DNA of 64,000 bases from assembly GCA_011109175.1 (NCBI GenBank), contig RDEW01000017.1, positions 833,443-897,442 on the forward strand. Direction: 5' to 3'. The DNA comes from Dicyema japonicum. Lineage: Eukaryota > Animalia > Dicyemida. Position 1 is the stretch's first letter. Each line of letters opens with the position of its first letter. The notes beneath the pieces are model-generated. The model worked only from the letters and a program-made list of their open reading frames with translations. It was not told the DNA's origin and searched no databases. Positions 1 to 64,000 of the stretch are shown here, piece after piece. The translations under genes were made by a program, and so were the position numbers.

Positions 1-2250
1 ATGATAATTGAGGACCTCCACAGCCTATGTATACTCAACGATCCTGCATCTCATACAAGAACACCTACTCGACGTAATGATAAACCTTCTTCTATCGACA
101 TCTCATTGTCATCACCGTCCTTGGCCCCACTTATTGACTGGTCAGTGAAGTATGACACCAGGAGTGACCACAACCCAATATTTTTGGAGGTCAAAACAAG
201 GTCACGGATAAAAGGACAATGCCCAACAATAACTAACTACAGCCTTGCGAATTGGAAAGGATTCAAGGAATACGTCGATAATTGTATTGGACTATTAAAT
301 TTCCCCACTTTTCCCTCCGTCGAACAATTAGTGAAATGGTTCAACTCCATTATAAACGATGCGAAAAAGAAGTACATTCCTATGGGGAGACAACCAACGT
401 CATCAAAACGTTTTAACACAACGACGAAACATCTGATCAGAGAACGAAATAATCTAAAGATGGTAAAATCGCCAACAGAAGAGAACATCAGGAAAATACG
501 AGAATTGAACAGAGAGATCGACAACAACATAAAGACAGAAAATGCAAATAGATGGACGAGACTATCGAAAGCTCTCTACAAAAACCCCCCAATGCAAGAG
601 TGTGGAAGTGGATCAAAAACATCAAAAGACCTCCCCAGAGAGAAAAGTCGAAGTCTACATAAAACCAGACACTCTGATAAAATATTACACATCTATATCC
701 TACAGGAAGTTTTCAAAAGAACACCAAGTATTCCTGAAAAAGATTGAACCGAAACGCTCCGATGACTGGATCCTATTTACTAGTCAGGATGTTCGCAGAG
801 CCATATCTAAGGCCAACAACTCAGAGGCCAAAGGACCAGACAACATAACCACATGTGAACTGAAGCACCTAGGCCATCGAGCCCTGGAACTATTAGCCTA
901 TATATTCAACCTATCCATTAACACAAATACAATCCCTGAAATATGGAAGAAGTCTCTAATCAGACCTATCCGAAAACCCAACAAACCAATAGATGAACCA
1001 TCTTCCTATCGCCCAATATCTATTCTAAGTCCGGTCTCAAGGATCCTTGAAAGGCTTGTTTTGGAAAAAATACAAGACTCAATCTCAATACCTCCGACCC
1101 AGCACGGATTCCGGGACAACCATTCGACGACAACACACCTTACAACCCTCACACAATTCATTGCGGAAGGATTTAACTCCCCCAAACCCATCAGAGGACA
1201 GTACTTATATCCGTGGACATCACAAAAGCGTTCGACTCAGTCCCTAGGAAACTCCTAACAAAGAAAATATACGAAACCAACATCCATCCGAACCTGAAAC
1301 TTTGGCTTGGAAACTTCCTAAATGGAAGACGAGCACAAGTACTCTGCAACAACATCAAATCAAGATCTCGCTATTTCCCAAATGGAGTCCCTCAAGGCTC
1401 CCACTATCACCCCAACTCTTCAATCTCTACATAAACGACATGCCACAAACCTGTAATGAAAACTGTCTAATCCTCTCCTATGCCGACGATATCATTCTTG
1501 CTCCAAGAACAGAAGCATTCAATCAGCGACTCAGTTGGCTCAACAAATGCTCGACAACTTGGAACTATGGCTCTCGAAGCGGAGACTTGACACATCAGCA
1601 GCAAAGTCCTTTGTCACACTGTTTACCACCTACAAGAGACAGCTCTGTATCGAACCAAAAGTCTTTATGAAGAACGAAGCTATCTCTATTAACAAAACAC
1701 CGAAGATTCTGGGAGTAACCTTTGATCAGGGACTCACCTTTATCCGGCATGTTGAAAACAGAGTAACTTCTGCTCTGAAAAATGAGAATTTTAAAAGTGC
1801 TCTCAAAAACACTTAGAGATCAAACTGGGATCCTTGCCACGATTTACAAACAATTTATCCAACCAACGATGACGTATGCAAGTCCTTCATGGGCAATGCA
1901 AATGTCACGATCTTCCACATTGAAATTATCTGCAATCGAGGAGACTGCAATAAGGTTAATTGGACCAGATCACAATATCCAACCTATTGAAAATTTTTTA
2001 ATTGAACTACAACGGAAATATTAAAGGAGGCTGTTCTAACAAGCTGCCCTCTATTCCAAATACTATCGAATTATCTACAATCATACAGAAATTTTGAGCC
2101 GAAGCCATGTCCAATGAGAAGAGCTGTTCAGGATTCTCGACCCCGCCGGACTCGTCCTCACCTTTGTCGGTCTGGGATCACTTAGTTAGATGAGAACTTT
2201 TATTTCTTTCTCTTTGACCCAGTGATCCTGGGGGTAATAATAATAATAAC
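1..2250 (+). mobile_element. APE-RT non-LTR retrotransposon (I-group/Ingi-like), frameshifted, cut by the window edge
   Basis: APE C-terminus (SIDISL...SDHNPI); RT motifs KGPDNI, SYRPISIL, QHGFR, DITKAFDSV, GVPQGS, YADD, KILGVTFD spread over shifted frames; 3' stem-loop 2175-2228 and (TAA)n tail 2235-2249. Confidence 0.9.
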
Positions 2251-2479
2251 TAAGGAATACGAATAAGACATAGTGCAATAGAGATGTCGTCACCACCTCA
2301 ACCAGAATGTAAAGCACTCACGTAAAGAAACAACAAATGGCAATATTCGTATTCCTTACCGACTTCTCCGTTCACTCTGGGAACTTTTAATTGCTGAGGA
2401 CTTAAAAAATTTTTACAAAAAAGGTTTTTTTTAAATATCAACTGTCAGAGCCAATGTTCCGCTAAATCTACTCACCATA

Positions 2480-2960
2480 CTGGTCAACTCTGCATGGTAG
2501 GCAATACAAATTTATGGATCGATCCAATAATCGTGGAAACTTCGGGAGTTTCAAAGCAACCTTACAAGAAACATCAACTGACATCTATCAAAATACAACA
2601 TCTCTGTATGCTGTCTACAAAAGATAAAAATGACCGTATAATGTAAGGAACTTTTTGGCAAATTGCACTTTTTACCCTCTCATCGGCCGTCTAAATGACC
2701 AGGTACCCACAAATGTCGCAATGGACAACTACTTCGCACACACAGGAGCCGGATTCTGTGGAAGGCCTAGATCGACACTTCTGACAATCTTGAATGAAAA
2801 CCTATCGGAGTTTGGTATGAGACTAACTTCGGGGGACGACCAGAACTACCTAAGAGAACTAGTGCGCAACACAAGATCATGGTCGAGGCTGACGGAAAGG
2901 ATGATTCGGAAAACGGCACAAGAGAAACTTAACTAATTATTCTCGGGCATCAATTCTGGC
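2480..2960 (+). mobile_element. RTE family A, 3' remnant
   Basis: PTNVAMDNYF...GRPRSTLLTILNENL...LRELVRNTRSWSRL matches the RTE C-termini at 19949-20301 and 43000-43360. Confidence 0.7.
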
Positions 2961-3309
2961 ATATTTGTTAAATATAGCGTTTTTAGAAATAAAGCGAATA
3001 GGGCCTGAGAAAGACATGGATAGTTTTTGGTAGGGGGGTTTGTGTGAAATAGACTTATTCGTATCCACAAATTTCATGTTTTGCTTTTGACAAATAAAGA
3101 GCGTAAATGGATTTGCTGCAAAGAATATATTTTCACATAATCCAAAATAAAAACAAGGATGACTTTCTAAACTTTTCGAGGACCTAACATTTCAGAATTC
3201 ACCATGAAATCAAAAAGATGCTGAGTGGACATGGACTTTGTCGCACAACTGCATTGTGAGGCTTTCTGTCCTCCAAAAAGTAATATTAAGGTTTCATATT
3301 TCACTTTAG

Positions 3310-3480
3310 GACAGACAAGTGTCGTCAAGCTTACGAAATTACAAGATCTGTCACAAAATACTGACTGTAAAACTATTCAAGAGACATTTAAAGGGCCACT
3401 ATCCACTTTATTGCAAAAAATGCAGCAAAGGATTTTACAGGAAGGATAGGTGGAATGAACACATGTGCTCTTTATTATAA
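3310..3480 (+). pseudogene. Zinc-finger remnant (C2H2/C2HC-like); parent gene or element unknown
   Basis: Reads YKICHKILTVKLFKRHLKGHYPLYCKKCSKGFYRKDRWNEHMC*; no clean upstream ORF. Confidence 0.4.
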
Positions 3481-3908
3481 AAATAAATTATTGTGACGTC
3501 AACGACCAAATGTTAGTAGCATGCATTGAGGCATAGAAGCTATCGCTAAGACTACGTTCTAGATCGTCGTTTCTGGCCGATTTCGACCTCCCATAGTCGG
3601 TATAGGATCACTTCATTAGGTGGGACATTCATTCTCTATTAGTCGCCACTATAATTTATCGTCGTATAGCATCACGTCCGGCTAATAAGTCTTACTTATT
3701 ATTCTAAAACAAATGGTTACCGGCTTCTTTTCGAAAGAAAAACGAAATTTTTAATTTCGTTCAAAAACATGTTCGACGTAGTATGGGACAAAAAAGGAAG
3801 ACCTTGACATCGGTCTCCGATTTTCAGATTAATTAGGGTGAATTAAAGAATGGATTAGGGTGTATTAGAAAATGTGTTAGGGTAAATAAAAGAATGAATT
3901 ATGTTGTA

Positions 3909-4579
3909 CTAGAGAATGGATTTGGATGTATTAGAGCAGAGCTTTTCAAAAAATAATTCTCGAGCAATAATACGACAAGCAGGGATTATCAAGTTTTCGC
4001 CAATATTGTGAGGTTTTAGTTGTTTTGCTATCACTTCTGAGATCAGGTATAAACATTTCAATGATTCCTTTGTGTTTAGAAAAGTTTCACTGAACATCAT
4101 TTGACTAGATCTACGATTCATAGTAAAAACCAAATAATACTTAAGTTGTTTTTTTCAAATGGATAAAATAATCCACAGATTTTTAGTCCGGATGCTTGGA
4201 AGTAAAATGTCTCTTTAGTTTGCTAAGAACCATAGCATTACTTGCCAAAAATCCATGCAAATTAGACATTTAGGTAGTTTATTGTTATTTTTGCATATAC
4301 ATCCAAATGACATACAAGAATCTTTATAAGAACGACGAACTGATTTACCCATAAGCACGTTGATGCGCACGTTATTAAAAAATTTATAAATAATGGTTAA
4401 CCAATGTAAATGTCATTTAATGTATAATAAAAAATGATTATTTTAATTTTAGTAATTATTTTAATTCGTTTATCTTTTTAAATTAATTAAGTCAAAAATG
4501 TATATAAATTTATTCAAATTTGTATTTGGCAGGCGGCACACTAGAAATTGTCTTGCGGCACACCGTTTGACAACCTCTG
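3909..4579 (-). mobile_element. hAT (Buster/Charlie-type) transposon left end, decayed
   Basis: SKLKRHFTSKHP and IAKQLKPHNIGENLIIPAC (Buster-type N-terminus); terminus CAGAGGTTGTCAAACGGTGTGCCGC starts at 4579 on the minus strand; flank GGTTAAAG fits an 8-bp NNNTANNN target. Confidence 0.75.
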
Positions 4580-5436
4580 GGTTAAAGAGTACCGAAATTT
4601 CTATTGCACGGAAAAGAAAAAATTGCGAAATAAAAAATACATGACAAATGACTATAAAAATTTTATTTCTAATTTTTTGAGAAAATAATTATCCCACATT
4701 GTGAAATAAAAATTTCGATACTTTCAGAAATTCTTAAAAACTGTGAACTTGATAATTTGTTTTTGAATACATTTCAAGGATGAATGGATGAAACTGGGAT
4801 CTTTTTTCAATCTTCCCTTTTTGAACAATTTCATGTATTTATAGAAAGGGCATAAAGCAATGAAAAGTGAGAATAACTATAGTTTTTTGTGCTAATGCAA
4901 CTATAACAATAAAAATTAAACCTTTCGTTATTAGGCAAGTCAAAGACCATAATGTTTAAGATGTTGACTTGGAAATATATTTACTATGCAAATTAAAGGG
5001 TTTGGATGACAACATAACTTTTTGAGGTTATCAGTCATTTTAGTGATGATTTTAATTAAATCATAATTATTTAAACAAAAAAATCAAATCAAAAGTGGTC
5101 CCCGCCTACATATCGACGTTCAGTTGCCTCTCGCAATCGCTACAGATGTAAACTGAAGTAATGAATTAAATGTTGAGAAAAAAGTTTTTTTTACTTATAG
5201 ATAATGCTCCAAATCATGTTTTAACAAAATATTTTGAAAATTAAAAATTTTATTCCTTCAAAAAAACACAACTGCTAATCTTCAACCAGTCGATTCAGTC
5301 ATAATCAAGAACTTTAAGCATTATTATGAAAAAGACTTATTTTTGATTACATGGAAGTCCTTAATTAGAAAAATAAATTTTTGTGAATTTACGAAAGGGC
5401 ATCATTATGGTATCTCACGCATGAAGTAAAGAAAAC

Positions 5437-5860
5437 GGTTCCCATTCAAAATGGCCTCTTTCAAAATGGCCTCCATTCAAAATGGCCTCCATTCAAAATG
5501 GCCTCCAATAAAATTTCTCAGGTTTTGGATAAGTTCATCAATAGACATCACGAGATATTTTACCAAGGTCCTCGACATCTTTAGGTAAAAAAGTCATCTT
5601 TTTAAATCTTATAAAAATTGATTTTACCAAGGTCCTCGACATCTTTAGGTGAAAAAGTCATCTTTTTAAATCTTATAAAAATTGATTTTAACAGGTCCTA
5701 TGGGTAAGTGGAACATTTTACCAAGGTCCTCGACATCTTTAGGTGAAAAAGTCATCTTTTTGAAATCTTATAAAAATTGATTTTAACAGGTCCTATGGGT
5801 AAGTGGAACAATTTACCAAGGTCCTCGACATCTTTAGGTAAAAAAGTCATCTTTTTTAAT
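5437..5860. repeat. MULE left TIR: 4 x 16-bp units plus 65-95-bp units
   Basis: TTCAAAATGGCCTCCA x4, then a 50-bp spacer, then repeats of TTTTACCAAGGTCCTCGACATCTTTAGG... Confidence 0.9.
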
Positions 5861-5925
5861 ATTTTTATATAAGTTTAAAATGAAATATTTATTTTCAAAG
5901 AAAAAAAGGAAAATGATTATAAATG

Positions 5926-7354
5926 TTAATAGAACACATATTCTACTAAATTGAATATATAGTCTGTCGGATCCATATTAAGTAATATTTGTTCTTGAAC
6001 AAATCTCAATATATTCTCAGATAAAGCGATATATTTAGTTTTTCTAAGAATTTTTTCTCCATTTTGTAATCTTAAGAATTTAATCATTATGCCTTCTTCT
6101 TTTATCAATTTCTTTACAAAATTTCTTGGCGTCTTGTTTAGTGTCCCAAATGTACTTCTAAAAACGTTGTGCCAGCCTTCAATGGAGTTATTTGTCCGAG
6201 GTAAGTCCTCATATAGATTATCCAGATTATTCCAATAATTAATTGGAAATCTTGGAATTAATCCATTTTCTTGATTTCCGATATAATTGATCAAGAAATA
6301 TTGATATAATGGAGTTAGAATCACAGGAAAATCTGATCTCGACACTATCCAATCAAAAGTGTTCTTTACAGTATGTGTAGGAATAAAGGAGAGGCATTTC
6401 AACAGTTTTACAAATCTATCGTTAATTTTAAATCACATTTAACCTATTTATATCTTCATTATTTATGTCGTTGAAAATTCCTAGTTCCAATATTTTTTTA
6501 TTAATATTTTGTCCTAGATGGAACATGCAGCAATTTATCCGTGCGTTTGGAAATGATTTTTGAAAAGAGTTTATTGCTCCTTTTTCAAAATCTGAGACAA
6601 TAACTCTTGGTTCTAAATCCGGAATGAGACGTTTAATTATTTGAAGCATTGTGTCATATTCATTTTCAGTTTTTGATGTTAAAAGACAGAAAATTATTGG
6701 AATTACATGGTGATTAATTATTACCGATATTGTGAATAATTGCTTCCAAGGAAGAGGGCAGACAGAAAAAGTCCCATCAATAGACCATATTTTATGATTT
6801 TTTAATGGTGTCGTCATTTCAGAATTAAAAAAAATAACCATATTTGTCTCAACATCTGATAAGTTAATCATTAATATACCAATATTTTGGCGAAAACTGT
6901 GTCCAAACTGATAGAATCTATGCCCTCGTAAGGTATACATTAAATTCTCCTCAATATTAAGAACTGAATCATCACTTTCGTGTGGGATACTTTTTCTTGT
7001 TCTATTAATCAGTTGTTCCAGAGAAGAATGAGTCCCTGTCAAAGCAATAGTTGTCAAATTTTGTCCAAGCAGAGAATTATTAATAATCTGTCTAGGACCC
7101 ATATCACATAAGAGTGATTTCTGCTTTATGTCCTCCCGTATTAAGGCTCTCTTGACAAATTCACTCCTTGGAAGATGATTATGTTGCTTCAGACTCCAAA
7201 CTTCATCACAGGATTGAATAGTTTTTACAGATCCAGGACAAGTACGATCTGAGCACCTCCAATATGTGATATGTCCCTTCCTGTATTTTAAATGATAAAG
7301 ATTTCCATCATGTTCTAAACTTCTATTTCCCTTTTGGTTAACAAGAAACGGCAT
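5926..7354 (-). CDS. MULE transposase (FLYWCH + MULE DDE), 466 aa, two exons
   Basis: ATG at 7354; removing GT-AG intron 6416-6443 (28 nt) joins the two ORFs in frame (1401 nt). Motifs YWRCSDRTC...HNH, WSIDGTF, IVSDFEKG, CCMFHLGQ, RTNNSIEGWH. Confidence 0.9.
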
Positions 7355-7504
7355 GCAATAGTGAATCAATTAATTAATTAAATTATTCAAAAGTTTTATT
7401 ATAATAAAAGAAATTAAAAGAGACAATAACTTATTAAATTTAGTTTTAATAAAAATAATTAATTTTTATTCCAAAGTCAATTAGTATCTTAAAATCATAG
7501 GGTT

Positions 7505-8098
7505 TGGAGGACTTTGGTAAAATGTTCCGCTCACCCATAGGATCCCTTAAAATCAATTTTTATAAGATTTAAAAAAGATGACTTTTTTACCTAAAGATGT
7601 CGAGGACCTTGGTAAAATGTTCCACTTACCCATAGGACTCCTTAAAATCAATTTTTATAAGATTTAAAAAAGATGACTTTTTTACCTAAAGATGTCGAGG
7701 ACCTTGGTAAAATGTTCCACTTACCCATAGGACTTCTTAAAATCAATTTTTATAAGATTTAAAAAAGATGACTTTTTTACCTAAAGATGTCGAGGACCTT
7801 GGTAAAATCAATTTTTATAAGATTTAAAAAAGATGACTTTTTTACCTAAAGATGTCGTTTCGCTAAAATCTCGTGATGTTTATTGATGAACTTATCCAAA
7901 ACCTGAAAAAATTAATTGGAGGCCATTTTGAATGGAGGCCATTTTGAATGGAGGCCATTTTGAATGGAGGCCGTTTTGAATGGAGGCCATTTTGAATGGA
8001 GGCCATTTTGAATGGAGGCCATTTTGAATGGAGGCCGTTTTGAATGGAGGCCATTTTGAATGGAGGCCATTTTGAAAGAGGCCATTTTGAATGGACAC
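7505..8098. repeat. MULE right TIR: 65-95-bp units plus 11 x 16-bp units
   Basis: Reverse complement of the left arm; TGGAGGCCATTTTGAA x11 at 7917-8091, with an A>G variant in units 4 and 8. Confidence 0.9.
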
Positions 8099-8249
8099 GA
8101 AGAAAACACAATAAAAATTGTTTCAAAAAACATGGGCAATCGAATGTCATTAAAATCTGCTAATGAAAATATGCAAAATTTTGTTTTGACTGAGTACAAA
8201 AAACTGGAATAACTTGCTAATAAAAAAAATTTGTGAAGAATATATTGTC

Positions 8250-8557
8250 GCCGGGTGGCATAGTTGTTAGGTGTCGTCTAAAGTGACTTAGGTTACGGGT
8301 TCGATTCTCGCTGCTGTTCACCTGGTGGAAGGTTCCACGCATCTACGATGTTAAAAGGGTTTGACGAGTGACGCCCTCACCAGTGGATACTCTAGAAAGG
8401 ACCCACGCACAAGAAAAAGAAAAAAAAGAAGTGAAGATCAGTCCTTGGTTCTACGATTAGTTAAAATTAACTGTTCTTTACTTAAATAAAGTGTGTGTCC
8501 TCCCTATGCGGAGCTATAAATATTATGGCTCACGTGAAAAGGCTTTATTATTATTAT
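8250..8557 (+). mobile_element. tRNA-derived SINE family 1, copy a
   Basis: A-box TGGCATAGTTG (8256), B-box GGTTCGATTCT (8298), RTE-like tail plus (TTA)n; homologues at 39872-40152 and 55509-55822. Confidence 0.85.
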
Positions 8558-8744
8558 GTCGACGAGGGAATAATTAGTGCTGAAAAAGGAAAGATTATTA
8601 TATATGAAAACATAAATATTAATTACAATTGAATTAGTATTTTTATTACTTTCACAATCCGAAAGGCGTCCAATTTTTTGTTCGGATTAATGAGGGTTTA
8701 CTGTACATAAAAAATACAATATTAGGGGAAAATTAGCGATTACT

Positions 8745-8850
8745 ATTTTAATTATTATTACCTCCAGGATCACTGGGTCAAAGAGAAAGAAAAAGTTTTC
8801 AACTAAGTGATCCCAGACCGACGAGGTAGAGGACGAGTTCAGGCGGGTCT
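8745..8850 (-). mobile_element. 3' tail fragment of the APE-RT LINE family
   Basis: Reverse complement of about 2130-2250, including the GGATCACT/AGTGATCC stem. Confidence 0.8.
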
Positions 8851-8978
8851 ATTTTAATTTTTTTAAACAAAATAATTTTTTAATTAATAAATAAAATACC
8901 TTTCTTATTTTTAACATGCTATTTAATTTAAAAATAATTTTCAAATAAAATTTTATTAAAAATTTAAATAATTACGCT

Positions 8979-9070
8979 TCCGCGAGAGACTGGTTGGTTC
9001 CGAGAACGTATCTCGTTGGCTATTGTTAGGGGAAATAGCATGGCCATTCAGATGCCTAAATTTAATTTTT
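8979..9070 (+). mobile_element. 5'-truncated CRE-like 3' end
   Basis: Near-identical to 12284-12375. Confidence 0.85.
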
Positions 9071-9421
9071 ATTAATTACCTTAATAAATTTTTTTCTTAT
9101 TACGCTTTTGCAGATATGATTTAAAAAATTAAAAAATATTGAAAAAATGTATAAATTATTTTACTTTATGTAGTTGATGCGCTTTTCTATTGGGGGAGAA
9201 GATGAACTGTATTAATAATAAAAAGATTCCTTTGATTTAAAATATATGAAATGCAGATTGAACATATGACTTATTAACTTTTTGAGTGTAATGATACTTT
9301 CAGATAATACGCCTTCTGAATTTGGACAAAAATTAACCAGGAATTTATTCTGAATCAGAAGGGAGATTTTTTTGATTTTATAAATTCAAATATATACAGT
9401 TCTATCTCCTATTATCTATTC

Positions 9422-12375
9422 ATGTCTGTTTTTTATGATGTACTACACGAAGACACCTCATGCAAAGGGTGCAGAGTATCCAATTCCCGCAAGTGCGGGA
9501 TTCGATGTTCTGTATGTGTTGGTTACTACCACATAGGTTGTGAAAAACTATCCAAGAAAATTGCTCGATCACTTCCCTCGTGGTCGTGCCGTCTGGAACT
9601 CACTAAAATTGAACCTCATGATCATTTTGTGTCATCATCATCTGTATCAGATCTTCTGGAAGCCATGTCTCCGGAGGATTTTCTGGTTTTATTATCAAAC
9701 ACGCGACAAAGGAAGATTATCCCTGTCAGGATCCCCAAGGCTTCCCGGATCTCAATTGCTTCTGCCCTTTCTTCTTGCATTGAGAAAGCTGTGTCCAATG
9801 GCTCGAAAAAGGATTGGATGGTTCTTTTCTCTTTCCCTGTCCCTGGCTATGGGTTAGAGAGTAAGCCTGCCCCATCTTCTCGGAAACCCTCTCTATCCCA
9901 TGTCCTGAAGAAGCGCGTGAGTGCCTTTATGGATTCATGGGAGTCCCTGGCTGAAGAATTATTTGTTTCCCCAGTTGATTACTTCCCAAAGTCCAATTCC
10001 AACAATCCAGTATGGCTCCTGAGAGGCTTCGCTCTCGTGTCAGGAGGAAATTGATGGAGGGCGATCTTACTGCTGCAGTTCGAACTGTTTGTACGGATTC
10101 TGACCCGGTGAAAGCCACTCAGGAGACACTCTGTATATTGGGACAGAAACATCCTCCTGAACCAGAAGACTTTTGTAAACCTGTTCGTCCAGAACAATCT
10201 ATGCATGATATTTCCACTTCAGCCATTTACAACGCTCTTTGTTCTTTCCGAAGAAGTAGCAGTGGAGGAGTTGACGGTCTCAAACCTGGCCATCTGTCAG
10301 ACTTGGTGTCCCATTCTGTCGGCAGGCCTGGATCGCTACTCTTGGAGCGAACCCGGGATCTCGTAGCTCGCATGCTTTCCGGAAACGTTTCCGATTTTGG
10401 TCGGAATCTCCTCTTTTCGGCGAATCTAACGGGCCTTGGAAAGAAAGATGGTGGTATTCGCCCCATTGCAATTGGAAACGTATTTCGACGTTTATCCGCA
10501 AAAATGGCTTGTCGTTTTGTTATCTCCCGAATTTCAGCCGAATTTTGTCCTTCGCAGCTTGGTGTCGGAATCAATGGCGGCTGTGAAGCTGGGATCCACG
10601 CAGTGAGAGAATTTGCGTCACAATCAGCTGAATTGAATGTTGAGGACAGAGTTTTATTCAAATTGGACCTCCGGAATGCCTTCAATTCAGTCAGAAGGGA
10701 CACCGTCCTTGATACCTGTAGGAGGAGGATTCCTCAGATTTATCCCTTTGTATATCTCGCGTATTCGGATCCATCCCCTCTTGTTTTTGGCAGTGGAATT
10801 ATTTCGTCCGGATCCGGAGTTCAACAGGGGGACCCACTCGGTCCTCTTCTATTTTCCTTGTCTATCGACCATATTGCCCAGGACCGTTGCACTCCACTGA
10901 ACGTCTGGTATCTGGACGATTGTATTCTCGGTGGAAGTCCCGATGATATTCTCTCCAAAGTTGCGTCGATCAGAAGTTTGTGTGGAAAAATCGGTCTGGA
11001 ATTTAACAATGAAAAGTGCGAAGCAATTAATCTGAATTTGAGTTCCGATTCATTCTACCTTTTTCATAGAAAACTCTGCGAATCATCCCAGGGGTTAGGG
11101 AGACTCATATTGATTCTCTCGACTTCCTTGGGTGTGGGATTTTGGTAAACCGGGTGAGGGAGTTATTGGAAGGCAAGAGGACTAATTTACGTCAGTATGC
11201 CGACAGGATGAGTTTTTTGGATCATGTCGCCTTTTTTATGCTGAAGAATTGTCTCCTTCTCCCAAAACTCCTTTTTATTCTACGGGGATCCCCATGCTAC
11301 GCCGAAAAAGACCTTCTATCGTTAATTGATATGGATATCCGGTCAACGATGGGGTCCATTCTTAATGTTCGTTTTGATGATTTCGGATGGTTACAGGCCT
11401 CACTCCCTGTAGCCTGCGGTGGTTTGGGTCTTTCTCTTCCTTCGGACGTTGCTTTGGGCGCCTATTTATCTTCGTTCGGCTCGTCAAGGCGTTTAGTGGA
11501 TACGGTCCTTCACTCTACTTCCGGACTAAACGTACCGCTGACGCCGTCGGGAGCCTGGGATGAATGGATGAATTTGTACCTGAATGCTCCGGTCAATTGT
11601 GATAAGCAAAAGTCCTATTTGTTTTGTGTCTTCGAAAAGAAGAAAGAGTCCCTTGAAAAGACGGAAGATGTAAGAAGGCTTGCCTGCCTCAAAACAGCCA
11701 GTTGCCACTCGACGGGGGCCTGGATGAACGCTTATCCATCTGCCGAAATTGGAAACCTGTTGGATGATGAGGCTGTGAGAATAGCTACCTCGCTTCGTCT
11801 TGGTCTTAAATTGTGTGCCGAAAGAAAATGCCGCTGTGGACGTTGGATCGATCCTTTTGGTTATCATCCCTTGTCATGCAAGATGAGTGCGGGTCGTTTC
11901 CCCAGGCACTCCTGTCTTAACATGACATTAAAGAATTCCCTTGCCTCTGCTGGACACCATTGCCTATTAGAACCTGCTGGTCTTTCCCGAATCGATGGAA
12001 AACGCCCTGATGGGATGACGACTTTTCCATTCGCCAACGGACGAAACCTGATCTGGGACGTGACGTGTGTTGATACTTATTCCCCGTCTAATTTGGGTGC
12101 TTCTGCTTCAGACCCAGGACATGCTTCGAAGCAGGCCGAGGAACGAAAGAGGAGGAAGTACCAGAGAATTTCGGAGGAGTATCTTTTTGTTCCATTCGTG
12201 GTGGAAACGTCAGGAATCCTTGGCCCCCAAGCAGATGAGTTGGTTCGTAAGATCGGCTCCATGATTCAAGCTGTGACCAAGGATCCGCGAGAGACTGGTT
12301 GGTTCCGAGAACGTATCTCGTTGGCTATTGTTAGGGGAAATAGCATGGCCATTCAGATGCCTTAATTTAATTTTT
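9422..12375 (+). mobile_element. CRE-like non-LTR retrotransposon (PHD-like finger, RT, REL endonuclease), near full length with two -1 frameshifts
   Basis: CSVCVGYYHIGC; GIRPIAIG, QLGVG, FKLDLRNAFNSV, GVQQGDPLGP, YLDD; CRCG..D..GYHPLSC, RHSCLN, KRPDG, WDVTC, E..K; shifts at about 9985-9991 and about 11070. Confidence 0.9.
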
Positions 12376-12449
12376 ACATTTAAAAGTGTTCTTTAAATAA
12401 ATTGGGTTTAATTTCAAAAAAAAAAATTTTTTTTTAATTAAAAAATTTA

Positions 12450-13250
12450 AAATCCTTGGGTAGGACAGCGTACTTATCCGTTTCCACCTCTCGGCCTTCT
12501 CAGCGGCAGAACAGGCTTCATAGGCACTCTGGAGTAGGTTGCAAGGGGCAAACGTGTCGGTGCAGGTGACGTCCCAGATAAGAAGTTTCTCGGTTTCAAA
12601 AGGGAAGATTGTCATCCCATCTTATCCATCACCGTCACGCCTGCAAAGACCGATTGACTCGAGCATGGAGGGGTGTCCGGCAACGTCCAAAGCTCGCCCA
12701 ACGGCCTTGTTCAAGGCCATGTGTCTGGGAAATCTGCCTGCACTATTCCTGCAGGAGAAAGGGTGTGGGCCAAAACAGTCGATCTGGTCTCCGCATCGGC
12801 CCTATGTGGAACACAGACTTTTAATCCCAATCGTAATGAGATTCCAAAATGGACGCATTCGTCATCCAGGAGGATACCCAAAACTCCATTGAGATTGGCG
12901 TTGAGCCAGACACCTCTCTCGGAAGACGCCTCCGACCTTGGCGATGTTGGCTAGATGACACTAGCAAATCATCAAAAGGAATTACTGCATATATCATCGT
13001 CCAGGCCGCGCTGAGAGAACGCGGAAGGAAGGCAGGCCAAACGAGCATGGCCAGCGTCCTTGTCAATAGAGAATTAAGGCAGAGTGTAGAATCCTCTTGA
13101 CATGGGTGTTACAGACCATTAGCGATGATGGATATGAAAGGATAGAAAGGTCCACAGGGTTGTGAATTCCAAGCCCCCGAGTCTCAATGGCAGCGTAGCT
13201 TGCTTCCATGAGTAATCCTCGGACAGGAAGTTGAAGATACGCTCCGCTGT
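12450..13250 (-). mobile_element. CRE-like REL-domain remnant, tail-to-tail with the previous element
   Basis: LLDDECVRFGISLRLGLKVC; LIWDVTCTDTFAP...AAEKAERWK. Confidence 0.8.
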
Positions 13251-13430
13251 CGTACAGAAGATCACGTTAATCTTTGGAGTTATAATTTATTTTATTTAAA
13301 TAAATTATATTAAATTGTCTTTAAAAAATTTATTTTAAATAAATATGATCCTCACTATCTAGTGGACATTTTATAGTCACATCACCAAGTCTAATGATAA
13401 TAATTCCCAAAGTAAATTAACCATAAATAA

Positions 13431-14408
13431 TCATATAATAGGCTTAATACAGGATACAGGCACTAATCCAGTACAGGTACCCCGTCTCACTTTTATCATA
13501 CCATTAACTTCCACTAATGACTCTGCCCTTAATACTTCATCCGCTTGAAGACTCAACTCATTCATGTTTTTTGCCTCATATTCAAATATTACTTGCACCC
13601 ACGTGGATTCATTTTTTGATGTTTTCTTTCCACCACTAACAGTCAGCACAATCACAACCTCATCAATCCAGGAACCAACGCTCCCAGCAGTTTGGCAGCC
13701 TCTGTGTGGTATTTAAACTGGGCCTGAATCAACTGTAAAAAAGTATCCTCCATACATTCCTGCATTTATTATAACGACAACCCCCTTAGCGGCGAACTCA
13801 CTCATTTTATAAACGGTCTCCTCCATGGCGGTCTCGAAGGCCACTTTGAGGTCCTTTAGTTCAGTGGAAGACTAGGATCACAGAAAGGATCACTGTGTTG
13901 GCGTTTCTGGCCGCGTCGTAGGAAAGACGAAGGTACTCTAGCTCCTTCTGGCATTCTAATGGTCACTGACTTTCTTAACCTCGATCTCTTCGAAATTCTT
14001 GATAAACTTTTCTAGTGAGGCGTAAAATTCTCCGTGGATTTTCTGCACCATTTTCTGCTCAATTTCTGCCAATCCCAATTCCGTGGCACCGATTTCACTG
14101 CAAACTGAAGAAATCGAGGTAAAAACACGTGATGTCTGCACAAAACTGGCACCCAAAGACCTGGGATTTATCCTCTTCTCGGTCTGAAGATTGGGGAGAC
14201 TTAAAGGTCGTAAATCACCCATAATTGAGCGAACAGCCTTCTTTATGTTCTGACATTTGTTGAATAGGTCTTCGAATTGAGCGTCGTATTGAGTCCTTTC
14301 GGCAGTCCCCAGTATTTCCCCAGTCTTTTGACGAACCTGACTTAGAGGAACTGATGTGCTTTTAACCTTCTTCTTAGCTACATCCATAAAACTCTTAAAT
14401 TTGTCCAT
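13431..14408 (-). CDS. SH3GLB: Endophilin-B-like N-BAR + SH3 protein
   Basis: QKTGEILGTAERTQYDAQFEDL (BAR N-terminus); SH3 QVIFEYEAKNMNELSLQADE...GLVPVSCI; GT-AG introns 13948-13970 (23 nt), 13872-13893 (22), 13760-13781 (22) and 13636-13658 (23) restore one frame; further in-frame introns in exon 1 not excluded. Confidence 0.8.
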
Positions 14409-14488
14409 TACGGCTAATTAGAGTACAATATTAATATATTTGAATTATTATTAATTTTTTGTTAAATACATTAATAATTTAAATCACA

Positions 14489-15102
14489 CAGGGTTTTCAT
14501 ATTTATTTAATAACTTTGTCATAAAATTTAATAACTTTGTCAAATATTTTTGGTATTATTAAGTTCCTACAAAAAACAAATTTCAGCGCAAAAAAAATTA
14601 AATGAATAGTTACAAAAATATTACTGTATCCGAGGATAACCGAAAACTTATAATAATTAGATATGAAGCAGGATTGGCTTATTCAAAATAAGTGAAGACA
14701 TCTGCATTAACTACCAGACAGTTGTTTCCATCGTCAAAAATAAGAGAAGTTTCGCCTCAACAAGACATAATTGTGGACGAAAAAACTTAATTCATCGAAC
14801 ATTTTATTTTTGACTAAAAGAATTGAAGAAGATGCTTCATTTACGGTGAAGACTTTACAAAATTCTTTATTTGATGTGCAAAGAAAAAATGTCTCTCTAT
14901 CGACATTGTGTGCAATGATTTGTATAGCCACATGCGGAGCTATTTAGTTAAAGCATTGGCTAATGAGGAATATTAATTTACAGTTGTTTTTTTAAATTAA
15001 TTATAACATTGGTTTTTTTTCTAATTTGACCTTTGACAAAAGTTATAAAACATTTTGCCAAAGTTATTTAATTTTCTGACAAAGTTATTAAATAAAACCC
15101 TG
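14489..15102 (+). mobile_element. Internally deleted Tc1/IS630-like element retaining only the HTH region
   Basis: TIRs CAGGGTTTT...AATAACTTTGTC at both ends with subterminal repeats; broken frame VSEDNRKLIIIRYEAG...ISEDICINYQTVVSIVK...GRK...IEEDASFTVKTLQ...VSLSTL; TA TSD degenerate. Confidence 0.7.
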
Positions 15103-15349
15103 TCGTTTAATTTATGTGAAATTTTTTGTGGTTCATCTTTTGTAGTGGTGCTGGAAAAGAATTATTATATCCTCTACCTCACCGATTACCACGACGGGGT
15201 GGTTTCATTATATCCCCTGTATTACCTTCTTGCTGTCTGGTGAACTATTTTACAACTGTATGTCAACGAGATCTGTAGCAAACTTATGGAACTATGTGTT
15301 TTGAGGCCTCAAAGTCACATTGCGCTAATTCAGGAGTAAAATATTTGCA

Positions 15350-15600
15350 GATTAGTCTCCACTTCATGTTTCCCAGGATTCTCTGTTATACGGAAGGATA
15401 GGGTAAGTACATCCGATGGAGGCTTTTATATTAGCGGAATTGTATTCACGGATGTCTGTCAAACTGTGTCTTCACTCTGTGAGGGGGATATCTTGGAACA
15501 CATCTCTATTGGCAAATTGTTTTATACATTCCACCATCTGGATAATGTCCGATCTCTTATTTCATAGATATTGAGACTGTGGGCTGAAAGAGATTATTAT
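15350..15600 (+). mobile_element. Degenerate LINE APE remnant
   Basis: VIRKDRVSTSDGG...VFTDV resembles ILRKDRTRSLGGG...LFTDV at about 28670. Confidence 0.4.
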
Positions 15601-16079
15601 TTGTGACGATTTGACATCCATGTATCTTATAGTCTCAGCCACCTTACAGCTTAAGGGAGTATATATTGCCGAGTAGACCATATGACTATAATCCTACTAA
15701 GCCATCAAGCTTAATCCTTAATCCTAAGTCATCAGAGCAATGGCATTATTAATTTTTATTCTGAATTTTTATTTGAAACCAGAAACTTAGACATTTGTAA
15801 AAATCATGTTTTAATTGCCAAAACACACTGCATTGTAGTGATGCCCATACCTAGAGGCCGCGAAACCATTTTTGTACGCGAAAATCGCTGAGTGGTCGTA
15901 ATATCATTTCCGATTTAGTTGACTTCTTTAGATTGTTACTCCTTCTTGTCCAAGCTATTAGGCTCTAGTATGGAAGGGTGTTAGGCAGACTCCAGTCCGC
16001 GATTCACAACATCATTCAAGTTATTGTGACTGGGAATCTCCTAGGTCCCATCCCAAATCTAGCATTTCCTCCGAGAGAA

Positions 16080-17340
16080 AGGGTAGTTACCTCGTCAGGG
16101 CGCTTGCCATCTATACGATCCAGGCCCACAGGTTCCAAAATGACTGGAAACTAGCCGCCCTAAGAGAGATGAACAACCCTTAAATGGCGTCTTGTCTCGG
16201 GAACCGGCCACTGCTGAGACGTCAAGAGAGCGTGTAAAGTCTTTTGCAATCCACAACATATCAACAACGACGTGGATGAGGCTGGCACAAGTCGATCCCG
16301 AGACGGAAGGATATCCGATTTCGGAGGGCATCCTGTTCCAGACGGGAACCAATTGACGATGATGGAACGCGTTCACCAGCCACTGTTGTAAGGGAAAGAG
16401 GCTGACAGAATGCAAGTTTGACGGTCCAAGTCACTGTTTCCAATGGGTCAAATGAGAACTCTTGAACGTAATGTTGGTCCAGTTCCTCAATCTGTGTGTT
16501 CTTCAAAAGCCATCGACCAACTCTTCAATCCATCAGCAATTTTGTCGCCCGGAGCGGATTTGCATAAATCTAAAAGAATAGTTCGGATAAGAACTGTGTT
16601 GTTTGATAAGAGGACAGGAAGGATGGCAAGGAAACGTCCACATGAGAAGTTAGGTCGATACCCCCAAATCTGACGGGTAAGAATGCTTGCATCAATCCAA
16701 TGTTATCGAACTTTCTACTCACAAATTCTTTAGTAGACTTGAAAGTTGAAATTCTCCACATCGGCAATAGCAGCGTTGGGGAGAAAAAACGTGATCCAGC
16801 TTCGTGATTTAGAGAATTCATTTTTCGAGAGTCCCAGATTACAAATTTTGGGTTTACATGCGTTAATCTCGAGTCCATAACTGCTAAGAATGGGAAGAAA
16901 TATTCGAGACTTTTGATTCACCGATCGTAGCATCGTTCAAATACCAACAAATTAAAGCCGTCACAAACGAACGGGCAGCCTCATCGACTGCTGAGGCAAA
17001 AAGAAGTGGGCCAAGAGGATCACCTTATTAGATCTGATGATTTAGTGAGTCCACTACCAATAACGAGATGAGTTGGAGTACCGTTCGTAATGTGAATAAT
17101 TCTTGGGGCTCTCCTCAAAATGGATTCAAGAAGATGGTCCCCTCTCACTTCTCTCACCGGATTGAAGGCGGATTAGGCTTCCAACGGCAATAGGCATGAT
17201 TCCGCACCAGTGCTTCGAGGTAGACAATAAGAAAATAGATTTCACGGGTGATGAGGGGATGTTCATGATACAAACAGGTTTACAAGTTTGGTTAAAAGAA
17301 TATCGTTGATTCCTTCCTCTATTAGAGGTCATCCGAGTAT
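16080..17340 (-). mobile_element. CRE-like RT/REL remnant
   Basis: GDPLGPLLFASAVD...WYLNDATIG; QAFLPVRFGGIDL; ISFRLGIDLCQPH. Confidence 0.75.
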
Positions 17341-17489
17341 TTCGAACTGGTTATTAGGGGTATCTGCGACCATAGGAATTAGTCTATGGAAGAATGATAT
17401 GATTGACTTCCATTCAGGAAACTAGAATCAGAAATTACTAATCTAGCGTTTTGCAGAGTTGAACGTTAGGCCTTTCGAATTAAGTTACC

Positions 17490-17990
17490 CTTCTTAGACT
17501 ATCCAGTACATCATTGGGTTATCCCCCATAGTCCAGTCGTCTAAAAACCACGTGTTTAATGAAGTAGAAGCACATTTGTTACACGGCCGATTCCAAGGCT
17601 GAACAGAATAGACTCCAAGTGGTCCCCTTGCTGGATTTCTGTAAAGTAGGGAATGATGAATTTACGATGTGCCAGGTTTGACTTTTTCCCGTAGGAGGAA
17701 TATACATGGTCGTATATTGAAGGGGGTGCATGAACCAATCTCCAGAATTACATCACAGCGTATGTCGTTAAAGGAATTTTCGATGTCAATCACGAGGATA
17801 ATATACTGGATATTCTTGTAGTGTTGTTCAAAAGTCCACGCAGGATGAATTGGCGCTTACAACTTCCAGGAGTGCCGACACCAACCTAGGCTGGTCGCAG
17901 ATGATCGACAAACCTGGGGAGGACTGTATTGCCCGCCAATTTTGATGATGTGGTATCATTGGGAGTATTGATTGACAGTTTTCTTTTGTT
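17490..17990 (-). mobile_element. CRE-like RT remnant
   Basis: VGVGTPGSC; IQQGDHLESILFSL; WFLDD. Confidence 0.6.
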
Positions 17991-18557
17991 GACTTTTTTG
18001 CTTTTTCGCAGGTCATTTTATCTTTTGCAGGTTTTAACATTTTCCTTGTACTTTTCAACAAAAAGATTTGATTTCTTATTCAATTTTTTTTACAAATTAT
18101 ACAAAGTTGAGGAAGACAAATAAGCTTGGGTCCTTACTTCGAGACAGTGAGGACATCGTTTTATATAGTGTTTGCTCCACTGGTCCTTTGAGTCTCGAGA
18201 AGGCGGGCCAGGACACGAGAGAAGGTTATCTGCGAACATGAAGGGTAAAGTGACGATTTTGTCTGGTCTTATAATGATTTTCTATCGAATACCACGTGGC
18301 GCCAGCGTTAGTGTGGTGCTATGTGGCTACTTGAGTTGAAGATTTTTTGTTTGCTTCTACTCTTCTTCCTCTTCCCTTTGGCTCCAGGGAGCTTGAATTC
18401 TTCATTCAGGTTGGTATCCAAGAAAATAGACTTGCTCACGGGGGAAGACGGATATTCCAGGTAAACTGTTAAATATTCCTGCCACGCGGAGGAAATCGTT
18501 ATTCAGGTATGAAATATTGATGAATTCCGATTTTTATGTTGACCTCAATGCCTAGAT

Positions 18558-18600
18558 CAGTGATTCTTAACCTTTTTTAATCACACTCGCGAATTTTTTT
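18558..18600 (+). mobile_element. hAT (Charlie-type) terminus
   Basis: CAGTGATTCTTAACCTTTTTT preceded by GCCTAGAT (NNNTANNN). Confidence 0.5.
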
Positions 18601-18649
18601 TGCCCTATATTTCACAAGTCAAAAAGTTATTACCACATAATTTTTTTTA

Positions 18650-18830
18650 ACAAAAAATTTTTTTAACAATTAAACAAATTTCAATTGAGGAAGCCTGCTG
18701 CGTGGATTGCGAACGAGTTCCCTCGGAGTATGGCTATTCCAATCTTTTGTCTTAGCCATAACCCTTCTTGTTGATCCCTTTTCTTTCTGGCAAGCAATCC
18801 TCTGAGTTCTCGCAAAACGTACATAATTAT
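18650..18830 (-). mobile_element. CRE-like 3' end
   Basis: WLRQKIGIAILRGNSFAIHAAGFLN* followed by an A/T-rich tail. Confidence 0.7.
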
Positions 18831-19059
18831 TTTAGAAATATTTTTTTATTTAAAAATCATAGTTTTAATGAGATCTCTGTGGTTGATGAGTATTCACATG
18901 ATTCTCTAAATTTGCCTTTCTTTTCTTAAGTGCAATCCTTATATCTCCTATTGTACATTTATTTTGTTTTGTTTTTTTCCCGATGACATTGTTGAGAGTG
19001 TTAAATCCTCTTTCCATGCAATATGAATTCGGAAAACATAGAATGATTTTAGTTCTCAG

Positions 19060-19325
19060 CTAACTAAGTGATCCAAGACCGACAAGGAAGACGACGAGTC
19101 CGGCGGGGTCGAGAATCCTGAACATCTCTTCTCATCGGACATGGCATCGGCTCAAAATTTCTGTATGATTGTGGACATTACGATAATGTATGGAATAGAG
19201 GGCAGCTCGGTAAACTAGCCTCTTTTAAGAGTTTCCTTTGTAATTCGATTAAGAAATTTTTAATGGACTGGATTTTGTGTTCTGGTCCAATTAACCTTAT
19301 TGCAGTCTCCTCGATTATGGATAGT
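19060..19325 (-). mobile_element. APE-RT LINE 3' fragment
   Basis: Reverse-complement homologue of about 1930-2195. Confidence 0.85.
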
Positions 19326-19369
19326 TTCAATGAGAAGGATCGTAAAATCTACATTTCCCACGAAGAAAT

Positions 19370-19652
19370 AAGTTAAAGTAAACAATTAATTAAGTGTATC
19401 CAGTTTCCACTTCTACAGATTCCATCCGGAATCAACATAAAAGGTAAAAGACGTCCATGGTTGCAGTTGTGAAAACCCTCCAGTGGAGTGGGGGAGAGCA
19501 AATGATCCTTTTTTCGTGCCGGCCTGGCACTGGGCGCCACCTAGACAGGTGGATCACATGACACCACTCTAATAGGAAGAAAGAGGAGGAACAGACGAAC
19601 AAAACTGAAACTTCAACCAATTAGTCACGAAGCACCACATGGCGCCACGCGG
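19370..19652 (-). mobile_element. SINE family 2, copy a (tail truncated)
   Basis: Homologous along its length to 47750-48030. Confidence 0.75.
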
Positions 19653-19719
19653 GTATTTCTATTTTGAAATAAATATAAATGTTATATTTTTAATATAATA
19701 TAAATGTTATTGTTATCTA

Positions 19720-20360
19720 TTCGGAAAACATAGAATGATTGCAAGAAGAAAATTGTTATCTACGGTTACTATGCAAAAACTTATGAAATGTTGGATAAGA
19801 AAATGCTCGGTCGGGCCATCACTCCGACTCAGGTTGTATGAGGCGTTCGTGAGGCCCATACTAACATACAACTCTGGGACGTGGGGAATTTCGAAAACGG
19901 ACGAACAAAAACCTTGACTCCTTTCACAGAAGGCAACTTCGGTCTCTCTTGGGACTAAAGTGGCCAATACGTGTAGGGAGTGAAAATTTATATAGAAGAT
20001 GCGGTTCCGGACCTCTGAGCACCATGATCATGAAGGCTCGCTGGAGATTGTTTGGCCATATTCTCAGATTGGAACAAGACACGCCAGCAAACGTCGTCAT
20101 GGAAGAATACTTCGATACGTCAGGGGAGAAGTTCAGAGGTCGTCAAGAATAACTCTTCCGGAAGTCCTTAATGGTGACCTGAGATCAGTAACCAGACAAC
20201 TAAAGGACGGTGAAGACCTTAGTAGTCTGCGGCACTTGGCATCGGACAGGAGGGGATGGGAAAGGCTAATTAAGAGGATTGTTCAGACGCGGCACGAATA
20301 GAATTATAGTTTATATGATTCTATGTAGTTGCTTATAATAATAATAATAATAATAATAAA
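19720..20360 (+). mobile_element. RTE family A, 3' part with (TAA)8
   Basis: LRLYEAFVRPILTYNSGTWG; ARWRLFGHILRL; (TAA)8 at 20336-20359. Confidence 0.8.
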
Positions 20361-22130
20361 TGTTATCTTAACCCCACTTTATTTAACCAACAATAAAGTT
20401 AAATTTAGTAATCACAACCTTCCTCGCCATCCTGTTCGCCAGCCTCTCAGGCAGGTTCGATTCTGGTTTCTGAAACAATTCCGAGAGCGCCTTGTCCAAT
20501 TGAACCTTTTGTTCATATGGATCTCCGGGCTTTGCCTTCTATACTCCAGTGTCAGGCTCTCTAAGGTCCGTTTTAATACAGTAAACTGTAGATAGGCCTG
20601 GAGCTTCCTATCTACCCCTAACTGTTTCAGATAACCCTTGTGGTACTTTGTTGCAATTCCTTCCCACGTCATTACTATTAGAACAACGAGGAGCTTGCAA
20701 CCAAGCATCTGCCCCATCTCGTTTGCAAGCAAGTCATACTTTTTTTTCTCCATCTCCACAGTCTGCAAACGGTCTTGAGACGTAATGCCTAACCTCTATG
20801 ATAAGGACTTGGCCAGACTCCTTCTTGTACCACAATGTCCGGTTTATTGTGCTAGACTATCACCGAGGTACGGATAACACTGTCTACCTTTATCTGAACC
20901 CTGGTGTTCTCTACTACAGATTGCACCTTATGAGTCCGCAACTTTCTGGTGTGGCGAATACCATACTTATTGCATAGTAAAAGATGAAGATTCCTTACTA
21001 CCTCGTTGTGTTTTCACATATAGTCGTGGCAGAGCATGGATCCGTACCGAGTGCCTAAATGATCAACCGACATGCTCCTTGACTTACAATGGGGACATTT
21101 ATTTGTTGATCGACCCCAAAAAATATTGCGGTCTTGCATATACGTGTACAGTACCTCCGATCGAGGTGAGTTGTCACCGTATTTTAGCCATATTGTCGAC
21201 GACTCAAGGTCGACATGTGGGTTGTCCAATGCTCTGAAGAGGACCTTATGAAGGCTTTTTAAGTTGATCTTTTCCATCAAATTATTATATTGTAATTCGA
21301 TCAACGCCTTCACATTTACTAGCCCACCATCATCAACACCATACTTAGCAGACAAAAAAGGTCTGATAGTGCCTAGGTGGGTTGCCCGTGTTTTCTCGGT
21401 CGTTATTATGGCGTGCTTCCTAGCAGACACACTTGACCCAGCTATCAGGGTGTCGTGCATTCGCATTAGGATACGCTCACTTAGTTGGACTACTCCACAC
21501 AGTCCACGGCCGAATTTATCACGGGGTAAATATAGTCTCTCCTTATTGGCTGCCAGCACATGGACATGGTTCTCTCTGAGTACTCCACGGATCATAACAT
21601 CCATCTCATCATACTCTTTGGGCTCAAACTCCACAACACCTATGTAGTAGTTTAGCAGCGAGACAGCATACTCATTTAATGCTAGGAACAAATTCCTTGC
21701 ATTTAGAGACGTCTTACATAATAACGCTGCTCTTTTACAAATGCCTTCAGTAATTTGTCGCTTTGTCTCAGGCATTATAAGGGACTTTGGAGTTCGGTAA
21801 CACCCAGATACTTAAATTTTTCGTGTTCTTCTAAGAACCTTACTAACTCGCTACATACCTGCGTGTTAGTCGCAGACTTGGAATAATTCAAATCTAGTTC
21901 GATACTCTCAAAGAATTCCCTGGCACAGACCCCCATGGAGTAGAGCTCTTCAGCTGTTCGAGCATACATCTTCAGGTCATCGATAAAAAGAAGGTGATTT
22001 GTACTGAAACAACCCCCTCATAATGAACTGGTATTTGCTCAAACCAGTCATTGAGGCGGCGACTCAATGACTTTTAACAGAGAACAAAGAGCAGCGGAGA
22101 CATGCTATCCCTCTGAAGGATACCCCTCTT
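20361..22130 (-). mobile_element. R4/Dong-like REL non-LTR retrotransposon, 5'-truncated and decayed
   Basis: FKYLGV; ERLYLPRDKFGRGL; CPHC..SVDHL; KPDIV; EKKKYDLLANEM..LIVMTWEG. Confidence 0.85.
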
Positions 22131-22179
22131 GTGTTTTACCTCGCTTATCCGGTGCCTATTATTTAATTTAATTCATTAA

Positions 22180-24030
22180 CCCCGAATTTATTATTTATTT
22201 ATTTAATAACCCCAAAAAAAACACCAAGAAAGAAGGAGTAAACCAACTAATTAAGTGATCCCGGCACGCCTCAACAGGATCGAGAGGTTTTTCCTATGTT
22301 CTTCCAGAGTACCCACGGCTTTCCTGAATAGACGACGATCATCTTTCATTAGAGTTTGAAGAGGGGTGCGTTTTTTCCCCAAATTTCGTGTATTTGAGGT
22401 TTCTAGCCTTGAATGGATGAAACGACTTGTTTCCGATGAAGCCGGAGCCGTTATTTTCGATTGCGGCGTGGTTAAGCATTGGGGGAAAAAATCGCGGGTA
22501 AATTTGTTAGACGTGCAAGTTTGCCTGTTAGGGAGTTGATCTTGTATGAATTGGATATTGAAGCTCCATAGGCCCATGAGACACAAGCATACTCTACCGT
22601 CGGTTTTAGAAGTTGATTGAACAAGACGACAGCACATTCCTTGACGGCCAGGACTTTAAAAACGGTTTGATTATATTTAGTTTCCTGAGACCCTTTGTCA
22701 TAACGTTCTTCATATTTTGAGAAAATGTCATCAAAGGGTCAAATGTCACTCCCAGGATAGTTGGACGAATCTGTAATGGTAAGGAGTCTCTATAAATGTT
22801 TAAATCCAGTGTATGTTTTTCTTTTCTGTCCATGGTGAAGATTGTATGCGTTGATATATCCCTGGATATGAGAGACGATTCAACTTCAACCAGGCTCCTA
22901 GGTCATCAATATGTGACTGAAGCTCTGATTTTGCTGTACCCACGTATTTATTCCTGCTAGCGATGATTAGGTCGTCAGCATAAGTGAGAAGCATTGAATC
23001 TGGTCCTACAGGGCAGGGTAAATCGTTGAGGAATAAGTTGAATAACGCCCGAGAAAGGGGCGATCCTTGAGGGACACCATTTGGTAGTAGACGGGCCTAT
23101 ACAGACACGTCCTCTTCTTCCGGAGAGAAAATTGGCTATCCATCTTTTTAAAACCGGCTGAATGGTGGTGTCAAAATTTTTTTCGTGAGTATGTTCTCGG
23201 GACAGAATCGAACGCTTTCTGGATGTCCAGGGAGACCACGATTGTCCGTAGGTTCGTTGAACCCTTCTGATATAAATTGAGACAGTGAAGTCAAATGTGT
23301 CGTAGTTGAACGCTCACATTTGAAACCATGTTGAAAGTGGCAGTCAAGCAAATGGGATTTAATTTTCCAGAGTACGAGTTTCCCCATTAGGCGCGATAAT
23401 GCGCACGTTAATGAATTTGGACGGTAGAAAGAAGGTATGGTCTTCGGTTTTCCTAGTTCTTAGGATGGGTATTATAAGTGAATTCTTCCATTTTTATGGG
23501 ATGACGTTCTTGTTAGAAGACAAATTAAAAATTGACGTAATCGAATTGATTGCAACATTACCAAGATGTTTTAGCAAAATTCCCGGAATGCCGTCAGAAC
23601 CACACGTATAAAATCTCTTCATCGATCTTATAGCCTGTGTAACCTCGGCCACGAAGTTGGTTTAGGCATTAAATTCCGAAGGTGACAAGAATGGGATTTC
23701 GAAAAGTCCTTGTGACTTATGGATGCGTAATGTTTCATTAGGTTGTTAGCTTGCACAGTATTTGGAGCAGAAAAAGATTCTGATTCATCTGATTCGACGA
23801 ATAGTTTTCCATAAAAGACTCGTGAATTTCATATGTCCAATATATGATAATAGGCGGTTCCACGCCCTATCTTTCTTTTATCTGATGAGCTTTGTAATTC
23901 TCTGATTTAAGTTCTTCATTCTCGAGGAAATGTTAACCTAGTGTGTACCCCCAGAACGTATGGCTTCAGTTTTGTCGTGGTCATTATTCGTAGATTCATG
24001 ATGGAGAGGCCAAGAGCGAAAGGATCAAAG
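22180..24030 (-). mobile_element. APE-RT LINE, decayed copy with 3' tail
   Basis: FQHGFKCERSTTTHL; GVPQG; YADD; TILGVTFDPLMTF; tail GGGATCACTTAATTAG...GGGGTTATTAAATAAATAA. Confidence 0.85.
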
Positions 24031-24479
24031 CTCAGTAATCTATCCAATAACCTTCGCAGTTCGATGTGAGTGCATCGTCGATGAGTGAAGATAGACATGA
24101 AGCGGCAGAGATCCGAACTGCCTTCGGAATCCTCAGTGGTATTTTCCTTGACTTTCGCAAGCTGGATATGTTTAAGAGGACAGAATTGGAGTCAGAGATT
24201 GACTGCTCGAGAACTGGTCCGATTTGTTGGTAAGTTCTCTTAGGGGGTCCAGTCTCAGGTATCCGTAATGGTATAGGATAACTCAACATAAGAATCCCTC
24301 GTTTGTTCTGTGCCTCATCACCTACTAGCTATCCTTTTGTCCCATTCCAACCATTACGCCTTGATATCGAGGACGTCCAACAATAGACGGGAAGACATCG
24401 CGAGGAGCATCATCTTCAGCAAACCCTTCCTTGCAATCTACAACCAAAGCAGCAACATCTTCATCAACAATTTTGAATA

Positions 24480-25120
24480 ATTCCAACTGAAGACAACCAA
24501 TACAACGTGTAACGCCACATTAGGAGATAGTGAAGATATCATTCGGAGAAAAGCCATGGCAAACGCTGCATTACACAGGCTGAAAAACCTATGGCTAAAA
24601 CAAAAAGAGAATAACATAAAACAAAGGATAATGTTATACGAACACCTTGATCAAACCAATCCTTTCTATACAACTCTGGGACCTGAGGCACTTCAAAAAA
24701 GGAATTGGAGAGGCTAGACTCGTTTTACAGGAATCATCTAAGAAACATAACTGGAATTTCCTGGCCATCTACGTTCTCGCGGAAAGGACTGTACAATAAA
24801 TGTGACTGTACACTATTAAGTCTTGAGATCATTAGCTCTCGTTGGAGACTTTTTGGACACGTCCTGAGGTTGGACCCGAATCCCCCCGAATATCGCAATG
24901 GAAGATTACCTAACGCTTTCATGAAGACCGAGAACAACCCTCCCGGTCGTTTTACAAAACGATCTGAAAGCAGTGAAGAAAACATTGGCATCTAGTGACG
25001 ATCTGGACACACTGAGGACCTAGCTAAGAACAGAAGAGCTTGGAGCAAGCTAACTAATTCTCTATATTTTTTGCTGCACATGTGAGGGCTGTAAATACTA
25101 TGGCTCTCGTGAAAGTGATA
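24480..25120 (+). mobile_element. RTE family A, 3' part
   Basis: LDSFYRNHLRNITGISWP...RWRLFGHVLRL; tail GGGCTGTAAATACTATGGCTCTCGTGAAAG. Confidence 0.8.
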
Positions 25121-25570
25121 ATAGAATGGTGTTGATGTAAGATACTCCTATATCCTGAAAGTTTGTCTATTTTAAAGTTAATATTAATTTTTTTTCAGTC
25201 AATGCTTAGTGGACAGAAAAAATGATGGGATCGTAGTTCACAATCTATCGGATCTTGGTCATATTTAATCATTTTTTTATAGATATAAATAGATCTTCTC
25301 TAATCATTTTGGTTGATAATAGTAGATCTTAATAAGTATTTATTTCTGATCATTTTTAAAATTATCATTATCGTATTTTTGAAAAATAAGATTTCATTAC
25401 TTGGATATCAGTTAAAATGATAAATTAACTAAAATTATTGCGTAAAATGTAAATTAAAATACCCTCAGTACTAAAACTTGATTGATCGTCTCCTCAAGTC
25501 TTAAATCCGATATGAAATACATCTGTCATATAATTTTGACTATAAATATAAACCGATTAAAATATTATAA

Positions 25571-27208
25571 ATGCAAGCAATTTTGATATTTTTGTTTTCT
25601 CTGACATTCGAATGTATTTTTTACGTTTATTTGAGTCAAAAATACAAAGACTCTGATGGGCCGTTATGTTAAAAGAAGGGGTGCCATCTCCACAGTGCTC
25701 TGTCCACTAAACACAGTCGTAGCCAAGTGCACAAATGATGGAAAAGTCCACAGAGGAAGTCATGTTCAAGGCAATCTTTGTCAAGTTGTTGCTTATACAC
25801 ACAAACAAAAAACCCGGGTTTCTATTCAAAATTATTTAGGCTGTTGCAAATTGCATTCCAAACTACAAATACAGCGCAAAAGTGATTTCAGTGGTACTCA
25901 ACAAGGGAAAAGTCGCATGCCCATCAAATACTATACTTTCAGACTGTAGACTATTCAATTTGTAGCTTATATGCTTATTATTAAGGTTTCCTCCTAAATA
26001 CTCCCATAAGTCTAACATAAGGAAAAATTCTTGTTATCTGAAAGCAAAAAATAAGAAATACATGCGTACATACCCATCAATCGAAGTGACATGCATAGGT
26101 AACGAATTCATTCATATAAAACAGAGGAAATTGAAAAAATATTTGTTAGTCCTACCATCATTACAGAACGGAATTCGACTTCTGCTGAAACTTGTCCTAA
26201 AGGACATATTCTTAAATCATGTGAATGTCTGAATTTCACTGAATGCAGTTCTGTACAAGTATACAATAATATATGTCTCGTCAAATATTATGGTGATTCT
26301 ATGGCAGCTAGGGTAAACGTTCCTCTTTAAAATAGGCAAAAATTGGATGCGTTAAAACACAAGAACTAAAATCTGAGATAATTGACAGCAAATTGTCGAC
26401 TATTTCAAAAAATAAGAAATTTATCACAAATTGTCTGGTTAAACCCGGGTTTTGTTATAATCTATATTAGGCAAAATTCGCGGGAAAAATATCAGGAAAT
26501 TTTCAAAAATATGGATCAATATTGTAATCTAAAGAAACCCTGTTCTAACTGTGAAGTAAAAGCGATTATTATTGGTTTATAATTTTAGTGAGTTTAGTCC
26601 CGAAAAATAAAGTTTTTATTAATTTAAAACGATTAAAATGCCCACAAGGAACCACTCTGGTTGAATGTTACGGAATAAATGGGAGAGCTTACTCCAAAAA
26701 TAAAATCTGTTATAGTAGAGCAAAAAATAGAGTTACCAAAATTTCTAAATTCTTAGGTTTACGGAGTTTGTGGAGATTTTGGTAATTTGCCAATTCACTA
26801 CAACTTTATAAAACACACTTCTAAGCCTTGGACGAGTGGAAATTGTCCAAAAAACTCAAAATCGATTAGGATGCTTGTTAGCTAGGTTTTACGTTTTTTT
26901 ATGTGTAGTCCCAAGTCATTGTATATTGCTTTTGCATTCTATAAGAGAAAATGCAGGTTTAATGGTTATGTGATATTTTTGTTATTTGCCAAGTAAAAAC
27001 GATTACAGCTAGTAACGACAGCAAACCAATGTACACATTGATGGATTCCATTCCATACTTCAAAAAATTAGTGACTAACAACACATCCATGCTATCATTC
27101 GCAATTTACCCTAAAAAGAATCCGAAAATTCAATGCAGATGTATCGGAAGCAGACTTTTAAAGACAAAACTTATATGTTATGTCCCTAATCTCACTTTAT
27201 CTAACTAA
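25571..27208 (+). CDS. Putative secreted Cys-rich protein of about 465 aa: six ~60-aa modules plus a C-terminal extension; one +1 frameshift near 26849-26868
   Basis: Hydrophobic start MQAILIFLFSLTF; ten GT-AG introns: 25614-35, 25818-39, 25962-85, 26099-124, 26313-35, 26449-70, 26575-97, 26732-56, 26886-908, 26965-93; spliced length 1399 nt (466 codons + 1). Confidence 0.75.
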
Positions 27209-27774
27209 ACTAACATTCTCTTTAACTAATAACAATAATAATTCTGGTCGTGCTCATTCTTTGGAACTAATTACTAGAGAAATTTTTATAGCAATTAAAA
27301 TTTAAAATATAGCATTTAAATATCACTATAGTATTTATAAACCACATAATAGCATTTACACAATTTTAATTTTTGAAAAAATAAACGTTAAAAACAAGTA
27401 AAGATTTTTAATTAAGTTCAAAACTATTCCTCTAATTTTTGCTAGCTTACTCTCAGAGATGTCCCAAATCCCAGAATTGTAAGTTTGTACTGGAGAATGA
27501 AAGAGTTGTAAAATCTTAATCTCGTTTTTGTTCTGAAATATCTTTTTATGAAATAATGACCTTATTTTTTCAATGCAGCTGTTGCTAAACATTTTAGTGC
27601 TATTTCTATTTTTATACTTTTAGATTTCTTCGAGGGTTTTTAAATCCTCTACCTCGATGTGACTTTTTGTAGATTCTATATATTTTAAGAGTTTATGTTT
27701 TAATGTTCTTACTCTGTCCAAAGATTTAGAGTTTTCAATCCTTAAGCGTAGGTCTTTTTGTGTAATCCTGATAG

Positions 27775-28160
27775 ACTGCTATGGCCAGCACCCTCTCGTC
27801 TGCAAGAGGAGCGCTGTAAGATCTCCAAGGCACGAGGCTCTAAATGAGATTGTCAAACGGGCTATGGATGCTGCTGGATACTCGGCCATTCTTGAACCGG
27901 TCGGTTATGCAGAAGTGACGGGAAACAACCGGACGGGATTTGGGACGTGACATGTACAGACACGTTCGCCCCGAACAATTTTCACGAGTGCAACCTCTGC
28001 CTACAGGTATAGAGGACTATTTCATGTCGGATGGCATGAAATACTGCGGTCAATCGCGTGTAACTTTGCCATCTGTCTTTGACAACGATTTGAAGCCCAA
28101 TAAACGACAACTGAAAACGGATGTCCTGAGAAGCATCACTTAGAACAAATAGGAGCAGGA
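27775..28160 (+). mobile_element. CRE REL remnant joined to an RTE-A remnant
   Basis: 27775-27975 is highly similar to 57320-57560 with an internal deletion; then EDYF...GQSRVTLPSVFDNDL. Confidence 0.7.
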
Positions 28161-28319
28161 AGAGGCTGGTGAAAAGGGTAATTATGTTTCCACACGTGTG
28201 GAAATATAACTTTTTATGTTTATACTTAATGTTACAATTAATAATAAATTATTTATTCCTACAAGTTTTTCCAATTTTTTTCTGCCACATAAAACATAAT
28301 TATCAGACAAAGGAAACAA

Positions 28320-30300
28320 ATCATGCACAGCTGAAAATTTAAGCGTAGCGGCATGCGGTTCACCTGTTGTTGTGGTGGCGCCTGGTGCAAGTTATGCACT
28401 AAAGAAAAGCGTTTGAACTTCTCCATCCCTCTACGTCCTTTGGAAGGGTGGCCTACCAACTTCAATTTGCTACTCCAGTCTGGCGACATCAAACCTATCC
28501 CGGGTCCTGATTCCACGCTGGTCATTCTCCAACTTTATGTCAATGAAATCCGTAATAAAGTGCTGGAGCCACGTTCCCTCTTGGCCCGTTTGAAAATGGA
28601 CATTGCCATTATTCAGGAGTCTAAACTCTCCACGTCAGCCGCCACCCCACGCTTCCCTGGATACAATATACTCCGAAAGGATCGGACAAGAAGTCTCGGT
28701 GGAGGATTATTGACGTTTGTTAGGGAGGGTCTTTTGTTCACCGATGTCACCCCGTTTATATTTTCTCTTGGCAAAGGAGACCCTATTCTGGTGCAAATCT
28801 CTATCGAAGTTCCTTTCTCACCCTCAAGTCGTTTTACACTATGTAATATTTATATTCCACTTCAGAGTTCGTCGACTTCCCTTATTCCAACGTATGTTCC
28901 AAACATATCGAAACTTTTTGAACTGAAAGATCTGGCATTAAGCGGCGACCTAAATGCCAAACATCCATTCTGGCTCCGGACACAATCAGCCGATAGTCTC
29001 GGAGAGTACATCCTTTCCTTACTTAATGATTTGACTATCCTCAATGATTCGGACGCTTACACAAGAACCCCGGCTTGCAGAAGGGACAGTCAACATCCTC
29101 GGACCTGTCTTTCTGCTCTCCTTCTATGGCTGGATGTATTACATGGAATGTTCGTTATGGTTTCTCAAGCGACCATAACCCCATTGTGTTGAGACTTAGA
29201 AGGCCTATTTGTTCACTGTGTTGTTCTACAAAGTTCAAAAATTATTTGAAAGCTGACTGGCAAGGTTTCAGGCGTATGTGGACAATAGTCTGTTTGACTT
29301 ACTATGGTTAGTTGTACAGTAGATAAGACGGCCAAGATTTGTCTGTTATCATTTTGAAGGCTGATAAACTATTTATACCTGTCGCCTCTTACAAGAAGTT
29401 CAATCCAAGATTATCATCTCAAATTGTGTCACTCATCAAGAAATGAATGCGCTGAAGAGAAAAGAACGCAGTCCAATAACTCCTTTTATTCTATACGTTC
29501 ACTGAATACCAAATTATCTGAGCTTATCCGAACTAATAACAGACTCAAATGGAGCCGTCTAGTTGGACGACTATGTCACAAAAACTCTTGCGCCACATTT
29601 TGGAAAACGCTAAGAAGGATCAATAGCCTCATCAATAGGAGGACTGCGGTACTGGGCCGTACTCGCAACGCTTCGGAACCCAAACTGCAAACAAGATTAT
29701 GAAGTACTACGTATCGATCAGCCATAAAGATTTTTCTCGTTCTACACTTGTTGAAACAAGAACCGTATTCCACTTTCTTCACCTTCCCCCATGATGTTGA
29801 CAAGGCTATTAAATTGCTACGTCCCACTCGTTTGTGGTCCCGACGGTGTTTGCACTATTATCTCAAACACCTTGGACCTCAGGCACGGGCCATACTATCA
29901 AGACTCTACAACGACTTTATCAACTACCATACGCTACCTAATATATGGAAGAACTCCCTGATTTCGCCAATTTTAAAACCTGGAAAACCAAAAGACGTTC
30001 CCTCTTCTTACGTCTCAATAACTTGTATTTTATCAAAAGTGCTGGAAAATTTGTATTAATGCGTATTTCTCCTGTTCTACATCTACCAGAATTTCAATAT
30101 GGTTTCAGGGTAGACCGTTATCAACGACTCATTTGGTTCTATCTCCCAGTTTATTACTGACGGCTTCAACATGAGAACACACTTACGGACGGCCTTAGTA
30201 TTATCGATATACAGAAGGCCTTTGATTCTGTTCTGAGGAAACTCCTAACGCAAAAGATTTTTAATTCTAACTTACATCCGAATATCAATCTATGTGGAAA
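28320..30300 (+). mobile_element. APE-RT LINE with a degenerate N-terminal 2A-like motif, decayed
   Basis: LLLQSGDIKPIPGP; AIIQESKL; SGDLNAKH; SSDHNPI; WKNSLISPILKPGK; IQKAFDSV. Confidence 0.85.
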
Positions 30301-31167
30301 TTTCTTAGTCAGGGTTTCGTACATTTTTGCAAGGAACTGGGAAACTCATTCGAAGGAAAATGTGGCCCATGCAGAAGAATTTCGGTCGGTTATAAAAAAA
30401 GTGCACGCCAATTGAATTCCTATGCAGAAGGAAGAGAAGGCGCTTCCGAAATGCGGTAGGGTTATAGACGAAGAGAGTTCGGATGTTGTTGGAGGCTGGA
30501 ATCACCGAATTAGCTAGTTTTGACCTATCTTTCTTGGTGCTTTTGTAGTTAAATTTATTAAAAATAAATAATCAAGACAGATTTTTCTTATGACAAAAGG
30601 AGAAATCAAATAATCTTAGTCCAAATGGGAATAACATCTTCCCAAAATCTTCAGCAAGAAGAGTGAAAGAAACTGAAAAAATAAGACATTCTTTTCAAAA
30701 AGTTGAGATGATACTTGTATTACTAATTACCTGGAGAGGTTTTACAAATTCATATTAGTAAGTCCTTTTTATGGTGATTCCTGTAAGTCATTTTTATGGG
30801 AGATTTCTCACATTGGAAGAATGTATTTTTAGTTATTATTTGGTTTTGTCAAAAAATCTATATCAATCTCGGTTAATATTTCCAAATCCATTTCTCTATT
30901 ATTAGTATCATTTATAGATCATCATACCTTCATTATTTTATTTCAGCCTCAAAAAATACTAATCATCCATCTTCTGATGGAATTTAAAGCCATACGTACT
31001 TATATCAGGCACTCCTTCAATTTCCTAACTATAAAAATTGAGAGCGTAGATTTTTCACTTTATAAAAATTAAGTGTATAAATGCAACCTCATTACTAAAA
31101 AACACAAAACTAAAAAGCAAAATAATTTTCATTAGTAACATTAGAATAGTCCGTATATAAATAAATC

Positions 31168-33865
31168 TCATAAAGGCAAAATATTTCTGTACTTAGAAAA
31201 CCTCCCTCGAAACTGATTCATCTCTCCATTCTGCTTCATTCGCATTTCCTCAATCTCCTTTGAATGCCTTTCCACCATACATTGATACTCCCTCAAAACA
31301 ATCTGTTCCACTTCACTCCCAGATCTATCAGTCAACTATGATTATTAACAAGAGTACTATTGGACGATCAAACGTTGAAAGCTGAGAACTGGGACACACA
31401 TGCACATCATTGTCTGACGCTGGTACTTCGGCATTCGAGGGATATTCGGTGGTTACGGAAGAAACATCAAACCGACCCAACTTCACCGTCTCCTAGAAAA
31501 TCACTCCAAAAACAACTGGAACTTCCGTGGTGACAGAACTCTCTGCTTCACATTTGACCTCCGCCGTCTTATGGGTATTTCCACTTAGGTCACGTGTTTT
31601 GAACGTCTTATTAAGCTCTTCCTCCAACTTAGCCAACGAAGTTTGGTTCTCCTCTCGTTTTGAGCAACAATCGGGCTTTTCCATACACGAGGATAAGGAG
31701 TCGAACGAGTTTTCGTGGTTAATAACGGACTCCGGCTTCGGAATTACCAGTGTCGCGGAGGAATCGTTCATGGGAATAGACATACTTTGAGGATCTTCCT
31801 CCTTAACCTCTGAATCAACAGGTTCAGAAATCAAGTCGTCCTAACCCTCACAACAACAGTCCACCTGGCACTCCGATGCTTTCTCAACGAGTTCTTCCAA
31901 CAATTTCAACAGCCGTTCAGCCTCATAGTCTGCAAGGTACTTTTCGTCCACCTAAAATTCATATTAGGAAAAAATGACCAAATTCGCAATTATGTCTTGT
32001 GTGGACTCTTTTGAAGAGTCAAAGATGAAAGTGACCGCATCCCCTTTTAAATTTGTCAATTTGACTTTGATGTCGTTGTTCTTTTTCCCAACCAGCTCCA
32101 TGGTGATCCGTCTCTTTTCACCATCTTCATTATCCCCCTCCAGAGTCCGTTCAGTCCCCTCCCTGAAATAAACCACAGCCAAACTCAGCTACCAAGGTGA
32201 GATCTTCTACTTTCGGAGGATCCAAACCCATCGATTCGGGGATTGACTTGGCCTCAGAAACCACCGATGTTCAGTCTCCCCAGCCTCAATCTTTCTGCAT
32301 TCCTCCTTGTACCTCTCAATGCTAATATGTATGTGCTTTGCTATGGCAGTGCTGTTTTCACTACTAATGAACTTATTCGAGACCTTCAATTAACAACCAA
32401 CTAACCATCTCCTCAGCCACTGACAGAGCTGAATCTTCTCGGAGATTGTAGTTCATATAAATCCCAACTTTATCCTTTATCAGGAGGTCACATGACTTGC
32501 TCAAATCGGCCGCTGAGATCCTCAGAGTTATCCGTCACCTTTCCCTTCCATTCCACAGGCAATCACGTCCACATTTAGGGTACTCATTTCCTCTGAGAAC
32601 ACATTCAGTCTCAATAACTCATCCGCCGTGTACCTATCAAGGAATTACAATATCACAAAAACCTATTCTCCTTCTTATAAGCAATACAACTCCCCAAGAT
32701 GCTCTTTAGCCCATCATCTGATACCTTGTTGAGACTATCCGGGGGACAACCCTCACAGTCAGCCCAGTCTTACCCCCGACACTTTCAAATAGATTTGAGC
32801 CGCCGAGGTACATTCGTTGTAGGGATACTCAGAGGTTACCATCTCCAGAATGCACATCCCGAACGCATACATGTCCACCGCCTCGTCGTAGCACTCTGTA
32901 TACATCTCAGGAGCCATAAACTCAGGAGTCCCTGCCATAATTCTATGGTATTACCAATCACTGATTTGGCGAAAGATCCCTCACGAAACGTGGCTAAACC
33001 GAGATCGCCGATCTTCACCGATCCCGTGGGACCTGTTATAAAAATATTGTCGCATTTGAGATCCCTGTGAATAATAGGTTTGCTTTGAGAGTGCAGGAAG
33101 CTCAATCCTTTCAGGATCTGCAGACACCAACGGTTGAGTACGCGTGGTTTCACTTTTTTGAACCGCTTTATGTATCTAGAGCCTTGACCCTTCAAGAATA
33201 CGTTTTAAGGGTTCCTGAAGTCATCAGCTCTGTCACTAAGATCAGTTCGATCCCTTTAGGAGTTTTCGTCTCCCAGAAATCGTAGAATCTAATACTTATG
33301 GTGATTTCATGGAAACCTGACAATGTTTGGATTCTGCAATCCCTTAAGGAGTTCGATCTCTTCCTTGAACCTCTTCCGGTCGATCTTTCCCAACTTTGTA
33401 CTCTGACAATTTTTCAAGTCAAATTACCTTCAGTTCACACCAGGCCACCGCTGCCCCTGTCTCCGTGTCTAATCCACGGTAGACAGTCTTGAAGGAACCA
33501 GTTCCCAGTTCAGCTCCGAACTTCACAAAGGACCCAGTCGGAGACATTGCAACGATCCTGTCCTCGGGCTTCTCTTCCTCTTCCTGGTCCCCGGCAGGAA
33601 TCAATCCCGCCACAGAAATCGCCGTGGTAGTCGATTCCGGGTTTTTTTCAACCTCCGGAGTTGGAGCGACCTCCTCGTTGCTGAGACAGGGTTTCAGGTT
33701 GGTAGGGCAACTTGGATTACTCACGTGGTGAACGTCGCTAGAACAACTGACGCTTTTTAAACGGTTCGAAGAAAAAAATTTGGCGTATTTATCGCCGAAT
33801 GAGCTAGCCAGCTCATTAAAGTCAAGAAATCGGCCTTTTTTGTTGATTTTGGATTTGTTGGACAT
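31168..33865 (-). CDS. WNK: WNK-family Ser/Thr kinase
   Basis: [11 protein letters not shown] (Lys in subdomain I), [41 protein letters not shown]; autoinhibitory-like SVAEEMV; RFDV motif at 31463-74; C-terminal [14 protein letters not shown]; introns of 22-29 nt in the kinase domain; central exons only partly resolved. Confidence 0.92.
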
Positions 33866-34780
33866 TGGATCTTGCTCCAGCCCAATATGTCTAAAAAATA
33901 TTATGATCTTGTTAGAAAGTGAAAGTTTATGAGGGAAACAGTTAAATAAAAATACCCACAATAATGAAGATTATCACAAATAACTTTTGGGAAATTTAAA
34001 ATTTTAATTATTTTTAAAAATTAATTTATAAATTAATTACTTTAAGTTCCTTCATAATTTTTAATAAATGAAAATATTTTATAAAGGAAAAAAAAGAGAA
34101 TAAATGGTCATGTATTGGCTGCCATTTAATAAATTGTTTTCAAAAATATATAATTAAATTCAATTTATTGAACCAGAAGAACATCGTCATAGTCGGAATG
34201 AAAAAAACTCAAGTGATATTGGCCTCCCTCAGCAGTCTATGCATAATCGGACTTAAAGGAGCTCCGTCCAGGGGGAACTCCTCTGGATGGCTGTTAACTA
34301 ATGCTTTTGTTTGGATATAATTTAGGATTATATCTAGAGCAACCAGAGATGGTAACCACATGACGCACGCTAACAATTCAAGCTCCCTGAATCAAAGGGA
34401 AGAGGAGGAACATGAGAAACAAACAAAAAATCTTTAAGGAGTGTAACTCCATTATTTCCTGGATACATCGTAATCAGAAAAGGTGGGATACTTGACCTAC
34501 TCTGATGTGAGCAGACAAGTGGACAATATAATTTACATGAAAGGACCGCTGAACAAATCTCGATTGATGTCGTTAATGATTTAGGTCACCTCATTTTGAT
34601 TGACTTATACATTTCCCGTCGGGATCCTGCCCTATAAATTATGTTCCAAAACTCGATATAAGTCTACTAAGACTTTCATAGTGACAATAATCTAATTATA
34701 CTAAAGTAGAGCCGATTCAAAACCCCACATAGGAACAAAGCAACCTTCAGAACTACATAATCTTCTCCTTGATCAATACA

Positions 34781-35017
34781 CTATTCATGGAAAAGACGAT
34801 CGCATCTGCTACTTCGTTTAATTTTATTAATTATTTGTATAAAAATATTCATAAATTCATGCAGTTCAATAGATAAATTTTTCACTACCAAATTCTGCCT
34901 GTGCAAAATGCAATGAACAAATATCGCATTTGGGCATTTTATTTTAAAAATACCATAAAGTGCACGCTTTGTTATATAAATTATTTTAAATAAATTTATG
35001 TATAAATATGTCATCAT
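34781..35017 (-). mobile_element. hAT Buster-type transposase remnant
   Basis: CPNAIFVHCILHRQNLVVK...INKIK. Confidence 0.75.
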
Positions 35018-35519
35018 TAAAAAATTCGTAATTAAAAAACTCGTTGAGAGACACTGATCTAAACCGTGTAATCTTCCCAGCAGAAAGCTATTTGTCTTCC
35101 GAGCAGTGTATAGATGTTATAACACTACATTCGACTCCGAACCTCGTTCCCATATAAAGAAGAGGAACTCTCTGAAGATAATTAACCTCTACCTTATTTG
35201 ACTTGAGGAATAAAAATGTTTTATTCAAAAAATCACAACCCTCATAAACAAAAAAGAAAAGTCTTGGAATCGAATATTATTATCTATTAAACAAATGAAA
35301 TCGCGATACTACTTTGGAATATAACCTGATGAAGTATTACCCCCTACAAGACACAAGGACTTTTCGAGGACTCTCTACTGTTGCTTACGTAATTTGTATT
35401 TAAACCATCTTCATGGATCGAACTTTTTACTCACGTTGAGGCTACATAGGCGTTAAGATTCATGAAAAGTCATATACGTCTCGTCTATATGGCATTCCTG
35501 AAATTCTGCTAAAGCATCT

Positions 35520-36545
35520 TGAAGAGATTGCAGTCAGATCGATTAGTTCAATTTTAATTTGTCTTCAATACGAACGCTATTTCTAATAAATGGAAGAACT
35601 ACATATCATACCTGTCTTAAAACCAGGAAAACCTAACGCCCACCTTCATCTTACTGCCCGATATCCCTGACCTGTACGTCATCGGGTCTCATGGAAAAAC
35701 GTGCTTTGGAAAATTAAACCCCATTTTCCCTTTTGTCACTACCAACATGGATTCAGATTGAAACGTTCTACAACAACACACTTAACTTCCTTGACATAAT
35801 TTATCCCGAAAAACTTCAACGAACCTAGACGGCATCTACGAACAGTATTAGTCTCGTTAGGCTTCCAAAGGGCATTTAATTCAGTCCCGATAATCCTACA
35901 AACGAAAATTGTCTTCAACATCTCCATTCAACCGACTTTAAAACGACGGATAGTCAATTTTCTTACAAAAAAGAGATTATGTGTATAAGCCATTCAAGAT
36001 CGAGATCCCGCCCCCTCCTGAATGTTGTCCTTCAGGGATCGTTCTTTCTATAGCGAATCCGATCGCTTCTATTAATCAGCGATAGAAGCCGTAGGTACAC
36101 GTAAACAAGATGACACTAAATTCTAATCAATTACGTATCGATTTAAAATTTTATTATAAAATTACGTAATAATGTTTAGCCATACTAATTTTAGCTCTAA
36201 AATTTAATCATTTTTAAAAATTTTTAACATAAATATTTAAAATTACAATCTGTCAAGCTAAACTATTTCAAATCAACCCTCTACGATGTGGGCACCACCC
36301 ATATCTACCAACATATGATATACTCTGCCCCTTTTGCAACCTCAACGTGCTGAAAACAAATCACCTATTTCAATGTCATGAATTGGCACAACGTTTCTCC
36401 ACAATGCCGGAACTGACCGATGGGAGCGACCAACATCTGCTGCGTCCTAATTAATAGCTGTTGGCCTCCTACAAGTTAGTGAGGCTGGGGTTACTTATCT
36501 AACTAACTAAATCAACCCTTACCCAGGTAATGTTAGTAATAATAA
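35520..36545 (+). mobile_element. APE-RT LINE, heavily decayed, with 3' tail
   Basis: LKPGKP..PSSYCPISLTC, HGFRLKRSTTTHL in broken frames; tail variant at 36490-36545. Confidence 0.65.
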
Positions 36546-36759
36546 AAGTGATCCAATTTAATAAAAAACACATCTTAAAAAATTTCAAAGGTCACAATTT
36601 TTAGCTCGACTAATATGAACTGTGTTATATTTATTATTTTCTTCGTCCTAGGTCAACAATAGTTATCAGTTCTCCTTTCTTACTGACAACTTGGTACTTT
36701 TTTGTAGAAACTTCGTCATATAATGGGTAGGCCTATTACCCTCATTGGCTTCCCAATCA

Positions 36760-37320
36760 TGACGTAATAAAATTTCGGAAAATTTAGAAAATGAGTCTAT
36801 AAGAACCATAATCTGATATATTGCAAACTAACCCAAGAAAAGTTTTTATTTTGAGAAGAATATCCACGTAAATCAACAAGATCTACAATGTATTGATCTC
36901 TTGGAGCATAAGCAATGATTGGCGTAATTTCAGGTTTATTTGCAAGAATTCGTTTTGACTAAAATTACTATATTTAATACCTGACAATATACACATTTAG
37001 AGACCACAGTACTAACTTTTCTACGTGTAGCACCATAAAAAGTAAGTGATAATGAACTAAATAATTTATCTCGCCCAAAGTGATCAAGATTATGTTGAGC
37101 CTAATATAAATTGGATAATATAAAACTTCAATGTATTTTTTTATGTTCTGTTTCTTCAAGATAAAAGTATTCCAGTTCTATACCATTTTTTATAATGTAG
37201 GGTTTCACATATTTGAAAATGAATTGTTCGGCACATCTTCTGATTTTTGCCCGTTCTTTCCTGTCAGGGTAATTATCGATTGTTTTGTAACAATATTATA
37301 TCAAAACAAAATATGAACAA
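36760..37320 (-). mobile_element. Ginger-like integrase (HHCC + rve start) with tiny introns, truncated
   Basis: AQHNLDHFGRDKLF...CVYCQ; RDQYIVDLVDLRGYSSQNKNFSW|IMVLIDSFSKF; introns 37101-126, 36959-980, 36813-832. Confidence 0.75.
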
Positions 37321-37464
37321 TAAATTCTAAAAAAAGAAATTAAAAATTATATTATAGAATGTTAGAGATAATCCCGATAATTATGATTGATATTCTATCA
37401 TGACTGTCAGTTATACAAATCAATGATTATATATTAGATTTGTAATCTGTGATCGGTAGAAATA

Positions 37465-38027
37465 ATGGTTTGGTTTTATAGTCATTAGTGTAGGGTGACC
37501 TTGCTCAGTCAGAGATTGATGGTGAAGCAGTCTGTTACTTTAGATATTAAAGAGGTCTTTGATCTTTTCGACTTTTGGGATGGACGAGACGGAGAGGTCG
37601 ACGCCTTCAAGGTTGGGGACGTTTTGAGATCTCTGGGGATCAACCCAATGAACGACACGGTTTTGAAACTTGGAGGGACCTCTAAAATGGGTTTTTAGTG
37701 ATCATTATCCACAGGAGAGAAGGCATACAAATTCGAAGACTTCTTGCCGATGTACAAAGCGGCTTGCAAGGAAAAAGATACGGGGACATTCGCTGACTTT
37801 ATTGAAGGATTCAAAACCTTCGATAGGGAAGGACAAGGCTATATTTCAGCTGCAGAACTGAGACACGTACTCATAAATTTGGGGGAAAAACTAAGGGATG
37901 AGGACGTTGACAACATTCTTAAGTGTACTGACGTGGCTATTGATTTGGACGGAAACATAAAATATGAAGGTAAGGAAGTTTGGCATTTGTAGAATTTATC
38001 CGCAAAGTAATGGCAGGGCCACACTAA
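37465..38027 (+). CDS. Myosin essential light chain, 155 aa
   Basis: M|GDLAQSEID|[17 protein letters not shown]...[21 protein letters not shown]...KYE|[11 protein letters not shown]; introns 37468-93, 37522-43, 37691-714, 37970-92; spliced CDS 468 nt. Confidence 0.95.
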
Positions 38028-38299
38028 TTTATCACTAACCAATAATTAATTATCATAAAATTGATAACGATGTTATTGTTCGTAGTTTACTCCCGGTCCC
38101 TTCGTGTGAAATAAACCCGTGGCTAACATGAACGTCACAACCAAAAGCGAACTCTCAAAGAGATCAGAAAAGTGTATTTACCTCTGTGTAGAACACGGAG
38201 GCGAACTGGAATAGAATCAAATATTTTGCTTTGTAGTGGCTACGGGACGAGCTCCAAAATACCGTTTCTAGAGATCTTTAATCATGGTTTGTTGATATT

Positions 38300-39400
38300 A
38301 TTGTATTTATTTAACATCCCAGGACCACGGTAAAACTAAGCTAATTATCATGTGATCCCGATGCTTTCCATTAGTGATTTCATCTTTGACATTATTGCAT
38401 TCATTATATTAATCCAAAGAACATCAAGAAAAATTTCAAGGCTTACTAATTAAATCATCATTTTAAGGCTTACTAAGTAGCGCCTGTGACAGATTATGGC
38501 TCTGTGGTTAACACTGTCTTTGATATGTCGAGACATGACATTCAGGAGACATTTGGAACTAGAAGTTGAGATGAAGTAAGCAATCACCGCATGACCGTCC
38601 TGGGCGAAAAACAAATTGATCATTTCTGAATTAATCTTCTTTTTCCAGCTTATTTGTAATCCTCCAGAAGACAATTTTTCCATGATTTTTAAGATTGACC
38701 GAATTAGGCTGATCGGACGGTAGCTATCAGGATCATTCTTTGGTCTTTTTGTCTTCGCTACCACCCATACAATGGTCTTCTTCCATTCCTGTGAAACACG
38801 ACCAATTTTTATGCATGCGTTGAACATATCTTTGAGAACTTCAAATAAAATTTCTGGGCCTTCTTTGAACATCCTAGCTTTTATGAAATCACTGCCCGGA
38901 GCTTTATTCTTGACAGTTCTTATTACTATCTTCAGTTCTTCTAGAGAGAACTCTAAAAATGCTGTTTTCTCTGATAATGGTTCGTAACAAGTCTTCTCCG
39001 AGATGACATCATCGTCCACATCAAATATCTTTTTAACCTGTGTCTCAAAAACTAGAGGTATTTTTTCTTCAGCATAGTAGGTGCCATCCGGTTTTTTGAG
39101 CACAATCTTGTTTGCGATTGACTCTGGGTTCCTCACTCTTCGGTATACCTTCCAGAAAGAGGGATTGTGTTTGTTTAGCTTCCGTAGTCGAGAGTTCCAC
39201 TTATTCTCATTCCGACTTTTGAATTTTTCAGACAACTGCTTTTGTAGTTCGCCAATTTTGTGAGACAAGGCTAAGCGGTCCTGTGGGTCTACGCATCTCT
39301 CAGTTTAGTTCTTAGATTATTTCTTTTCAACACAATCTTCTTGATGTGCCATGGAATAAGGACAACATTATCGTTTTTTGAGTTTATTTTTCTAGCAAAG
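38300..39400 (-). mobile_element. APE-RT LINE (distinct subfamily), internally deleted, with 3' stem-loop
   Basis: NKAPGSDFI...EWKK...SYRPISL; stem GGATCAC/GTGGTCC at 38322-38358. Confidence 0.8.
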
Positions 39401-39835
39401 TTATTGTTTTCTTCTGTAACCGAAGATTGTTTTCCAATTTTTTGTAAATTGGAAAATTTCGATTCTTGAGCAATAAAAGACAGTAAACAATTTTGAAGAC
39501 GATGGGATTATTATTGCAAATGTAAGCAATCAATAATGAATGAAAATTTGTTTCATGAACTCTCTGAAATTGCGAAATATAAAAGGCTAAAATCAAATTT
39601 GGAAAAATTGCAAAACCCACGGTATTCAATCGAAGAAAGTTATGCAGATTTTGAAAAGATCAGTTCTATTTCTGTAAAGGGAGATATTGAAAATTATTTT
39701 ATTGAAAGTTATGAGAAGAATGATTTAATGGATGTGTTAAAATGAATAACAAATAATAAATCCAATGACATATTGCAACCTTCTAAAATTCCCGCTACTT
39801 CAATTGCAGTTGAACGATCTTTCTCCTTTTTGAAA
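39400..39835 (+). mobile_element. hAT-like transposase C-terminal remnant
   Basis: IPATSIAVERSFS dimerization motif. Confidence 0.6.
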
Positions 39836-39871
39836 AATAATAATATTTGCACTTGAACGATCCTTTTGAAA

Positions 39872-40152
39872 ATAATAAATCAGTTATCGCTCCCCACAGA
39901 CAGAACACACACTTAAAGCAAAGTACAGTTATAATAGCTAATCAAGGAGGATCAAAATGCTCTTCACTTCTTGTTTTCTTTTTCTTGGGTGTATGCCATT
40001 TATAGACGATTCGGTTCCGCAGTGAAGTTCACTGATGACGGCGTCACTCGTCAAGCCAAAGCATATTGATGGAACCTTCAACCAAAATGTGCAGTATCGG
40101 GATTCGAAAAAGCGACCTTCAGGCATCTTGCCCGACAACCGCCACACTGCGC
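39872..40152 (-). mobile_element. SINE family 1, copy c (diverged)
   Basis: Shares TTGACGAGTGACGCCGTCATCAGTG, CACTGCGGAAC, CAAGAAAAAGAAAA and GTGTGTGT blocks with 55509-55822. Confidence 0.75.
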
Positions 40153-40281
40153 CTTTTGAAAAAAAAGATGTCTAAAGATAGAAATATCAATAAAAACAAT
40201 ATCGAAAAATATTTCATGCTAAATTATAATTTCTCTAATAGTAAAACCAAAGAAAATCAATTGTAATTAATTAACACTATG

Positions 40282-43200
40282 TAAGCTGAATTCTTCACAA
40301 ACGCGTTGTAAAGCCTGCATCTAATGTCAATTCCAAGTCCTTTGGCCCTTAGCCATCCTTTCTTCAGCCATTGCCGTATTTGCCAGTGTTTTCTTCCTTA
40401 GTACATCTTCAGCGTCTCATAGTAGAGAGCCGAGCTTATTAGTACGTCTCCATCTTTCATGAGTAATATCGTCTCTTTTGATTTCCGTAATTTCAGTTTT
40501 GTTAACATTTACGCTGAGAAACCATTTTTCTCAAGCTCCGTTGGTGCATTTTCTAGCAGGTGTTGGAGAAAATCCACATCATCCGCATATGATGTCTCTT
40601 CTATGTCGCATTTACGGAGATCGCGGAGTGCAGATTCAAGGTATATGGTAAATAGTAAAGGGGAGAGGGAATCACCCTGGGGTGTCCCAATCGTTGTTTT
40701 GAAACTGCGGGAAGTTGCTCTTTCTGTCCTCACAGATAGTCTTGTGTTCGCAAGTAGTAGTCTGATTATCCTAACCGACGATTCATCCAATATTTGCTCA
40801 AGCACATTCATCAGTTTCTGTCTGTTTATTGAGTCGAAAGCTCTGGAGAGATCTATTCCCAACACGGTCGTTGCGCTCTTGAATCTTTGGTGCGTTGCGC
40901 AGCGCCATCTGTGGCTCCATACAATGTCTGCCGTAGACCTCCCTTCTCGGAACCCACTTTGACTTGCTGGTAGGTATAGATCCGCCACACCCTTTATCCG
41001 GCTTAGTGCAATGTTTGCCAGCACCTTGCGTATCGAATTCAGAAGTATTATCGGGCGGAGATTTTCTACTGGTCTTTTTGATTTGTTCGGTTTTTGTATG
41101 GGTATTAATAATCCATTTCCAAGTCCTAGATCGGTATTAGTTTCAAAGACGTCATTTAGGGTTTTTGCAATTGTGTTGCTAAGTTTTTTTGGCCCATATT
41201 TTAGGAGCTCAGGGCTTATGTTGTCCGGCCCAGCACTCTTGTTGTTTTTCAGTTTATTTATCGCTAATTTCACCTCTTCCACTGTGATTGAGATTTTTAG
41301 CGCCTTTGCTTCTCCTTGGAAAGGGGGAAAGTCATTATTTTCTTTATTCAACAGTGTTTCGAAGTGTCGTGCAATCAATTCTGCTTTTTCTTTTCTGGTT
41401 ACCCACGAATTTTCCATCTTTGTCTTTGATGTGAAGGATGTTTTGTCCTTTCTTTGTCCGCAGCAAAGCCGCATACATCCTTGAATTGTCCTTTAGGCAT
41501 TCCACATCTTTTAATAGAGATGTAATAATTTCCCGTGAGTGTTTTCTGTTCATCTTTTTGATTTTCCATTTTAGTTCCCTTTGTTGGATATTAAGCTCTT
41601 TTTTTTACTCTCGTCTGACGTGTTTGCCGCTTTTAGCCGTAGCTCTCTGCAATGTTTTGCCATATCTGGCACGTTCGGGTGGTGATTTAATTTTAGGGCG
41701 TGATGATTTCGGACTCCAAGGCATATATTGGCCGACTTGGATATTACCTGCTTTGTTTGATCCCACAGAGTTCGTACTGATGATTCCGGTGCGGTTTTCT
41801 CCATAAGAATCTCGATTTGTTCGTGATATTTAGCTCTACAAGTGGGCTCTAACCACAATTTTTCTGTCTGAAAGTATATATTGGGCTTTGTCTCGCCTTC
41901 TTCGCGTTTTCAATGTATTTTTTCCCAGTCAGGTGCTTTTTCCACAGAGTTTTGCAATGACGATCCTGTGGTCGCTGTCAGTTGTTGTCCCCTGGTAGGA
42001 ACGTGCATCATTTAGCAGGTGTTGATCAGACAGATAATGTAGTCGATTTTTTTTTTTTTTTTTTTTTTTGTCCGTTTGTTTTTTTCTTTGTCCGTGCCAC
42101 GTCGTCTTGTGGCAAGCTGAGTGCGTGAAGGCCGTGTTGCACAGGAAAAGGCTATTTGCCTCGCAGAAGTTTACCAGAGAGGCTCCAGATGCATTTCTCC
42201 TTCCGCGCCCGTGTCTTCCAATAGAGGATTCTTCGGGCCCCATTCGCATTCCGGCCTTTGCATTCATATCTCCCGCAACAAAGACAAGGACGAGGAAGTA
42301 TTATTAGAGTATGTGCTTGATAGTTCTGAGTAGAATTCCTCGAGCTCACGGGGTTCTTGATTACTCGTCCACAGTGTGGTGCATAGACATTTATGACAGT
42401 TATATACTCTTGGACGGGCATAGTTCATTTAGTTTGACTTGTAGGACACATATTCGGGCGTTGACTCTCCAAAGCGATGTAATTTTTGAGGTAATCCACG
42501 TGTAGGGCAGGTCCCATGCCGTAGTGCTTGTATTCAGTTGGAAGAGAATCAGTCGGTAATTGCTCCATGTCTCATCGCGTCCATTTTCGATTTTCGTCTC
42601 TTGTAGGAAGCCAATAGATATTTTGTATTTCTCGAGATCGTCACAAAGTACTTTCCTTGTCCAATCTTTCGATATTCCACATGCGTTGAACGTCATTAGC
42701 CTGAATTCTCGATTGTATGATGATTGTTTTTCAGACATTTTTCTTAACCGTTGTACAAAGAAAAAACGAGGCACGTCACCACCTCACCAAAAAACTGTAC
42801 AACGCTGGGACATGGGGAAGTTTTTTCTACGAACTATTGAAACTGGATTCGTTCCATTGAAGGCAACTAAGAAGCTTACTCGGAAAAAACGAGGCACGTC
42901 ACCACCTCACCAAAAACTGTACAAACGCTGGGACATGGGAAGTTTTTTCTACGAACTATTGAAACTGGATTCGTTCCATAGAAGGCAACTAAGAAGCTTA
43001 CTCGGAATGGAGTGGCCACGTAGAATATCAACCACTGGTATCTACAACAAGTGTATGTGTTCTTACATCAGCAAGGATGTGATAGATGCCCGGTGGAGGC
43101 TATTTGGGCATGTACTAAGAATGAACCCGGACCCACCCGCTAACAAAGCGATGGAAGATTACTTTGACAGTTGCGAAAAACCCTTCCGCAGACGACCTAG

Positions 43201-43416
43201 ATCGACACTTCCGAATGCCTTAAACAAAGACTTAAATCGTGTGAGAAAAAATCTAAAGACGGGGGACGACCTGGACGAATTGAGATCACTCGCATTCGAC
43301 AGAGGAAGATGGAAAAGACTAACTATAAATATTGTTTCTTTGAGTGTTGCACATGCGGGGCTATAATCATTATGGCTTTCGTGAAAGTGCCTTAATAATA
43401 ATAAGCTGAATTCTTC
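40282..43416. mobile_element. Near-full-length RTE-A retrotransposon with 5' inversion, TSDs included
   Basis: APE (ATG 42738) and RT run on the minus strand to about 40297; C-terminus and tail run on the plus strand from about 42785 to 43401; TSD TAAGCTGAATTCTTC at 40282-96 and 43402-16. Confidence 0.9.
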
Positions 43417-46400
43417 TCCTCTTTGGGCATTGACCCTCACTGTTCCCATCGAATGCCACTTGAGAAAGCAAATTACTAGACAAGACATCTGTTTCTCTTG
43501 GTTCCTCTTCGACGTTACTTCCGAGTTCAGAGCCTCTTGAGATAGGATGATTTGTCACTCTTGTAACCTCATCATCATAGTTATCAACTTTCAGGCCATG
43601 TCTATGCTATATTATCATGCTCTCTAAAGTTTTTTTGATCGTCGTTGATTAAATATACGCCCTTGTAGAGACATCCACGTTGAGTCTTTTCATATAGGAC
43701 TTGTAGTACTTTGTTACTACTCAATCCCATGTCAAAACAATCGGAATTATTGTCACATTGGCCTTGTGAATTTGTGCTAGTTCTTTTGCAAGAAGGTCGT
43801 ATTTGTAGAGTTTTTCCACTTCAACATGTTTTAGCAAATCTTGGGAAGTGATCCCTATTTCGTTTTTGGATTTATCGTGTACGAAAATATCAGGTTTGTT
43901 ATTTTTAACTTGTATATCCGTTTGTAGTGTTGTATCGACTCGTATTTCAACTTTACTGTTTGACATAATCGATTGGACTGTATGCGTCTTTACCCTCTTG
44001 GTTCTTTTTATTCCAAATTGCCGACATGGTTGCAGGTGTATACATCTTACAACTTCGTTATGTCGCCGCATATACCGGTAAGCATCCTAGTACATCGTGT
44101 AGCCAAGTGATCCACACTCTTTTTGGCCATACCAATTTGCTTTCATCTCTTCAAAGAACAGATTCCAATTTTGTATCATGCAGTACATTGCTTCCGACCT
44201 TGGACTAGTGTTTCCCCAGTAAGCCATTCTGTTGATCCATTGATATCGACATTCGTATTTTCAAAACACCTAAATATAATTGAATGAAGCAATTTCTGAT
44301 TATTCTTCTCCAGATAATTCTTCTTTTATGTTATTCCTTTATATTGTCAGTGTTCAAGTTAGAAATGTCATCCACATTGTATTTGGGTGCAATAAATCTT
44401 GCGATAGTGGTCATATGTGTTTTTCTTGTTTTAAGACTCGCAAGATTCCTGTCCTTCGAAGACACATGGAAGATTTCCTCTCAAGGTCAGGCAAAATTTG
44501 AAATAACATGCATTTACTCTTATCAGAAATTGAGGTTAATCCTTTTCCAAAACTATTCCTGCTAAGATATAATCTTTCTTTGTTGCAGGTTTTAAGTTAG
44601 ATAGTGTATGCCGGAGTTCTAAATCAATAGCTTCAATTCACGAGATTCAATGTCGATAAGTCCAATGTAATAATTATATAGCGAGAGTGCGTATTATTTT
44701 TCGCTTTAAACAAGTTTACAGCGTTTAATTTCGAATTCGCCTGCATCTCTATCCTTTTTTTCACATTTTCAGCAATTTTTTTTATAACTTTGTCTTTCAT
44801 AACCTTACTCCCTTTATCTTCTAACACTCCAAAATAGCGATATCCCTCACATGTTATGTTATGTTGTCCAATTAAGTCGTGTCCGACCCTTGGAGATCTC
44901 ATAAACGAGTTTTTTTAACTCTCCCCGATCCGTTGCAATTTGGAGTAGCCTTGATATAGGCATTCCCGTGACGTCTTCCACCGTGGATAGCAACCGAGTT
45001 TTTGGTCGGCCAGGTCTTCTCTTCCCAGTAATATGGCTCAGCATAATGATTCTTTCCAGTGAATCAGGGGACAACATGCCCAAAGAACACCAATTTGTGT
45101 TTTACGATTTTTCCCTCTAGCGAAATGTCAGTCTCTACCCGTTTGAGTACATCGATGTTTGTTATTTTGGAAGTCCAAGGGATTCTTAGTAACCTCCTCC
45201 AGCACCACAGCTCAAAAGCATTAATTCTTCGCCTATCCGCCTTTTTCAATGTCCTGATTCTGCGCCGTATAGAAAAACCGGGAACACATCCCTTACAACC
45301 ATCCAGATAATTTGTATCTTTGGCGCATTTCAGATTAGTTGCAGACTTTTCACATTTCTTTTAACGTCAACACACCCAGATATTAATCAATATCCTCCAT
45401 CATTTTTAGAATAGTATCTTCATATTCGGCAATTATTTTCAAGTCGTCAATAAAAAGAAAATGGTTAGTCGCACATGTCACAATAGACGGATCACTCTGA
45501 TCAATACATATCTTCGGGAATTTATATTTAATATTCGGATTAGTGGGTCCATTACCAGAGTAAACAACTGAGGAGAGAGTGAGTCTCTTTCAAGATTCCT
45601 CTTCCGAGTTTGATCTTTCCTATTCTTTTTTTGTTAAGGTTCAAAATAACATTCCACTTGCTTATTAAATTCTTGACAAACTTTACAATCCATTCTGGCA
45701 CTCCAGAGCAATCAAGAACACGACACAAAAATTCATGATTAACAGAATCGAAAGCCTTCTTCACATCAATCCATCTTGTGAATAAGCTATTTCCATGTTC
45801 AGCATTAACACACTGATTTATTAAAGCCTGCTCCTTTGCACCTTGGAACTGCCTTCTTGCTCCAAGCTGATTATCGAAGATAAGATTTAACCTTCAACAT
45901 TATCTGTACTATTTGTACTAACACATTTTGTGACAAGTTTGTACAATATAAGCATGCAGCTAATTGGTTGTAAGTCATTCAAAGAACAGCAGTCTTCTAT
46001 TTTCGGAATGAGGTACGTAATCCCTGTATAGAACCATTCTTCTAGGCAATATTCACCACTCACTATCTTGATAATCTCTCCACTCAGATAATTATAAAGA
46101 GAATTAAATTTCTTGACAAAAAATTCACATACTCCCTCACAGCCAGAGCTCTTCCAATTCGGCGTAAAGCGAATAATGTTCTTAACGAACTCAACTGTCA
46201 TATCTAACAGAAACTCCTCTGCTCATGTTATTCGCCTCCCAACAATATTTCTGTGAGAATAATTCTGATCCTTTTCCCATACATCTTTCCAAAATGACAC
46301 GCACTCATCTTCTGTAACTTTAAAATCACTATTATTGACGTCATCGTTGAGCTTCCGATAAAACCTCCTCTTGTTCAGCTCAAAACAAAATTTATTTCGT

Positions 46401-47100
46401 CTAAAGGATTTTCTTGATTCATGAATTGAGATTTTTTTCTCCATGATCTTGATTTTGTCTTCAATTAAGGTAGAGATCCTTTTCAGTTCTCCCTTTTTTG
46501 ATTTCTTGCATCCAAACGAGCATAAAACATCAAGCGTTTTCTCCCTTTCTTCCTTTGACTGCTTCCCAGTAAACCCATAAACTAAGGCGCAATTTTCTTT
46601 GAATTTTGAATTCTCTTCTCCACGTTTCCCTTCCAACAGCTTTTTACTGATTCCTTCTTTGTCAAATTTTCATATGCGCATTGTGCAGCATCAATTATGT
46701 CAGTTATCTCATTCATGTCCGTTGGCGGAAATGATGAGACATAATTTGATATCACTGCATTTAATTTAGTAAGAACATCCTTTTTGCTGGACGATGAGAC
46801 TCCATCCACCCCGAGGGATTCTCCCGAATCTCCTTTTTGCAGAGTCGACAACTATTGAGATCCACTTGATCCTGTCACCTGATCGAATCTCAGTGACTAA
46901 TGCTTTGAAGGACAGCAGATGAGCAGGAACATTTCCCACAGGAGATCGTATGCAAGTTCCATTGGCATCATGTAGTTTTGAAGACACACTTCTCACATCT
47001 AATTGGTTTCTATCTTCAATATTGTCTGTAAGACGGCCCTCAGGATTTGTTTGCAAACTGGTGAAAACAGACATACACACCACCACTAGAACAAATCCAA
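43417..47100 (-). mobile_element. R4/Dong-like REL retrotransposon, decayed and interrupted
   Basis: FELNKRRFYRKL; PNWKSSG; KAFDSVNH; YRYFGVLE; RHNEVVRCIH; KPDIFV; KYDLLAKEL. Confidence 0.85.
44842..45297 (-). mobile_element. RTE family B (BovB-like) 5'-truncated insertion with 10-bp TSD
   Basis: RRINAFELWCWRRLLRIPWT; GKRRPGRPKTR; (ACATA)n tail; TSD ATCCCTCACA/ATCCCTTACA. Confidence 0.85.
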
Positions 47101-47219
47101 TTTTTATAATTTCTCTAATAATACATAGTCTTTGTTAATTGTCCTAAAATTATTTGTCCTATTTTCTTCTTAAGATGTCATAATTGTACTATTTTGTTTT
47201 TAAAATGTCCTATTATTTC

Positions 47220-47545
47220 CCCTAGTGATTAGGGATGAGATTGAGATAACACTTAGGTATTTTTAGAAGGGATTTGAATTCGTCAAAGTTATGGTTAAGA
47301 ATATAATTAGACATGGTTAAGGGATAGGTTTTAGATATTTTTAGGTTTAGGGATAATGGTTACGGTTTAAAGATAGGGTTAAGGTTTATATATAGGATTG
47401 GGTTAATGTTAGGGTTTAAGCGTTAGGATTACAGATTAGAGCTTTAAGGGTTAGGGATTAAAGTTTTAAAGGTTAGGGTTTAAGGGTAGGTGCTTAGGGG
47501 TAGCGTTTAGGGGTTCAGGGATTGGGGTTTAAGCATTATGTTTTA
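47220..47545 (+). repeat. Degenerate TTAGGG-like G-rich tract
   Basis: Many GGTTAGGG/TTAGGGG/TAAGGG variants. Confidence 0.6.
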
Positions 47546-47749
47546 GTATGAGTTATAACGTAGGAAACTTCTTTTTTTTCTTTTTTTTACCAAAAAAATT
47601 TTTTAACAATTAAACAAATGTCAGTTGAGGAAGCCTGCTGGTAGGAAACTAGAATAATTTTTTTTACTAAAAGTTAATTTTTGTTTAGTTTATTTTTTAA
47701 TTTTTAATAGATTTTCCGATACTAAATATATTAAATTTGTTTTTAAATA

Positions 47750-48068
47750 GCCGCGTGGCACCATGTGGTTCTTCTTGTCTAATTGGTTGAAGTCTCTGTT
47801 TTGTTCGTTTGTTACTCCTCTCTTCCTATCAGAGTGGCGTCATGTGATGCACCTGTCTAGGTGGCGTCCAGTGCCAACCCGGCACGAAAAATCATTTGCT
47901 CTCCCCCACTCCACTGGAGGGGTTTCCACAACTGCAACTTTGGACGTCTTTTACCCTTTATGTTGATTCCGGATGGACTCTGTTTCTGTAGAAGTGGAAA
48001 CTGGATACACTTAATTAATTGTTTACTTTAACTTCTCGGTGTATCCGGGGTTAATAAATAAATAAATT
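47750..48068 (+). mobile_element. SINE family 2, copy b (complete), with LINE-like 3' stem-loop
   Basis: A-box-like TGGCACCATGTGG (B-box weak); stem GGATACAC (48003) / GTGTATCC (48039); GGGG(TTAA)(TAAA)n tail. Confidence 0.75.
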
Positions 48069-48369
48069 AAATTTGTTCTTGTTGTGAATAAACCATATTT
48101 TGCAGGATAAATTATGACCAGACATCCAAAGGGTTTGAAAAAAATTGGTATATTTTGTTTGTATCCATTTGACGGACCCACCATTTGCCAGACCGTACAT
48201 CACATTTTTAGAATGAAGCATATTATTTTACATGATAATGAGATAATGAATTAAATTTATTATATATTATAAAAAAATATACTAATTTTATTTTTTTTAA
48301 AAATATAATCCACTCCACGCGATAAATTGAGTTACCTGAGTCTGTCGCCGAACGAAATAAAATATAAAA

Positions 48370-49585
48370 AAATTAAAAATGAATTTTGATTGTCCTCAAA
48401 TTCCTAAAAGGCAAAAATATAGGCTCAGTAAATGTCTGAATCTTTTGATTTTGAGGATGAAAAACAATTTTACCTGAAAAATGGATTCAGGATGAAATTT
48501 TTTACGTCTGATCAAACAGAATTAAAGTTTCTAACGATTGAATAACTTGTGTTGCTGATCTAAAAATAGGCTGAACACAATTATTGCCATTTTAGTAGAG
48601 ACATTTTATATAGTCTTTTAAAGAAAATATATAATTTAACGAGAAAAGAAGTTCAAAAAGTAATAAATAAGTGCATTTTTTGTCAAGCCAAAAAATGATG
48701 TTGGTTAAACCTCTAATTACTCCAACAATTGAAAAAAGACCTTGTGACAGATACCTAGCCGATCTTATTGACTTGCGTAGGTATTCTCAGATAAATGAAG
48801 AATACTTATGGGCATTAAAATTATGCAATTAAAAGGTTAAAAGTAATTGACATTTTTTCGAAATACGGAATGGAGCTAGCAACAAATAAATCTGTAGACA
48901 AAATTTTTTCATTATTTGAAACAATATTTTATACTTGTGGTCCTCCTGTCTTCCTCCATACTATAACGGGAAGAATTTAAAAATTCAAAAATGGAGAATT
49001 TTTTCAAAGAAGAATATTAGGCATGTTTTCGGAGAACACGATGTCCATGAATACAAGGGCAGGTTGAAAGGTATATTTTATTCTACAAAAATATAGATTT
49101 AATCAAAGTATTAAACTGTGGATATCATCAACCTCGGCCAAATGGTGAATTTGGAAGATAAGTCAATGTTATTAAAAAATTGTATTTCAATACAATATTA
49201 CTATTCATCAAAGCTTCTGACTTCTATGGGTTCAACCTACCAGCAAAATCCAGAGTCATGTGAGCGCATTGTTTATAATAAAGAAGACAACCTTACAATT
49301 TCACGCGAAAAAGCATACAAGAATCTACAGATTTATAAAGAAAATAAGTCTAAAAGAAGACGTTGGAAATTTGACGAAGAGGAGATCAAAATTGGAGATT
49401 GTGTTTTGCTTCGTCATGACGCAGATGCCAACATGCAAAATAGAAAATGGCTGCTATATGAGCAATTGAATATAACAAAGTACATGGTTAATTGTGGGGA
49501 AAATGAAAATTTCACAACACACGGAGAAGTTGGAAACATTATAGAAATTGTGCATTTCTCAAAATTAAAAATAATAAAAACTTGA
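48370..49585 (+). mobile_element. Ginger-like integrase, second decayed copy
   Basis: AEHNYCHFSRD...CIFCQ; DRYLADLIDLRRYSQ; VIDIFSKY; CGPPVFLH. Confidence 0.7.
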
Positions 49586-50124
49586 TTTTTGAAAATAAGA
49601 ATTCATTATGTGTCGGGTTGCAAATGTTGTAGAATCTTAAATTGGGGTTTATGAATATGTAGGGTTATTTTTAAAGTAAGAGCAGAGGTTTTAAGAAAAA
49701 AATTATTTTCGCGCCACACTGGCTGCTCTCATAAATGAGAATTCATTTCCCCTGACGATTTGCAAGGAAATGTGCTCCTAACATTAACCCTAGTATGTGT
49801 AGCATCAAGGTCAAGTAATGTAACCGTAATGACATGCGACATTTAACAATAAAAACTAGTACTCAAAAAGAAACCATAGATTCAAGTATCATAAAATTTT
49901 AAATCATCAAACGCAGAGAAGATTAAAAAGTCTGATTGTTTATCTTTACTTCGATGGCAGTTTTGGAAAAATACTTAAGTCACTAATGGAGCAAGCAAAG
50001 AAACTTATTCTCGGATCATTTCATTAATATAATTTATCAGTTCCTTTCTTTTGTGGTCTTTGGGTTACGTAAATAAGTACATATTACCTCAGAAAACTAT
50101 AATTGTAACAGGTTGCAAAAACAA

Positions 50125-50260
50125 TCTTCAAAAAATTGCTGGTTTTTGAATCTCGCTCGCCATCCTGAGAGGAAATAGTTACGCAGTCAGGGCAGCCGCT
50201 ATATAACCGTTTACTCTCTTTTTTTCCTTAATAAAAAGTTAAGAATATTAAAAAAAAAAA
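50125..50260 (+). mobile_element. CRE-like 3' end
   Basis: ISLAILRGNSYAVRAAAI* followed by an A/T tail. Confidence 0.65.
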
Positions 50261-50302
50261 ATGAAAAAAGACCCATTAATAAAAGAGAAATGAAGAAATC
50301 AA

Positions 50303-52121
50303 CTATTCAACTCTGCTACCAGGTCCAACTCTTTTGACAAAAATAAATCCATGCTGAGTTCTCATCTTAGAGTTATTCCAAACAACCAGGGATTCATCTC
50401 CGATTTTCATATCAGCCTATTAAATATATATTAACATTACCAAAATGGTAGGTAGTACTTTCTTCTTTGCATTAAGCTGAGGAGGATTAGAAGGAAGATA
50501 TCCATCAAAATAAACAACTTCTCCCACATCAGATGCTTCGGGGACACATATAGGTTCAATACTAAATTATCAATATAAATTCAAACAATTCTGTTTGACA
50601 ACCAGGAAGTACTCCCTTACCACACATTATCATACCCTCTGACATAATTCCACGTAAATTGGCAGGTTTTAAGTTTACAAGGAATACAAACTTATTTCCC
50701 AATAAATCCTCCTCAGTACAATGACCAACAAGAGATGAACATATTGTTAGGGGTTTCTCCAATCCAACATCGACCTGTTCAACATAGAGAGAATTAGCGT
50801 TATCATGCTAAAAGTAATTATTAAAAAACCTTAGAAACAGAGAGGATCTTCCCAACTCTGAAATTACAAAGAGAAGGATCGGCCACTATTCCGTTATCAA
50901 TAAACTTTTTAGTCCTCTCAGTTGATGGATATGCTAGCTCTATTAGCTCGCTATTTGTTTTGAAAGACTCTTGAATAGGTTTTAAAAGAAGATTGATTTT
51001 CTTGGTTACAGCAATTTTTAAATCCTGAGGATGTAATTTCTACGAGTATTAAATAATTATAAACCCCTGACAAATAATCAGCCTCCACTTGTGCATAAGT
51101 AGAATAATCTACTTTCTCAGAATCTTTGTAATGTATTGAAAAATATTTTTCGTCGTTATTATCCATAACCGGAAAGATTACCATTTTAAGAAATGCCAAA
51201 ACTCCATTTTTTTCAAGAGAACATTGCTCACAAAAAGCCTTCTTTATTTTCTTTTCGACCAATCTAGGACTATCCAAAAAGTCTATTTTGGAATCTGGAT
51301 CTGACGAACTCATTTTGGTACCTGACAAACCAGGTACTGAAATATTAAACAAAGTAAACCCATTGGATTCATTAAATGAGCCCGTTTCTTGTATCCCAGA
51401 ATAGGTAAGTACTACATTACTATAAATTAAACTTTTTCAGCAAAAGTAAATATCTTTCTCTGATCAACACCCCAAATTGGGCATCAACGTTCAAATATTC
51501 CTCATCCAATGCCTGTAAGCATGGATATAACAAATCCACTAAGTAAAGGATGTTCAACTTGTTTGACTACCTCAGAACCAGCTTTCTTAGCATCATGTTC
51601 TGTAACCAAAGTAGTCAGTTTATACACATCAAGAATATATTTACTGAAATTATATTAATAATACTCTGAAAGCTGGTATTCTGTCCCCTCAACAAATCTC
51701 AAAAGATTGATTGGGATATTAAGACTCTTCAAACATTCAGATATTATTAATTTGTAGTACTCCACTCTGTGATTTAACACAACCCAGTCAGTCTTCAAAT
51801 TATCCAAAGAAGCGTGAACGTCAGCCAACAAAATAGTCACCAACAAATCAATATTGATAATACCTCACAATTTGCCTTCAAAAACTGCCCTATTTTAACT
51901 AGAGGAATGAAATATCCAATATGAGGCTTCCCTGTTGTAGCAGTTCCCCAGTAAATTTTCAAACGACGAGTTTTTAGAGTTTCTTTAATCAAATCTTCCC
52001 CCAATACTTCCTAATGATATAAATAATATTGACTTGAAGATTTGATGTAATAAGAGAAAATGAATCAGAACAATTTGACTATAAATAAATTTTACTTAAC
52101 AAAAACCACGTTTCCACTCAT
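50303..52121 (-). CDS. YARS1: Cytoplasmic tyrosyl-tRNA synthetase with C-terminal EMAP-II-like domain
   Basis: [36 protein letters not shown]...LYVEQVDVG...[16 protein letters not shown]; tiny introns; one 1-nt deficit in a homopolymer at 51470-73. Confidence 0.95.
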
Positions 52122-52203
52122 TTATTTAAAAGTGTTTAATTAATTAATTTATTTATAAGTTGTTATTATTAAAAAATATTTGAATAAATAGAATATTTAT
52201 GTT
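52122..52203. promoter_or_regulatory. 82-bp AT-rich interval between divergent start codons (putative bidirectional promoter)
   Basis: YARS1 ATG at 52121 (minus), STARD3 ATG at 52204 (plus). Confidence 0.55.
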
Positions 52204-53631
52204 ATGGCAGAGTCTCAATACTTAATTTCCAATCCAAATCAAAATAATATATTTGTTACCTTAAGGAATGTCATGTCTTTCGTTTTCTTGGATACAATTC
52301 TTATTAGTCTCCTCTGGTTTATATTTGTAATGGTTTGACTTTTATAATAAATCAGACAAACCCTCAAGCTACCTCACTCAAGTCGGAAATTGTCCACTAT
52401 TCTTTCAAAACATCACTTTTTGATTTCGTGGTACGTATTATACTCATTTAGTGTCTTTCCGTAGTTCGTGGTTTCATTATTTGCGTTTGGTTTCTTAATT
52501 TTCGTCGTCATCGTTTGAAACTTTTAATTGTAATCTTTGAAAATAGTTTTAGATTTTAGCTATTGGTACTACTATTATGATTGTCCTTAAAGTATTAAAA
52601 TATTATATGGTATTTGCTTTATTTATTTCTTAGTTTGCTCATTACTCTGACAAACAGTTGAAGGGACTCAGCTTTGTTATTCCCATCTTGCTGCTTAGCT
52701 TCTCGCTTTCCTGGCTACATTTGTGGAAACTATCAAATTCTAATATTAATGTTGAAACCATTGACTATGAGAGTATTGGAAACAATAAGAAAGTGTTGGA
52801 TTGGATGGATTTTAATGATAACGAGTCCTTCTATACAGTACAGGCGGAGATGTACGGAGGTTAGTCTGTTAAATGTATCAGAGATGGTTTTGTACAAAAA
52901 ACATGGGAGAATGAGAGGAAAATAATGTGGGAAGTTGTTGTTCCTCTCTATGAGTCTGATTTGAATTGGAAAATATATTCTGAAGACCATCAAGTCACTG
53001 TTTTATATAATGACCATAAAGATTTGGGTTACATCGTATGCGGAAAAGTTTAATTGTTACACATTATGATAGATACATATATATGCATCATTTGATTCTA
53101 TTGCTAAGGAATTGATTGATAATGCTGAGGCTAATACTCAATGGGATTCTAATACTGAGAAAATAACCGTACTAGTTTATTTAAAGTTGACAGAGAAACA
53201 TAATATCTGAGGATTCTGATATTATTATAGCTGTTAGTAAGGATGCTGCTGGGGGTCTTGTAAAATCAAGGTTATATAGTATATTTTCATCATAGAGTTT
53301 TTTCTACCTTCCGTTCTTGGAAATATAAAAAAATTGAAAATATCTCTACGTGTACATTATGCAGTGTGTCAATAAATCATGAACAGGCGCAAAATTCAGC
53401 AGTGTAAAATGTTACTTTATACTAAAGGGGACGGATTAACTACGGGACAGGTTTCTACTTGATATCCTCAAATGAAATGTGTGAGATATCTATTTATTTT
53501 AACATTGACATAAATGTAGTAATATTTGACTCATTTAGTTGTCTATCCCTAAATTCATCAAAAACAAAAAACTTTCCAAGGTAGCCCACGATTATGTCCT
53601 TGCACTCAAACATTACATGGAAAATAAATAA
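52204..53631 (+). CDS. STARD3: STARD3/MLN64-like MENTAL + START sterol-transfer protein
   Basis: FLDTILISLLW...HYSFKTSLFDFV (MENTAL); DAAGGLVKSR and RGRINYGTGF (START); several tiny introns, some boundaries approximate. Confidence 0.8.
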
Positions 53632-53849
53632 ATTATTAATTTATTATTGCTTTCAATATACTATCTTTGGTGTTACAATAATAAATGCATTTAAAATAAT
53701 ATCAGCTCTTTACAACTTGAAAGTGGTTAAATATCACAATCAATCGTATAATGTGTTTAGAGCTTTGTTTTGTGGTTCACCAAAAATAGTGTCACCAAAT
53801 CTGGAAAGGAAAGATCCATAAACTTCCCAAAGTTTGATGTTTCCCTTAA

Positions 53850-54720
53850 CTTATGTGCCTCCGACTTTATCCGGCGTCATCATTGTTCTGGACTGTTGAT
53901 TCTCATATGTGGCGGCATTGGAAAAACCCTGGCCCAAGTGGAGAGTTAATAATATTAAAACTAAATGCAAATGGAATTAGAAAGATTCTGGAATTTCATG
54001 CTATTCCCTTAGAAAATCCAGATGACCCGCCTTCATTTTCTATGCCAACACATTTTTCCCCGGATATAGAGTAATCCTCAAGGAGCTTCATAGAGGCCAA
54101 GGTGGAACCCTACTCACTATTTTGAAGTACGATATATCCTTTTTTATGAAAGTCAACGAACCTCAGCGATATGGTGTAGATTTCAATCAAACTCCAGCTG
54201 TTCCACCCATTCTTTTGGATTACTTAGGTCAATTTTTACATTCCTCCACAAGGATCTCGTCCAACGTCCTAGATCCCCAATCTATTCCGCTTCTCAGTAC
54301 TGAAGAACTTATTAACACGCGGCGACCATAATCAGAGACACCCCGTATGATTTGCTCTACAGTCTTCTGATAGTCGAGATGAGCTCATCGCAAATGGTCT
54401 TATTTATATGCTTGTCCTTGAATAACCCTAATATACACATAAGAACCCCAATAAGGAACACTGACAGCTGCACGTTTTCCAAAATAACCTTATATTCACC
54501 TTCTTTGCGAATTGTGGTTTTCCAGTGACCACATTCTATCCTTTTTAAGTTAAAAGGATTTCGACGACGCATGACACAGCAGACTCAAGTCAGGAGATTC
54601 GAGAATTGTAGGAAGGTTGATTGGTCTGGATTCAGTAACTTTGTTGACAAAGAATTGGTAACTTCGTTGACTATATTTCGTACAATAAAGAATAACTTTG
54701 TTGACAAAGAATTGGTCAAA
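53850..54720 (+). mobile_element. LINE APE region with a degenerate 2A-like motif
   Basis: LLILICGGIGK(N)PGP then IILKLNANGIRK; GQGG; NFYIPPQ; RKVDWSGF. Confidence 0.65.
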
Positions 54721-54849
54721 GGACTCTCATCACTAGGGCAAACTAAGTTAAAAAAGTTAAAATTTAATAATAGTAAATAAATTATCATAAAATGATTTTT
54801 AACCATATTTAATTAAAAATAAATGTATATTAAACAAAATTATTAGGTT

Positions 54850-55240
54850 AAAAAGTTAAATTATAAGGTTAAAATTATTTTTTAAATAGAGCCAATTTTT
54901 AAAAGTAAATAATAGTGCCAATTTCCCCCCTCCGATTTCCTTCAGGAAAGAGGCTGTAATACTTCCGGGCGCACCAGACGTCTCGATTGCCACCGGTACA
55001 AAACGGTAGCGGTCCCCAATTTCGCCATATTTTTTAATCTTGATTTTCTCGGCCAGATCGGCTGCCGATCCAGCAGACTGCGCCGAACTGAGTATCATCG
55101 AGATCGAGAAAAGAATCCACAACAGTGCAGTCCATACGAGCGATTTTCCTCAGTGAACGGAAAGATAGTTAACCCATCCGGTCTTTTCCCGTCTCCGCAG
55201 TCCAATCCCACGGGCTCCAGTACTGCCGGAAAGCCTGCAG
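54850..55240 (-). mobile_element. CRE-like REL remnant
   Basis: KKYGEIGDRYRFVPVAIETSG. Confidence 0.75.
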
Positions 55241-55291
55241 CTTTAAATTAACTATTAATAATATATCTTGCCACTAAAATTTTTGGTTGAC

Positions 55292-56840
55292 ATGCCTAAG
55301 ATAGCAAAATCGAACCAAATTAAAGCTAAGGTCATTGTAAAAAATTATCCTAAAGAATTTATGATTCTTGAGGATGGTGCGCTATATTGTCGACTCTGTT
55401 TGTGTAGTATAAAATGCGAGAAAAGGTATTTTGTAAATTCCCATTAGCCTCACAAAAACATCAAAATTCATAGAGTTTTGCAAAATAACAATTATTTTTT
55501 GTAGATTAGCAGGGTGTCATAGTGGTTAGTTGTCGGGCTTAAGTGGCTCAGGCTACGGGTTCGAATCTCGCTGCTGTTCACCTGGTGAAGGTTCCACGCG
55601 TCTACGATGCAGAAAAGGTTTGACGAGTGACGCCGTCATCAGTGGATACTCACTGCGGAACTGGATTGTCTAGAAAGAACCCACACACAAGAAAAAGAAA
55701 AAAAGTGAAGATCATTCCTTGGTTCTACGATTAGTTAAAATTAACTGTTTTTTACTTAAATAAAGTGTGTGTCCTGCCTATGCGGAGCTATAAATACTAT
55801 GTCTCTCGTGAAAAGGCTTTAATTCCAAGCTCACATTGACCAATATTCCAAGAATGATGATTGGGCTCTACAAGTAACCAGAGCATTTATAATCTGATAT
55901 TCCACTAAACAAACTATCTATGCCGTGGCTTAAAGAATTGTTTTACGGAGGCTCTGTACGAGTTTTCTCACCATCAAAAGCTAGAAGCTGTGTGGATCAA
56001 ATCATAATTGATCAAAAATTGTTAATTTAACAAAAACTTGTGTATAAAAATTTACTTTATTTTGTAGCAATCAAAAAGTTTTTGCTATTACGGATGAAAC
56101 AAAAATCCGGGCCCAAAGATACGTTGCTGTGATAATTGGATCGTTAAATTCTCCTGAAACAACATATCTGATATCATTTAAGGCGATATAATCTGCTCCT
56201 AACAAGAACATCATTACTCAGATAGTCGACGACGCACTTCGAAATAATTTGATTCAAAGGGAAAATTTCCTTTTGTTAATTTCGGATGCTGCAAATTGTA
56301 TGAAATCAGGTAAAATTTTATGTTTATGTTTTAGCATGCAAATTACTTAAAAATCTTTCCATGTCACATGTGCCGTTCATCTATTACACAATTGTTGTGA
56401 GAAAATAAGAGACTCTTATCCGGAAATTGATTTGATGATAGCTACTGTACAAGCAGCAATTAACAAGAACAATGGAAGAAAACTAATATTCAAAGACAGA
56501 AACATCGCCATTCCACCTCGTGTGACAAGATGGGGGACCTGGCTTAAGGCCGCTGCGTACTATTCAGAAAATCTGATCGGAGTTCAAAATATTTTCGAAT
56601 CATTCGCGGATGATGGATATCTAGTTCGCATATGATGGTTTAGAATCGTTGGAATTTGGAAATGACAACAAATTTCAAAAAATGATATTTCAAACATAAT
56701 TAAACATAATTAAAATGACTAATTCACACATATCTCCTGCCGAGTATTCATTACTCCTGAATTATCAGCCAACTGCGTGCTCGGTTGAACCACATGTCTC
56801 TGAGATAAAAAATTTTCTAAGATCCAACCGAAATTTTCTA
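55292..56840 (+). mobile_element. hAT-like transposase (DUF659-type), decayed, SINE-interrupted
   Basis: LYCRLC; LLISDAANCMKS|ACKLL; HVTCAVHLLHN; TRWGTWL; 25-nt GT-AG intron at 56310-34. Confidence 0.75.
55509..55822 (+). mobile_element. SINE family 1, copy b
   Basis: A-box TGTCATAGTGG, B-box GGTTCGAATCT; highly similar to 8250-8557. Confidence 0.85.
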
Positions 56841-57059
56841 CAGAAAATTTATAAAATTTTGTAATTTGTATGTGTAACAAAAATTTAGTTTTTTATTGTT
56901 TAGTTATAAATTTAAATTTTTGGGTTAATTTTTTTAGTTTTTAGGTTAATAAAGTTAATTTTTAGGTTAATTTTTTTATTTTCTAGGTTAAAAAAATCTC
57001 CCTACTCATCACAAATAAATTTGATAGATGAAACCGAGAAAATTATTTGTTTGGTCATT

Positions 57060-57835
57060 CAAAAGGCATGCCCATCTACCTAACCTGCACTTGTACTCTG
57101 AAAAACTTGTACTCTCTGACATTACTCAATCAGCACCGACGCGCTTGTTTGCTTTCGGGGGCTTCCCGTGGGAGCGGAGCTTGGCTAAACACCATCCCAA
57201 ATAGAGCTCTGGGCACCTTTCTGGATAATGAATGCGTTAGAAATGGCATCTCTCTGCGGCTGGGACTGATAGTGTGTGTACCTCATTCGTGCCGATGTGG
57301 CATTCTGATAGACTGTTATGGCCTGCACCCTATCACCTGCAAGAGGAGCGCTGGAAGATCTCCAAGGCACAAGGCTCTGAATGAGATTGTCAAACGGACT
57401 ATGGATGCTGCTGGATACTCGGCCATTCTTAAACCGGTCGGGTTATGCAGAAGTGACGGGAAACGACCGGACGGGATGACCATATTTCACTTCGAGGCCG
57501 GGAAACCACTTGTTTGGGACGTGACATGTACAGACACGTTCGCCCCGAACAATCTTCACGAGTGCGCTTCAGGGGCCTGCTCTGCATCCGTCAAGGTGGA
57601 GAAGGCCAATCTCGAAAAATACGCGGCCTTCCCGTTAATGTCCAATTTGTTCCGCTTGCTATGAAGACTTCCGGATCCTACTCCCCCTCTACAATAGAGT
57701 TTTTCGGACGTCTTGGAAACCGGATCACCTCATGCAACTGGAGATCTCTGCGAACGCCGCTGGCTGTTTAAGCGAATATCGCTCGCAATTCTGAAAGGGA
57801 ACAGCCACGCAGTGAGGGCGGCAGCTAATTGATGT
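57060..57835 (+). mobile_element. CRE-like 3' third (REL domain)
   Basis: GAWLNTIP; CRCG; RHKALN; KRPDG; WDVTC; ISLAILKGNSHAV. Confidence 0.85.
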
Positions 57836-58194
57836 TTTGTCTTTTTTTTATTTGATTTTTACAATTAAAAAAATTATTGCAATTATTATTTTAAAATTTC
57901 AATTTTCTGGTTGCCCTAATAATTAATAATATTATTTCCCTGACCAAATCATCTGGTAAAGATTAAATTATTAAAACTATTACACCGAAGATTGAAATGA
58001 TGTCCTACTAATTCACCTCTCTTCGGAAGGGGAAGACTGTAATGGACTATTGGAAAATGGATTTTGTCGACACAAGCAGATGTTCTCCCTTGGGTTCGTT
58101 CTTTGTATTAATTAGTTATGACCAGGGAAATTTTTATGGTAAAGAAAATTGTAGAAATTTCATTTTATGGCATTTAAAAATGAATAATATTAAT

Positions 58195-58760
58195 TAAAAT
58201 TAATTCCAAAGACCACTTTTAAACCGAAAAAACTAAACTAAGTGATCCCGACGAATCAAGGCTCTCATCTTTGCTCGGTGTTGATCCCTTGAGCCTACAC
58301 AAGTTCGTTGCGGGAGAGCACTTCCTTTTTGGGATTGGTGTCCATTTTTGTTTTTTTCGATTAGTTTCTCCATGGGCGTCGATGATTTAATGTTTTCCCT
58401 TGTATACCATCTCTCGGTTAGTTTGAAGGCCTTTTTCTGGGTTCCGGAGATTTTCTGGATGTTCGTATAAGAGACCAATGGTCCCCATGAAGTACACGCA
58501 TATGAAATGCATGGTTCGATGTACTGTGAGTAGAGCGTTTTAAGATAGGGTGATGTCCAATTTTCCATAGACTTGTTAGGCATTTCAAAAGGTTGATTTC
58601 TTCTCACATTTGTTTAACACATTAATGACGTGTCTCGTAAAGTTCATGTGCGTATCGAAAGTCAGACCCAATATTTGTTGCCATTTGCTGAACGGCAAAT
58701 TTTTTTTATTTTTAACTACACAAACAGTTAATAACAACTAGGAACTCCTTTCAGTCAAGG
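58195..58760 (-). mobile_element. APE-RT LINE 3' part with stem-loop
   Basis: LYSQYIEPCISYACTSW; stem GGGATCACTT/AAGTGGTCTT at 58209-58249. Confidence 0.75.
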
Positions 58761-58769
58761 CCGACCTCA

Positions 58770-59290
58770 GAATTTAAAACGTATTTCCCATGGCGATTTT
58801 TAAAGGAAATGCTCTAAATAATCCAGATCTGTCTCCAATATCCCTCTTCATTGTCAGCAGGGTCAGTGATCTGCTTCCAAGTTAAACAAACATATTCTTC
58901 AATATGCATGACCCTAGCACAGCAAAATTTATCAGGCTTATTGGGCAGCTTGCAGAACGGCGGAAGAAAGACTCTAGAACAGGCAAAACGTTCAGGAAAT
59001 CTTGAATGTTTGAAGGTTTAAATGTCACGATACGACATCCTAGGAACGCTTCCGAAGCTTGGATTTACCTGCATTGACAAACCGTTACTTTTGGTCTCAT
59101 TCAAAGTAGCATATGAATTCTGGTTCCATTTGCAACAACTTGGCTATGTGAATCTGAATTTTCATCTCTACTGTATATAAAAAATTAGTACCGAAACGCT
59201 CTTAACCCTGAAAACGATCTCAGAATTTCACTATAGCAAAAACCACGTTTCGAAGAATTAATTAAAACTAAAAGGCAGGAAAAGTCTTAA
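58770..59290 (+). mobile_element. hAT Buster-type C-terminal remnant
   Basis: PFATTWLCESEFSSL...YRNALNPENDLRI. Confidence 0.8.
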
Positions 59291-59769
59291 GGAACCTAAC
59301 TAATTTTTTAATAAAATTCGAATTCTGTTATATTTAAAATCGGGAATGCGAGGTTGTTTTTTTAAATTTTTGTGGGTGGGAACACAAAACGAATCGGGAT
59401 ATCTGCTCTAGAATGATACGAATTAAATAGCAAGAATGATCTATGAACTGCTGATAATTAAAAAGAATCAGACTCAGAAATTTATGTGCCCAATTAACAA
59501 TAAAATATATAAGTATAGTTTTTACAAATAAGCTATAAATGTGGAAACATGATCGCAATAAGAACACAAAATTCTTAAACACTGATCTCAATAGTTTCTT
59601 TAAATGAAAATTGTGATGATTTCGAACGTGGAATAACATGGAATAGTAATCTTACATGTGTTTAATATTTTATTTTTTTATTAAAATTAAAAAAATGACA
59701 TTTACGGGAAAATGAATTATGGAATATAAAATCAAAAATAGTATCTATACATAATAATAATTGTCGTAT

Positions 59770-60490
59770 AGTAGTCAAATGATTATTTATGCTGATGACA
59801 TTCTTGTGCTTGATTCAGCATGAATAAACAAATTTCATGGAAAAGGGTGGAATCCCATATTACTAAGATTGGAAAGTGGTGCCAAAACAATTGGTTGACT
59901 CTATCGAGGGAAAAAAACAACAGTCACTTGGATTGCAAGTAAAAGAAAAAATATTAATCAATGTGTGAATACTGAGGATATAAAAATCTCTGAAACATTG
60001 AAGTATCTCGGATTGTTGATAGACCGAAGAGGATCTTTCAAGGAACATATTAAAACACGAAGAAAGAAAGCTACAGGAATGTTGAAATCTTTAATTCGAT
60101 TTCATTTGGAGCCTGAAACTTTTCTTTTTGTGTATTCAGCGTGTGTTGAACCATTCTTGATATATGGTTATCAAGGATGGTTTAGAACAAAAGAAAGTGA
60201 TGTCTTTGTCAAAAAATTGGAAAAGTCCAGAAGATTTGCGATTAAATTGGCATATGGACTGGACTTAAAATCCAATATCGAAGAGGATTACGACCTGAAA
60301 GTCAGAAAGATAGAAAAATTATTACATCACTTATGGAAAATGTGATGTAATTTTTGAGGTCCAAACGAAGTAGAGACATGTGGTGTCTCATAAAATGACC
60401 CTACACAATGAATACAAACCCACTTAATTAGTTTTGGTTTAGGTTTTGGTTTCTTAACAGTAATTAGTTTTGGGGTTTGTTAGAAAATAA
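59770..60490 (+). mobile_element. LINE RT C-terminal remnant
   Basis: IYADDIL; LKYLGLLIDRRGSFKEHI; VYSACVEPFLIYG. Confidence 0.75.
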
Positions 60491-61499
60491 AATTTGTCTT
60501 GTCTCTCTCTAGCCACAGATTTTGTCTTGTTTGTGGTACACTTTTTTGGTTACTCTTCCGTTTATCTCCCTTGCCTATAATAACGATAAAACGTGCCCAG
60601 TTGTCCATCCAAGCAGGTAACAACGTCCATTTGAAGTTTTGGGTTAGATTTGAGCATTTTATCTGCCATATCCCCCTTTCGAGAAGACACCAATTGTAAC
60701 AACTTTAGAGACAAGTCGAGTGTCATTACTCCCAGTCAACTCAATAGCCCTGAAAGCCTTAATAGATTCGACAAATTACTGAGTCAGGTTTCTTATCCTT
60801 CAAAAACTTGTCCACTACATTGTCGACCACATCTTTCTGTAAGTTTCTTAGAGGGAGGAACTTCTTGGCCATGGTGACAGAATCATTGTTCCGGGAAAAG
60901 AGACTGATGGATTTTACCAAGTTAGTGTTTGTGAGGTTGTCCAGAGATATTTTGTTTTTAAAAAAAATAAGCAATTTCATTTCTCCTGAGTGGGTTAGCT
61001 GAAGGTGTTTTTCTGGGTAATGAGAGGGATATTACCTTTTTGTAGATCAGATTGTTGAAATAACCAATCAATAGAATCTAATAGACTGTCAATGTTGTCT
61101 GGTAGAAATGTAAAATCGTCAGAGGCACAATTCTTCACTGTATTTAGTGCGTCTAAGTAACTGTCCTTTTTATAAAACAACACAACAAAGTACTTTCATA
61201 AATAATTTGCTTCCTCAACTGATATTTGTTTAATTGTTAAAAAAAAATTTAATTAAAAAAAAAAAAAAATTAATATTATTATTATTTTATTTATTAAATT
61301 GTCATGACCTGGATGATGTGTCCTCTTTCTTAAGAAGGAGCGTTGTAAGGTCCTTTAGGCACAACGCCCATATGGCAACATCAAACATGGTCTTGAATCG
61401 CTTGTTATCCGCCTCGCATAGAACTCCAGGGGCTGACCGTGGAGATTAGAAGAGACTTGATGGATTATATATTTTTCTCATTTTTACGTGTAAGATCTT

Positions 61500-63230
61500 T
61501 TTCGTCTATCCGCCTTTTTCAGTATCCATGATTCTGCGCCGTATAGAAAAACCGGGAACATGATTGCATTAATTAGTCTGCATTTGGTCCTTAAGCAAAT
61601 ATCTTTGTTTTTCCAAATTCTATTCATTCTCTGGAAGGTGTCTCGTCCCATGGCAATTCACCTCTTGATTTCCAGCATCCGTCACTATTTCGATAATTAG
61701 ACATCTCAGAAAGACAACATTATCGCAACTCTATTTTCTCATTCTCAATTTGTAGTTCCATTATTAGCAGTCGTCATAATTTTGGTTTTCTTGATATTTA
61801 GCAATAAACCAAAGACGGTGCTCTCTTCTCTGAATCTTAGAATCAACTCCCTGAGGCCATCCTCTGTTTCAGCCAGTAAGGTTGTATCGTCAGCATAGCA
61901 CAAATTATTGATGTTCCTGCCTCCAATTTTAATTCCGTTATTTGATACAGTATCCAATTTCCTGAGGCCATCCTCTGTTTCAGCCAGTAAGGTTGTATCG
62001 TCAGCATATCGCAAATTATTGATGTTCCTGCCTCCAATTTTAATCCCGTTATTTGATACAGTATCCAATTTAGTCATGATCATTTCGGCATAAATATTGA
62101 ATAGGATGGGAGATAATGAGCATCCTTGTCTTACTCCTTTACCAATTTTGAACCAATCGGTATCTCCAACACTGTTCTAACAGTAGCTTCTTGATCCTTT
62201 AAAGAGATTTGATAAGCAATGCCAGATGGGCATCGAATCCAAATTCTTTTAAAGAGGACCACAGCTTGTCATGTATAACGGAATCAAAAGCTTTCCGATA
62301 GTCAATGAAGCACATGTATACACTCTTTTAGGATTCATGGGCTTTCCCCCTAATCCACCGGACATTTGGTCACGTGTGCCTCGTCCCTTCCTGAATCCTG
62401 CTTGGTAGAATCATTTCGGCATTTGGCATCAGACGATGTTGTATTATCTTTAGAAGTATTTTGCGAACGTGGGGAATTAAGGCTATTGCACGATAGTTTG
62501 AACAGTCCTTGGTATCCCCTTTTTTTGGTATTGGAATAAAAATAGATCTTTTCCACTCACGTGGCCAAATATCAGTTTCCCAAATATTTTGACATAGACT
62601 GGTGATAGCTGTCACCGGTATAGCCTTCAACAATTCGCTCGAGATGTTGTCAATCCTTGGTGCCTTCCTCCCCGTTAATTGCCATGTAGCCCACACGCAT
62701 TCCTCCTCAAGGATTTTATGCCCCTCATTCAACGTTGCTTCATTAACATATATGGGTGGGCACACAATTTCTGAATATAGCTTTTCCGTATATTCTCTCC
62801 AACGATTTTGGATGTCTGTTGGCTTAGTAATTCAACACCATCTTTGTCCTTGATTTTGTCCATCATTATCGTAAAAGGGGTTCGTAATTTTTTTAGTTCA
62901 TTCCTAGTGTGACCTCTCTTATAGTCATTTTTAATTTTTTGCAGCGTAACCTCCAGTAGTCCTTATCCTTCCTGGCTGCCTTTTTGAACTCAGAGTTAAA
63001 TTTTCTTGTCTAGTCTATATTCCCAGAGACTTTACCAGCTTTACGAGCCTCAGCAATGTTTAGGGTGTTGGCAGAGAGCCACTCAGAGCATTTTGTATTT
63101 GACATGTTTTATTGCAGCGTTCCTGATAACCAACTGCATACCATTCCACAATTCATCAGGCATTCTTGCGTTCAAAATTTAATATTTTCTATTATTAGGG
63201 TGATATTACCATTTACAAACACGTGTTTTT
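61500..63230 (-). mobile_element. RTE family B RT region with an internal tandem duplication
   Basis: KAPRIDNI; WPREWKRSIFIPIPKKGD; FIDYRKAFDSV; GVRQGCSLSP; LRYADD twice. Confidence 0.85.
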
Positions 63231-63304
63231 AATAGTCACGTTTTTGTCAAATTTAATTGAGACATGAGAGTATTATTGGGATATCGAAAATACAGAACTT
63301 TTAT

Positions 63305-63500
63305 TATTTTATTTATTAACCCCAGGATCATCGAGAAAAAATGATAAAAGTAATGTCAAATAGTTAGGTGATCTTAGTTCCCGCAACCAAACGTGCCATT
63401 CGAAGCCTGTGTGTCTTCATTGTACCTACTGTCGAACGGAAATGCCTTCTTTGATCCTTGCAAAAGAAGCCGATTGGGGACGGAAATTTCTTAGCGAACC
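63305..63500 (-). mobile_element. LINE 3' tail fragment
   Basis: AGATCACC...GATGATCCTGGGGTTAATAAATAA. Confidence 0.55.
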
Positions 63501-64000
63501 GATAGAACTTTTAGTTTTATCATTTTCGTATTTTAAGATTGAATATTATAAAATTAATAATATTTTAAAAATAATTATTAAGTGGTTAACCTAAATAACA
63601 AATAATAAACGTTTAAAATGAGTGAACGCTTTAGAATTTATTAGTGGATGCAGTAATTGTTATTATTTACGCAATAGTAACCAAAGATTTTCAGAGTTGT
63701 ATTTAAATGATCGATCACACCTAAGAGAGTTCAAAGTCTTAGTTTGATATAAATTGTAGGGTACGGAGTCCTTTCTTCCTCAATATCTTCACTTTGGTGG
63801 ATTAGTGAAGATGCAAATTAATTCGTTCAACAGTTTCGTTCAAAAACACGTTGTTACTTCCATTATTATTAGATTAAAGAGATTGTGAGGGCACAGAATC
63901 AATTTTACTCATTTGCCACAGGAAGCTTGTTTATAGAGTAATTTGTGATATCATTCTCAGATATAAGGATATCTATGTTGGTCACCCTGAAGTATCAGAC

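Follow-up and report, generated by a model that had tools for sequence, protein, structure and literature searches.

The locus at 25571–27189 on the plus strand of the window (the whole 64-kb stretch of Dicyema japonicum DNA analysed here) is probably a single-copy protein-coding gene with ultra-short introns, its product composed of a signal peptide and three three-exon cassettes carrying six resistin/PCSK9-like modules, and the breaks in its frame are best read as assembly errors or variants of a single base in homopolymers, not as decay. That it is a real gene is very probable. It is absent from the protein collections searched, in which exon 5 had no close homologue; a word-indexed homologue search gave no candidates. 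The features of the gene are listed in Table 1.

Table 1. Features of the gene from 5' to 3' (window coordinates; a slash within a motif marks the splice junction).
Feature	Position	Strand	Remarks
Promoter-like box TATAAATA	25541..25548	+	30 nt upstream of the ATG; putative, read from the sequence
Exon 1	25571..25613	+	Start codon; hydrophobic N-terminus (residues 2-13), probable signal peptide; ends in phase 1
Intron 1	25614..25635	+	22 nt, phase 1, GT..AG
Exon 2	25636..25817	+	Possible dibasic KRR site, then module 1 (C-P-x7-C-x16-C) to phase-0 junction
Intron 2	25818..25839	+	22 nt, phase 0 (R/AVANC)
Exon 3	25840..25961	+	Module 1, last Cys; module 2, first half (C-P-x7-C)
Intron 3	25962..25985	+	Phase 2; 24 nt in window, 25 nt in reads; in-frame TAG inside
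Exon 4	25986..26098	+	Second half of module 2 (C-x19-C); closes cassette 1
Intron 4	26099..26124	+	26 nt, phase 1, cassette boundary
Exon 5	26125..26312	+	Module 3, best preserved (C-x8-C-x-C-x5-C-x9-C; sixth Cys in exon 6)
Intron 5	26313..26335	+	23 nt, phase 0 (R/AKIGC)
Exon 6	26336..26448	+	Module 3, last Cys; module 4, first half, without its first Cys
Intron 6	26449..26470	+	Phase 2; 22 nt in window, 23 nt in reads
Exon 7	26471..26574	+	Second half of module 4 (C-x5-C-x2-C); closes cassette 2
Intron 7	26575..26597	+	23 nt, phase 1, cassette boundary
Exon 8	26598..26731	+	Module 5 (C-P-x7-C-x13-C) to phase-0 junction
Intron 8	26732..26756	+	25 nt, phase 0 (R/VYGVC)
Exon 9	26757..26885	+	Module 5, last Cys; module 6, first half; holds the frame break in the A-run 26849-26854
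Intron 9	26886..26908	+	23 nt, phase 2
Probable last exon	26909..27189	+	Second half of module 6 (C-x11-C, read frame) and tail of ~65 residues with three more Cys
Supposed intron 10	26965..26993	+	29 nt in window, 30 nt in reads; doubtful, probably coding
Stop	27187-27189 (read frame); 27206-27208 (window frame)	+	

Rebuilding the model from the ATG at 25571 to the stop in the window frame, with ten GT..AG introns, reproduced exactly the intron lengths, the phases and the placement of the phase-0 and phase-2 introns given in the initial annotation. In the ten-intron version all introns are GT..AG and 22–29 nt long (22–26 nt for introns 1–9), and the phases run 1,0,2,1,0,2,1,0,2,1 once one base is dropped from the A-run at 26849–26854. 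Within 25571–26848 the best ATG-to-stop path with GT..AG introns of 20–30 nt has 1091 coding nt, whereas the same path search in dinucleotide shuffles (n = 100) gave a mean of 296 nt and a maximum of 551 nt; the open frame is therefore not due to chance. Read-through is impossible for every one of introns 1–9 (for intron 1 because its length is not a multiple of three), and the exons, at 34.6% GC, are richer in G and C than the introns (23.8%) and the flanks (about 25%).

The frame of the window was compared with contigs from four public DNA runs of one sample. The base at 26849, called surplus beforehand from the frame, is missing in the contigs of all four runs. The reads also carry four bases that the window lacks, namely an A behind 25982 (intron 3), a T behind 26449 (intron 6), an A behind 26972 (supposed intron 10) and a G behind 27145 (last exon), the last of which moves the stop to 27187–27189. 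At three frame breaks the pieces were translated separately and joined with X only. Codon log-odds for 26993–27145 are +9.0 in the read frame vs −21.8 and −23.9 in the other two, and for the last 13–20 codons, which are unlike between window and reads, codon scores do not choose. Read depth in the four runs is flat and single-copy across the gene, with no joints.

The more likely structure has nine introns with phases (1,0,2)x3, that is, one signal-peptide exon followed by three three-exon cassettes. With the extra A of the reads, the stretch 26965–26993 is 30 nt long, in frame and free of stops, and thus probably not an intron; translated in the read frame it gives module 6 its missing last Cys, 11 residues past the previous one, as in module 5. 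The tenth member of the strict periodicity first described is thus probably an artefact of a one-base assembly gap, and the periodicity one of nine introns: the need for intron 10 arose only from the A missing from the window at 26972–26973, it lies four codons past a middle Cys whereas the other phase-1 introns follow the last Cys of a cassette, and it is longer than introns 1–9. If 26965–26993 were nevertheless a real phase-1 intron, module 6 would have a 50-residue loop before its last Cys. We regard this as rather unlikely, although the stretch has GT..AG ends, a length of 29–30 nt and a rather low GC content (27.6%), its removal at 30 nt would likewise preserve the frame, and the Cys total would be even (28) vs the odd 29 of the read-frame protein.

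Could the locus instead be a decaying or silent gene copy, still mostly open but without expression or function? The sequences of modules 4 and 6 have become unrecognisable, module 4 has lost one Cys, the Cys count in the read frame is odd, each of the three exonic differences of the reads from the window alters the amino acid, and TE-derived repeats flank the gene closely. Yet every frame break of the window vanishes in the reads, about 470 codons remain open in a sequence of 33% GC, the remaining indels between reads and window are confined to introns 3 and 6, the doubtful intron 10 and the 3' part of the last exon, and the codon bias continues into the tail. A pseudogene is accordingly quite unlikely.

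The repeat structure of this gene is written mainly in its introns. All three phase-0 introns fall directly after an Arg, five residues ahead of a Cys, and the phase-2 introns fall within the fourth or fifth codon past the second Cys of the even modules. A cassette thus comprises three exons and two Cys modules, with phase 1 at both borders and phases 0 and 2 within, such that it can be duplicated whole without breaking the frame. The cassette triplication originally proposed is upheld as a threefold, three-exon, two-module unit bounded by phase-1 introns, but sequence similarity between the units is weak: it is significant between units 1 and 2 and between units 1 and 3 (p about 0.006 each) and not between units 2 and 3, and the most alike pair of modules, M2–M5 (z 8.2), is at odds with a simple two-module period. 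The two-module period hence rests on intron positions and Cys landmarks, not on sequence similarity. Because M2–M5 is the best pair, duplication of a three-module block (M1~M4, M2~M5, M3~M6) was considered and rejected as the main history, the intron positions having a two-module period.

The modules share a C-x8-C-x13-20-C-x11-19-C core, retained in five of the six, with module 4 lacking the first Cys. Core spacings in modules 1, 2, 3, 5 and 6 are 8/16/16, 8/20/19, 8/17/16, 8/13/11 and 8/18/11, and linkers between modules span 21–27 residues. Compared with the motif published for PCSK9, C-(X)8-9-C-(X)18-25-C-(X)11-23-C (PMC9113161), the first and last spacings are in range; the middle one fits in modules 2 and 6 alone and falls below 18 in modules 1, 3 and 5. 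C-P-x7-C motifs occur at 25701, 25918, 26193 and 26639, with a fifth at the frameshift site; the 64-kb window holds no further in-frame copy of this motif and no second copy of the module. A weak tblastn match at 46343–46618 on the minus strand proved to be K/E-rich noise, not another module copy.

The kinship with resistin and the C-terminal part of PCSK9 suggested by the initial annotation is borne out by profile and fold evidence, though it is remote, and we therefore treat the modules as supported but distant relatives of the beta-sandwich module of these proteins. A phmmer search of 1.84 billion proteins with exon 5 found protein P0003 at E 3.3e-4, which has three PCSK9_C modules (PCSK9_C3 1.3e-17, PCSK9_C1 2e-16) and a weak Resistin match. 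An HMM built from 46 modules of the PCSK9_C1/C3-bearing P0003 family scored 27.0 bits on the spliced protein, a score reached by none of 1000 full shuffles (maximum 11.2) and none of 1000 shuffles with Cys fixed (maximum 17.9). Its domains cover residues 31–81 (exon 2 into exon 3), 168–223 (19.1 bits) and, weakly, 301–337 (exon 8), and its alignments cross the predicted phase-0 junctions of introns 2 and 5 with the last Cys correctly placed. In hhalign, modules 1, 3 and 5 matched the P0003 family with a probability of 89.7% (E 1.9e-6); sequence comparison does not pick out modules 4 and 6. Pfam gave no match at E up to 10 on nine single exons, all of them incomplete modules. A profile of the gene's own exons had only four matches among PDB sequences; two of these were resistin, at a non-significant E of 2–3. 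As leads only, the ESM Atlas placed exon 5 near a mollusc cluster with PCSK9_C domains (score 0.86), with Resistin at rank 86, and had nothing of use for exon 2 or the tail.

AlphaFold2 models of exon 5 were made from an alignment of the P0003 family (pLDDT 69.8) and from the gene's own paralogous exons only (pLDDT 56.5). For both, the PCSK9 C-terminal module M3 ranked first and second among 48,161 solved chains, with Z of 4.4–5.0 (VIA), low in absolute terms, for models of low to middling confidence of a fragment without its last strand. Resistin and RELM-beta ranked 13 and 20 with the family-alignment model and 5 and 8 with the paralogous-exon model. The structural check proposed at the outset, carried out on exon 5, was thus divided in its outcome, with the PCSK9 C-terminal domain leading the ranking but Foldseek against the PDB returning nothing significant.

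It is very unlikely that the modules belong to another small disulfide family with a C-P-x-G-x-x-L-x-x-C loop (EGF/EB/CC-type or chitin-binding peritrophin-A) and resemble PCSK9 and resistin by coincidental Cys spacing. The exon 5 search did also find P0004, a protein of CC-domain repeats (E 5.8e-4), and P0002, which carries CBM_14 six-fold (E 4.1e-5), and the sole match of exon 5 in a phmmer search of PDB sequences was fibrillin (E 3.7). But the repeat HMMs of P0004 and P0002 scored only 1.5 and 4.7 bits, equalled by 8 and 16 of 500 Cys-fixed shuffles, whereas the PCSK9_C-like HMM scored 26.9 bits in the same comparison, equalled by none of 500. CC-domain and CBM_14 kinship was rejected on these controls; in addition, the fold searches select PCSK9 and resistin, not EGF or peritrophin, and the exon 5 models show five beta strands within about 55 residues. 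The last alternative, that there is no gene but a chance path through the abundant GT..AG pairs of AT-rich DNA, is effectively refuted, since, even though a naive search with introns of 18–40 nt yields an alternative nine-intron path of similar length, the shuffles fell far short of the observed frame, the Cys modules are periodic, profile similarity spans splice junctions and the frame-restoring read difference was foreseen.

The predicted product has about 470 residues: six modules in tandem, preceded by a signal peptide and a possible KRR processing site and followed by a tail of ~65 residues. Its mature part has a computed mass of about 51 kDa, a pI of about 9.7 and a net charge of about +54. 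A signal-peptide-like N-terminus, as first proposed, is evident from mean hydropathy (Kyte–Doolittle, 11-residue windows), which reaches 2.0–2.65 over residues 1–15, the sole membrane-like stretch of the protein by this measure. We infer expression and function here, the latter from relatives only. The protein would enter the secretory pathway, and two nested disulfides may lock each module, with a third in module 3. Such a rigid, cationic string of modules could bind to anionic surfaces outside the cell (host epithelium, mucus or microbes, for instance) or serve there as a scaffold, and is presumably not an enzyme; the initial annotation proposed a candidate host-interface or matrix protein.

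The resistin/PCSK9-tail module is usually discussed as a feature of a vertebrate cytokine and a convertase, and RELM-beta is reported to kill microbes by binding anionic membranes. D. japonicum is a parasite of the octopus kidney. A far-reaching reading, which we consider unlikely, is that this module is an ancient, free-standing extracellular unit that a mesozoan parasite has cassette-triplicated into a six-module, highly cationic secreted protein, possibly at the parasite–host surface; if so, adhesion to the host renal epithelium and the killing of microbes through their anionic membranes would be two possible roles. Less speculatively, the gene adds to the known settings of the module a stand-alone protein with six copies, from a highly reduced parasite, and, together with uncharacterised three-module proteins from metagenomes, suggests that the module is older and more widely spread than its two well-known vertebrate uses. 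As the modules are related to resistin and the PCSK9 tail, the protein adds one more member to a module family already known and is not a new kind of protein, and no new kind of biology is opened. The phase-1-bounded cassette does provide a clean worked example of exon-cassette duplication, in a gene that is invisible to ORF callers in a genome with introns of 22–26 nt, and in which the logic of the frame alone located one-base assembly errors later confirmed by public reads.

In PCSK9, three modules are packed with pseudo-threefold symmetry behind a subtilisin-like catalytic domain, and each has six Cys in three disulfides, the N-terminal Cys being paired with a C-terminal CC doublet. The modules described here resemble those of the PCSK9 CHRD, M1–M3 (PF18459 PCSK9_C1, PF18463 PCSK9_C3; PDB 7anq, 4k8r), in being tandem, ~55–75 residues long and part of a protein that is probably secreted, in a core spacing of C-x8-C ... 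C ... C in or near the published ranges (PMC9113161), and in the top structural rank of M3 for exon 5, the link being made via the P0003 family. Unlike PCSK9, the protein has six modules instead of three, is not His-rich and has no subtilase or prodomain; consistent with the initial annotation, neither the gene model nor the single-exon Pfam searches contain a protease domain. Four of the modules (1, 2, 5 and 6) have only four Cys instead of six, for want of the N-terminal Cys and of the CC doublet, which occurs nowhere in the protein. Module 3 alone has six, and these follow the resistin/P0003 arrangement, not the PCSK9 pairing of N-terminal Cys and CC.

Resistin consists of one module, forms trimers by means of an N-terminal coiled-coil helix and has a signature of 10–11 Cys ending in CC (C-terminally C-X11-C-X8-C-X-C-X3-C-X10-C-X-C-X-C-X9-CC), including the stretch C-P-R-G-F-A-V-T-G-C-T-C. 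Module 3 resembles this stretch with C-P-x-G-x-x-(I/L)-x-x-C-x-C, and it is the only module with the resistin sub-pattern C-x8-C-x-C-x5-C-x9-C. With the resistin/RELM proteins (PF06954; PDB 1rgx, 1rfx, 1rh7) the protein would have in common a secreted, Cys-rich head that is probably a beta-sandwich, but it links six modules covalently, shows no evident helical stalk and lacks the full signature.

The one family to which sequence searches led, with 12–26% identity to exon 5, consists of uncharacterised, stand-alone three-module PCSK9_C-like proteins from metagenomes and metatranscriptomes (P0003, P0005–P0023), which likewise have tandem modules and no protease domain. Their six-Cys pattern, C-x8-C-x-C-x6-C-x9-C-x16-C, almost coincides with that of module 3, whereas modules 1, 2, 5 and 6 have lost the C-x-C...C pair, and the proteins of this family have three modules, not six. 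Some members of this family carry a somatomedin-B domain, and some are bacterial, e.g. a protein from a Candidatus Parabeggiatoa MAG.

The anatomy proposed in the initial annotation was reproduced exactly, from its start codon through ten GT..AG introns of 22–29 nt to its stop, with intron phases of 1,0,2,1,0,2,1,0,2,1 once a surplus base is removed from an A-run. The positional details hold as well: the phase-0 junctions (R|AVANC, R|AKIGC, R|VYGVC) fall at the equivalent place in each of the three two-module units, with a Cys always five residues further on; in the even modules, the phase-2 introns interrupt the 4th or 5th codon past the second Cys; and module 4 lacks its first Cys in the rebuilt model. 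Among animals, introns of 22–26 nt are found only in myxobolid myxozoans and Dicyema japonicum (PMC13644364).

The open frame exceeds chance. With dynamic programming over GT..AG introns of 20–30 nt, the longest ATG-to-stop path comprised 1091 coding nt, against a mean of 296 and a maximum of 551 in dinucleotide shuffles (n = 100), and the best path on the reverse strand had only 173. GC content is 34.6% in exons, 23.8% in introns 1–9 and ~25% in the flanks, and none of introns 1–9 can be read straight through. The motif C-P-x7-C occurs in frame four times in the gene and once at the frameshift site, and no further copy in a plausible context was found elsewhere in the 64-kb window. We consider it probable that the gene is real; it is absent from the protein collections searched.

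Four public runs contain the locus, all of them DNA from a single sample, and they cover the gene at a flat depth of ~20x with no joints. A control exon of a BAR-domain host gene (150 aa; Pfam BAR, E 3.7e-10), without relatives in a word-indexed protein search, returned the same four DNA runs and no RNA run; the missing RNA evidence is thus uninformative. The surplus base, predicted from frame logic alone, is missing at that exact site from all four runs. The reads also carry four extra bases relative to the window, and all five in-gene differences are of homopolymer length, as expected of an unpolished long-read consensus. Between 25094 and 27309, Illumina-based contigs from the four runs differ from the window by many one-base homopolymer indels and scattered transitions. 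The assembly seems to be unpolished here, and false frameshifts may meet frame-based readings elsewhere in this genome.

While the periodic ten-intron anatomy could be reproduced throughout, its 10th intron is probably not an intron. It is 30 nt long once the extra A is added, and in the reads its spliced and unspliced forms are equally in frame. When pieces of the window were translated separately, with X placed at every break, the segment proved open in the read frame, running directly into the proposed last exon and adding a Cys 11 residues past the previous Cys. This gives module 6 a Cys spacing of 8/18/11, resembling that of module 5 (8/13/11); the ten-intron alternative leaves a 50-residue loop in module 6. 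The other phase-1 introns come after a cassette's final Cys, a position to which that of the 10th is non-homologous. Given the open frame, the Cys supplied and this non-homologous position, we think that nine introns with phases (1,0,2)x3 are the better model: one signal exon followed by three three-exon cassettes, the last exon bearing a ~65-residue tail. This tail looks coding, with a GC content of 33.7% and codon log-odds of +9.0 in frame vs -21.8 and -23.9 out of frame. The extra G shifts the stop and alters the last residues; codon scores favour neither ending.

Coordinates of the gene, its read differences and neighbouring features
Feature	Position	Remark
Gene	25571-27208 (+)	ATG 25571; window stop 27206-27208
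Read-frame stop	27187-27189	
Longest path	25571-26848	
K-R-R	25650-25658	residues 27-29
Module 2	25888-26098	even
Exon 5	26125-26312	module 3
Module 5	26613-26780	odd
A-run	26849-26854	surplus base 26849
Extra A in reads	behind 25982	intron 3
Extra T in reads	behind 26449	intron 6
Extra A in reads	behind 26972	within proposed 10th intron
Extra G in reads	behind 27145	
Proposed 10th intron	26965-26993	
Homopolymer indels	25188, 25381, 25395, 25430, 25517, 25982, 26449, 26849, 26972, 27145	
Very high-copy repeats	25000-25093, 27256-27349, 27726-27800	
BAR-domain exon	13959-14408 (-)	
Further long path	23800-25077 (-)	962 coding nt
Further long path	52000-53277 (+)	909 coding nt

A kinship of the modules with resistin and the PCSK9 C-terminal domain, first suggested from their Cys spacing, was upheld at a remote level by profile, hhalign and fold searches. 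Single exons gave no Pfam match, and exon 5 gave nothing meaningful against PDB sequences. Exhaustive phmmer comparison of exon 5 with 1.84 billion representatives yielded four matches, three of them to other repeat proteins (FG-GAP, six-fold CBM_14 and CC-domain repeats). Kinship to the CC-like or CBM_14 repeats was rejected, their repeat HMMs scoring only 1.5 and 4.7 bits, inside the shuffle null. The fourth match (E 3.3e-4) was P0003, a JGI metagenome record of three modules that matches Pfam PCSK9_C3 (1.3e-17), PCSK9_C1 (2e-16) and, weakly, Resistin. Its relatives (P0005-P0023) are stand-alone three-module proteins, of which some are bacterial and some include a somatomedin-B domain. Scored with an HMM of 46 modules from these relatives, the spliced protein attained 27.0 bits, a value reached by 0 of 1000 full shuffles (maximum 11.2) and 0 of 1000 Cys-fixed shuffles (maximum 17.9). 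The two best HMM domains span the predicted phase-0 junctions of intron 2 and intron 5, with the last Cys in its correct place, and so lend these junctions independent support. In hhalign, modules 1, 3 and 5 matched the PCSK9_C-like family with a probability of 89.7% (E 1.9e-6). A profile built on three exons of the gene itself gave four PDB sequence matches, two of them resistin, at a non-significant E of 2–3. Membership of the gene product in a known module family, as a remote relative, is thus supported. P0003 (L001; JGI 3300008832, contig Ga0103951_10088175, 234-863) and its relatives constitute an uncharacterised stand-alone three-module PCSK9_C-like family in metagenomes, the bacterial ones coming from MAGs such as Candidatus Parabeggiatoa.

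For the fold, we modelled the 62 residues of exon 5 (module 3 minus its last strand). AlphaFold2 returned five strands with the family alignment (pLDDT 69.8) and the same five with only exons 2, 5 and 8 of the gene itself (pLDDT 56.5). Foldseek found nothing significant with the exon 5 model. In a Foldseek-independent search of 48,161 chains, module M3 (residues 606-668) of the PCSK9 C-terminal domain ranked 1–2 for both models, at Z 4.4–5.0, which is low in absolute terms. Resistin and RELM-beta ranked 13 and 20 with the family-alignment model and 5 and 8 with the own-exon model; one small family heads both searches. The core Cys spacing, C-x8-C-x13-20-C-x11-19-C, matches most of the PCSK9 module motif, in which the disulfides are nested (PMC9113161), but the N-terminal Cys and CC doublet of the PCSK9 modules are missing, so that two disulfides per module, and three in module 3, would be expected.

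Cassette triplication is our main reading of the gene's history. Intron phase and position, the basis of the two-module period, agree with it, but sequence similarity between the units is weak: Smith-Waterman comparison with shuffles gave p ~0.006 for both U1-U2 and U1-U3 (units being numbered by cassette) and no significant similarity for U2-U3. Among single modules, similarity is highest for M2-M5 (z 8.2), with M1-M2 and M1-M3 next at 5.2 each; M4 and M6 match none of the others. Triplication leaves M2-M5 unexplained, and these two modules differ in intron positions; they may have undergone gene conversion, or the history of duplication may have been more complex. If a three-module block had been duplicated, this would fit M2-M5 but not the intron pattern.

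The N-terminus is hydrophobic over residues 2–13, the sole membrane-like stretch of a protein with five N-x-S/T sequons, and the mature form has ~51 kDa and a pI of 9.7 (77 K+R vs 23 D+E). We suggest that the product may be secreted and non-enzymatic, with rigid, cationic beta-sandwich modules strung together to bind anionic partners outside the cell. The PCSK9 tail, which is pseudo-threefold, and the trimer of resistin (PMC9113161) suggest by analogy that the six modules could be packed as two three-module bundles. The dibasic K-R-R just ahead of module 1 could serve as a putative convertase-type processing site.

The gene lies in DNA of 33% GC between high-copy repeats, read depth climbing to thousands at the first and last of the repeats tabulated. 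Over the tabulated repeats, summed contig depth in run X3 reaches up to ~290,000, the baseline being ~420, and divergent loose ends are numerous. Repeats are abundant in the window (GC ~37%); the D. japonicum genome has 36.7% GC and 49% repeats (PMC6736024), and the 2019 date of the runs and a merged PacBio and Illumina assembly likewise fit this species. ORFs of at least 70 aa within 22000-25000 had no Pfam match. Two further paths from the tiny-intron search exceed the shuffle maximum of 551 coding nt, and may be more multi-exon genes or transposable-element ORFs.

Follow-up and report, generated by a model that had tools for sequence, protein, structure and literature searches.

Two questions are raised by a LINE that is read in opposite directions between a single pair of direct repeats: does it record one retrotransposition event, and if so, by which route did its 5' part become inverted? 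Such an element lies in the window, the 64-kb stretch of Dicyema japonicum DNA analyzed here. An initial annotation made from the sequence had proposed twin priming, the mechanism by which, as Ostertag and Kazazian reportedly described in 2001, 5'-inverted L1 insertions arise. It had also suggested that twin priming by an RTE element was not commonly described; indeed, no report of it was found in the literature searched.

We started from the boundaries of the insert. The window contains exactly two copies of the 15-mer TAAGCTGAATTCTTC (Table 1), which form a perfect direct repeat enclosing a single 3.1-kb insert, as had been noted initially. The insert interrupts another LINE, for which 40 paralogues with 83-91% identity were found in the genome. 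Eleven of these host paralogues lack the insert and are colinear with the window over the site, from about 40242 to 43417 and beyond, and each contains the duplicated sequence once, as TATGCAAGCTGAATTCTTCTCC. The presence of one copy of the repeat in these 11 empty sites demonstrates that there was one insertion with a real target-site duplication. The length of this duplication is 14-15 bp, because the paralogues have a C in place of the T of TAAG, which could come from the tail or from a mutation. When the insert was deleted in silico, the sequence became colinear with the 11 paralogous copies, and the host ORF ended in ...QCPKRRRIQL-T-stop, as expected from the restored end (QCPKRRRIQLT*) reported in the initial annotation. 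No long ORF was found near the insertion site in the host copy of the window or in the 11 paralogues.

The inserted element was compared by blastn with a natural full-length copy of its family (L003:1472-4525; 3,054 bp), which encodes APE and RT and has a TAA-repeat tail. Window positions 42789 to 40294 correspond to element positions 1-2555 in inverted orientation, and positions 42916-43404 correspond to element positions 2565-3053 in direct orientation (96.9% identity). The break end of the inverted arm adjoins the left duplication, with element position 2555 at 40294-40297 and position 1 at 42789. This arm extends to the same extreme 5' end as normal full-length copies and has neither the 3' end nor the tail of the element. 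The direct arm is in sense orientation, carries the family tail and adjoins the right (3') duplication. One duplication surrounds both arms, and none surrounds the inverted or the direct arm singly. Regarding the coding capacity, the minus strand reads leftward from the ATG through the APE and RT regions to ...RCRLYNAFVK at the left repeat, in agreement with the initial reading, and a 321-aa ORF of this arm matches RVT_1 (E=8e-26; 40509-41474). Frameshifts and an expanded homopolymer (42047-42069) disrupt the arm. On the plus strand, the reading restarts at LYNAGTWG... and finishes at the family tail, TTAATAATAA. This resumption had been described as the immediately following part of the same protein, which is correct except that the arms are not strictly contiguous: nine nucleotides (element positions 2556-2564, three codons) are missing at the break when it is read against 12 natural copies.

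Table 1 Features of the inverted insertion and of its surroundings in the window
Feature	Position	Strand	Remarks
Host LINE 3' end, downstream of the insertion site	40242-40281	-	Named Dong-like in the initial annotation
Target-site duplication, left copy	40282-40296	+	Last 3 nt (TTC) complementary to element positions 2553-2555
Inverted 5' arm, element positions 1 to 2552/2555	40297-42789	-	5' UTR, ATG at 42738, APE and most of RT
Two tandem 122-bp units	42760-42881 and 42882-43003	+	TRF period 122, 2.0 copies, 96% matches
A-run at the inversion joint	42790-42794	+	Complement of the variable T-run before position 1 in normal full-length copies
Direct 3' arm, element positions 2565-3053	42916-43401	+	RT C-terminal part, 3' UTR and TAA-repeat tail (43392-43401)
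Target-site duplication, right copy	43402-43416	+	1-3 nt at its start are shared with the TAA tail
Host LINE upstream of the insertion site, degenerate ORF end	43417-44071	-	From the ORF list

A first look gave 686 candidate members of the element's family, which has hundreds of copies. The natural ones measure 3,025-3,054 bp, with Exo_endo_phos and RVT_1 domains on their ORFs, and the best homologues are APE-RT proteins of 980-1,010 aa encoded on contigs of 3.0-3.9 kb. The 3' tail consists of AAT/TAA repeats in 12 copies. Target-site duplications of normal copies are 8-13 bp, near the length published for RTE elements, which peaks at 10-12 bp (cited in PMC4245944). None of the 19 family copies examined has a single unbroken ORF, and no Rfam match to a ribozyme was obtained at the 5' end of the element. 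The predicted architecture (APE and RT, no ORF1, about 3 kb, a short-repeat tail), together with these unnamed homologues, fits the RTE label.

Do the two arms derive from the same molecule? Divergence is 79/2483 in the inverted arm (~2.3% when a misaligned homopolymer block is left out) and 12/484 (2.5%) in the direct arm. Variants of the L010/L015 sublineage are found in both, eight and six in the inverted arm and five and three in the direct arm. The similar substitution load and the shared sublineage markers are consistent with an origin of both arms from one source RNA, without being proof of it. The initial annotation had regarded arms of clearly different subfamilies, or a large overlap or gap at the break, as incompatible with its proposal; we found neither, the breakpoints being at 2555 and 2565. 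These observations also bear on the idea that a 5'-truncated copy and a second, head-to-head copy were inserted independently. Nesting is common in this genome, and it places same-family fragments side by side on opposite strands, as here. Indeed, another candidate for an inversion, C135:445944, was rejected because it is a nested insertion, flanked by a 7-bp duplication of its own. However, nesting keeps both halves of the interrupted copy and an inner duplication, whereas the present locus has no second half and its sole duplication encloses both arms. An inverted arm lacking the 3' end and the tail cannot be produced by target-primed insertion, the breakpoints abut, and the arms do not differ in divergence or markers. 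Two independent insertions are thus already contradicted by the structure, and we give this scenario next to no chance.

The initial account did not include a 122-bp tandem duplication that lies over the inversion joint. Each unit includes this joint: its first 36 bp are the 5' end in reverse complement and the remaining 86 bp belong to the direct arm. Three of the four differences between the units are homopolymer lengths. This duplication arose after the insertion. The first 92 nt of the direct arm are preceded by an earlier duplicate at 42794-42885. It should be noted that the last A of the A-run at the joint could alternatively be element position 2565.

The source assembly appears to be a merged short-read and PacBio RS II hybrid (PMC6736024), and the inversion, perhaps together with the 122-bp duplication, could in principle have been created in it by the mis-joining of repeat copies. 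The high copy number of the family and the homopolymer differences between the 122-bp units, which are typical of long-read errors, would be in line with such an artefact, as would the fact that no joint was shown to be bridged by the contigs of public runs; these contigs are too short for the joints, and their depth comes mostly from other family copies. A mis-join, however, requires shared sequence, and the inversion joint has none. Moreover, private substitutions occur at an equal rate in both arms, which also carry the same sublineage markers, the breakpoints abut in element coordinates, the whole block lies within a duplication proven by the paralogues, and the same geometry is found at an independent locus (see below). 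An assembly artefact is therefore very unlikely. Two skip joints in the contigs of the public runs (40279 to 43403 and 40278 to 43414) were considered as an empty allele of the insertion, but they carry the paralogue letter (GCAAGCTGAA) and were assigned to paralogous host copies.

The genome was then surveyed for other inverted copies, a check that had been recommended initially. A second, clean case is present on another contig (locus G000:C101, 276900-280800), where reverse-complemented element positions 1629 to 1 are followed by positions 1641-3049 and the tail. A perfect duplication of 11 bp, TCACCGCAATT, encloses this copy, which has an 11-nt gap at the break and 2 nt of microhomology. 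L010/L015 markers are located on each side of the break. The direct arm of this copy also includes a 200-bp block of a different sublineage (L018), which indicates either a mosaic source or a later conversion. At a third locus (G000:C135), reverse-complemented positions 2935 to 1 are followed by positions 2930-3049 and the tail, with an overlap of ~6 nt and a degenerate duplication; this is probably an older 5'-inverted case. Another candidate, C35:330243, was rejected, as it is a 5'-truncated 3' fragment adjoining another element whose resemblance is limited to positions 1-99. The 5'-inverted type represents about 2 of 55 copies keeping the 5' end, in a census that is biased towards such copies. 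In 3/3 cases (the window, C101 and C135), the inverted arm reaches position 1 of the element. The target-site duplications of the inverted copies are 11-15 bp long.

The recurrence at C101 also bears on a later rearrangement of DNA. Two breaks, at the 5' boundary and near position 2560, could have flipped an ordinary full-length insertion afterwards, and the outcome would match the observed structure exactly. One of these breaks would have had to fall exactly at the boundary between duplication and element, with a chance of roughly 1 in 1000 per event, and the same coincidence would be needed again at C101. We consider this explanation extremely unlikely.

At the break, the element shares a microhomology with the end of the target. 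The initial annotation had described the end of the duplication, CTTC, as complementary to the element at this point. Microhomology is indeed present, but it comprises 3 nt (GAA/TTC) and not 4, as 12/12 natural copies read GTGAAACC here. By itself, a 3-nt match is weak, being expected about 1 time in 64. We also considered that the 9-nt loss could be the footprint of an annealed overhang (AATTC), and rejected this idea: such longer pairing between overhang and RNA does not exceed chance, with 17% of element windows scoring as well, and AATTC is moreover a private variant of one natural copy.

The target-site duplication, the orientation of the arms, the near-abutting breaks, the microhomology, the equal divergence and the recurrence at C101 all agree with the twin-priming geometry recognized in the initial annotation. 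The insert is probably the product of one retrotransposition event of an RTE-type LINE that was completed by twin priming. We infer the following order of events. The element endonuclease would have nicked the bottom strand of the target within the last codons of the older LINE, and reverse transcription would have begun at the TAA-repeat tail of the element RNA, the first cDNA giving the direct arm. The top strand would then have been cut 14-15 nt downstream, and the last 3 nt of the freed top-strand 3' overhang (...GAATTCTTC-3') may have paired with GAA at positions 2553-2555 of the same RNA. From there, the overhang would have primed a second cDNA up to the 5' end of the RNA, giving the inverted arm, including the terminal T-run of ordinary full-length copies. 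The first cDNA would have halted at position 2565, 9 nt before the second priming site. The two cDNA ends would have been joined with 0-1 nt of homology, and gap filling would have created the target-site duplication. Afterwards, the 122 bp over the joint would have been tandemly duplicated while the copy decayed (~2.4% substitutions).

We likewise infer that the inverted arm was templated by RNA, from the top-strand end. Alternatively, a full first-strand cDNA or a double-stranded intermediate might have broken near position 2560, with the distal piece (1-2555) end-joined in reverse without a second priming. This would likewise lead to the observed geometry, to a few bases lost at the break and to a short microhomology, and the inverted arm would always extend to position 1, as it does in all three cases. 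Arms of full length would nevertheless also result if a processive RT copied the 3-kb RNA, and the census favored copies keeping the 5' end. In addition, this route would need both ends of a free fragment to be captured, no LINE pathway of this kind is documented in the literature examined, and the position of the microhomology, right at the 3' end of the duplicated target, is the one that priming requires. We thus view end-joining of a broken cDNA as improbable and retain twin priming.

The comparison with L1 is close in several respects. As here, twin-primed L1 insertions have a single target-site duplication, normal to long, around the composite, a sense 3' arm with the tail, an antisense 5' arm whose break end lies at the 5' duplication, a few bases lost or overlapping at the break, and 2-5 nt of microhomology at the 5' junction without extra nucleotides. 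About 95% of 5'-inverted L1 copies have microhomology at this junction, mostly 2-5 bp (PMC2912911). Unlike L1, the element described here is of the RTE type, with a single APE-RT protein, a length of 3 kb and, where L1 has poly(A), a TAA-repeat tail. It resides in a small invertebrate genome, and in each of the three cases its inverted arm extends all the way to the RNA 5' end. The frequency of inversion also looks low next to the about 31% of human and chimpanzee L1 insertions that are 5'-inverted (PMC2912911), although the two figures were measured differently.

In an experimental assay, 5' inversions were obtained only for L1 in human cells, apart from a single Nimb-2_DR insert (PMC4245944). 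As other LINEs gave none or one in such cell assays, it was proposed that 5' inversion takes place only if the 3' overhang is long and particular host factors are present (PMC4245944). The Nimb-2_DR insert, recovered in chicken DT40 cells, resembles our cases in being a 5'-inverted non-L1 LINE with a duplication of ~12 bp (PMC4245944). It is, however, one cell-culture event of a zebrafish I-clade element, whereas the copies reported here are natural germline copies of the RTE type at two or more loci. The duplications of 11-15 bp in inverted copies, compared with 8-13 bp in normal ones, fit the long-overhang proposal.

Twin priming accounts for about 30% of primate L1 insertions and has so far been documented almost only for L1 and L1-mobilized RNAs. 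The present copies add natural cases with clear boundaries: they belong to a LINE type unrelated to L1, their duplications measure 11-15 bp, and the animal genome that carries them is distant and highly reduced. As the initial annotation had surmised, an invertebrate RTE can probably do the same as L1: the footprint in the window recurs in at least one further copy of the same genome, C101, with its own break and duplication, and the mechanism is therefore probably not confined to L1. These cases support the overhang-length model and suggest that, in elements other than L1 too, the end of the second strand can serve as a primer on RNA. It is important to note that 5'-inverted copies appear in repeat annotation as two opposite-strand fragments and could pass for nested insertions or assembly errors. 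On balance, we lean slightly towards a wider reading, in which twin priming would be a regular by-product of RTE retrotransposition in this genome (at least three events, or a few percent of 5'-complete copies), with a second RT reaction that regularly reaches the 5' end of the RNA. Twin priming may then belong generally to target-primed reverse transcription where the staggered cuts are long, and depend on overhang length and host factors, not on L1 itself.

From an ATG at 42738, the minus strand reads leftward across an endonuclease region and an RT region (RVT_1, E=8e-26) to ...RCRLYNAFVK at the left repeat, as stated in the initial annotation. The plus strand was said to continue with the next part of the same protein; it does resume, with LYNAGTWG, and TTAATAATAA lies directly before the right repeat, but the continuation is not immediately contiguous, as 9 nt are absent. 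Element coordinates were taken from a single natural full-length copy (L003:1472-4525) and not from a consensus.

Arms of the window copy placed on the natural full-length copy
Feature	Window	Element	Orientation	Basis
Inverted arm	42789 to 40294	1-2555	inverted	alignment to L003
Direct arm	42916-43404	2565-3053	direct	alignment to L003

All 12 natural copies compared read GTGAAACC(G/A)AT(C/T)CTACTGTA across the break; relative to them, the window copy is without element positions 2556-2564, that is, three codons. The GAA at 2553-2555 may be counted with the element or, equally, with the TTC end of the duplication, and so constitutes a microhomology of 3 nt. Microhomology at the break had been proposed earlier and is indeed present, but the length of 4 nt then inferred was read from a member of a different family. 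The inverted arm closes, at the inner joint, with the complement of position 1 and 4-5 A, corresponding to the terminal T-run of normal full-length copies. A 23-nt homopolymer at 42047-42069 (T on the plus strand, an A-run in the element sense) lies within the endonuclease coding region, is far longer than in young copies and disrupts the frame.

The 15-mer TAAGCTGAATTCTTC, previously noted as a direct repeat, has exactly two occurrences in the window (40282-40296 and 43402-43416). The interrupted host LINE is degenerate and older than the insert and has at least 40 paralogues in the genome (83-91% identity, compared with the right flank). An empty site was reconstructed from the left flank, a single repeat copy and the right flank and was aligned with 11 host LINE paralogues; all 11 were colinear through the joint, with the duplicated sequence present once as TATGCAAGCTGAATTCTTCTCC, indicating that the host copy was formerly like its paralogues. 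Judged from these alignments, the whole insert between the repeats is the product of one event, or at least of one staggered break. The first base of the duplication is T in the window and C in the paralogues, and TAA is the tail unit, so the duplication is 14-15 bp long. An assembly error would not yield abutting breakpoints within a duplication confirmed by paralogues, and we consider it very unlikely. Parts of the stretch are present, as short contigs, in six public runs; over 39900-43900 other copies predominate, and no contig was shown across any of the joints. The apparent "empty" joints in these contigs bear the paralogue base and are therefore derived from other copies of the host LINE.

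The host LINE, termed Dong-like in the initial annotation, retains a remnant ORF of 116 aa (window 43721-44071, minus strand) that includes the stretch KPDIFVHD...IGITS, which we take to resemble the PD-(D/E)xK motif of restriction-like endonucleases; such a stretch would fit a Dong/R4-type label. Immediately left of its 3' end (39950-40153) is a repeat of ~200 bp; genome-wide, its first-look candidates number at least 1,793 at 84-90% identity, which suggests a short element of very high copy number.

For the divergence of the two arms, a site was scored only if three quarters or more of 12 young copies had the same base. On this basis, 79 of 2,483 sites differ in the inverted arm (~2.3% after removal of a misaligned homopolymer block) and 12 of 484 in the direct arm (2.5%). 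Two natural copies, L010 and L015, point to the same sublineage for both arms: L010 has 8 variants in common with the inverted arm and 5 with the direct arm, and L015 has 6 and 3, respectively. The halves, alike in both respects, are thus not clearly different subfamilies, a possibility raised beforehand. Two independent insertions, the least probable of the explanations weighed, are incompatible with an arm that has no tail. Inversion of an ordinary full-length insertion at the DNA level would require that a break fall precisely on the boundary of the element on two occasions, and is highly improbable.

A feature missing from the initial annotation is a tandem duplication of two 122-bp units at 42760-42881 and 42882-43003 (96% alike by TRF). 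Each unit contains the inversion joint: 36 nt come from the 5' end, in reverse complement, and 86 nt from the direct arm; hence, the joint predates the tandem duplication. The units differ in four places, three of them in homopolymer length, so a share of their divergence may be sequencing error. GAA-type microhomology is seen at the edges of 42760-43003.

The family comprises 686 first-look candidates, with ~25 full-length copies among 40 scored. Full-length copies (3,025-3,054 bp, 97-99.5% mutual identity) have a variable T-run, then the start TGGTGAGGTGGTGACG, and end 3' in AAT/TAA repeats. Natural-copy ORFs carry Exo_endo_phos and RVT_1 domains, and the nearest proteins (39-50% identity) are APE-RT proteins of 980-1,010 aa on 3.0-3.9-kb contigs from molluscs, a sponge and oomycetes. 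These homologues, a length of 3 kb, a tail of TAA repeats and duplications of ~10 bp suggest that the element is RTE-like. None of 19 natural copies (L002-L020) had an unbroken APE-RT ORF; their longest ORFs are an APE part of 394 aa and an RT part of 586 aa, split near element 1236/1255. The split could reflect real decay, a two-ORF design or long-read indel errors of the assembly. The published assembly of Dicyema japonicum (67.5 Mb, 377 scaffolds, N50 1,000.2 kb) merged Platanus and Falcon (PMC6736024). About 37 of 77 sampled matches to the 5' motif (e.g., L048-L051, L054 and L057) resemble the RTE only at positions 1-29 and then diverge, so a second abundant family has the first 29 nt of the RTE. 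A 1.6-kb relative at C135:445944-447523 has both its 5' and 3' ends in common with the RTE.

Other inverted copies in the genome had been suggested as a check; a clean second locus lies on contig C101 and a probable third on C135. On C101 (L045, G000:C101:274500-282500), two neighboring family matches lie on opposite strands, in the order reverse-complemented 1629..1, 6-7 A, and 1641..3049 plus tail, with the perfect 11-bp duplication TCACCGCAATT on both sides. Its break shows 11 nt lost and a 2-nt microhomology, and L010/L015-type variants occur on either side. Within the direct arm, a 200-bp stretch (element 1884-2087) instead has 13 variants in common with L018, which indicates either a mosaic source or later conversion. 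This arm is also split by a later 870-bp insertion, and 27 nt stand in place of ~60 nt near element 2140-2199 (these features lie at L045 4047-5226 and 5226-6097). The C135 locus, probably an older third inverted copy, reads reverse-complemented 2935..1, with a 1.6-kb relative nested inside it, and then 2930..3049 plus tail; its flanks match at 10 of 13 bases.

A census used a 20-nt motif of the 5' end, which gave 240 matches at ≤2 mismatches; upstream flanks were inspected for 93 of the 100 exact matches listed. About 55 of the 93 were RTE family members, among which only the window copy and the C101 copy were inverted, in a census blind to inversions whose inverted arm is 5'-truncated. Two look-alikes were rejected as inversions: C135:445944 is a nested insertion bounded by a separate 7-bp duplication, and L056 (G000:C35:330149-330343) adjoins a different element. 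L056 is a 5'-truncated 3' fragment of the RTE (element 2958-3050, minus strand); its neighbor, whose 5' end is 3 bp away, is a plus-strand element resembling the RTE only at positions 1-99. Either nesting or a two-template inversion could have given this arrangement.

The structure of the insert is what twin priming predicts, and this interpretation stood, with minor corrections. First-strand synthesis would begin at the tail, on the bottom-strand nick, with the top strand cut 14-15 nt away. The top-strand 3' overhang would then anneal internally on the RNA and prime a second cDNA toward the RNA 5' end, the first cDNA would halt just short of the second priming site, and the two cDNA ends would be joined. 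Duplications are 11-15 bp in inverted copies versus 8-13 bp in normal family copies, which fits a proposed requirement for a long overhang (PMC4245944). Extended pairing of the overhang with the lost 9 nt was not above chance; the evidential weight is on the terminal microhomology only and not on longer overhang pairing. Alternatively, a distal cDNA piece might have been re-ligated in reverse at integration, with no second priming. This would account for every inverted arm reaching position 1, and we regard it as unlikely.

Among L1 insertions specific to human and chimpanzee, ~31% are 5'-inverted, and ~95% of 5'-inverted L1 show microhomology at the 5' junction, with extra nucleotides in few (PMC2912911). 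In cell assays, 5' inversions came only from L1 in human cells and from one Nimb-2_DR insert in DT40 cells, and the RTE duplication peak is cited as 10-12 bp (PMC4245944). Consistent with the suspected lack of precedent, no report of twin priming for RTE was found (RTE, BovB, invertebrate; usage of the term since 2015), a provisional result as most subscription literature lay outside the search. The finding is genuine, with further instances at other loci; it extends a known mechanism to one more LINE type and one more animal lineage and is not a new kind of system.
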